Below are positions 1-32,812 of a stretch of DNA of 32,812 nucleotides, piece after piece. Below the pieces are notes generated by a model. That model was not told the origin of the DNA, ran no database searches, and saw only the letters and a program-made list of their open reading frames with translations. The stretch is taken from contig JAJYXH010000087.1 in the NCBI GenBank assembly GCA_021791075.1, forward strand, positions 1 through 32,812, in the 5' to 3' direction. Position numbers and translations under genes: made by a program. The stretch comes from Candidatus Micrarchaeota archaeon (lineage in GTDB: Archaea > Micrarchaeota > Micrarchaeia > Micrarchaeales > CABMGC01). Numbering within the stretch: position 1 is the stretch's first letter; the number at the start of each line of letters is the position of its first letter.

Positions 1-112
1 CTTATATATACATATCGGCATTATACTTTCTATGGCAGCGGTTCGTTTTCATCCCACCCATAAATGGCGTGGGATTTCCCGCTCACATTGTTAAGAAAGC
101 TTGCCCGCAGGC

Positions 113-2191
113 TCAGCCTTCGTCCCTTCTCACGAGGCGCAGTATTCCGGGCTTGGGGCTGAAGATGTCTCCGGTCCTCTCCAGCTCGTCCAGATACTTC
201 TTCGCCGTGGCACCGTCCATTCCCGCCTTCTCCGCCTCCTCGAGTATCCTGACGATCTTGGCTCCGTCCTCCTCCTGATCAAGCTTCTTCACTATCTCGA
301 GCAGCGATGTTATCTTGTTGACCTTCTCCCTTGAGAGTCCCGTGGTTAGTATGTCTATGTCCCTCCTTCCGCCCCTGTCGACCGCGAGGGTGTTGAGCAT
401 GTACTCGAAGAGCAATATCCCAAGATCCGCATCCTTCGTGCCGATCTTTGTTGAGAGCCTTGTCTTTGCGCTGGCCTCTGCAAGTCTTATCAGCCCCTCT
501 ATCTGCCTCGGCGTTATCGGTGTTGCTCCCTCTTTTATCCCTATCTTTCTCAGCTGGAGGTAGTAGTCCTCAATCCTCTTACCGGCTTCCGGTGTCAGCA
601 TCGGCTTGATGTTCTTCCTTGCGTACGCCACGTACTTCCTGAGCATCGATGACTCTATCGGGGGAAGCTCCACCTGCTGGTAATTCTGTATCTGCGAGAT
701 CTTCGCCCCTGCCGCGCTGTGCTGTATCATTATGTGCTGTGCTATCTGCTTGTCCCTCTCCTCGTCGAGCACGTCCGTTATTGGGAATATGAGATCGAAT
801 CTTGAGAGAAGCGCTGGAGGTATGTCGAACTGCTCTGCCGGAAGCATGTTCCTGTCGAACCTTCCGAACTTGGGGTTCGCGGCTGCGAGCACCGAGGTCT
901 TTGCGCGGAACTTTGCTACGATTCCGGCCTTCGCGACGCTGATCGTCTGCGACTCGAGCGCCTCGAGCAACGATGACTTGTCCTCGTCGCCTATCTTGTC
1001 GAACTCGTCGATGGCCACTGTTCCGCCATTTCCCAAAACAAGTGCCCCGGCCTTGAGCGTCCATCCTCCTTCGGCGAAGTCGTCCCTCTCCGCCGAAGCG
1101 GTAAGACCCGCGGATGTGGTCGACTTTCCGCTCACGTATATGCCCTTCGGAACTATGGTGGTTATCGCCTGGAGCAGTCTCGTCTTCGCGCTTCCTGGAT
1201 CCCCTATGAGAAGTACGTGCATGTCGTTCCTTATTATTCCGCCGTCGACAAGCGTCTTGTCCGGGGTTCCTCCGAAGAGCTGGAGCGCAAGCGCCTGCTT
1301 TATCTCGTCGTATCCGTAGATCGACGGGGCTATGGACTTTGAGATCTTCTCGAAGATCCTCGGATCGGTAGCCATCTCCTTTATCTGCTTCTCCTCGTCG
1401 AGAGTTATGTCTATCTCCGCGAACTCCTTCTGCTTCTGCTTGATCGAGATCGAGTCGAAGAACACCGTGAAGAGGGCCTTCTCCTCCTTGCCCCTGAAGC
1501 TCCTTCTGGGCTTTATGCGAAGTATTCCCGTTATGTCCACCCTGTCTCCGGGGACTATGGTGTTCACCATGTCGTCCTCGAGCCAGACCTCGAGCTGCCA
1601 TGTCGGAGTGCTTCCTTTTAGTTTCTCGAGTGGGTCCTGCACCGCAATCCTCTGCAGGTTGACGAACTCTGACTCGGCGTTCTGCTGCTTGAGCGACCTC
1701 CTCTTGCACTGCGGGCAGATCTCCGGGATCTCGTCCTTGTCGAGCTTGACCTTTGTTACCGTGTTGCAGAAGGAGCACTTGAATACGCCTATGTTGACCT
1801 TGGGGGTTATCTCTGCCCTCTTCACAACCAGCGAGTCTAGAGTGAGCATCTTGCCTATGTACTCAGAGCCTACGTCCTGTATCATCGGCATGTTCAGGTC
1901 TATGCCGAAGAACCTTGCGTGGACCGGGTACTTCTGGATGGGATGCGGATTGAGCCTTGCGAGGGCGGAGTTGGCCCTCATCAGCGTCGGGTCTGGATTC
2001 TCTATCAGCTCGTTCGCAAGTTCCGCGTCAAACCTCTCAAGGTTCTTGATGTCGAGCTCAATGCTCCTCTTCTTGGGATATGCAACGTAGAGGTCGTTGA
2101 GCTGCTCCTGATAGTACTGGTTATAGAAGTCGATGAACTTGTCCTCGATCAACTTGTTCTCGAGGGCCCCGTCCTCAGCGTCATCAGCCAT
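113..2191 (-). CDS. mcm: Minichromosome maintenance (MCM) replicative helicase
   Basis: 692-aa ORF. It has a zinc ribbon (CSFCNT...CPQCKRR), Walker A (IGDPGSAKT), Walker B (AIDEFDK), an arginine finger (LLSRFDLIF) and a C-terminal winged-helix-like tail. Full archaeal MCM architecture with no intein-like insertion. Confidence 0.95.
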   Translation of the reverse strand: MADDAEDGALENKLIEDKFIDFYNQYYQEQLNDLYVAYPKKRSIELDIKNLERFDAELANELIENPDPTLMRANSALARLNPHPIQKYPVHARFFGIDLNMPMIQDVGSEYIGKMLTLDSLVVKRAEITPKVNIGVFKCSFCNTVTKVKLDKDEIPEICPQCKRRSLKQQNAESEFVNLQRIAVQDPLEKLKGSTPTWQLEVWLEDDMVNTIVPGDRVDITGILRIKPRRSFRGKEEKALFTVFFDSISIKQKQKEFAEIDITLDEEKQIKEMATDPRIFEKISKSIAPSIYGYDEIKQALALQLFGGTPDKTLVDGGIIRNDMHVLLIGDPGSAKTRLLQAITTIVPKGIYVSGKSTTSAGLTASAERDDFAEGGWTLKAGALVLGNGGTVAIDEFDKIGDEDKSSLLEALESQTISVAKAGIVAKFRAKTSVLAAANPKFGRFDRNMLPAEQFDIPPALLSRFDLIFPITDVLDEERDKQIAQHIMIQHSAAGAKISQIQNYQQVELPPIESSMLRKYVAYARKNIKPMLTPEAGKRIEDYYLQLRKIGIKEGATPITPRQIEGLIRLAEASAKTRLSTKIGTKDADLGILLFEYMLNTLAVDRGGRRDIDILTTGLSREKVNKITSLLEIVKKLDQEEDGAKIVRILEEAEKAGMDGATAKKYLDELERTGDIFSPKPGILRLVRRDEG

Positions 2192-2404
2192 GATTGCACA
2201 CCTCTATTCCTGCCAGAAGAACCTATGACCCGTAAAGTAATAAAAAGAGGCTGAATGCGTTGGAATAGTGGAATTGTACCAGTGTTCGACGTTGGGTTAA
2301 TAAATGCATCGCAGGCGGATTCCCGGTCTTGGAGGAGTTATATTAACCTTTTTCGTGCAGATATCAGCATTGCGCTCTTGAGATTCTACAAAGGGACGGG
2401 TTTG

Positions 2405-3859
2405 ATGCAGAAGTTCTACATAACGACTCCGCTGTACTACGTGAATGACAAGCCGCACATCGGCCACGCATTTGCAACGGTAACCGCTGACATAATGGCG
2501 AGGTGGCACAGGCTCAACGGAGAGAAGGTCTTCTTCCTTACCGGCACCGACGAGCATGGCGAGAAGAACCAGAAGGCCGCTGACGCTAAGGGCATGACGC
2601 CGCAGCAGTATGTGGACGGCCTTGCCGATATATACAAGGGGGTTTGGAAGGACCTCAACATCTCATATGATGGATTCGTACGGACATCGAGCCCGGCGCA
2701 CGAGGAGGCTGCATCGCGATTCGTGGAGCTGATGAACAAGAGCGGCGACATCTACAAAGGGGAGTATGAGGGATGGTACTGCATTCCTGACGAGACGTTC
2801 TTCACCGACCTGCAGCTTGTCGATGGACGATGCCCGGACTGCGGAAGGGAGGTCAAGAAGGTCAAGGAGGAGAGCTACTTCTTCAAGCTGAGCGAGTACC
2901 AGCAGAGGCTTCTCGATCACTACGCAAGCCATCCGCAGTTCCTCTCCCCGGAGTTGAGGGCGGATGAGATAAAGAACAGGGTCAAGGCGGGGCTGAAGGA
3001 CCTTTCCATAACAAGGGCAGCGATAAAGTGGGGGGTCCCGTTTCCGCTCGACAAGAGCAGGACCGTCTATGTCTGGGTCGAGGCTCTCGTAGGATACCTC
3101 TCCGGCATAGGATGGCGGTCGAAGGAGTCGGAAGCCCTATGGCCTGCCGACACGCACCTCGTTGGGAAGGAGATAAACTGGTTCCATGCGGTCGTCTGGC
3201 CGGCCATGCTGATGTCTGCCGGGCTTCAGATACCGAAGAGGATATTTGCCCACGGATGGTGGACCGTCGATGGGAAGAAGATGTCCAAGTCGGTTGGAAA
3301 CGTCGTCGATCCGGTTGAGATGGTGAGAAAGTACTCGGCAGACACGTTCAGGTACTTCCTGGTAAGGGAGAAGCCGATAAGCGAGGACGGCGACTTCTCG
3401 GAGAAGGCGATGATCACAAGGATAAACGGCGAGCTTGTGGCGGATCTCGGCAACCTGGTCTCAAGGACGCTCACGCTTACAGGCAGATTCAACGGCCCGA
3501 TAGCCGGAAGGCCGGAGCTCGAGAGCCATCTGAGGCTCGATAAGATAACGGAGCGCATGGACAGGTTCGATCCGTTCGGAGCGCTTGAGGAGATCTGGTC
3601 GTTCGTCAGGGCCTCTAACAAGTACGTCAATGAAAAGGCCCCGTGGAAGCTTGAGGGGGCCGAGCTCTCGAATTCACTATACAACCTGCTCGAGGCGTGC
3701 AGAATACTCTCTATACTCGTATCCCCTTACATGCCTGAGACTTCGGAGAAGCTTAACGCGCAGCTTGGCGTCAGCCCAGGCACGCTCAAGGACTGCAGGT
3801 TCATGGAGTGGAAGGGCAACGCAGTCAGGGGGGAGCACCTCTTCAGGAAGATTGAGTGA
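2405..3859 (+). CDS. metG: Methionyl-tRNA synthetase, short form without a C-terminal tRNA-binding appendix
   Basis: HIGH-type motif PHIGHAF, KMSKS present verbatim (GKKMSKSVGN), and a Zn knuckle (CIPDETF...CPDCG). I moved the start to ATG 2405 (MQKFYITTPLYYVND). The 50 upstream codons of the tracked ORF look non-coding. Confidence 0.93.
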   Translation: MQKFYITTPLYYVNDKPHIGHAFATVTADIMARWHRLNGEKVFFLTGTDEHGEKNQKAADAKGMTPQQYVDGLADIYKGVWKDLNISYDGFVRTSSPAHEEAASRFVELMNKSGDIYKGEYEGWYCIPDETFFTDLQLVDGRCPDCGREVKKVKEESYFFKLSEYQQRLLDHYASHPQFLSPELRADEIKNRVKAGLKDLSITRAAIKWGVPFPLDKSRTVYVWVEALVGYLSGIGWRSKESEALWPADTHLVGKEINWFHAVVWPAMLMSAGLQIPKRIFAHGWWTVDGKKMSKSVGNVVDPVEMVRKYSADTFRYFLVREKPISEDGDFSEKAMITRINGELVADLGNLVSRTLTLTGRFNGPIAGRPELESHLRLDKITERMDRFDPFGALEEIWSFVRASNKYVNEKAPWKLEGAELSNSLYNLLEACRILSILVSPYMPETSEKLNAQLGVSPGTLKDCRFMEWKGNAVRGEHLFRKIE

Positions 3860-4504
3860 TCAGCTTGCGCGCGCGAGCTCCTTGAGCCTTGCGTTTTCGC
3901 CGTAGCCGAACAGTGCGCTCTGGTCCGAACGCCGTATCAGACCATCGAGCTGCGCATCAAGCCTTCTCTTCCCTGCTCGGTAGCTCGCGGCTGGATGCGC
4001 ACTCATTATCGGGATCTGCCAGTACTCATCAGCAATCTTGGCCAGGCTACGGCCATGGTGGTCTGAGATCAGTATCAGGTACAGGTCTGAACCGTACTCC
4101 TTGTGGAACATGCCGATCTTGCTCGTGTAAGCCCTGTTCCTCTCGCTGATGGCCCTCTGCGCAGATCTGCTCGCGTAGATCCCGGAGGGAAATCCGTGCG
4201 GCTCAAGAATCACCTGCCTGCCGTTTACCGTAAGCTCAATGGTGAAGTCAGGAAGGTATGCATGCACCCCATCACTTATCGGAAACGTGTGCACTTCATA
4301 GTATGCCACCACCCCGTGCTCGAGCAGTGACCACTTGCACGCCTCTTCGGATGCGCTCTTTACCGTGGTTTTTGCGGTTAGCAACGATGAGACACGCCTC
4401 TCCCTGAAACCGGGGGAGCTCGTGAGGAGGCTGTCTCTTCTGGATGGCCATACCAGGCCAGGCAGTACTCTCTCGGCCTCTGCGATGCCGGGTCGCACGC
4501 GCAT
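3860..4504 (-). CDS. Hypothetical protein, possible PD-(D/E)XK (Vsr/DUF559/TnsA-N-like) nuclease fold
   Basis: 214-aa ORF. The segment EEACKWSLLEHG...HAYLPDFTIELTVNGRQVILEPHG resembles the E...xPDF...hhE-x-(K/H) core of restriction-endonuclease-like proteins. A TATA-like box lies about 27-33 nt upstream of the ATG, so the transcript looks leaderless. The fold assignment is weak. Confidence 0.5.
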   Translation of the reverse strand: MRVRPGIAEAERVLPGLVWPSRRDSLLTSSPGFRERRVSSLLTAKTTVKSASEEACKWSLLEHGVVAYYEVHTFPISDGVHAYLPDFTIELTVNGRQVILEPHGFPSGIYASRSAQRAISERNRAYTSKIGMFHKEYGSDLYLILISDHHGRSLAKIADEYWQIPIMSAHPAASYRAGKRRLDAQLDGLIRRSDQSALFGYGENARLKELARAS

Positions 4505-4537
4505 ATGATTGGATACGTAATGATAGATTCTTATATG

Positions 4538-4559
4538 GAATCTACAAAGAATCTACAAA
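4538..4559. repeat. Perfect tandem duplication of the 11-mer GAATCTACAAA
   Basis: There are two exact copies (4538-4548 and 4549-4559). They sit immediately beside a TATA-like TTATAT (4531-4536) that is itself flanked by the inverted hexamers AGATTC (4525-4530) and GAATCT (4538-4543). Confidence 0.7.
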
Positions 4560-4603
4560 GACGTAGGCTCTCTTCCTTGTCAACACGATGCGGCTTCGCC
4601 GCG

Positions 4604-5038
4604 TCACTCGGCGAGACCCTTCTCCCTTAGGATTATGTATACGGCGATGATGCCTAGAACGCTGAACACCGCGGATGAAAAGAAGACGGTGCCATAAACA
4701 TACGCGTCTGGCTTCTTCGCCTTCCTAGCCTTCAGGAAGAATGGGTATCCTATTATCGATGCTATGAGCGCCCATATCAGCAGGGTCTGCGTGCTCAGCC
4801 CTGCTGCGATAGACTCTATGACTGCTCCGAGTATCGCTATCACAAAGAACCTGATCCCGCCTATCTTTCCTGGTTGCCCTAGTTTTGCAGAGCCTGGTGG
4901 CTCGCCACTAATGTCATGCTGGGCCGGCCTTCCGGCATACTCCTTCTCGATCTCCTCTTCAAGGCTCTCCTGCCCGGCCATCTGACCCGATAACTTGTCA
5001 GAGATAGCATTTTTATTATTGTCGCTGCCCTGTCTCAC
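4604..5038 (-). CDS. Small membrane protein (about 3 TM segments) with an acidic N-terminal tail
   Basis: 144-aa ORF. It has three hydrophobic stretches (IRFFVIAILGAVIESIAAGL, LLIWALIASIIGYPFF, VFFSSAVFSVLGIIAVYII). It starts 13 nt downstream of the preceding co-directional ORF. No recognisable family. Confidence 0.55.
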   Translation of the reverse strand: MRQGSDNNKNAISDKLSGQMAGQESLEEEIEKEYAGRPAQHDISGEPPGSAKLGQPGKIGGIRFFVIAILGAVIESIAAGLSTQTLLIWALIASIIGYPFFLKARKAKKPDAYVYGTVFFSSAVFSVLGIIAVYIILREKGLAE

Positions 5039-5051
5039 AGCAGCTAATTTG

Positions 5052-5423
5052 TCATCTGGTTATATTGTCCTCTTCCGACTCCGTGATTCCAAAGCCATTG
5101 CCGTGCACAGATCTGATGCTGACAGGAGCATCGTCATTTCTCTTTATCCTGGAGAAGAGCACAACAATGGCGCTTCCGCCTGCCTGCACCTCTCCTATTC
5201 CCTCCACAACAGGGGTTATCCGGAGTATCGTCTGGAATGCAGAGCCGTGTCCATCTCTCCTCTTCGATTCGAGGCTTGCCTTTTTCTCTGCGTAATCCCT
5301 CTGGTCAAGCCTCTCCTGAAGTTCCGTGGCCCTGTTCGTGTCCTCGATCTCGTTCCCAGGATCAGGACGCAGCAGCATGGCGAGGGGCGACTCCCTGAGC
5401 CTCTCCGCTCGCTGTGCCAGCAT
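5052..5423 (-). CDS. Hypothetical soluble protein (charged N-terminal half, beta-rich C-terminal half)
   Basis: 123-aa ORF preceded by a GGAGGA Shine-Dalgarno-like element 4 nt upstream of the ATG. No family recognised. Confidence 0.45.
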   Translation of the reverse strand: MLAQRAERLRESPLAMLLRPDPGNEIEDTNRATELQERLDQRDYAEKKASLESKRRDGHGSAFQTILRITPVVEGIGEVQAGGSAIVVLFSRIKRNDDAPVSIRSVHGNGFGITESEEDNITR

Positions 5424-5669
5424 CTTCTCCTCCCAATTACCTATCCCGTTTGTGATATTTAAGTTTAGTGATGCAAGGAAGACCTGCAGGCAAGGCTTAA
5501 TAATCAGGAGATGCCAAAGATATGGTTATAGACTTCTTGCAGATGAGGACAGGGATAAGGAGAACTCATGTGACTTGATGCTACCTTCTTGATCTCCTGG
5601 CATGCGTGAAGTAGTACCAGAGAACCAGAATTATTATCACTACTGCCACTACTGCTGCAATCACTGCTC

Positions 5670-6013
5670 CTGCAGAGGATCTGTTTTATCGGTTCTCAGA
5701 GATTGGCCAGACTTAGGGAAATCCTGCTGAATGCCGGGTGCCATAGTCGATATTGTGAAATCCTCCCACGTTTTAAAACGTGGGCTTCCCTCGCCTCTAC
5801 GGCGATTCGGTAAACGCGACCATTCCTCTCGGAGCCTTTCGCATGGGTTATGGTGAACAGAAACGCAACCCATGGGCATCCGCTCATTACGCGTCCGCGC
5901 GACTTCTGTTGAATCTCTATTGGATGTCCGATTTATATGCCTTCTCACGCCCCTAGCCCACCATTGAAATGATGGGTTTGCGTGTCGGATCATTTATCAT
6001 TACAGATCTGCAG
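5670..6013. ncRNA. Candidate structured non-coding element (large ncRNA or MITE-like element), class and strand unresolved
   Basis: It lies in a ~640 bp gene-free gap (5424-6064) in an otherwise tightly packed window, and its GC content is close to that of coding DNA. The terminal arms CTGCAG-AGG-ATCTGT (5670-5684) and ACAGATCTGCAG (6002-6013) are complementary over 12 nt with a 3-nt bulge. Internal hairpins are a perfect 20-nt palindrome CCCACGTTTTAAAACGTGGG (5765-5784), TCGCC/GGCGA (5791-5805), CATGGGTT/AACCCATG (5842-5874) and 5957-5976. The last hairpin has a G.U pair if transcribed from the minus strand and a C.A mismatch on the plus strand. The ORFs overlapping it (5661..5993 and 5696..5887) have implausible W/R-rich composition. 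Confidence 0.35.
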
Positions 6014-6026
6014 CGAACCGTGTGGA

Positions 6027-6034
6027 TTATATAT
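6027..6034 (+). promoter_or_regulatory. TATA box (TTATATAT) for the DUF929 gene
   Basis: An archaeal TATA-like octamer ends 31 nt upstream of ATG 6065. That spacing fits a leaderless or very short-leader mRNA. Confidence 0.45.
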
Positions 6035-6064
6035 CTTCACTGGCAAAGCTATTCTGGTATTGAT

Positions 6065-7174
6065 ATGCCTGTTAGAAAGAATGTTAGGAACCGTCCGGTG
6101 AGGAGCAGAGGATACGCACCTGCCGCAGGGGCAGGAGTCCTTGTTATTGCTGCCCTTGTGCTTGCGGTAGCGGCTCTTGCAGTAGCATCTTATGCGGTGT
6201 ACGCCACGCTCTCGAGCCCTGCGCAGCAACTTGGCCAGCTTACCTCAAACCAGATAAAGAACCTGGTAAACCTCTCTTACGGCCGCTCCGCCACTTCCAT
6301 TGCAAACACATCCGGTGGAAGCAGCTTCGGACACACCACTGCAGGGATAAATCAGCCACTTAATGCCAGCGCTCTTGCTGTGATAAACGACGCTCCAAAC
6401 TCGTACTTCGAGACCGCTGGACTGATGTACCTCAACGGCTCCATACAGAACGAGGTTCTTCCGAACTATGCCCCGGTAAACGCCTTCATGGTCAACAACA
6501 AGCCTTCGGTAGTTTACCTTGGATCGATAACATGCATCTTCTGTGGTGAGAACCGGTGGGCGATGGCGCTTGCGCTCTCGAGGTTCGGAAACTTCTCGCA
6601 GCTCTTCCAGGGATACAGCTCCTACAGCGACTATGACGTCCCGACGCTGTACTGGAACGTCGCGAACTACACGCGGCAGGACACGCTTGCGGTTGCACCG
6701 CACGCGATATCCTTAGGCGCATACTACTCCAGCAGGTACATAAACTTCCTTCCGATAGAGGGCCAGGGCAACATAACTGGTGGCTTCTTCATCCAGTCGC
6801 TGCCGGTCATAGGCGCGGAGGTAAACAACACCGGCAATGCAACATACAAGAGCGTATTCAGCTACCTGCTCGGGCTTCAGGGAAGCAACTCCACGTCTTT
6901 CAAGGGCACGCCTTACACCATATGGGGCAACAGCCTCTTCGGAGGCGCGGATGCCGTGGACTTCGGAAACACGACACCACAGTCGCAGAGCCTGCCCCTC
7001 ACTTACATGACCCACGGGCAGGTTCTCTCGCAGCTCGGAAACCCTAACGACCAGTTCGCATGGACCGAGTACGCTGCGGCTGACATATACATAGCAGGGG
7101 TGTGCAGGTCCATCAACAACACGGCTCCGGTCTGCAACCTGAGCGCTATACAGAGAATTGAGACTCTCAAGTAA
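6065..7174 (+). CDS. Membrane-anchored DUF929-family thioredoxin-like protein, probable glycoprotein
   Basis: The start is set at ATG 6065 (MPVRKNVRNRP...). A basic N-terminus is followed by one TM helix (GVLVIAALVLAVAALAVASYAVYA). The motif GSITCIFCGENRWAMALALSRFGNF matches the CxxC-(A/G)ExRW signature of archaeal DUF929 proteins. The ectodomain carries 13 N-x-S/T sequons and a second Cys pair near the C-terminus (CRSINNTAPVC). Confidence 0.8.
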   Translation: MPVRKNVRNRPVRSRGYAPAAGAGVLVIAALVLAVAALAVASYAVYATLSSPAQQLGQLTSNQIKNLVNLSYGRSATSIANTSGGSSFGHTTAGINQPLNASALAVINDAPNSYFETAGLMYLNGSIQNEVLPNYAPVNAFMVNNKPSVVYLGSITCIFCGENRWAMALALSRFGNFSQLFQGYSSYSDYDVPTLYWNVANYTRQDTLAVAPHAISLGAYYSSRYINFLPIEGQGNITGGFFIQSLPVIGAEVNNTGNATYKSVFSYLLGLQGSNSTSFKGTPYTIWGNSLFGGADAVDFGNTTPQSQSLPLTYMTHGQVLSQLGNPNDQFAWTEYAAADIYIAGVCRSINNTAPVCNLSAIQRIETLK

Positions 7175-7190
7175 ATGTTGTGATGCCTAT

Positions 7191-7718
7191 ATGGAAGCAA
7201 AGCAGTCTATAGGGAGGGGGCACGTGCTCCTCGAGGTCCTTACTTCAGAGATGTACGTAGGCATAGCCACGGCAGGAGCGCTCGCCTATTTCTGGATTAT
7301 TAACTATCTGGTGGCCTCAAGCAACTACGGCATCTTCCTAATCTCCGTGCCCGTGTACATTGTCTACCTCATGGTGGGCACTGCAGGGATACTGCTCGCG
7401 TTGGGCATCTTCTCGATACGAAACGCGCTCCTCGGCGCCACCGCTGCAGCGGAGGAGGGTGTGCTCAGTGCCGCGCTGCCTTCGATAGGAAGCCTTGCGG
7501 TGACGTGCTCGTGCACATACCCGTTTCTTGGCACGGTGCTCCTCTTCTTCGGAGCAAGCTCGCTCGAGGTCTCTGCCGTTATCTCCTACGTTGCTGCTTA
7601 CCAGGCCTGGATACTCGCGGCGATAATAGTGGTGAACCTCCTCCTGATCCACTATTACCTCGGCAGGCTAGCTAAGGCGGAGCGCAGGATTTATTTAGGA
7701 GGAAGGAGGAGGGCATAA
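7191..7718 (+). CDS. Multi-pass membrane protein (4-5 TM) with an intramembrane CxC motif
   Basis: The ORF begins just after the DUF929 stop (7172-7174). The tracked ORF (TTG 7158) would overlap it, but ATG 7191 is the first ATG. It has hydrophobic segments throughout and the motif SLAVTCSCTYPFLG. A diverged paralogous fragment at 31445-31772 conserves the CxC. No family recognised. Confidence 0.65.
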   Translation: MEAKQSIGRGHVLLEVLTSEMYVGIATAGALAYFWIINYLVASSNYGIFLISVPVYIVYLMVGTAGILLALGIFSIRNALLGATAAAEEGVLSAALPSIGSLAVTCSCTYPFLGTVLLFFGASSLEVSAVISYVAAYQAWILAAIIVVNLLLIHYYLGRLAKAERRIYLGGRRRA

Positions 7719-7766
7719 ACCGTCAAGGCCCATGCCGCTTATTAATTTATATTGTGAATTATCTTC

Positions 7767-8294
7767 ATGCCGTTCAGTTTCAGAGGGGACCTCATACTGC
7801 CCGACCATATCAGGAAGAGTTTGGGAAAGGTATTCGGGAAGTTGATACAGACCAGGGACCTGGGGGTGAACATCGAGGAAGGTGACAGGATATTCGCGGT
7901 AGGCGATATCGTAGTCGGCACCCTGCTGAAGGAAGGCTTCACGCCGTCTGTAGCGATATTCGACAACCGGACCGCGAGAGGCAGAATATCCGTATCTGCG
8001 ATAAGGAGGAGATTCAGGAGTCCATTGAAGGCGAGGAACAGGCCGGGAAGCATAAGCAGGGAACTCTGGAATGCCGTGGATACTGCCAGTAAGTCGAGCA
8101 GGCCGGTAGGCATACGCGTTTATGGCGAAGAGGATCTCGCCTCGCTGGCGTGCATTCACTTTGCGCCTATGAACTCGATAGTGGTCTACGGGATACGTGG
8201 GAGGGGAATCGATATAATAAGGGTGCGGCCGGGCATAAAGCGCTTTGCCGAGAGGGTTCTCAGGCAGATGAGGGATGAGTCTGGTGGGAACTAA
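7767..8294 (+). CDS. DUF359-family protein, archaeal GTP-dependent dephospho-CoA kinase type
   Basis: 175 aa. The motifs AVGDIVVGTLLKEGFTPSVAIFDNRTARG and YGEEDLASLACIHFAPMNSIVVYG match the conserved GD-V...P-x-x-(I/V)-x-D-x-(K/R)-T-x-R and EEDL...P...V-YG blocks of DUF359. Confidence 0.75.
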   Translation: MPFSFRGDLILPDHIRKSLGKVFGKLIQTRDLGVNIEEGDRIFAVGDIVVGTLLKEGFTPSVAIFDNRTARGRISVSAIRRRFRSPLKARNRPGSISRELWNAVDTASKSSRPVGIRVYGEEDLASLACIHFAPMNSIVVYGIRGRGIDIIRVRPGIKRFAERVLRQMRDESGGN

Positions 8295-9193
8295 TCATGC
8301 CTGTTCCTCAACAGCTCCTTCTCTATCCTTAGCAGAAGGTCAAGGAGGAGTCCGCCTAGGATCGAGAGGAATCCGAGGACTATCAGCATGAATGCGATCA
8401 GCGCCCTTCCGATCTCGGTGAGCGCCCCGGTTGAGAGATAGTTGGCGAGTACGAACGCGCCTATTATCAGGCCTGCCAGTATCATTATGAGCCCGATGCT
8501 GCCGAACATGAGAAGCGGGTTGTAGTCCCTGGCAAATCTTATGGTGTGCCTTGCTATGTTCATCCCATAAATTGGTTTCGCCTTGGAGATCTTGGACACG
8601 GAGCCTACCCTCGGATGATAATTTATTGGTATATCAATCAATTTAAATCCGCGCCTGGCCAGCTCTATCTCGAAAAATAAGGTACCGGCGCGGTACGTCT
8701 CCTCTTTCCTTATCGCCTCGAACGCCTTCCTGGTCATGGCAAAGGAGCCGCTAAGTACATCATGTATCTCCTCTTTGTAGAGCCGCCTGTACAGCCATGT
8801 GAGGAACTTGTTGCCCAGGGCTATGGAGGTCGTCATGGCACCCTCATGGAGCTTGCCGAATCTGTTTCCGCTGACAAAATCGGCCCTCCCCGACCTGACC
8901 GCGCTGACCACGCGCTTGAAGTCTTCCACGGAGTAGGTTCCGTCAGGATCTATCGTGGATATGATGCTGCCATTCGCGGCGCGGAACCCGTCCATGAGCG
9001 CGTTCTCGTAGCCCGTTGACTCCTGTTTTATGACCTTCGCGCCTGTCTTTACGAGCTGCCGCCTGTTTGCCTCGCTGCTCTTGTCAACGACTATTATCTC
9101 GGCGGACCTCCCGAAGGCGCGGATAAGATCCCGAATGGTCTTCGGAGCCGTAGGCTCGTTCATTGTGGGCGCGATTATGCTGAGTGAAACCAT
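8291..9193 (-). CDS. GT2-family glycosyltransferase with a C-terminal 2-TM anchor (dolichyl-phosphate hexosyltransferase-like)
   Basis: SIIAPTMNEP, VVDKSS and DPDGTY form a GT-A/DxD-type core. The C-terminal hydrophobic helices (LLMFGSIGLIMILAGLIIGAFVL, ALIAFMLIVLGFLSILGGLLLDLLL) resemble those of Dpm1/AglK-like enzymes. ATG 9193 is preferred over the tracked GTG 9202. Confidence 0.85.
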   Translation of the reverse strand: MVSLSIIAPTMNEPTAPKTIRDLIRAFGRSAEIIVVDKSSEANRRQLVKTGAKVIKQESTGYENALMDGFRAANGSIISTIDPDGTYSVEDFKRVVSAVRSGRADFVSGNRFGKLHEGAMTTSIALGNKFLTWLYRRLYKEEIHDVLSGSFAMTRKAFEAIRKEETYRAGTLFFEIELARRGFKLIDIPINYHPRVGSVSKISKAKPIYGMNIARHTIRFARDYNPLLMFGSIGLIMILAGLIIGAFVLANYLSTGALTEIGRALIAFMLIVLGFLSILGGLLLDLLLRIEKELLRNRHD

Positions 9194-9250
9194 GGTGTAC
9201 ACTTTGGAAAGATGATTAACATAGTTATTTACCTTCTTTGTCTAGCATCT

Positions 9251-9424
9251 TTAGTATCTCAGACTAGCTTCGGGAGATCCGCTGTTGCTATTCTCTAAAT
9301 GATCCTGCATCTGTAATGCCATTGAGCCTAGAAAGTCCTGCTCTGAGTGGCCCTTTACGTACTTCTCTATTATCCCTGTACTCTCCAATATGTGCTTTAA
9401 GAATACTGACGCATCTCTTTTCAT
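9251..9424 (-). pseudogene. Truncated HEPN/DUF86 toxin remnant
   Basis: This 57-codon ORF is absent from the supplied track because it is under 60 aa: MKRDASVFLKHILESTGIIEKYVKGHSEQDFLGSMALQMQDHLENSNSGSPEASLRY. Its N-terminal ~38 aa match the start of DUF86 (KRD..FL.HIL....I..Y..G.....F). The R-x4-6-H catalytic block is missing. Other frames of the last ~60 nt read ..ADLPKLV and SEILKMLDKEGK, which look like a DUF86 C-terminus. Its ATG overlaps the MNT stop as ATGA (9421-9424). Confidence 0.55.
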
Positions 9425-9717
9425 AGGGTCCTCACCGCTTCGTCGAGCACCTCCCTTCTGATATGTGGATTTATAGAGGTGTACGTAAGTAGATCGACAT
9501 TCCTCTTAAGTATCCTTTCCGGTGCAAGTTTGAGTTTGGCAAATCCGGGTCCTTTTGGCTTATTAAACGCTACCAGTAGATCTACATCGCCCGGTCTCCT
9601 GGCTTCGCCCCAGGCATACGACCCGAATATGGCTGCTTTTTTGACATCGTTTCTCCTTAGTGTTGGGGCTATCCTGACTTTTATCTTGTTTATCTCTTCG
9701 TCTGCAGTCTTTGTCAT
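9421..9717 (-). CDS. Minimal nucleotidyltransferase (MNT), antitoxin of an MNT-HEPN pair
   Basis: 98 aa from ATG 9717 (MTKTADEE...). It has the pol-beta-superfamily signature IFGSYAWGEARRPGDVDLLV (GS...DxD). It is followed by the HEPN remnant with a 4-nt overlap. Confidence 0.8.
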   Translation of the reverse strand: MTKTADEEINKIKVRIAPTLRRNDVKKAAIFGSYAWGEARRPGDVDLLVAFNKPKGPGFAKLKLAPERILKRNVDLLTYTSINPHIRREVLDEAVRTL

Positions 9718-9953
9718 ATCAGCATCCCATTGTATTATGTGTGCCGTCCTTTCCCAAAGTCGCAGACGGCGCATATGACGATATTGTTACCGGATACGTC
9801 CGTCGTGGTCGCGATGATTAGGTACGGCGTATGAAGCACGTGATATTATTGGTGGGGATATAACTTTATATCTCTAGCTCCTGTATTAGACTTGTATCTC
9901 GGCAATCGCCAGAACAGAGTCGTGGTTGCAGTGAAAAACCGTAGGAGGATTGC

Positions 9954-10328
9954 ATGGACTGTCCATTGTGCAGGATCGACGAGAGGAAGGAGAAGATACA
10001 CCTTATCACCAGAGACATAATGATACTGGATACAAAGACGATGAAGGGTCACAAGGGAAGGGTGATGTGCCTCTACAGAAAGCACACTAAGAAGCTTTCT
10101 CCCGCGACAAGGAAGAGGGTAATGGAGGAGTTCAGGAGGTTCTGCATAACTTACTTCTTCTCGTATACTGATAGTTTTTCGATACACAGGGACGAGTTCA
10201 GCACGATACCTGGGCACTGGCATGTGGTCGCATCGGATCTGGACAAGAAGGCCGAGGACTACAGGCAGATACTCAAGACGCCGAGAACCGAGTACAGGCT
10301 CAGGATAAAGGACGTAGAAGTGAGATAG
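9954..10328 (+). CDS. Divergent HIT-like small protein
   Basis: 124 aa. An N-terminal CPLC is followed by GHKGRVMCLYRKH (compare gH.LV.PkrH of HIT proteins) and a degenerate histidine-triad-like GHWHVVA. It ends 2 nt before the ALDH start. The family call is tentative. Confidence 0.45.
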   Translation: MDCPLCRIDERKEKIHLITRDIMILDTKTMKGHKGRVMCLYRKHTKKLSPATRKRVMEEFRRFCITYFFSYTDSFSIHRDEFSTIPGHWHVVASDLDKKAEDYRQILKTPRTEYRLRIKDVEVR

Positions 10329-10330
10329 CC

Positions 10331-11695
10331 ATGCGGATAATATCGCGGAACCCCGCAACCGAGGAAGTGAACAAGGAGTTCGAGCCGCTTACTGCGGAGC
10401 AGTCGCTGGAGATATGCAAGTCGGTCAAGGGGGCATTCACCGCATGGAGGGATCTGGGAATAGACCGGAGGACTGCTCTGCTCAGGAACCTCGGAAAGGT
10501 CTTCGAGTCGAGGAAGGAGGAGTACGCCAGGCTCATGGGCATCGAGATGGGAAGGACGAACGGCCAGGCGCTCTCCGAGATAGCGACGTGCGTGAAGCTC
10601 TGCAACTACTTCGCGGACAACAGCAAGGGATGGCTCCAGGACGAGGAGGTAAAGACAGAGTACCAGAAGAGCTATGTCGCATTCGAGCCTCTTGGAGTGG
10701 TCCTCGCGGTGATGCCGTGGAACTATCCGTTTACGCAGGTGATACGTTGCGCTGCTCCGGCAATGGTGGTAGGCAACACCGTAGTGCTTAGGCACTCGAA
10801 CATGGTGCCGATGTGCGCCATGGCGCTTGAGGATGCATTCAGGGAAGCCGGGTTCCCTGAGAACACTTTCAGGACGATCATAACAGAGCACGACGTCGTG
10901 CCGAAGCTTGTGCGGAGCAGGTACATAGATGCGGTCTCGGTGACCAGCGGATTCGACGCGGGAAAGGCCATGGCGAAGCTCGCCGCGGCCAACATAAAGA
11001 AGATCGTGCTGGAGCTCGGCGGATCCAATCCGTTCGTAGTGCTTTCCGATGCAGATCTGGATCTTGCAGCGAAGAAGGCCGTGGAGACAAGAATCGCATC
11101 CACTGGGCAGAGCTGCTCCGCTTCAAAGAGGTTTATCGTGGTGCGCGAGGTCGCTGATGATTTCAGCAGGAAGGTGATCGAGAACACGAAGGGTCTCGTT
11201 GTCGGGGATCCGCTTGATCCAAAGACGCAGATAGGTCCTCTGGCCAACATGGAGCAGCTCCAGAAGCTAGATGCGCAGGTGAAGGATGCGATTGAGAAGG
11301 GGGCGAAGGTTGAGTGCGGCGGAGGCAGGCTTGGAAGCAGGGGCTTCTTCTACCAGCCCACTGTGCTCACAGAAGTGAAGAAGAACATGAAGGTCATGAC
11401 CGAGGAGGTCTTCGGCCCGGTCATACCGATAATAAGGGTCAAGGGAGAGGATGATGCGATAAAACTGGCTAACGGCACGGAGTACGGGCTGGGGGCAAGC
11501 GTATGGACCAGGGATTTGCAGAAGGGTGAGAGGATCGCCAGGATTATGGAGTCGGGAATGGCGTGCGTGAACAGAGGGGCAAATTCCGATTACAGGTTCC
11601 CGTTCGGGGGGATCAAGAAGAGCGGCATGGGCAGGGAGTTCTCCAAGTACAGCCTGCTCGAATTCGCCAACATCAAGGCCATCATAGTCGCCTGA
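10331..11695 (+). CDS. NAD(P)+-dependent aldehyde dehydrogenase (succinate-semialdehyde dehydrogenase-like)
   Basis: 454 aa. It has SRNPATEE at the N-terminus, LELGGSNPFVV (the catalytic Glu region), a catalytic Cys context (TGQSCSASKRF), EEVFGPV and EYGLGASVWT. Confidence 0.9.
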   Translation: MRIISRNPATEEVNKEFEPLTAEQSLEICKSVKGAFTAWRDLGIDRRTALLRNLGKVFESRKEEYARLMGIEMGRTNGQALSEIATCVKLCNYFADNSKGWLQDEEVKTEYQKSYVAFEPLGVVLAVMPWNYPFTQVIRCAAPAMVVGNTVVLRHSNMVPMCAMALEDAFREAGFPENTFRTIITEHDVVPKLVRSRYIDAVSVTSGFDAGKAMAKLAAANIKKIVLELGGSNPFVVLSDADLDLAAKKAVETRIASTGQSCSASKRFIVVREVADDFSRKVIENTKGLVVGDPLDPKTQIGPLANMEQLQKLDAQVKDAIEKGAKVECGGGRLGSRGFFYQPTVLTEVKKNMKVMTEEVFGPVIPIIRVKGEDDAIKLANGTEYGLGASVWTRDLQKGERIARIMESGMACVNRGANSDYRFPFGGIKKSGMGREFSKYSLLEFANIKAIIVA

Positions 11696-11707
11696 ACGGA
11701 CGCTGCG

Positions 11708-12667
11708 CTACCACTTTCCAGTCATGATCCCGTTTATCGAGTTCTCTATCGCCTTTCTCGAGTTCATCGATGGCAGGAACCCTTCCTTCTTTATCTTCTC
11801 AACGCTTATCGAGGTGTCGGCTATGTCCCCTTTCCATCCACCCTGGCTTCCGGTGTACCGTATATTGGCCCCCGGAGCTGCCTTCGCGACTATCATCTCT
11901 GCTATCTCCCTTACACTTATCCTGTCATCATTGCCGAGGTTGTATATGTTCTCCCCTGACTTTGACTTTGTCATTATGAGGATCATACCGTTCATGCAAT
12001 CGTTAATGTTCAGGTAGGACTTGGTCTGGTTCCCGTCTCCAAGAACCTCGAGCTCCTTGCTGTTGGCACCGATCTTTCTCATCAGGTCAGGCACCACACC
12101 CCTTGACTGGTTCTTCCCTATTATGTTTGCGTACCTGAAGATGTAGTAGTTCATCCCGAAGAGGTACGAGAATGCCATTATCTCGGTCTCGGCGCTGGCC
12201 TTCGACGCCCCGTATAGGGATATCGGCCTGCTTGGCAGGTCCTCCGGAGCGGGCTTTATCTTTGCAAGCCCGTACACGACGCTTGAAGAGGAGTATGCAA
12301 TGTTCTTTACGTCGCACTTCCTAGCTTCCTCAAGCACGTTGTATGTGGCTATGGTTCCCTGATTCAGGTCCACCGTAGTATCATTGGTCCCCTTCTGTAT
12401 GTCCCCGTTTGCGGCAAGATGGATGATCGTTGTCACTCCCTTTCCCTTCATGGCCTTTGAGAGGGCATCTTTGTCAAGGACATCGCCTTTCACGAACTCG
12501 AAGTTCTTGTTCCCAATAAGATGCTGGATGTACTCTTGCCTGCCGGTGTTGAGATTATCGTATACTATGACGCGCGCGCCCTCGTTTATGAGCCTCTCCG
12601 AGAGATTGCTGCCTATGAATCCGGATCCCCCGGTTATGAAGAAGGTCTGTCCCTTGATGCTATCCAT
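11708..12667 (-). CDS. Extended-SDR NAD-dependent sugar epimerase/dehydratase (UDP-glucose 4-epimerase-like)
   Basis: It has a Rossmann motif (FFITGGSGFIGSNL) and the catalytic YGASKASAE (YxxxK). Length 319 aa. Confidence 0.88.
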   Translation of the reverse strand: MDSIKGQTFFITGGSGFIGSNLSERLINEGARVIVYDNLNTGRQEYIQHLIGNKNFEFVKGDVLDKDALSKAMKGKGVTTIIHLAANGDIQKGTNDTTVDLNQGTIATYNVLEEARKCDVKNIAYSSSSVVYGLAKIKPAPEDLPSRPISLYGASKASAETEIMAFSYLFGMNYYIFRYANIIGKNQSRGVVPDLMRKIGANSKELEVLGDGNQTKSYLNINDCMNGMILIMTKSKSGENIYNLGNDDRISVREIAEMIVAKAAPGANIRYTGSQGGWKGDIADTSISVEKIKKEGFLPSMNSRKAIENSINGIMTGKW

Positions 12668-12682
12668 TTTATCAACTCCTGT

Positions 12683-13315
12683 CTAATTGACTTTCGATTT
12701 TATAACCCTTATGACGCGCCTTTCCTCTCTATCGGAAAGCGACCTTATCAGCTCAGCTGCATTGAGCACATTGCCGACGGAGAAGTCCGGTTTGGCTTCG
12801 AAGACGCCATCCTTCCCTGCAAGGCCGGTCTTCACCAGTACTGACCGGAATCCCGGGTATCTTCCAGCCGCATTCTTCCCAGTCCTTATGTCAGTCGTGG
12901 AGTCCCCGACGATAAAGGACCTTGACATGTCTATCCCGAATCTCTTCTTTGCCTTCTCAAGCATTCCTATCTTGGGCTTTCTGCACGAGCATATTATCTT
13001 GTACCTTGCGATCTCACCTGGGAATCCCTTCTCTGGATGGTGCGGGCAGTAGTACACCCAGTCTATGACGGCGCCCTTCTTTGCGAGATCGTCGATTATC
13101 TTCTTGTTGATACGCCTTACCGTCCTCTCAGTGCAGAATCCCTTTGCTATCTGGGGCTGGTTTGTCACTATTATGACGAGAAAACCCGATTCCTTGAGCA
13201 TCTTCACCGCCTTGGCCGTTGATGCGAATATCTTCAACTTCTTCATATTGCACATGTTCGGAACGTTCTTTATCACCACCCCGTCCCTGTCAAGAAATAC
13301 CGCTGGACTTTTCAT
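12683..13315 (-). CDS. gmhB: D-glycero-D-manno-heptose 1,7-bisphosphate phosphatase-like HAD hydrolase
   Basis: AVFLDRDGVV (the HAD nucleophile motif), VTNQPQIAKG, YYCPHHPE...CSCRKPKIGML (a GmhB-type Zn/Cys loop) and FIVGDSTTDIRTGKNAG. The start is set at ATG 13315 and overlaps the upstream GT stop as ATGA. It has a C-terminal extension of about 50 aa. Confidence 0.8.
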   Translation of the reverse strand: MKSPAVFLDRDGVVIKNVPNMCNMKKLKIFASTAKAVKMLKESGFLVIIVTNQPQIAKGFCTERTVRRINKKIIDDLAKKGAVIDWVYYCPHHPEKGFPGEIARYKIICSCRKPKIGMLEKAKKRFGIDMSRSFIVGDSTTDIRTGKNAAGRYPGFRSVLVKTGLAGKDGVFEAKPDFSVGNVLNAAELIRSLSDREERRVIRVIKSKVN

Positions 13316-14307
13316 GATTCTCCAATCCCCGATAGCCGTGCTATCTCCTCCTTTCTTACCCTGTGCGGCTGCCATCTTCCTTTCACTGCATCACTTGTTA
13401 TCTCATATCCTATCTCGTATCCGCAGTTCCTGTTCAACGTGGCAATCCTCGTGAGCACGTCGGATATCCTCGTCCTTAACCTGAGAATCCCGAGATCAAC
13501 ATCGTAGAATCTGGAGACGTAGTATGAGAAGATGACGTCGCTTATCAGAAGCTCGGTAGACATAGTCCTGCTTGCCGATTCGCCAAGAGGGTGGAAGACC
13601 TTCCCCCTGTCGAACCAGACGGCATCGAACTTCCTGTTTATCACCTCCAGCGCCGCTGCTTGCTCGTTCCTGCTTATAACCCGTGAGTATCCAGGAAACT
13701 TGAATCCGTGAAGGGCATCGCACTTCCAGCTCATGTTGACCCCGTGCTGCTTGAACGTCTTGATCATATTATGTCTTCTTCCAGTATCGACGAGCATTCC
13801 GGATCTCCCTATGTACATACTATAGCCCTTGAACCTCTCGTCTATGGGCCCGTCTATCAGCCGAAAGTCGTTCATGCGCCATTTCTGCCCATTGATGAAT
13901 GTGGCCGCTCGCGACAATTTCCTCCCGTCAGGATATGTGCTCTGGTCCACCATGCCGGTTGCTATCCCCACGTTCTGGTGCTTTATGTGGAAGTCGACGT
14001 GGTCGCTGATCCAGTTCCTGGACGCGTAAGCATCGTCATCGGTGTGTATCACCACGTCGCCGTCGGCCTTGTTGTAAGAGACGTTCATCGCCTCTTCGAA
14101 GAATCCTTCGGGCTGCCTGACGAAGTCTATGTCAAGGTCGTACTCCCTCAGCGGATCGAGCTTCTGTTTGTATCCGTCCCACGGCTTGTATATCACCATG
14201 ACGCTGAAGTCCTTGTAGCTCTGCGACTCAAGGCTCTTCATAAGTTTGTTGATCGAGTCTCTGGTCTTGTACGTTGGCACTACTACAGTCACATGCAAGC
14301 GAAGCAC
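13312..14307 (-). CDS. GT2-like (GT-A fold) glycosyltransferase
   Basis: VVVPTYKTRDSINKLMKSLESQSYKDFSVMVIY and a later HTDDDAY (DxD) motif. 331 aa with no TM segment. Confidence 0.75.
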   Translation of the reverse strand: MLRLHVTVVVPTYKTRDSINKLMKSLESQSYKDFSVMVIYKPWDGYKQKLDPLREYDLDIDFVRQPEGFFEEAMNVSYNKADGDVVIHTDDDAYASRNWISDHVDFHIKHQNVGIATGMVDQSTYPDGRKLSRAATFINGQKWRMNDFRLIDGPIDERFKGYSMYIGRSGMLVDTGRRHNMIKTFKQHGVNMSWKCDALHGFKFPGYSRVISRNEQAAALEVINRKFDAVWFDRGKVFHPLGESASRTMSTELLISDVIFSYYVSRFYDVDLGILRLRTRISDVLTRIATLNRNCGYEIGYEITSDAVKGRWQPHRVRKEEIARLSGIGES

Positions 14308-14341
14308 CGTTCTTTTATCGAAGATAATATGCTACGAATCC

Positions 14342-14349
14342 TTATAAAG
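14342..14349 (+). promoter_or_regulatory. TATA-like box (TTATAAAG) upstream of the GT gene at 14387
   Basis: It lies in the 79-nt divergent intergenic region and ends 38 nt upstream of the GTG start. Confidence 0.35.
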
Positions 14350-14386
14350 TCTCATTGCATAGAAGATTAAGAGACGTGATGCTAAG

Positions 14387-15544
14387 GTGAAGGTAGCGCT
14401 GATAACCCCCGCCGACATAAGGTACTCCTACAGGAGTAGCGAGCGGCACATCTACGACTATACAAAGTACCTTCATGAGCACGGGATTGATGCTGAGGTG
14501 CTTGTGCCAGACAAGAAGCCAAAGGGGGCAACGGAGAGGAAGGATTATGCGTACATAAAAGAGCGCTTCAAGAATGTTCCGAAACAGAATGTAGGATGCG
14601 TTCACCTAAAGTTCCCGTTCAACTTCAATCTCTTTGCCTATTCAAGGCTGCCGAGGGACAGGATGGTATACTTCCCGTACAGCATCTACGACTACGTATG
14701 GAATATCGTAACGAAACCGAAGGGGCAGAGATACCTCATCGCGGCGTACAGTATGCACATCAAGCATGGCCACATCGTGGAGAATCATAGGATCCTGGAG
14801 TGGATACTGAACAGTTTCATGCGCGCAATCCTTACAACAAGGGAGGCAAGGAGGAACATTTACCACCATGTGATAACCAGGGAGGCGGGAAGGTATCTGG
14901 AGTCTCTGGGAATACCAAGGATGAACATCTTCTTCGTGCCGACGTTTGTTGACTCGCGTTTTTACACACTGGCCTCGAACAAGACCAGGAAGCTGAGAGT
15001 CTTGCACATAGGGGGGGTGAACAAGGATGTAAGCATAATGGTGGATATCATAAAGAGGCTCAAGCAGAGTGGCGATTACGGAAACTTTGAGTTCTACTTC
15101 ATCGGTGACGCCCAGGATCCGTGGCTACTGGACGCTGAGAAGACAGACAGTAATATACATTGCCTCAAAGGGGTCACCGACGCGGAGAAGTTCAGGATGA
15201 TGGCCACCCTAGATGTGATAATCGTACCGGCTGTGGAGACATTCTCTAGGATCATGCTCGAGGGGATGTCGAGTGGCCTGTACGTCATAGGATCAAGCAA
15301 GAATCCGGCGACATGGGAGGTTAGGGAGACCGGCGCGAAGCTCTACATAGCCGAACATGGAAACGCGGGAGAGTACATCAAGTTTCTGAGAGAGCTGTAC
15401 AGGCTCAAGGCGAGGCCTCGCGACTTCCATTCCGGAAGGGTAACAAACCAGAACATAGCCAGGAAGAGGTTCGACACAAAGATAATACTTAAGCAGATGA
15501 TGCAGATGTTCATCAGGGCTGGTAGCGATGGTAAGGATAGTTGA
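14387..15544 (+). CDS. Divergent GT-B (GT4-like) glycosyltransferase, paralog of 27806..28984
   Basis: GTG start. The C-terminal block ETFSRIMLEGMSSGLYVIGS resembles the GT4 E-x7-E region. It is clearly alignable along its length with the ORF at 27806..28984 (DIRY...ER..Y...K.L.E.GID...LVPDK; SIYDY...KPKGQ.Y). Confidence 0.72.
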   Translation: MKVALITPADIRYSYRSSERHIYDYTKYLHEHGIDAEVLVPDKKPKGATERKDYAYIKERFKNVPKQNVGCVHLKFPFNFNLFAYSRLPRDRMVYFPYSIYDYVWNIVTKPKGQRYLIAAYSMHIKHGHIVENHRILEWILNSFMRAILTTREARRNIYHHVITREAGRYLESLGIPRMNIFFVPTFVDSRFYTLASNKTRKLRVLHIGGVNKDVSIMVDIIKRLKQSGDYGNFEFYFIGDAQDPWLLDAEKTDSNIHCLKGVTDAEKFRMMATLDVIIVPAVETFSRIMLEGMSSGLYVIGSSKNPATWEVRETGAKLYIAEHGNAGEYIKFLRELYRLKARPRDFHSGRVTNQNIARKRFDTKIILKQMMQMFIRAGSDGKDS

Positions 15545-16706
15545 TCTTGTTGGGGGAAATCCATACCATTCCCATGGCGGTGGGGAGATGGTGATCTACA
15601 ACACTAACAAGTGGCTGCTTAAGAAGGGATTTGAGATAATCACCGTATGCTTTGCAGACAAGGACTTCGTGATTGAAAAGACTGAGATGGGGAAGATAAT
15701 TGGGATAAAGGTGCCGCGGAACGAACTTCTGAGGATCATCGTCTATTCGATAAAGGGATCCCGACTCGTGAAGAGACTCAACCCAGACATACTGATAGGC
15801 GAGGGAGGGGGAAACATGGGTGCAGGCATACTGGCAGCACTTACGAGAAGGAAGGGCACAGTTTACATAGCCAGGTCGCACGGGACGCACATGCAACTAA
15901 TATTGTCCATGACCAGAAAGAACCTGCACATGAGGATCTTGGGTAGATTGATGGCAGAGATCATAGAGAGGTACAGTTACACTCTTGCCGACTACATAAT
16001 AGCGGTTTCCAGGTCTACGAAGAAAGAGCTCATCAAACACTACAGAATAAGACGGGAAAAGATCAGAGTTATTCATAATGGAGTAGACACTGAAAAGTAC
16101 AGGCCGCTCGCGAAGGGCAAGAGGGCAGCCCTCAGGAGGAGGCTCGGATTCAGGGACGGGGCGACGCAGATCCTCTACATAGGGCTTGATCCTTTCAGAA
16201 AAGGGCTTGATGTTGCTGTCAGGGCAGTTGACCTGTTGGGCGAGAACGCCGTGCTTAACGTGATAGGGACTACCGAGGAGGAGGGAAGGAAATTTGTCAG
16301 GGATGAGGGGATAGACGAAGGCATACTCAATAAGATAAACTTCGTGGGCAGGGTTGATGAATATGAGAAGATAAGGTACTATCAAGCTTCTGACTTGTTC
16401 CTCTTCCCAAGCAGGTATGAGGGCATAGCGCTCGTTGCGCTGGAGGCGCTGAGCTGCGGGCTTCCCGCTGTCGTCTCAGGGAGGGTGCATGCGGACGAGC
16501 TTGCCAGACCTGGAGAGGGTCTCTTCGTAGTGCCTGGTTTCGACCCTAAGGACTATGCTGACAAGATATGCGACATTATTTCAAAAGTGCATAAGACTGA
16601 TGCCCTTAGTGCCAGAGCTAGGAAGTCGATGCTAAAGTACGACTGGAGGCTGGTTTCGGAAAGGTACTATAGGGCAATATCTGAAGTCGTCAGGAGAGGG
16701 GATTGA
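15528..16706 (+). CDS. GT4-family glycosyltransferase
   Basis: It has a typical Glycos_transf_1 C-terminal domain (LFLFPSRYEGIALVALEALSCGLPAVVS). Its start overlaps the end of the upstream GT by 17 nt. Confidence 0.9.
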   Translation: MVRIVDLVGGNPYHSHGGGEMVIYNTNKWLLKKGFEIITVCFADKDFVIEKTEMGKIIGIKVPRNELLRIIVYSIKGSRLVKRLNPDILIGEGGGNMGAGILAALTRRKGTVYIARSHGTHMQLILSMTRKNLHMRILGRLMAEIIERYSYTLADYIIAVSRSTKKELIKHYRIRREKIRVIHNGVDTEKYRPLAKGKRAALRRRLGFRDGATQILYIGLDPFRKGLDVAVRAVDLLGENAVLNVIGTTEEEGRKFVRDEGIDEGILNKINFVGRVDEYEKIRYYQASDLFLFPSRYEGIALVALEALSCGLPAVVSGRVHADELARPGEGLFVVPGFDPKDYADKICDIISKVHKTDALSARARKSMLKYDWRLVSERYYRAISEVVRRGD

Positions 16707-16734
16707 GAAGGTGCATTATCTCCCGTCTTTGAGC

Positions 16735-17289
16735 TTATAGTATACCAGCCTTTCTTTTATGGCTTTCAGACATCAGCTCTTCGATCAGAAGTGCTGCAGA
16801 AACTGCTGGTCCGAAGTTTGTATATCCCTTTGTCTTTATCATCTCGGTGCCATCGGCTTTTCCGTCCCTGATAGCCGAGAGGTATTTCTCGGGATTTACA
16901 ACATTATGGCCAGGCCAGATGGTCTTAGCAAATTCGGTCATCTCACGAACAGGGTTGGTCATGACTATGATCGTGGTATCAGGCTTTAGGCACTCCTTGA
17001 TATCCACCTTTTCAAGTAGGGGCTTGTTTAACGGCAGTAGATCTTTTTCATTAAGGGAGGTTGGAGAACGCGAGGCGCCGAGGGCCAGTATTATGAAATC
17101 TGCCGGGGATTTTTTGTCTGTGATCAAGGTTGTTATGCCCATGCCTTTTGCCGCATGCTGCAGGTCAAGGATATCTCCGCGCAGATCCTTTATGTCAGAA
17201 AGTATCAGCTCGTCAGGATTTAACTTTAGCATGGTCACAAAAGCGACTTGCGAGCCGAGCCTCCCTACGCCTATTACCATAATCTTCAT
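16735..17289 (-). CDS. Minimised lactate/malate dehydrogenase-like NAD-binding protein
   Basis: 184 aa. MKIMVIGVGRLGSQVA, LSDI, GDILDLQHAA, IVMTNPV and the late KGYTNFGPAVSAAL match LDH/MDH blocks. The roughly 70 aa that carry the catalytic His/Arg, and the C-terminal substrate domain, are absent. Confidence 0.6.
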   Translation of the reverse strand: MKIMVIGVGRLGSQVAFVTMLKLNPDELILSDIKDLRGDILDLQHAAKGMGITTLITDKKSPADFIILALGASRSPTSLNEKDLLPLNKPLLEKVDIKECLKPDTTIIVMTNPVREMTEFAKTIWPGHNVVNPEKYLSAIRDGKADGTEMIKTKGYTNFGPAVSAALLIEELMSESHKRKAGIL

Positions 17290-17319
17290 ACATACGCCTC
17301 CATAATATTAGGGGCTTTG

Positions 17320-18429
17320 TTATTTAATCTCATACCCTAATTCAGAAACCAGATATCTTACTATCTTCTTTATCTCCAGTTTTTCAGCAAATGCACGCTC
17401 CTTCATTATGGCTTTTTCGCGCTCTTTTGGGCTTCCCATGAACCTGTCCAACCCTTCGGTTATTCCCTGCTCGTCACCTATGGGCACCACTATTCCCCTC
17501 CCCTTTACGTACTCGCTGCCCACAGTGTCGGTTGTGACTATGGGAAGTCCCATTGCCATTGCCTCTCCCCTTACTGCCGCAGGTGACTCGCGGTCTGAAG
17601 GCAGGCAGAATATCGATGCCTTAAGGTATTCTTCCCTCAGCTTATCCTGAGGGATATAGGTTGCAAATTCTACTTTTTTATAAAGACCAAACTCTTTTAT
17701 TAGCGATTTAAGCTTATTGAAATACTCCTTGTCGGTTATGGGGCCTACAAGTCTCACTTTCCAGTAAGGATATTTTCCAGCGAGTTTGGAAAAACTGCGT
17801 ATGAGGATGTCCTGTCTTTTAATTGGGGTAATTCTTGCAACGCACAATATGACTTTTTCCCTGTTTTTTCCTTCGTGCTTTTTGAGACGAAACTTGTCTG
17901 ATACGGGACATCTCACTATCCGCATCTTTCTCTTAGTGAATGGCGCAAAAGCCACGGTCATGTCATAATTATATTTGGTATACGTGATCAAAAGTGACGC
18001 GACCATTGTTTTTATCAAAAATGAGAGTTTTATTAGCGGCTTTGGGTATGGGGCGTCATCAAAACTTTTTTGTTCGATGTCGTTTCTGATAACTATCTTG
18101 ATCTTGGGATTTAATATTTTTACTATGGCTGCCGCAACAAAATCAACCAAAAACAGCAGTACATCAAGCTTCTCGCGCCTTGATAGTTTATTCAATTGCA
18201 GCGCCAGGCTAAATTGATATATCAGATTGAATGTGCTGTCCTTGTGATACTTATCTATTATGACCATTTTTGGTAACCCTTTAATCTTGCCCAGGTTATT
18301 TTTGGGCGCGAATATGACCGTGTCTACGCCCATCTTTTTTAGGGTCATCGGTATGCGCAATTCCGGTTTATTAAGGTCTAATTCGTTTATCGCATCCGGA
18401 TATATAAGACCTATTTTTGGAACTGACAT
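17320..18429 (-). CDS. GT4-family glycosyltransferase (low-GC gene)
   Basis: IFCLPSDRESPAAVRGEAMAMGLPIVTTD is an E-x7-E-type motif. The gene has lysine-rich, AT-rich coding. Confidence 0.85.
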   Translation of the reverse strand: MSVPKIGLIYPDAINELDLNKPELRIPMTLKKMGVDTVIFAPKNNLGKIKGLPKMVIIDKYHKDSTFNLIYQFSLALQLNKLSRREKLDVLLFLVDFVAAAIVKILNPKIKIVIRNDIEQKSFDDAPYPKPLIKLSFLIKTMVASLLITYTKYNYDMTVAFAPFTKRKMRIVRCPVSDKFRLKKHEGKNREKVILCVARITPIKRQDILIRSFSKLAGKYPYWKVRLVGPITDKEYFNKLKSLIKEFGLYKKVEFATYIPQDKLREEYLKASIFCLPSDRESPAAVRGEAMAMGLPIVTTDTVGSEYVKGRGIVVPIGDEQGITEGLDRFMGSPKEREKAIMKERAFAEKLEIKKIVRYLVSELGYEIK

Positions 18430-18442
18430 GCACTGACCTTTG

Positions 18443-19195
18443 TCAACCCTTTCTTTTTTGATTTAAATACAATACCCCAAATTCCCTGTATCTCATCCTG
18501 AAAAGCATTGGCCTCACTTTTATCCTCCTTGCAAACTCTATGAACGCCTTGTTGCCGCTTACATCGTCGCTCATTATTACCCCATCACTTGACATCTTTT
18601 TTAGGACATGAGTAAATTCGAAAAGCATTGTGACGTAGGCATGGTTGCTGTCATGTATGAATAAATCAACCCTATTTAGCCTGGCCAGTGTTTTGGTGAA
18701 GATCGTCCTTGGGTTTCCGATGCAGATCTGCCAGCGACTCCTGTTCCCTTCTACAAGTTGGCCAGTATTCTTGCGCACTTCTGTAGATACAAGTCTGCCT
18801 TTCTTGTTCTTTTTTAGTGCTGAGAGTATTATGTAAGACGATGCGCCGTTGGCTATGCCAGTCTCAAACACGATCTCCGGCTTCCTTTTCCTTATAGTGG
18901 CGTAAATCAGCTCTCCGCCGGGTTTGTCTATCGCCCATTCTACAGGGCAGCTTAACTTTCCTTCCAACCTTTTCGTAGTCTGCTCCAATTTAGCGTAAAC
19001 CTTTTCAAACTCTTTTGCTATCCGCTTGTTTACATACGCGCCTGGATCCTCTAAGTACATGAAGTTTGTAATCTGGAAAACGATGTTCTTTGACCTTTCT
19101 TTAAGTGTATGAATGGAGTCGTACAGAGCCGGGCTTATCTTATAAAATAGGGGGAACTGCTTGGTCTTTTCGTCTGAATAGTTTAATTTGGACAT
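18443..19195 (-). CDS. Class I SAM-dependent methyltransferase (Methyltransf_24/CmcI-like)
   Basis: IVFETGIANGASSYIILSAL is a glycine-rich SAM loop. It is followed by LVSTE and DLFIHDSNHAY blocks. 250 aa in low-GC coding. Confidence 0.72.
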   Translation of the reverse strand: MSKLNYSDEKTKQFPLFYKISPALYDSIHTLKERSKNIVFQITNFMYLEDPGAYVNKRIAKEFEKVYAKLEQTTKRLEGKLSCPVEWAIDKPGGELIYATIRKRKPEIVFETGIANGASSYIILSALKKNKKGRLVSTEVRKNTGQLVEGNRSRWQICIGNPRTIFTKTLARLNRVDLFIHDSNHAYVTMLFEFTHVLKKMSSDGVIMSDDVSGNKAFIEFARRIKVRPMLFRMRYREFGVLYLNQKRKG

Positions 19196-19236
19196 TTTTA
19201 TACCATATATGATTTATGTGAAACAGATTTGCAGGT

Positions 19237-19923
19237 TTAGATTACGACCCTGCCTGACCGCAGATCGTTGTCTATCTCCTGGTAGTCCTTGAACGTGTCA
19301 ACGGCCCTGTGATAACCCCTGGTGAAAGTCGCGCATGCCAGCTTCCTCTGTTTTATGAGTTTTGGGAATACATCCTGTTCGAGGCTACCCATTCTTGGAA
19401 GGGATCTGAGAAGATCACTGCTGATCAGCGTCACCCCCAGGTTGTTCCAGTACCCCTTGAGTATCGGCTTCTCTTCGAAATACGTCACCAGGCCCTTGCG
19501 TATCTTCGCTATGCCGGAGCGGCTCCGGTACGGCTTTAGTGAAACGCAGCACAAAGACTTTCCTGGAAGCCTGAGTTTCCTGATGTCTATGTTAGTTACG
19601 TTGTCGCCGTTCACCAGGACGAACTTCTCGTCGTCACGCAGAATCTTCTCTGCATTCTTCAGGGCACCGGCGCTCCCCAGTGGCCTCTCCTCTAATGAGA
19701 ACTCGAACCTGCCCGAGTATCCTACCGACTTTATGTACTTTACCAGCTTGTCCGACTTGTGCCCTCCCAACAGCACGAACCTCTCGATGCCCAATGACCT
19801 GAGCCACTTTATCTGCCAGTATATAACCGGCTTCCCGCCCACGCTAACCATAGCCTTTGGTATGTTCCTTGTCAAGGGCATGAGCCTCTTTCCAAAACCT
19901 CCAGCAAGAATCAATGCGCGCAT
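19237..19923 (-). CDS. Small sugar-1-phosphate nucleotidylyltransferase (HddC-like heptose-1-phosphate guanylyltransferase candidate)
   Basis: MRALILAGGFGKRLMPLTRNIPKAMVSVGGKPVI is the NTP_transferase signature. The 228-aa single-domain size is typical of HddC. Substrate is inferred from gene context only. Confidence 0.82.
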   Translation of the reverse strand: MRALILAGGFGKRLMPLTRNIPKAMVSVGGKPVIYWQIKWLRSLGIERFVLLGGHKSDKLVKYIKSVGYSGRFEFSLEERPLGSAGALKNAEKILRDDEKFVLVNGDNVTNIDIRKLRLPGKSLCCVSLKPYRSRSGIAKIRKGLVTYFEEKPILKGYWNNLGVTLISSDLLRSLPRMGSLEQDVFPKLIKQRKLACATFTRGYHRAVDTFKDYQEIDNDLRSGRVVI

Positions 19924-19935
19924 GATACCACTTGT

Positions 19936-20859
19936 TTACAGGCCGTTCTCCTTCATCAGCCTCGATACCCCATCCTTGACGCTTATGAATTTGTACCCAC
20001 TTATCTCCTTAAGGAGCCTCTTCGTGTCGGCCTTGAGATAGTAGATGTAAGACGACTTGTAGGGATTCTTTACGAAGAGTATCCTCTTTGGCTTCATCAT
20101 CCTTGCTACGCTGAGGAAACTCGTTGCTATGCCGGTCCCGACGTTGTAGACGCCGAGGCTCTTTCTGCTCGCCATCAGTTTGAACGTGATCTTGATAACG
20201 TCGTCTATGTGGATAAAGTCCTTTGCTTGTTTTCCGTCCCCGAAGAGGGTTATAGTATTGTCCTTCTTTTTTGAGGCAATGAACTGAGTTATGGGGGAAG
20301 GGCGCAGCTTGACTTCCTCCCAGGGGCCGTAGACGTTGAAGTACCTCAGGCCCACGGCAGATAGGTTGCCCGAGTCGATGTACGAGTCTGCTATCGCATC
20401 GTCTATGAGCTTTGACTTCCCGTAGTGGTTTCGGAGCTTCCTTATGTCTATCTCACTCTCCTCGCTGTACTCGTCAAGGTAGACCGCAGAGCTGGAGGCG
20501 TAGACAAACTTCCTACACTTGTTCTTCCTTGCGGCCTCGATCACGTTAAGGAAACCAACGACATTTATGCCGTAGTCCCTGTAGAGGTTGTACTGGAAGT
20601 CGGGAAGGGACGTTGCCGCTGCCAGGTGGACCACGTAGTCGCAGCCCTTTGCAGCCCTTTGCACGGCCTTGTTGTCTGTTATGCTACCCTTTATGAACCG
20701 CAGGTTTGGATGGCTGACCTCTAGATCCTTTATGTCGAGCCCCACAACCCCATATCCGCTCTTCAGCGCGTATGAGACTGCGTGCCTTCCTATGAATCCG
20801 GAGCACCCGGTTATTAGGATCCTTCCTTTGCCTTTATTGTTTTTACCTTTCATGATCAT
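19936..20859 (-). CDS. Extended-SDR NDP-sugar epimerase/dehydratase/reductase
   Basis: ILITGCSGFIGRH, VVHLAA and YGKSKLIDD (YxxxK). It overlaps the upstream gene by 4 nt. Confidence 0.85.
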   Translation of the reverse strand: MIMKGKNNKGKGRILITGCSGFIGRHAVSYALKSGYGVVGLDIKDLEVSHPNLRFIKGSITDNKAVQRAAKGCDYVVHLAAATSLPDFQYNLYRDYGINVVGFLNVIEAARKNKCRKFVYASSSAVYLDEYSEESEIDIRKLRNHYGKSKLIDDAIADSYIDSGNLSAVGLRYFNVYGPWEEVKLRPSPITQFIASKKKDNTITLFGDGKQAKDFIHIDDVIKITFKLMASRKSLGVYNVGTGIATSFLSVARMMKPKRILFVKNPYKSSYIYYLKADTKRLLKEISGYKFISVKDGVSRLMKENGL

Positions 20860-21869
20860 TCACCCTTGAACTCGAGCTTGACCGATTTTCCGCTCCTCGA
20901 TGAGTCGTAGACCGCATAGGCAAGCTTGATTGCTGCCCATCCGTCGTAGGCGCTGCCGAGAGGAGTTCTCTTCCCTTTCGCCGCTGCGATGAACTCCTTC
21001 CACTCTTCCCTCCATGACCTGTCCTCCTCCTTGAACTCGGTAACGCTCTCCGAGAATGGATTTGTGAGGTCCTTCTTGCCGGTGATCAGCTTCTCGTATC
21101 CGTAAGATCCGCCGAGGCCCTCGACCTTCGCGTACCCTTCGCTCCCGAAGACCTCGAACGAGAAGATGTTGCGCCACTCGCTCCAGCTCGTGTGCAGCGA
21201 GCAGATGTGCCCGGCAACGGCCCTGAAGAGCGCGAACGCGTTGTCCTCGGCAGGCTTTATGTCCCATCCCAGGGTCGCGGTATAGCCGGTAGCCTCGTTT
21301 ATCTCTCCTCCGAACCACCTGAAGAGGTCCATTGCGTGAAGCCCCTGGTCCATAAGCTCTCCGCCGCCGGATATCCCGAGATTGACCCGCCAGTCCTTGT
21401 TGAAGTCCGGCCTTCCGGTGTTCCCGTACCTGCACCTGATGAAGATCAGCTTCCCGAGCTTGCCGCTATCCGCGAGCTTCTTCGCCTCGGCTATGGCAGG
21501 ATGGTATCTAAGGTTGAAGCCGCACTTCAGGACTGCCTTGCTTGACCTTACCGCCTCGACCATGCCCCACGCCTCGTCGGGATTCCTTGCTATGGGCTTC
21601 TCACACAGGACGTGCTTGTTGGCGCGAAGGGCGGCTATGGAGATCTCTGCGTGCGTGTCGTTCGGCGTGCATATTATTATCGCATCTATGCCATTGTCTT
21701 TCACGGCCTCCTTCCAGTCCGTAGATACAGCACAGCCATAGGTGCTTGCGAACTGCTCTAGCAGGGCAGGTACTGTATCCACCACTAGGGCTACCTCGTC
21801 TCCGCATTCCTGCACTGCCTTGGCGCGCCTGTTTCCCTGCCTTCCGGCGCCTATTATGGCTACTCTCAT
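20856..21869 (-). CDS. Gfo/Idh/MocA-family NAD(P)-dependent sugar oxidoreductase
   Basis: It has an N-terminal Rossmann motif (MRVAIIGAGRQGNRRAKA) and the EKP motif (VLCEKPIA). 337 aa. Confidence 0.9.
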   Translation of the reverse strand: MRVAIIGAGRQGNRRAKAVQECGDEVALVVDTVPALLEQFASTYGCAVSTDWKEAVKDNGIDAIIICTPNDTHAEISIAALRANKHVLCEKPIARNPDEAWGMVEAVRSSKAVLKCGFNLRYHPAIAEAKKLADSGKLGKLIFIRCRYGNTGRPDFNKDWRVNLGISGGGELMDQGLHAMDLFRWFGGEINEATGYTATLGWDIKPAEDNAFALFRAVAGHICSLHTSWSEWRNIFSFEVFGSEGYAKVEGLGGSYGYEKLITGKKDLTNPFSESVTEFKEEDRSWREEWKEFIAAAKGKRTPLGSAYDGWAAIKLAYAVYDSSRSGKSVKLEFKGE

Positions 21870-21891
21870 GATCGATACCCTGAATTAGCAA

Positions 21892-22755
21892 TTACTTTAC
21901 TTCCTTTTTAAGTCTGAGTCTCTCCAGCAGGTCCGGGGAGATGCGCCTCATTGTGTACATGTCGGTTTCCTTCAGCTCTCCCTTCTTCTTTCCGAAATTC
22001 TTCCAGTCGTCATGCACCGCGCTCAGGATCTTCCCTGATACCCCGTTCGACTCTTCCGATGCGAGGAATACCACGAGGCTTGCGGGAACCTCGAGAGGCA
22101 CTCCGCCGGACTTCAGCACCTTTCTGTACTTCTCCGTGTCGTTCTTGTCCAACGGCTTCACGGACTCGAATATCTCCTCTGTCATCTTTGTGCTTATCCC
22201 CCCTGGCGCCACGGCGTTCACGTCTATGCCATACTCTTCGACTTCCTGGGCCAGCGTCTCAGTGAACCTGATGACGGCAGATTTCGATGAAGCATAGGCA
22301 GAGAAGTTAGGCAGCGGCTTCTCTCCGGACCCTGCGATGTTTATGATCTTGCCGTGCCTCTTGCCTATCATCACGGGGAGCAGCATGCGCGTGCATAGGA
22401 ACGTGCCTATGATGTTCACATTTATGTTGTTGATCCAATCTCCTGGCTTCACTTCCTTTGTCGGGGCGATCGGCCCTATCACCCCCGCATTGTTGACAAG
22501 GATGTCGACCGTGCCGAATCTTGAAAGTGCCAGCTCTGATATCCTCCTGGCATCCGACTCCTTTGATATGTCTCCGGCCATTATAGCAACCCTGCTCTCT
22601 GGAAGCCCCGTCTCCTTGATTACGGACCGCAGCTCCTTCTCCGTCCTAGACATCAGCACGAGTTTCGCACCTTCTTTTGCAAGAGCAAGTGCTATGGCCT
22701 TGCCGAGCCCCCTTCCGCTTCCCGTAACGATTGCAACCTTGTCCTTTAGGATCAT
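21892..22755 (-). CDS. Classical short-chain dehydrogenase/reductase (FabG-like) with a C-terminal extension
   Basis: The start is set at ATG 22755 (MILKDKVAIVTGSGRGLGKAIALALAKEGAKLVL). It has NNAG and YASSKSAV catalytic motifs. The upstream 66 codons of the tracked ORF overlap the dehydrogenase gene and look spurious. Confidence 0.88.
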   Translation of the reverse strand: MILKDKVAIVTGSGRGLGKAIALALAKEGAKLVLMSRTEKELRSVIKETGLPESRVAIMAGDISKESDARRISELALSRFGTVDILVNNAGVIGPIAPTKEVKPGDWINNINVNIIGTFLCTRMLLPVMIGKRHGKIINIAGSGEKPLPNFSAYASSKSAVIRFTETLAQEVEEYGIDVNAVAPGGISTKMTEEIFESVKPLDKNDTEKYRKVLKSGGVPLEVPASLVVFLASEESNGVSGKILSAVHDDWKNFGKKKGELKETDMYTMRRISPDLLERLRLKKEVK

Positions 22756-22760
22756 ATATA

Positions 22761-24116
22761 TCACTTGCCTTTTCTCTGCTTTAAGCCTTTCTGCTTCTCG
22801 TTCCTTACGCTCTTCCCGCGGCCTATGCCGAGATATGAGAACCCCATGCCAGACATCCTCTTTCCGTCCAGAGTGTTCGTAGCGTCGATGACCACAGGGC
22901 TTGCCATCTCTGGCTTGAGCTTTGCAAAGTCCAACTCCTTGAACTCCGGCCATCCGGTCAGTACGAGAATCGCGTCAGAGGACTTTATGGCAGAGGCAGC
23001 GCTTCCGCACCTATCCAGATTAAATCCGATGTCAGACATATTGAATACCGCCTTTGGGTCGTATGCCTTTACCGATGCGCCCTTCCCGACTAGTTCCCTC
23101 ACTATCTGGAGGGGCACCGAGTTCCTTATCGTGCTTGTCCCGGGTTTGTACGTGAGCCCCAGAGCCGCAACGCGCAGCCCCTTTATCCTTCCAAATATCT
23201 CCTCGAGCCTCTTTATTACCAGATGGTTCTGGTCCTCGTTGACACGCACAACCGCATCGAGGAGTGGCGTTTTGACCCCCTTCTTCCGCCCAATCTCCCT
23301 GAGAACTGCCAGGTCCCTGGCAATCGTGCCTCCTGAGAATCCGAGACCGGAGCGTATCTGCGCGTTTTTCCCTATCCTCGGCTCCAGACGCAGTGCCTCT
23401 GCCACGCGGAACTCGTCAATCCCGAGCTCGTCGCAGAGATTGCCGATCTCGTTCCCGTAGCTCATCTCGCATGCGAGGAATGAGTTGATTGAGTGTTTGA
23501 TCATCTCTGCTGTCCTGAGGTCGACCATCACCTTGTTCGACTCGACAAACCAGTATAGCTGCTCTGCCATCTCCGAATCCTCTTTCTTGTCTGCCCCGAT
23601 TACAAGCAGGTCAGGCAACTTGAACCGGGCTATCGCATTGCCGAGCTGGAGGTTCTCCGGTATGCATGCGATGCCGAAGCGGAGGGATGGCCTTCTCTTC
23701 TGTATGAGCGATCTTATCTCCTCGGATGTGCCGACTGGAACCTGGCTGCTTATTACCAGAAGGCAACCGTCCTTGAGGTACTTGACCGAGTTGGTTATCA
23801 GATCGATTATCGGCTTGAGGTCGGGAGAGTTGTCCTCTTTGAGCGGAGTGTCAAGTGCGATTATCACGTACTCGGAATTGGCGATGCCTTCTTTGAGGTC
23901 GGTCGTGAATGAGAGGTCGCCGCCCTTTTGCTTCTGCGCGACAAGCTCCGCAAGGCCCGGCTCGTATATCGGCGGAATCCCTTTCTTAAGGTTGGATATC
24001 GTCTCCAGATTAGCGTCTATGCCGACAACCGAGTGGCCGAATGAGGAGAGGCACGCGGCCGTTACCGTGCCGAGATGCCAGAGACCTATAACCGAGACCC
24101 TTCTTCCTTTAACCAC
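22761..24116 (-). CDS. UDP-glucose/GDP-mannose dehydrogenase-family NDP-sugar 6-dehydrogenase
   Basis: VSVIGLWHLGTVTAACLSSFGHSVVGID at the N-terminus, a central domain with the catalytic Cys context (GFSGGTIARD region), and a C-terminal UDP-binding domain. 451 aa. Confidence 0.9.
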   Translation of the reverse strand: MVKGRRVSVIGLWHLGTVTAACLSSFGHSVVGIDANLETISNLKKGIPPIYEPGLAELVAQKQKGGDLSFTTDLKEGIANSEYVIIALDTPLKEDNSPDLKPIIDLITNSVKYLKDGCLLVISSQVPVGTSEEIRSLIQKRRPSLRFGIACIPENLQLGNAIARFKLPDLLVIGADKKEDSEMAEQLYWFVESNKVMVDLRTAEMIKHSINSFLACEMSYGNEIGNLCDELGIDEFRVAEALRLEPRIGKNAQIRSGLGFSGGTIARDLAVLREIGRKKGVKTPLLDAVVRVNEDQNHLVIKRLEEIFGRIKGLRVAALGLTYKPGTSTIRNSVPLQIVRELVGKGASVKAYDPKAVFNMSDIGFNLDRCGSAASAIKSSDAILVLTGWPEFKELDFAKLKPEMASPVVIDATNTLDGKRMSGMGFSYLGIGRGKSVRNEKQKGLKQRKGK

Positions 24117-24207
24117 TAATTACACCACAGGATAACTGCAATACTTAGGTAGCTCAAAGTTAAAAATCAGCGCACGAGCTTCGAAAGTGGCTGTTTTTCT
24201 GATTCAG

Positions 24208-24215
24208 TATATAAA
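24208..24215 (-). promoter_or_regulatory. TATA box (reads TTTATATA on the minus strand) for the minus-strand sugar-modification operon
   Basis: It is a consensus archaeal TATA octamer in the AT-rich 182-nt divergent intergenic region. It lies 92 nt from ATG 24116, which is a long spacing, so the assignment is tentative. Confidence 0.35.
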
Positions 24216-24250
24216 GCTTTCTGTTGTATTAGCGAAAAACAATAGATATA

Positions 24251-24258
24251 TTTATATA
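24251..24258 (+). promoter_or_regulatory. TATA box (TTTATATA) for the tal-hddA-hddA'-gmhA operon
   Basis: It is a consensus octamer ending 41 nt upstream of ATG 24299, which fits a short-leader transcript. Confidence 0.5.
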
Positions 24259-24298
24259 CAATAACCGCGATGGGATAAACAGTTAGAGACTGATATTC

Positions 24299-25021
24299 AT
24301 GGATGCAAAGAAGTTCAAGATAAAGTTGTTCGGCGACGGGGCAGACCTTAAGGCGATGGAGGATCTTTACAACAAGGGCATTGTGAGCGGCTTTACCACA
24401 AATCCCACGCTTATGAGGAATGCTGGGGTTACGGATTATGAGGCGTTTGCGAGATCGGCCCTTGAAGTGATACCAGATGCGCCGATATCGTTCGAGGTAT
24501 TCTCAGACGACATGCAGACAATGGAGAAGGAGGCGAGGAAGATATCCAGCTGGGGAAAGAACGTCTATGTAAAGATACCTGTCTCTACGACCAGCGGGGA
24601 GAGCACGGCGCCCCTGATAAAGAAGCTCTCGCATGACGGCCTCAAGCTCAATATAACGGCGATACTCACCTTGAAGCAGGTAAAGGACGTTGCCAAGGCA
24701 CTTTCCCAGTCCACACCGAGCATAGTCTCGGTGTTTGCAGGAAGAATAGCAGACACCGGACGCGACCCGATTCCGATCATGGTCGAGGCCAAGAGGATAC
24801 TTGAACAGAACAAGAATGCGGAACTCCTCTGGGCGAGCTCGAGGGAGGTACTGAACATCATGCAGGCCGAAGCGATAGGATGCCACATAATAACCGTGAC
24901 AAACGAACTGTTGAAGAAGCTGAATAACATGTATGGAAAAGACCTTGACGATCTCTCGCTCGACACGGTAAAGATGTTCTACAACGATGCAAAGTCGGTT
25001 GGTTACAGCATAATACAGTGA
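24299..25021 (+). CDS. tal: Transaldolase-family protein (short TalC/Fsa-like class)
   Basis: GFTTNPTLM, the Schiff-base lysine context NVYVKIPV, and SVFAGRIAD (compare SPFVGR.DD). 240 aa. Confidence 0.82.
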   Translation: MDAKKFKIKLFGDGADLKAMEDLYNKGIVSGFTTNPTLMRNAGVTDYEAFARSALEVIPDAPISFEVFSDDMQTMEKEARKISSWGKNVYVKIPVSTTSGESTAPLIKKLSHDGLKLNITAILTLKQVKDVAKALSQSTPSIVSVFAGRIADTGRDPIPIMVEAKRILEQNKNAELLWASSREVLNIMQAEAIGCHIITVTNELLKKLNNMYGKDLDDLSLDTVKMFYNDAKSVGYSIIQ

Positions 25022-25037
25022 TGATGATTGTGATATC

Positions 25038-26039
25038 ATGGATCCGATAGAGTCTTTTGAGACAATAATTTCGAGGACGCCTTTCCGTCTGCCGCTTGGG
25101 GGGGGAGGAACCGACCTGCCTTCCTATTACAAGCAGTTCGGGGGCTTCTTCATCAGTGCAGCGATCAACAAGTACATGAGCATAGTCATACACAGGAACT
25201 TCAGCAAGAGCCTCAGGCTGGCATACTCAAAGACCGAGATCGTGAACACCCCAGAGGAGATAGACCATCCGTTGATCAGGGAGGGATTGAAGAAGACGGG
25301 CATCAAGCACGGCATAGAGATCATGTCCTTCGCAGACATACCAGCATCGACAGGCCTTGGGTCCAGCGGCAGCTTCGCTGTGGGGCTGCTCAAGGGATTG
25401 TACGCAGTAAAGCGGGAGTACCGCTCACCCGGCGACCTGGCGGACGAGGCGTGCGACATATCGATGAACATACTCAAGGAGCCTTCGGGAAAGCAGGACG
25501 AGTACGTTGCGAGCTTCGGAGGCATACGCGCCTACACCGTATCCAAGTCCGGCAAGGTCGAGTCCGAGGAGCTCAAGCTCTCGCAGAGCACGATAGCGGA
25601 ACTGGAGAGCAACATAATGCTATTCTACACAGGCATGACAAGGAGCTCCGGCGACGTGCTGGGCCAGCAGCAGAAGAACATAAGGTCAGGCTCCTCTGTC
25701 GAGTACATGCACAGGATAAAGGAGATAGGGCTGAAGAGCAAGGAGGCGCTCGAGAAGGGGGACCTGACGCGGTTCGGCGAGCTGCTCCACGAGCACTGGC
25801 TCGAGAAGAAGAAGGTAACGACGAACATGACGAACAGCATCATAGACGGGTACGTGGATGTTGCCAGGGAGAACGGGGCGATAGGAGAGAAGCTGCTGGG
25901 CGCCGGGGGCGGCGGCTTCCTCATGGTATACGCCGAGAAGGACCACAGGAAGATACGACTGGCAATGGAGAAGATGAACCTGGTGGAACAGAGGTTCAGG
26001 TTCGACTTCGAGGGCAGCAAGGTCGTGTACAATATATAA
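25038..26039 (+). CDS. hddA: GHMP kinase, D-glycero-alpha-D-manno-heptose 7-phosphate kinase type
   Basis: The N-terminus SRTPFRLPLGGGGTDLPSYYKQFGGFFISAAINKY is characteristic of HddA. It has GHMP motif II (STGLGSSGSFAVG), SGKQDEY, and motif III (LGAGGGGFLMVY). Confidence 0.85.
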   Translation: MDPIESFETIISRTPFRLPLGGGGTDLPSYYKQFGGFFISAAINKYMSIVIHRNFSKSLRLAYSKTEIVNTPEEIDHPLIREGLKKTGIKHGIEIMSFADIPASTGLGSSGSFAVGLLKGLYAVKREYRSPGDLADEACDISMNILKEPSGKQDEYVASFGGIRAYTVSKSGKVESEELKLSQSTIAELESNIMLFYTGMTRSSGDVLGQQQKNIRSGSSVEYMHRIKEIGLKSKEALEKGDLTRFGELLHEHWLEKKKVTTNMTNSIIDGYVDVARENGAIGEKLLGAGGGGFLMVYAEKDHRKIRLAMEKMNLVEQRFRFDFEGSKVVYNI

Positions 26040-26056
26040 ACAAACAGGACGTGCTA

Positions 26057-27022
26057 ATGCAGAACATAATTACGAGGACCCCTCTTCGGATCACCCTTGC
26101 CGGAGGAGGCTCGGACATGCCGTTTTTCTACAAGAGGAGCCCTGGAGCGGCGGTGAACGCCACCATAGACAAGTACATGTACATCGTAGTCCACAGGGCT
26201 TTCGGAAACACGTACAGGATAAGGTACTCGAAGGAGGAGGACGCAAAGAGCATAGGAGACATAGAGCACGGCCCGGTCAGAGAGGCCCTGAGGCTCCTGG
26301 ACATAAAGCCCGGGATAGAGATAGTGAGCCTGAGCGACATACCGACCAAGGGCAGCGGGCTCGGATCGAGTAGCGCATACCTCGTAGGCCTGCTCCACGC
26401 GCTGCACATATGGAAGGGCCAGTTGGTTTCTAAGGAGCAGCTGGCCAGGGAGGCAGTGACCATAGAGAGGGACAGACTCGGGGAGCACTCGGGTCTCCAG
26501 GATCCGTACGCAGTGGCGCTCGGCGGACTGAACCTGTACGAGTACATGCCAGACGAGCGGGTGAAGGTCAATCCGATAATAATGAATTCGGAAGACCTGA
26601 ACGCACTCCAGAGCAACCTTATGCTGCTATACACTGACATACGCAAGAAGTCAAATGCTGTCCTAGAGTCGGTATGGAAGATGGATAACTTCGAGACGCT
26701 GGCGGCGAGGAGGGATATGGCGTTCAGGTATTATGATGAGCTGACTTCGGGGAATTGGAAGAGGACCGGCCATATAATCAGTGAGGGATCATGGATGAAG
26801 CATGGTGCTGGACAAAAGTCTGGTGGTTCTGAGATAGAGACAATCTGCAGGAAGATCGCGGCTCTGGGAGGCGACGTGAGAAGCATAGGATCAGGAGACA
26901 GCGGCTTCCTGCTGATCTTTGCAAACGAGCAGAAGCAGAAGGCGATAAAGGAGGAGTTGAAACTGCCTGAGCTCAAGTTCGGCTTCGAGTTCAATGGAAG
27001 CTCGGTAATACTGTTTAATTGA
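26057..27022 (+). CDS. Second, more diverged HddA-like GHMP kinase
   Basis: The real start is ATG 26057 (MQNIITRTPLRITLAGGGSDMPFFYK). The tracked ORF 25451..27022 is an out-of-frame read-through of the previous gene. GLGSSSAYLVG is present. Other motifs are altered: SGLQDPY instead of GKQD.Y, and GSGDSGFLLIF instead of GAGGGGF. Confidence 0.8.
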   Translation: MQNIITRTPLRITLAGGGSDMPFFYKRSPGAAVNATIDKYMYIVVHRAFGNTYRIRYSKEEDAKSIGDIEHGPVREALRLLDIKPGIEIVSLSDIPTKGSGLGSSSAYLVGLLHALHIWKGQLVSKEQLAREAVTIERDRLGEHSGLQDPYAVALGGLNLYEYMPDERVKVNPIIMNSEDLNALQSNLMLLYTDIRKKSNAVLESVWKMDNFETLAARRDMAFRYYDELTSGNWKRTGHIISEGSWMKHGAGQKSGGSEIETICRKIAALGGDVRSIGSGDSGFLLIFANEQKQKAIKEELKLPELKFGFEFNGSSVILFN

Positions 27023-27041
27023 CGTGATTTGGATGGATAGC

Positions 27042-27674
27042 ATGGATAAAGGAACGTTCTCGGAGAAGTACCTTGCGGAGGTAGCGGAAGTGGCTAAGGG
27101 AATTGATACGAAGATGGTGGAGAAGGCAGTCGAGCTTCTAGTCAAGGTAAGGGAGCGGGGAGGCAGGGTCTTTATCCTTGGGGTCGGGGGCAGCGCTGGG
27201 AATGCATCCCACGCTGTGAATGACCTGCGCAAGATTGCGGGAATAGAGGCGTACGCACCTACGGACAACGTCTCCGAGCTGACCGCAAGGACTAATGACG
27301 ACGGATGGAACTCTGTCTTCGAGCCGTGGCTGAAGACTAGCAGGCTCAACTCGAAGGATGCAGTATTAGTGCTCTCCGTTGGAGGAGGAGATGAGGAGAA
27401 GCAGATAAGCGCAAACCTAGTATACGCCTTGAAGTACGCCAAGGCCGTCAACGCAAAGATCCTTGGAATAGTGGGTCGCGGAACTGGTTACACTGCAAAA
27501 GTGGCAGATGCATGTGTGGTAGTACCAACCGTAAGCCCGGATCGCGTGACCCCGCACTCAGAGTCGTTCCAGGCGGTCATCTGGCACCTCTTCGTGTTCC
27601 ACCCATCCTTGAAGATTATCCAGGGAAAATGGGAGTCGATAACCAATGTCGGACCTGGATGGGCTAAGAAATAG
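27042..27674 (+). CDS. gmhA: SIS-domain sedoheptulose 7-phosphate isomerase
   Basis: GGRVFILGVGGSAGNASHAVNDLRK, ELTARTNDDGW..VF, VLVLSVGGG and TPHSESFQAVIWHL parallel the GmhA blocks (GNGGSA..A.H, lTAigND..f..vF, S.SG.S, QE.H). The start is ambiguous between GTG 27024, ATG 27033 and ATG 27042. Confidence 0.82.
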   Translation: MDKGTFSEKYLAEVAEVAKGIDTKMVEKAVELLVKVRERGGRVFILGVGGSAGNASHAVNDLRKIAGIEAYAPTDNVSELTARTNDDGWNSVFEPWLKTSRLNSKDAVLVLSVGGGDEEKQISANLVYALKYAKAVNAKILGIVGRGTGYTAKVADACVVVPTVSPDRVTPHSESFQAVIWHLFVFHPSLKIIQGKWESITNVGPGWAKK

Positions 27675-27805
27675 CCCTATCCTTTAAGTATCAACATTGG
27701 GCAGTGGCACAACTATGGCCCCGTACCAATCAGGTAAATTCAGGGAGACCGAGCACTTTACTGGAATCCGCAAGCCAGGAGTCGGGTCTGTTGTTTATTC
27801 CTCTG

Positions 27806-28984
27806 TCAGGACTCCAGCACCTTTGTGAACATATCCATCATTGATTTGTGGACCACTTTTTTGTCGTATGTTCTGACTGCGATCTCCCTGTTGACCTTCC
27901 TTCTCCTATCATAATCTTTCCTCTTTTTAAGCCGTGCAATGGCATTCAGAGCCACAATATAATCCCGAATGCTTTTGGCTTTGTAAGCAACCGCTCCCGC
28001 CCCTATAATCTTGTCTATGGCAGGGTTGCTTTCGGACACGACCGGAACCAATCCGGATGCCAGACCCTCGAGCATTGCAAAGCTGAATGTCTCCTCCGGA
28101 TGTGGAACGACAATCACGTCTGATTTGGCTATTACCTTGGCCTTCTGCTCGTCAGTGACATTGGCGAGGACGGAAACATTCTTTTTTGGATCGGGATTTT
28201 CAGTGAGGCCGTTACCCCTTCCCAGGAAGCAGAATTCAAATTCATCCGTTCTCCCCTCTGCGGCGATCTTATTTGCGATTTCCAAAACCATGCCAGAGTT
28301 CTTGCCTTTGCCCCCTATGTGCATCACCTTCAGCTGGTTTCCAGACTTCGGATTCATTCTGAACTTGGTGGTGTCCACCCAGAGTGGGATGTAGAATATC
28401 CTATCACTTGATATCCCTAGTTGCTTCATTAGATAGCCACGTTGTATGTCAGTTATAACGTGGAAAAAGATGTTCTTCCTTCTATCCCCGGTATTCAGCC
28501 ATACCCGCAGGAAACAGTTCAAAAGCCGCTCCAACAAACGGTGGTTCTTTGATATGTGATTGCCTTCAAATACAAACATACCTCCGCTCCCCATTACATA
28601 TTTCTGGCCTTTAGGCTTGAGGAATAAATTCGGAAGGTAGTCGTAGATGGACATAAGGAAATAGATTATGCCATTCTTTGGAAGTCCGCTGTAATTATTC
28701 ATTCCGAAGCCAGTAAGCCCAGTGACATTATTTTTTATCCTTATTTTTGGTATCGCCAGATAGTATCGCACAACTTCTTTGTAATCCTTGCGTAGTCTGA
28801 CTGCTCCTTTGGACTTATCAGGAACTAGGATCCTGGAATCGATGCCATTTTCTCTAAGAAATTTGGCGTTCTCATACGTGTACCGTTCGGCTCCGGTAAT
28901 GTTGTACCTTATGTCTATAGTGGATAGCAGATACACTATGCGGTCGTTCGTTATTGTCCGCTTTTGTAATGGCTTCTTTTCCAT
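27806..28984 (-). CDS. Divergent GT-B (GT4-like) glycosyltransferase, paralog of 14387..15544
   Basis: 392 aa. ETFSFAMLEGLASGLVPVVS block. It is collinear with the 14387 gene. Confidence 0.72.
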   Translation of the reverse strand: MEKKPLQKRTITNDRIVYLLSTIDIRYNITGAERYTYENAKFLRENGIDSRILVPDKSKGAVRLRKDYKEVVRYYLAIPKIRIKNNVTGLTGFGMNNYSGLPKNGIIYFLMSIYDYLPNLFLKPKGQKYVMGSGGMFVFEGNHISKNHRLLERLLNCFLRVWLNTGDRRKNIFFHVITDIQRGYLMKQLGISSDRIFYIPLWVDTTKFRMNPKSGNQLKVMHIGGKGKNSGMVLEIANKIAAEGRTDEFEFCFLGRGNGLTENPDPKKNVSVLANVTDEQKAKVIAKSDVIVVPHPEETFSFAMLEGLASGLVPVVSESNPAIDKIIGAGAVAYKAKSIRDYIVALNAIARLKKRKDYDRRRKVNREIAVRTYDKKVVHKSMMDMFTKVLES

Positions 28985-29000
28985 GACCCAACCTTAGGCA

Positions 29001-29702
29001 TTATGCATTAGATCTGTACGCCCCGATCATTGACGATCCCGTCTCGTCGGTATCTATGAGCGTGGTTATCCTAAAGCCTACCTCTTTCAGTTTTTTTGAA
29101 AGCGACTCCTTGCAGTAATTGTGGCACTCCATCTGCATGGCATATACGTTTTTGAGGTCTACATTGTCAAATAGGTGGGCCTCTTCGCCTTCGCAGTCGC
29201 ACTTTATGGCAATCCTATTGGCGCCTTTCACCCGCAATTTGCTCAGGAGTGACTTAAGGGTTGTTGCATTGATCATCTTCCCGCTTCCCTTGGACTTATT
29301 TTTTGCAAAGTCAGTTTGTGCAAGGCCAGAGCTGATCGTTCGCGGTTTGCCGTCAGAAGTGACCGCCATGTTGTTGAACTCTATCTTTTTCTTGTCAGGA
29401 GAGAGGGCTATGTAGTACAAGGCCTTGCTGTAAAGGACTGGTGACGGCTCAAAAGAGATCACCTTGTCGACATTCGGCGACATGGAGAAGTAGAGCGCCG
29501 TGTCACCTACGGTGGCTCCGATATCTATGACAGTTGTGCCGGGCTTCAGCTTGTTTAGAAGCCATAAGTATCCCTGCCTGGCGAATATCTCCTCGAAATT
29601 CCCTTCGACAATGAGTGCCACCCTCATCCGCCTCACCGTCTTGACAGGATGAAGGACTAATTGGGCGTATATGTTGCTATGTATAAATCCGCGTATTCCC
29701 AT
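29001..29702 (-). CDS. FkbM-family SAM-dependent methyltransferase
   Basis: TVIDIGATVGDTALYF...VISFEPSP and IAIKCDCEGEEAHLF match the FkbM/Methyltransf_21 blocks. The start is uncertain (ATG 29702 is preferred over 29792). Confidence 0.78.
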   Translation of the reverse strand: MGIRGFIHSNIYAQLVLHPVKTVRRMRVALIVEGNFEEIFARQGYLWLLNKLKPGTTVIDIGATVGDTALYFSMSPNVDKVISFEPSPVLYSKALYYIALSPDKKKIEFNNMAVTSDGKPRTISSGLAQTDFAKNKSKGSGKMINATTLKSLLSKLRVKGANRIAIKCDCEGEEAHLFDNVDLKNVYAMQMECHNYCKESLSKKLKEVGFRITTLIDTDETGSSMIGAYRSNA

Positions 29703-29861
29703 TTTATCTAGACCTACAGTTAACCAAGATCGGATAATTATTGGGGGATTTGTGCTTATTAAGCTACTCTTGGCACGGCACCGCACCGGCATTGGCGTGG
29801 CGGCTAGCCTGGGCTAATGAGCTTAAGAATCTTTTATTCCAAACTACTAAGGATTGTGAAT

Positions 29862-31436
29862 ATGCCATCTAAATCCGAAGACGGTAAGACACTGGATTTG
29901 GGAGTGAAGCATGCGGGCCTAGCTTCGTTCGTCAGCCTCGCTAGGCTCATATATATATTGGCCGGAGGGGTCATGCTGATAGTTGTAGCCAGATGGCTGG
30001 GTCCAAGCCAGTATGGAATATACACACTGGCCATAGCAATAACTGGTTTTGGGACTGCTTTTGGGAGCATCAACATAGGTCCTTACTTCAATAAGTATAT
30101 ACCAAAACTCATATCGGAGAAGAGATTTGATCGTATTGGGATATTTATAGGTGACGGGATCGTCTTTCTCCTGATTCTGACAATCTGCATAATGGTCCTT
30201 GGAGATGTCTTCGCCGGGCCGATTGCGCAGTCGGTCTTCGGATCTCAATCCTACACTTTTGTAGTCTACCTCTCCATGCTCGGTATCATAGGCGCGATTA
30301 TTTACCCAATCCTGACAACCATCCTCGTAAGCCTTGGTACGGGAGCGGAGATTGCAGTCTCATCGTCTTCGGCCATGGTTATACAGACGGCCATCAGCAT
30401 CGCCCTTGTTCTCCTAGGGTTCGGGGCTGTTGGTGTGATAGAGGCATACGTTGCAAGCGTCTTTGTTGGTGCTCTCATAACCCTCTACCTGATATATAGG
30501 AATTCCTCAATACGATTCGTGATCAAGGGATTCCGCCAGCGCATCGGCCATATACTTAGGTTCTCCCTGCCCCTGACAAGCAGCGGCTTGATCTTCGGTT
30601 CGATCAGCAATTTCCTTGTCATCTACATGGCACTTCTACTGATACCGACAAGCGCGATAGGACAGTACGGAATCGCCACTAAGGCGAGCACCATGTTCGA
30701 TATTGCGATAGGGGCTATAAGCGTGGTTCTCGTACCAATGTTTGCAACGGCCTTATACAACAGGCATGGCATACGTAAGATATCTAGACTTTATCAGAAC
30801 TCGATCTATTACAGTTTCCTCTTTACCGTTCCCCTCATTGTCTATGCCACCGTTCTATCATATGATATAATCGTAACGGTCTTCACCGCATCCTACAATC
30901 TTGCTGTGATCTATATGCCGATGGTGGTATTCGGCGTCTTTCTCTCCCTTCTCTGGAACAATGCCTTTTTTCTGCTTGTAAGCCTAGGACGAGTGAAGAG
31001 ACTCATGAAGTTTGCTATAATAGGCGGGTTTTCCGAGTTCATCACCGTGCTTATTCTGGGATACCTCTTCGGAATAATAGGGATAATAGTCGGGGGATTT
31101 TACATAGTCAACATAGTCCTGATCTGGCTCTACTTCACAGAACTGAAAAGGTTGCGGATCGTGGTCGACTTCTCTCCTTCGCTGCGTGTTTTGCTTTCCA
31201 ACCTCGTTCTTGGAGCGATCATGATACCTCTCGTCTTCCTGCCGATACGGCCCCTGTACGTACTGTTCATAGGGATGGCGCTGGTCATTCTTGTCTATCC
31301 CGTACTGCTCGTAAAGCTCAAGGCGGTGCGCAGGGATGACATAAAGGTGCTCAACAGGGTGAGTGAGGAGATACCTCTCGGAGCGGTGCTCAGGTCAGTC
31401 ATACGCTACGGGGAACGCTTCTTGGCAAAGGGATAG
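29862..31436 (+). CDS. Wzx-like oligosaccharide/polysaccharide flippase (MOP superfamily)
   Basis: About 524 aa with at least 12 hydrophobic helices. The N-terminal pattern (LASFVSLARLIYILAGGVMLIVVARWLGPSQYGIY) is typical of polysaccharide biosynthesis protein/flippase families. The start is set at ATG 29862. Confidence 0.82.
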   Translation: MPSKSEDGKTLDLGVKHAGLASFVSLARLIYILAGGVMLIVVARWLGPSQYGIYTLAIAITGFGTAFGSINIGPYFNKYIPKLISEKRFDRIGIFIGDGIVFLLILTICIMVLGDVFAGPIAQSVFGSQSYTFVVYLSMLGIIGAIIYPILTTILVSLGTGAEIAVSSSSAMVIQTAISIALVLLGFGAVGVIEAYVASVFVGALITLYLIYRNSSIRFVIKGFRQRIGHILRFSLPLTSSGLIFGSISNFLVIYMALLLIPTSAIGQYGIATKASTMFDIAIGAISVVLVPMFATALYNRHGIRKISRLYQNSIYYSFLFTVPLIVYATVLSYDIIVTVFTASYNLAVIYMPMVVFGVFLSLLWNNAFFLLVSLGRVKRLMKFAIIGGFSEFITVLILGYLFGIIGIIVGGFYIVNIVLIWLYFTELKRLRIVVDFSPSLRVLLSNLVLGAIMIPLVFLPIRPLYVLFIGMALVILVYPVLLVKLKAVRRDDIKVLNRVSEEIPLGAVLRSVIRYGERFLAKG

Positions 31437-31444
31437 GTGATCCG

Positions 31445-31772
31445 ATGAAACTCTTTGATAACCTGCTGAACCGAAGGAGCACGGGTTACATAACGGGGGA
31501 GGGCCGCCCTCAGCACAATATTGCCTTCGTCAGGCAGTCTCGTGGCAACGTGCGCCTGCAGCTACTCGCTGCTTGGCCCCATGCTGATATACTTTGGCGT
31601 AAGCTCGCTTGCAGTATCAGGCATCATGTCGCTCGTATCTGCATACCAGCTCTGGATCCTTATTGCGATAATCTTTCTGAACCTCCTTTCCGTATATTAC
31701 TTCTCAGGCAGGATTGCCTCCGCCGAGCGCAGGACGCAGCGCAGGGAAGCCAGGGCCTCAAGGAAAAGTTAG
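31445..31772 (+). pseudogene. Frameshifted C-terminal fragment paralogous to the CxC membrane protein at 7191..7718
   Basis: Two overlapping frames (31445.. and 31494..31772) together align with the last ~105 aa of the 7191 gene. By eye, about 40 of ~70 residues are identical from LPS.GSL..TC.C.Y..LG to AERR. The frame switches near the C-run at 31503-31510, and an in-frame TAA sits at 31491-31493. The N-terminal TM helices of the full-length paralog are absent. Confidence 0.55.
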
Positions 31773-31852
31773 CTCCTGCAGCCCCGCATGCCGTTATGCA
31801 AACTACCCGACTATAAATACGCCTATAAACAGGGTTGACTTCCTTGTCAAAA

Positions 31853-32812
31853 CTAGGTGACAGTTGCCGCAGGCATAACGCCATCGGGAGGAGGGGCCCT
31901 TATCCTCACCCAGTCAAAGGCGAAGTTTGACACACCCACGCCGGTTTCTGCCGCCATCTGAAGGTATGTTGAGCCGAAGATGCTGTTCTGCTTTGCGCAG
32001 CCTCCGGTAACATTGGCCACGCCGGCGTAATTGACATACAGCTCAGCGCCGTAGACGCCTATCACTGCCGGGAAGTAGGGGCTTGCACCTGGCGTTGCCA
32101 CTATCGACGGCGTACCGCCATTGTTGTTCTGCACCTCGAGCCCATAGCCACCCTGCGTTCCTCCGCCGGCAATCTGGTTCTGGTAGCCTACCGCGCACGA
32201 AACGTAGTCATATGACTGCGGATCGCCTCCGCTGGCAAGCACCCAGAGATTGCCGTTGTCCGTATTCTCGCTTGTAAGATATATCTCAGCCACCCCAGAA
32301 GAGACCGGCCAGTCGCTCATCAGGTGCGCATGGCCCCCGGATAAATACGCACCGTCCGAGGCGGTTATCACCCCTCCGTTCGGGTGTGCCGTCCAGCCCT
32401 GCGGAATTGAAGGTCCTTTGAAATTGGCATAGTACTCGAACACCGAGGCGCCGTTGTCGTATTCGGCGTAGGTCGGGCTGAGCTGCGGGGCCTCACCCGC
32501 ATAAACCCCATCATAATTTGTCGATACAGGCATGAAGACTGCGGTGATGCTCTCTGATGAAGACGCACCGATGCCGCCAGGCAGCTTTACCCAGAATACC
32601 GCATCTGTAGACGCATTGCTGCATCCGGACTCGCACCATGAGTAGAGCTCCGACGAACCCTGGTAGAAGCGTATATTGCCGAGATTTGCAGCCTCGGAAC
32701 TGCTGTACTTAGACGCGTTGAGCACTATCATCTGCTGGAACGGCGCCGGGGTCGGCGACTGCTGTGCATTGGTTATCGTAATGGTGAGACCCCCTGATGG
32801 CGACGGATTAGT
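31853..32812 (-). CDS. Secreted/surface DUF2341 + LamG/concanavalin-like domain protein (5' end outside the window)
   Basis: The frame stays open to the window edge. The upstream 27 codons read TNPSPSGGLTITITNAQQSPTPAPFQQ before the tracked Met. NIRFYQGSSELYSWCE...DAVFWVKLPG matches the DUF2341 core. The C-terminal FDWVRIRAPPP is typical of the adjoining lectin-like domain. Confidence 0.72.
   Translation of the reverse strand, partial: TNPSPSGGLTITITNAQQSPTPAPFQQMIVLNASKYSSSEAANLGNIRFYQGSSELYSWCESGCSNASTDAVFWVKLPGGIGASSSESITAVFMPVSTNYDGVYAGEAPQLSPTYAEYDNGASVFEYYANFKGPSIPQGWTAHPNGGVITASDGAYLSGGHAHLMSDWPVSSGVAEIYLTSENTDNGNLWVLASGGDPQSYDYVSCAVGYQNQIAGGGTQGGYGLEVQNNNGGTPSIVATPGASPYFPAVIGVYGAELYVNYAGVANVTGGCAKQNSIFGSTYLQMAAETGVGVSNFAFDWVRIRAPPPDGVMPAATVT

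Follow-up and report, generated by a model that had tools for sequence, protein, structure and literature searches.

A gene-less 245-bp element of the IS200/IS605 family, probably retaining a transposon guide-RNA scaffold, in the longest non-coding gap of a Micrarchaeota contig

The longest non-coding gap in a contig of a Candidatus Micrarchaeota archaeon contains a sequence of 245 bp, read on the minus strand from 5999 to 5755, that with a probability of about 0.82 is a non-autonomous element of the IS200/IS605 family, and more specifically a deletion derivative of a tnpB element resembling the palindrome-associated transposable elements (PATEs). All positions refer to the window, which is the whole stretch of 32,812 nucleotides that was analysed. 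Both ends of the sequence are homologous to those of tnpB elements, its boundaries are exact, its copies lie in different contexts, it is non-coding, its stems covary, and the genome that carries it has both tnpA and tnpB. The element is a new sequence family of a kind that has already been described, and it probably includes a structured RNA, a transposon guide-RNA scaffold, encoded on the minus strand.

Crude tiling of the window with open reading frames (ORFs) leaves a gap of 641 bp, at 5424-6064, as the longest stretch without a credible gene; the runners-up have 463 and 429 bp. The GC content of the gap is 0.45-0.58, and the original prediction had been right in describing it both as the longest non-coding stretch and as coding-like in composition. 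The gap is bordered on the left by a minus-strand ORF ending at 5423 and on the right by a gene identified as DUF929 by a Pfam match, with its ATG at 6065; a longer ORF from 5969 is an upstream extension of the latter. The ORF on the left (123 amino acids, 5052-5423, minus strand) has neither a Pfam match nor a DNA-level homologue in 30 relatives, and if it is not a gene then the non-coding stretch is longer. In the closest relative (G011), the DUF929 promoter is homologous from approximately 6024 onwards and another gene lies upstream of it, which makes 5424-6023 a lineage-specific block. To the left of the gap, not even this relative has its genes in the same order. The features in and beside the element are the following:

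5755-5999, minus strand: the whole gene-less mini element; its homologues in G159, G001 and G093 (two copies) end here and have unrelated flanks.
5933-5999, minus strand: left end (LE), with an inner imperfect hairpin and an outer stem that has two mismatches in the window copy.
5996-5999, minus strand: TGAT at the LE junction, either a target or transposon-adjacent motif or the first bases of the element.
5931-5938, minus strand: TATA box ATATAAAT, corresponding to the tnpB promoter in full-length copies; its promoter activity is predicted from sequence.
5755-5926, minus strand: omega-RNA-like scaffold of ~170 nt ending at the right-end boundary, supported by covariation and a covariance model.
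5765-5784, minus strand: hairpin of the right end (RE), a perfect 20-nt palindrome.
5755-5766, minus strand: terminal RE motif GGAGGATTTCAC (family consensus GGAGGnTGTCAC); in all copies similarity ends sharply past ...TCAC.
5735-5754, minus strand: predicted guide segment of the omega RNA, in unique DNA just past the RE, placed by analogy with the known architecture of TnpB omega RNAs.
5656-5699, minus strand: relic, 45 nt long, of an IS605-type (tnpA + tnpB) element, from its tnpB 3' end and omega-RNA region; it does not belong to the mini element.
5670-5684, no strand assigned: left arm of a 12-bp helix, CTGCAG-AGG-ATCTGT, inside the 45-nt relic.
6002-6013, no strand assigned: right arm of this helix, ACAGAT-CTGCAG, in unique DNA 2 nt outside the LE and not conserved in any other copy.

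The limits of the element are given by its copies in other genomes. Among 30 relatives searched, a genome of the same genus (G001) matches 5754-5999 at 86% identity over 256 columns, and the match stops at both ends. A wider search of 248 genomes of the order, with only the internal 150 nt as the query, gave full copies in G159, G001, and G093 (two) that are 77-86% identical. The five full copies, including that of the window, share 245-257 bp; all end at the equivalents of 5755 and 5999, and their flanks are unrelated on both sides. A sixth copy, also in G001, is cut by a contig end and is 99% identical to its sister in that genome, and two further sequences of the order (in G076 and G062) are fragments or variants. 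The four full copies and the cut copy outside the window come from three genomes belonging to three genera in two families. The same genomes were recovered when the GTDB species representatives were scanned with a pattern, and all of them are Candidatus Micrarchaeota MAGs. The genome to which the window belongs (hereafter the own genome; 0.98 Mb in 108 contigs, 84% complete) holds a single copy of the whole mini element. A scan of metagenome contigs with the 20-nt core pattern returned isolated 20-mers and no element, and a scan of viral contigs gave no copies. No empty site was found for the window flanks in 30 relatives, for the flanks of the four other copies in the own genome, or for the G001 copy in 30 relatives. 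The original prediction had proposed a search for extra copies in the genome and its relatives as a check, and the five copies in three other Micrarchaeota genomes made this the decisive test. A second, unrelated type of mini element of ~305 bp is present in G001 (C31, locus L048:1658-1962); it has the same left end, a right end of the C25 type described below, and a different body that seems to include an inverted fragment of the tnpB 3' region.

The ends of the element relate it to transposons of the own genome. The segment 5933-6000 recurs there at 84-91% identity on contigs C25, C31, C8, C33, and C5, while 5753-5789 recurs at ~80% identity on six contigs; nearly all of these repeat copies are no more than a few hundred bases from the end of a contig, and their boundaries are sharp and one-sided, with unique DNA beyond. 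On C25, the first of these repeats occupies 15-82 and is followed by the TATA-like sequence ATATAAGG and then by an ORF of 407 amino acids with HTH_OrfB_IS605, OrfB_IS605, and Cas12f1-like TNB domains, which identify it as TnpB. Because the repeat and ATATAAGG directly precede TnpB, the former is the LE of a tnpB element, and the minus-strand TATA-like box at 5938-5931 of the window, found as the original prediction had placed it, corresponds to the tnpB promoter. The LE also occurs in many further copies in relatives, and the TATA box is kept in five of the six mini copies, the sixth having ATACAAAT. At the other end, each tnpB copy in the genome has the same succession of gene 3' end, GGAAGCC, hairpin, GGAGGnTGTCAC, and unique DNA. 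The arrangement in the window is identical, with GGAAGCC, the palindromic hairpin, and then GGAGGnTnTCAC from 5790 to 5755. The stem of the RE hairpin has at least nine versions across the RE copies of the family, all of which still pair; the perfect palindrome, already noted in the original prediction, is one of these versions.

A complete IS605-type element with both TnpA and TnpB is present on C30, where the two genes overlap by the usual ATG/TAA junction. Its TnpA (C30:148-543) matches Y1_Tnp with E = 1.6e-36 and has visible HUH and Tyr motifs. This is the only intact tnpA found in the genome, as against at least 13 tnpB-like loci; a second, distant Y1_Tnp match is on C106. A solo copy of the LE (G000:C5:8632-8692, locus L006) has no TATA box and is ~65 nt upstream of an alpha/beta-hydrolase gene (Abhydrolase_6), with neither tnpB nor a right end nearby. 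IS200/IS605 ends are found within a few hundred bases of the ends of contigs C8, C9, C11, C18, C24, C25, C28, C31, C33, C38, C43, C68, and C89, and with so many contig ends affected, the family is probably among the chief reasons why the assembly is in 108 pieces.

Elements of the IS200/IS605 family have subterminal hairpins, not terminal inverted repeats, and do not duplicate their target. The mini element has subterminal hairpins at 5957-5976 (LE) and 5765-5784 (RE) that are not inverted copies of each other, and none of the aligned copies has a duplicated flank. The LE hairpin has one C/A mismatch on the plus strand that becomes a G.U pair on the minus strand, in agreement with the original prediction. 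All 12 aligned LE copies have TGAT at the junction, preceded by a variable base; as TGAT(A) may be the target motif and not the element, the left boundary is uncertain by ~5 nt. A classical MITE, derived from an insertion sequence with a DDE transposase and having terminal inverted repeats and a target-site duplication, would likewise be small, gene-less, and present in multiple copies across genomes, but each end here matches the corresponding end of tnpB elements, the ends are not mutual inverted repeats, and the duplication is lacking in every copy, so that this origin is scarcely credible. The suggestion of a MITE-like element in the original prediction was close to this in that the sequence is probably a non-autonomous mobile element, but was not correct in its limits (5670-6013 instead of 5755-5999), its terminal inverted repeats, its closing helix, or the target-site duplications that were to be looked for.

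The helix on which those limits were based does exist, with 6 + 6 bp around a 3-nt bulge. Its occurrence by chance had been put at a few per thousand; in fact, when the 641-bp gap was shuffled 2000 times with its dinucleotides preserved, a 6 + 6 helix whose arms are 150 nt or more apart and whose bulge does not exceed 3 nt arose in 97 shuffles (~5%). Nor does it bound the unit, given that homologous copies stop at 5755 and 5999 with unrelated flanks. The helix is absent from all other mini copies. The frequency in shuffles, the missing arms in other copies, and the lack of significant similarity between the right flank and the relic family make chance its most likely origin. A second, inverted IS605-type relic made up of the right arm and its flank was considered and rejected as chance similarity: more than half of 2000 shuffles did equally well against the consensus, as did 125 of 2000 against the relic in the window.

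The relic that contains the left arm is 55 nt from the mini element. It is 91% identical to C30:1710-1754 and 87-93% identical to many copies in relatives (G026, G017, G015, G010); the complete genome G026 has nine copies of this tnpB 3' region, which is extremely conserved in IS605-type elements. In intact copies an RE comes next, and since 5699 to 5656 has none, this relic is dead. Tandem CACTACTGC is present twice at 5638-5655. The same region, 5581-5685 on the minus strand, contains a stop-to-stop frame of 34 codons without a start codon, whose product would resemble a C-terminal membrane anchor, with a hydrophobic helix ahead of ...HARRSRR and the stop. Possibly insertions have destroyed a gene and this frame is what is left of its tail, or else it is due to chance; a short tblastn search found no homologue in the own genome. 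On the opposite strand, overlapping the 45-nt relic, an ATG-initiated ORF of 42 codons (5602-5730, plus strand) encodes a YYHYCHYCCNHCSC-like run with six cysteines and is probably spurious.

The other possibility raised in the original prediction was a free-standing structured non-coding RNA of ~344 nt, at 5670-6013, closed by the helix and possibly of the RNase P or SRP class. In favour of such an RNA are the helix itself and a fold of the 344-nt stretch that is somewhat better than those of its shuffles (z = -2.0, with 3 in 100 as good). It has no Rfam match even at E up to 10, however, and the homologous unit ends at 5755 and 5999, and the arms are in no other copy; moreover, a comparable helix is found in ~5% of shuffles and the left arm comes from an unrelated relic. 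In the whole window there is no Rfam match at gathering thresholds, and 5300-6200 searched at E up to 10 gives only chance-level matches to microRNAs and sRNAs. RNase P RNA is located on another contig (C41:3715-3955, 104 bits), as is the best candidate for SRP RNA (C67:2323-2616, 58 bits, E = 6.5e-13, below the Rfam cut-off of 96.5 bits). The scattered motifs reported as similar to RNase P CR-I and CR-II accordingly lack support, and a free-standing RNA of this size is very improbable.

A small protein gene is another possible reading. An ORF of 110 codons with an ATG start is open in the window on the minus strand at 5661-5993, but it has no Pfam match and spans the LE, the RE, unique flank, and the relic. 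Each homologous copy has two to seven stops per frame, the frame of the ORF itself gains further stops in three of the four copies, and the ATG is missing in three. The chance that it is a gene is close to nil, and with stops in every frame of every copy and the ATG lost in three, the mini element is non-coding.

Six related sequences (five mini copies and the diverged G062 copy) were used in a covariation analysis, and their alignment also supplied the structure under test. The ~170 nt between the TATA box and the RE have a consensus fold of several stems, with 93.7% of cells paired. Eight base pairs have changed on both sides, as compared with 4.0±1.4 in shuffles (3 of 500 shuffles reach eight), and the covariation score is 0.233, against 0.148 in shuffles (none of 500 reach the observed value) and at most 0.084 in controls with slid partners. 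Several conserved G.U pairs fit the minus strand only. In the end hairpins, covariation could reflect DNA hairpins needed by TnpA, and not RNA. The single-sequence fold of the putative RNA is no better than those of shuffles (z = -1.1).

The scaffold was also compared with full-length elements, using a covariance model built from mini copies only and run over the whole genome. The model scores 186 bits at the window scaffold and matches the 3' ends of eight tnpB genes (on C38, C18, C28, C24, C9, C68, C25, and C107) with E from 8e-7 to 9e-3. All eight matches finish exactly at the RE boundary; their scores are modest, at 18-32 bits, and derive for the most part from the RE hairpin and a single 5' hairpin. 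These correspond to the two modules shared in alignments, namely the RE hairpin with its flanking motifs and a 5' hairpin that has a GGAYA loop and is succeeded by GAAG, or by GAC in mini copies. The 5-bp stem of the 5' hairpin is wholly different among subfamilies, being CCCTC/GAGGG, CCGAA/TTCGG, GGGAG/CTCCC, or CGCGC/GCGCG. The omega RNAs of TnpB begin inside the tnpB coding region, and in full copies the GGAYA hairpin is inside this region as well. Because the scores are modest and subfamilies do not align in the middle part, it is likely but not proven that the scaffold is homologous as a whole.

A model of how the element would work can be drawn from the established scheme for the IS200/IS605 family. 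On this reading, four parts of a full-length element are kept: the LE with its imperfect hairpin, the tnpB promoter, the ~170-nt omega-RNA scaffold region, which in full copies overlaps the tnpB 3' end, and the RE hairpin with the terminal motif; some 1.1 kb of tnpB has been removed. A Y1 TnpA supplied from elsewhere, such as by the intact gene on C30, would recognise both hairpins on single-stranded DNA and move the element without target duplication to a position beside a short motif, probably TGAT. The internal TATA box would drive a minus-strand transcript from approximately 5912 through the right end, which would be an omega RNA with the adjacent flank (~5754 to 5735) as its guide. TnpB from full-length copies might then use this omega RNA in trans and cut emptied donor sites, so that the element would be restored by recombination. 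Transcription, the omega-RNA function, and mobilisation in trans are inferred, as is any current activity of the window copy. The guide-like flank (5729-5754) matches only itself in the own genome, besides chance-level matches of 9-15 nt.

The window copy itself has private lesions. The two mismatches in the outer LE stem and a G to T change in the terminal motif are peculiar to it, as is a deletion of 9-10 nt that shortens the 5' hairpin of the scaffold, and because of these lesions the copy may be inactive. They can be taken further, to mean that the copy is an inert leftover of a mini or full element that was once active, now neither transcribed nor mobile nor serving as a guide, in a gap that has become a junkyard of insertion-sequence debris. 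The presence of a clearly dead IS605 relic close by would fit with this, as would the lack of another copy in the own genome and a gene order on the left unlike that of the closest relative. Against it, both ends, the TATA box, and all of the predicted stems are still there, the RE hairpin remains a perfect palindrome, and the architecture has been kept with compensatory changes in the four full copies and the cut copy elsewhere, at 77-86% identity. Death of the window copy is on this evidence unlikely, while retaining an appreciable share of the probability.

In several respects, a non-autonomous IS200/IS605 element in this gap resembles known systems. Like PATEs, it is gene-less and has both of its subterminal hairpin ends in common with tnpB/tnpA elements of the same genome; by analogy, it would also be like them in keeping the omega-RNA region and having TnpA and TnpB supplied in trans. 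Archaeal PATEs are reportedly mentioned for Haloquadratum walsbyi, and PATE-like elements encoding omega RNAs that are used in trans have been described in Geobacillus stearothermophilus (PMC10055086). Unlike known PATEs, the present family has as its host a Micrarchaeota (DPANN) archaeon, is new in sequence and limited to Micrarchaeota MAGs among the GTDB species representatives scanned, and has retained an archaeal tnpB TATA promoter directly before the scaffold. The RE motif and hairpin architecture are those of the IS1341-type (tnpB-only, C25:15-1346) and IS605-type (tnpA + tnpB, C30:~40-1800) elements of the own genome, the LE is 87% identical to that of C25, and their GGAYA loop recurs in the scaffold's 5' hairpin. 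Unlike in these elements, ~1.1 kb of tnpB coding sequence is absent and the middle of the scaffold is unalignable to any full-length subfamily. The omega RNA (reRNA) of ISDra2-type TnpB extends over the tnpB 3' end as far as the RE boundary, takes its guide from the flank, and has ~150-180 nt with several stems. The window scaffold is like it in position and size; it has no detected similarity to it in sequence or at the level of Rfam, and its own binding, processing, and use of a guide are putative.

The current understanding of IS200/IS605 transposons is not changed by this element. The longest non-coding gap of the window is accounted for and one candidate for a new large non-coding RNA is struck off, while a small gene-less IS200/IS605 family is documented in DPANN archaea, with genomes of ~1 Mb; in the full-text literature that was searched, there were only incidental mentions for the phylum Micrarchaeota and no reports of such elements. 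The scaffold is compact and naturally minimised and has partner TnpB genes, and could serve the study of archaeal TnpB systems. A diverged copy in G062 (C1, locus L022:1443-1629), located ~25 nt upstream of a tRNA gene, combines the TATA box and the scaffold with an end like the RE, but no left end can be recognised. Such a copy may be a guide-RNA gene that has become fixed or domesticated, or else an element that has been truncated.

The deletion that gave rise to the family took almost all of tnpB and spared the promoter and the guide-RNA scaffold, which is the pattern expected if selection preserves the guide RNA itself. Tentatively, and at somewhat less than even odds, the mini element may be a functional, promoter-equipped 'guide-only' gene of a self-standing omega-RNA family that spreads between Micrarchaeota genera, with TnpA and TnpB borrowed from other elements. 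If so, then the G062 copy beside the tRNA gene would be a fixed and possibly domesticated guide gene, and the family would be a parasite of an RNA-guided homing system that could redirect resident TnpB nucleases to new sites.

Follow-up and report, generated by a model that had tools for sequence, protein, structure and literature searches.

To our knowledge, little of the extracytoplasmic disulfide chemistry of archaea has been mapped: the one membrane component that we know of is VKOR, and DUF929 proteins have no assigned function. MauE, a membrane protein with 4 TM helices and an active-site CGC between TM3 and TM4, was shown in 2026 to take the place of DsbB in E. coli (bioRxiv 10.64898/2026.03.05.709764), and DUF929 was assigned to the thioredoxin clan by published profile analysis (PMC3091736). 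The locus described here lies in a 32,812-nucleotide stretch of DNA, hereafter the window, from a Candidatus Micrarchaeota archaeon, and holds two adjoining genes, one for an anchored ectoprotein related to DUF929 (hereafter DUF929L) and one for a small membrane protein with a CxC motif (hereafter the CxC protein). Going by sequence comparisons and predicted structures, we give roughly even chances to the proposal that the two form a thiol-disulfide relay. The first gene has the following features:

6065 to 7174, + strand: DUF929L gene, encoding a 369-aa type-II-anchored, thioredoxin-fold-like ectoprotein (Pfam PF06053).
6125 to 6211, + strand: signal-anchor TM helix of DUF929L, residues 21–49, helical in the AF2 model, with the sequons downstream.
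6533 to 6544, + strand: CxxC motif C157-I-F-C160 of DUF929L, with invariant Cys, at an AF2 strand–helix.
6905 to 6913, + strand: G281-T282-P283, candidate cis-Pro loop of DUF929L, in invariant columns before AF2 strand 284–287.
7103 to 7135, + strand: C347...C357 of DUF929L (CRSINNTAPVC), conserved in 120 of 120 homologues and probably a structural disulfide.

The initial annotation had described this product as a type-II-anchored protein with a CIFC motif in a DUF929 signature, and the description holds: it scores 37.7 bits against PF06053 (cut-off 24.6), has one TM helix, and carries the CIFC at residues 157–160. The match is partial, covering model positions 10–91 of 205 only, while a canonical DUF929 copy in the same genome reaches 109 bits, so we regard DUF929L as a diverged, long DUF929 subfamily; 580 homologues were found, the majority in Micrarchaeia. 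Ahead of the single TM helix comes a basic head on the cytoplasmic side, MPVRKNVRNRPVRSRGY, and all 13 N-x-S/T sequons lie C-terminal to the anchor, which fits an outward-facing domain. In the AF2 model (pLDDT 83.9, pTM 0.76), strand 146–154 leads to the CxxC at the N-terminus of helix 158–171. Both Cys of this motif (consensus C[IVLM][FYW]C) are present in 120/120 homologues and, together with C347/C357, make up the four invariant Cys of the protein. The T282-P283 pair, also invariant, directly precedes strand 284–287, making G281-T282-P283 a candidate for the cis-Pro loop of a thioredoxin fold, and C347/C357 would probably form a structural disulfide within the C-terminal helices. A Foldseek search of the PDB with DUF929L returned ScsC (E = 1.2) and DsbA1 (E = 4.8) at the top, none significant; by sequence and by fold together, the PDB gave a significant match for neither DUF929L nor the CxC protein.

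The canonical DUF929 (CPYC) is encoded on contig C15 of the same genome, with VKOR (81 bits) following 10 nt later, an arrangement found in 6/6 sampled genomes of the same family. It matches the DUF929L profile at E = 3e-16, has a C-terminal Cys pair equivalent to C347/C357, CEVTGNQPQSVC (Cx10C), and shares the xxxRW helix after the CxxC (CIFCGENRW in DUF929L, CPYCAAERW in the canonical copy). By these alignments, DUF929L is paralogous to, and diverged from, the VKOR-linked DUF929. The pairing of the canonical copy with VKOR, in its own genome and in all six relatives, supports a DsbA-like reading of DUF929, and from sequence and model we propose that DUF929L is a DsbA-like, thioredoxin-fold thiol-disulfide oxidoreductase. 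VKOR was found in 31 of 35 genomes, whether or not they have the CxC gene, and on this ground a role of the CxC system as a VKOR replacement was rejected.

The second gene of the pair has two features:

7191 to 7718, + strand: CxC membrane protein gene, 175 aa, 4 TM, N-in/C-in, of an unannotated family.
7506 to 7514, + strand: C106-S-C108, at a helix break between AF2 helices 87–104 and 109–119.

The frame of the CxC gene is already open from a TTG at 7158; since homologue P0001 and all relatives begin at the ATG at 7191 (MEAKQ...), 16 nt past the DUF929L stop, we take the gene to be 7191–7718. Mean K+R counts over 112 family members follow the positive-inside pattern, with 3.7 at the N-terminus, 2.1 in loop 2 and 4.2 at the C-terminus, and 0.17 and 0.21 in loops 1 and 3, a distribution that indicates 4 TM helices with N-in/C-in topology. 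The AF2 model has a pLDDT of 83.4 and a pTM of 0.73. A protein of 4–5 TM helices directly downstream of the ectoprotein had been annotated; the two genes do adjoin, and the number of helices is four, not five. It had also been suggested that topology prediction could tell whether the CxC faces outward. With N-in/C-in topology, the motif falls in the third hydrophobic segment, a 29-residue stretch, either at its outer end or at its centre.

C106 and C108 are the only Cys of the window protein, which has none on the cytoplasmic side. The claim that its sole conserved Cys form a CxC in a hydrophobic segment is thereby upheld, and the conservation in orthologues on which the relay idea had been made to depend is nearly complete: the two Cys are kept in 111/112 and 110/112 family members, at a mean column identity of about 32%. 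Judged from these columns, conservation of the CxC is more than chance. The motif is CGC in 71 of the 112, and the two Cys are joined as nearly invariant residues by Y33 (TM1) and N149 (TM4), and no others. Only about half of the members have a tail Cys. The window protein has none; it has a single Cys pair and no second shuttle pair, and no quinone or cofactor site is recognisable. The family comprises 122 representative clusters. The CxC protein is unmatched in Pfam and NCBIfam, and a scan of 90 members brought up no recurrent family. Two apparent members were set aside, P0164, a spurious match to a repetitive 492-aa sequence, and P0241 (1157 aa, 10 short matched stretches), which looks spurious. 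Relatives carry a copy of the membrane-protein gene where the window has a 640-nt upstream gap; a tblastn search of this gap for a decayed copy gave nothing (E > 0.9).

These properties bear on a reading without direct chemistry, in which the CxC protein is a small transporter, assembly factor or scaffold for DUF929L, the CxC is structural or metal-stabilised, and the adjacency of the genes reflects co-expression and inherited synteny. We consider this improbable. The lack of a recognisable cofactor site and of a structural match to DsbB or VKOR would suit it, whereas near-invariance confined to two Cys, Y33 and N149 argues against it.

Elsewhere in the window is a partial copy of the CxC gene:

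31521 to 31772, + strand: truncated, diverged CxC paralogue, 83 aa, TTG start, with the TM3–TM4 CxC hairpin and tail only.

This fragment covers CxC-family HMM positions 83–173 only, and is 58% identical to the window CxC protein over 71 aa (E = 3e-28), with the motif in the context ATCACSYSLLG. At the DNA level it shows no similarity to the window CxC gene, and no family member exceeds 58% identity with the fragment; this is an old, genome-specific truncated copy, whose functional role is doubtful. The initial annotation was right that the fragment and its motif are real, and placed its start at 31445, which lies in an ORF in another frame; the start is at 31521. It had also read the retained CxC as a sign of selection. 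We find that argument weak because the copy is truncated, old and of doubtful function, and because the deposited gene call, the 63-aa P0158, starts past the CxC.

Of 129 genomes from the order Micrarchaeales, about 114 encode a member of the CxC family. In 24 of 29 other genomes, from two families, DUF929L lies directly upstream of the CxC gene on the same strand, with a median of 1 nt between stop and start (range −4 to +21), so the adjacency of DUF929 to this membrane family, which the annotation had singled out for checking, is conserved, and in differing contexts. At least three flanking contexts were seen: TatD / V4R-like / SecY, DUF359 and a third. The CxC gene usually adjoins secY. The DUF929L–CxC pair moves between contexts as a unit and is translationally coupled, which counts against a mere scaffold. 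Two seeming natural fusions, with frames open over 509 and 542 aa, each resolve on ORF splitting into two abutting or overlapping ORFs. The pair is also present in Ca. Mancarchaeum acidiphilum, which has been grown in co-culture; the window locus has been seen only in DNA metagenomes, from mine drainage.

Much of this adjacency is synteny inherited inside a single order, and the scaffold reading draws on the fact that the adjacency data all come from that order, with its small, largely syntenic genomes. It also draws on each gene being found alone in some genomes. About 10/129 genomes have DUF929L but lack the CxC gene, so the partner is not obligatory; among these is the complete genome G239, which lacks VKOR and CcdA as well. 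The CxC gene occurs without DUF929L in one draft genome, and the two genes are apart in four.

Full-length hhalign comparisons connect the CxC family to two further groups, type A (98.7%) and type B (97.7%). Members of both have a CC or CxxC motif and, on the cytoplasmic side, a second Cys pair; a cytoplasmic CxxC tail is found in relatives next to ResA/TlpA-like and DsbG/DsbA-like proteins. By these profiles, the CxC family is a lineage-specific branch within a broader membrane family whose Cys pair (CC, CxxC or CxC) sits in the third hydrophobic helix. In other Micrarchaeia, its type-A/B members also adjoin ectoproteins of the DsbA-like/DsbG-like or ResA/TlpA-like kind. A DsbA-like protein (Thioredoxin_4 117 bits, DSBA 81 bits) lies immediately upstream of type A in 6/11 loci, and a ResA/TlpA-like protein (Redoxin/AhpC-TSA above cut-off) immediately downstream of type B in 9/9. 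Three thioredoxin-fold families thus adjoin three branches of one membrane superfamily, a recurrence that is hard to explain without thiol chemistry and that tells further against a structural or scaffolding role.

The same relatives bring in metals. Some type-B homologues, full-length relatives of the CxC protein, belong to genuine mer operons (CC protein, Trx-fold ectoprotein, ArsR, MerA), in which MerA scores 523.9 bits against TIGR02053 (cut-off 454) and has the diagnostic CC at its C-terminus (...SCCTV); the window's own genome has a mer-type locus on contig C102, and at 4 type-A loci a CopA-type ATPase is encoded nearby. In hhalign, the type-A/B profile matches MerT at 76–85% probability over about 58 columns (MerT residues about 20–84). 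Direct comparison of the CxC family with MerT gives 2.8%, which is not significant, so the link of this family to MerT is transitive via type A/B and prone to TM composition bias. Weak MerT matches recur in the same region (relatives at E = 0.00029, 0.0094 and 0.012; the fragment at E = 0.015, 15.6 bits against a cut-off of 130); the MerT model does not match the window CxC protein, and the relatives are all far below cut-off. The mer-operon setting of type B, the CopA neighbours of type A and the MerT alignment suggest that the ancestral job may have been metal hand-off.

With the CxC family homologous to mer-operon CC/CxxC proteins and remotely MerT-like, a soft-metal relay is a serious rival, which the earlier proposal of an oxidase or reductase relay had not considered; that proposal gains from the adjacency and the conserved CxC, and loses some ground where DUF929L persists without its partner. 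In the metal scheme, which we rate as unlikely though well above the scaffold, the DUF929L CxxC would bind a thiophilic ion as MerP does and hand it to the partner CxC for transport, the CxC protein moving the ion across the membrane like MerT, MerC or MerF. The cargo would be Hg2+, Cu+ or possibly Cd2+/Zn2+, for detoxification or supply in a metal-rich acid mine, and the mine-drainage habitat is in keeping with this. P1B ATPases have CPC and Asn-Tyr metal sites, which a Cys pair at a helix break with intramembrane N149 and Y33 recalls. Against it, the CxC gene is near-universal in the order and adjoins secY, never merA or copA in the loci examined, and such core status is a misfit with an accessory resistance trait; merA, merP and merR were also absent from the 5-kb flanks of the pair at 23 loci. 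The family has lost the pair of cytoplasmic Cys through which hand-off proceeds in MerT-type proteins, the direct profile comparison with MerT is not significant, and DUF929L retains an oxidoreductase signature (helix-N-terminal CxxC, T-P loop) and has a canonical paralogue that pairs with VKOR.

In the thiol-disulfide relay that we propose instead, the gene pair would be a dedicated two-component system on the outside of the cell membrane. In it, DUF929L would act as a membrane-tethered, glycosylated thioredoxin-fold thiol-disulfide oxidoreductase whose CIFC exchanges a disulfide with the CxC of its co-translated 4-TM partner, and the partner would recycle it. The two motifs would react with each other directly, passing a disulfide or electrons rather than metal. 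By analogy, we lean slightly to the CxC protein being a disulfide donor of the MauE/DsbB/VKOR kind over its being a reductant, because of the MauE/Erv2-type CGC and the loss of the relatives' cytoplasmic Cys pair. A reducing, CcdA-like role would be nearly as likely: VKOR, coexisting in those 31 of 35 genomes, covers oxidation, leaving no obvious need for a second oxidase. CcdA/DsbD_TM scored above cut-off in 0/20 genomes of the order, which leaves a CcdA-type role vacant, and cytoplasmic thioredoxins are present in the order.

If the relay is real, the pair would add a new type of partner for thioredoxin-like enzymes, and this translationally coupled Trx-fold/CxC pair is a testable candidate for a missing arm of the archaeal disulfide system. 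The CxC family with its CC/CxxC relatives would then be an unrecognised class of membrane thiol relay built on a MerT-like helical hairpin, and a further independent solution beside the donors DsbB, VKOR and MauE and the electron conduits CcdA/DsbD. The broader proposal, that the family and its relatives serve as MerT-like-hairpin redox partners of anchored Trx-fold ectoproteins across DPANN archaea, we hold tentatively, at somewhat less than even chances. It would amount to an evolutionary bridge from mercury or copper thiol hand-off to disulfide exchange; the mer-operon link suggests one small membrane fold serving both, of interest to researchers on Dsb systems and on metal resistance alike. 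The gene pair would also parallel the very recent bacterial finding that MauE substitutes for DsbB through a CxC.

Set against the known systems, the pair resembles DsbA–DsbB and DsbA-like/VKOR in coupling an anchored or exported Trx-fold CxxC protein to a 4-TM, N-in/C-in protein from an adjoining gene, with redox-type Cys near the outer face. DsbB and VKOR each use two Cys pairs, one in a loop and one as a CxxC, whereas the CxC protein has one. Homology to VKOR (PF07884) was rejected, with hhalign at 1.2% against 7 Micrarchaeal VKORs and no Pfam match, and Foldseek with the CxC protein matched no DsbB or VKOR structure. Similar to CcdA/DsbD (ScsB), it has one intramembrane Cys pair and a neighbouring extracytoplasmic Trx-fold protein, as ResA, TlpA, DsbC and ScsC are there. 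CcdA/DsbD, however, have 6 TM helices with the Cys on two symmetry-related helices, whereas here both Cys sit on one of 4 helices, none faces the cytoplasm in the window protein, and there is no Pfam match to PF02683.

With MerT, MerC and MerF, the CxC protein shares a Cys pair followed by Pro in a TM helix and then a second TM helix. Its arrangement is also like that of MerT with MerP, in which cargo comes from an exported CxxC protein of the adjoining gene, and its type-B homologues fill the merT slot of real mer operons. Unlike MerT, the family has two extra N-terminal TM helices and CxC in place of CC, and the window protein lacks the cytoplasmic Cys pair. Unlike mer systems, the gene is core rather than accessory, with merA, merP and merR absent nearby, and its partner has a thioredoxin fold, where MerP has the ferredoxin-like HMA fold.

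Membership of the MauE family (PF07291) was rejected, as none of 90 CxC-family members matched at E ≤ 1; run over 25 Micrarchaeota genomes, the MauE model found nothing at CxC loci and at most 12 bits elsewhere. The MauE CxC lies in a disordered loop, and here the motif is at a helix break inside the 29-residue hydrophobic stretch; the family also lacks obvious counterparts of the Lys/Glu proposed as quinone ligands in MauE and conserves instead the Tyr of TM1 and the Asn of TM4. The likeness to MauE–MauD is one of architecture only: a small 4-TM protein, a CxC with CGC consensus that lies on the outer side between TM3 and TM4, and a neighbouring gene for a thioredoxin-fold CxxC protein. In MauE the only essential Cys are those of the CxC, and in the CxC family these are the only near-invariant ones. 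MauE, which works with its Trx-fold neighbour, is a functional precedent from a non-homologous protein.

The DUF929L ectoprotein and the CxC membrane protein encoded downstream of it form a conserved operon, and the membrane protein is new, with no existing annotation. The window is an entire contig of 32.8 kb from a 0.98-Mb genome that is 84% complete, placed in Micrarchaeota (Ca. Micrarchaeaceae) by the organisms to which its nearest homologues are assigned, and carries three relevant features:

6065-7174, + strand: DUF929L, a diverged long DUF929-family ectoprotein of 369 aa
ATG at 7191: CxC membrane protein of 175 aa, start set by homologues
31521-31772, + strand: hairpin-only paralogue of the CxC membrane protein (TM3-TM4)

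The pairing of a CIFC ectoprotein with a CxC membrane protein, proposed in the initial annotation, is borne out, with CIFC at residues 157–160 of DUF929L and C106-S-C108 as the only two cysteines of its partner. The membrane gene does directly follow DUF929L, with its start moved: the reading frame is open from TTG at 7158, and homologues begin at ATG 7191.

The AF2 model of DUF929L (pLDDT 83.9, pTM 0.76) comprises a basic N-terminus, one TM helix (residues 21–49), a low-confidence linker and a well-predicted domain, and all 13 N-x-S/T sequons lie downstream of the anchor. The protein matches Pfam DUF929, a family assigned to the thioredoxin clan by a published profile study (PMC3091736), at 37.7 bits, above the gathering score, with the match confined to the first 40% of the model. 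A word-indexed search gives 580 homologues; across the best 120, aligned together, Cys 157, 160, 347 and 357 and G281-T282-P283 are invariant and the CxxC lies in the motif C-[IVLM]-[FYW]-C-G-E-N-R-W; on this alignment DUF929L is a tightly conserved subfamily. In the model, a beta-strand leads into the CxxC, which opens a helix, and the T-P stands before a further strand, a predicted thioredoxin-fold active-site arrangement in which the T-P would be the cis-Pro. Neither Foldseek nor a PDB sequence search gives a significant match, and the best non-significant Foldseek fold matches are ScsC and DsbA proteins.

The CxC membrane protein belongs to no Pfam or NCBIfam family and matches no PDB structure (best E = 1.8). 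An exhaustive HMM search delineates a family of 122 representative clusters (84 at E <= 1e-10), nearly all 150–200 aa long and all named ‘hypothetical’ or ‘multipass membrane protein’ in databases. The two cysteines are retained in 111 and 110 of 112 full-length members, as CGC (71), CSC (15) or CAC (15), and Y33 and N149 are the sole other near-invariant residues. Mean K+R counts across the family (N-terminus 3.7, loop 2 2.1, C-terminus 4.2; loops 1 and 3 0.17 and 0.21) indicate a predicted N-in/C-in topology with four TM helices, so that of the four or five first suggested, five can be set aside. In the AF2 model (pLDDT 83.4, pTM 0.73), the third hydrophobic segment is broken exactly at the CxC, into helices 87–104 and 109–119, followed by a short amphipathic helix (124–136) and TM4; with this break the CxC would lie in the middle of the membrane or else at TM3's outer end.

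The fragment near the end of the window, directly after a Wzx-like flippase gene (29817-31436), consists of the CxC hairpin only (HMM positions 83–173). As first noticed, it is paralogous to the membrane gene, being 58% identical to its C-terminal 71 residues and retaining C-A-C, and it begins at 31521 rather than 31445. Its identity to any known family member is at most 58%, it has no DNA similarity to the membrane gene and, among sampled relatives, it is found in this genome alone; the database version (P0158, 63 aa) starts after the CxC. Metagenomes repeatedly contain hairpin-only members of 74–95 aa (P0211, P0221, P0231, P0239, P0245), which recall MerF with its two helices, so a functional mini-protein is possible. 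The retained CxC, once read as a sign of selection, is weak evidence compared with the family-wide conservation.

Among 301 sampled genomes of the phylum, the CxC family occurs in about 114 of the 129 of the window’s order, which comprises two families, f1 and f2; outside the order there are only weak matches. The expected neighbourhood conservation holds: DUF929L lies immediately 5′ of the CxC gene on the same strand in 24 of the 29 best loci from other genomes, with a median gap of 1 nt (range −4 to +21, one outlier). With 5-kb flanks compared, the commonest order, in most genomes, is TatD (reverse strand), DUF929L, CxC, V4R-like, SecY; in the window’s genus the surroundings differ and finish with DUF359, and at least one further context exists; the two genes have therefore moved together. 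The V4R-like gene directly adjoins the CxC gene and may share its transcription unit. Its product (340–390 aa; loci L072-L091, for example L072:7038-8138, followed by secY) has a weak V4R match (28.5 bits, cut-off 31), and in the same loci the TatD-family gene is divergent and upstream; in L091 (G016:C1:777000-789000) the pair lies directly upstream of secY. At L011, L014 and L034 the CxC ATG directly follows the DUF929L stop in the same frame, and read-through of the one intervening stop codon would yield a DUF929L–CxC fusion protein. Exceptions comprise four genomes with both genes apart, one draft genome with the CxC gene and no DUF929L, and about 10 genomes in three genera, including complete genome G239, with DUF929L and no CxC gene. 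The 640 nt upstream of DUF929L (5423-6064) contain no credible ORF; relatives L007 and L088 carry a 185-aa membrane-protein gene there, of which tblastn finds no remnant in the window (E > 0.9).

Homology to the CxC protein extends over the full length of the weak matches found beyond the order and of the second copies within it, which are designated type A (hhalign 98.7%, E = 2e-16, 166 columns) and type B (97.7%). At the CxC position they have CC (ACCSP, LCCTP) or CxxC, and their cytoplasmic C-terminus holds a further CxxC or CC. In 6 of 11 loci the gene before type A encodes an anchored DsbA-like protein (Thioredoxin_4 117 bits, DSBA 81 bits); neighbours often include anchored thioredoxin and PDO-like proteins, and CopA-type ATPases are nearby in four loci. 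Type B is followed by a ResA/TlpA-like protein (WCxxC; Redoxin/AhpC-TSA above cut-off) in 9/9 loci and, in eight of these, by an ArsR regulator and/or a genuine MerA (TIGR02053 523.9 bits, cut-off 454; C-terminal end ...SCCTV). The window’s own genome has such a locus:

contig C102, 3-3064 (contig edge): mer locus with a type-B gene

Here MerA is on the + strand, and the opposite strand encodes an ArsR-type regulator, a ResA/TlpA-like anchored thioredoxin-fold protein, in the slot held by MerP in bacterial mer operons, and a CC-type homologue truncated by the contig end. Taken singly, type-A sequences match MerT weakly and co-linearly (E = 0.00029–0.012), and the type-A/B profile aligns with a MerT profile of five plasmid-record sequences at 76–85% probability along the CC helix, the TM helix after it and the cytoplasmic Cys; for the CxC family on its own there is no alignment to MerT (2.8%). 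The mer-operon and CopA contexts of these relatives, the MerT-like hairpin and a metal-rich habitat (mine-drainage and sediment metagenomes contain near-identical DNA) would fit a metal relay by DUF929L and its partner, which we regard as possible though doubtful.

Redox genes elsewhere in the genome include two cytoplasmic thioredoxins and a second DUF929 system:

contig C15, 6982-7803, − strand: canonical DUF929 (CPYC, 109 bits)
contig C15, 6570-6971, − strand: VKOR homologue (81 bits; CIYC and a loop Cys pair)

The VKOR homologue lies 10 nt after canonical DUF929, and the adjacency recurs in 6/6 sampled f1 genomes, which suggests that DUF929 is a DsbA-like partner of archaeal VKOR; we found no published statement to that effect. 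The adjacency occurs in 0/14 f2 genomes, where VKOR is located elsewhere. VKOR is present in 31/35 genomes irrespective of the CxC gene, so the CxC system exists alongside VKOR and does not substitute for it. CcdA/DsbD_TM scores above cut-off in 0/20 genomes of the order and in 4/10 elsewhere in the class. In the 1.2-Mb genome G239, of the same order, neither VKOR nor CcdA is above cut-off; it has DUF929L and two canonical DUF929 genes.

Each of three branches of one membrane superfamily is encoded beside a different anchored CxxC thioredoxin-fold family, which makes thiol chemistry between ectoprotein and membrane protein the economical reading; that DUF929L and the CxC protein do not interact directly seems improbable. 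We give an even chance to a disulfide or electron relay between them. Consistent with such a relay, DUF929L keeps the full oxidoreductase signature and has a paralogue paired with VKOR, and the CxC subfamily is a core gene beside secY, is without the cytoplasmic Cys pair that its relatives have and carries CGC, as in MauE, where CGC is the proven active site of a protein that replaces DsbB (bioRxiv 10.64898/2026.03.05.709764). Within a redox relay, the CGC and the missing cytoplasmic Cys favour a MauE/DsbB-like donor, and coexistence with VKOR, absence of CcdA and the ResA-type partners of the relatives favour a reducing conduit.

Tests for membership of the CxC protein in the MauE, VKOR/DsbB and CcdA/DsbD families were negative, as was that for MerT on current evidence. 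Systems in which a Cys-bearing membrane protein partners a thioredoxin-fold ectoprotein are known. The closest functional precedent is MauE–MauD, in which MauE is non-homologous to the CxC protein; the closest probable relatives of the CxC protein are MerT, MerC and MerF, and the closest paralogous system to the pair is DUF929–VKOR.
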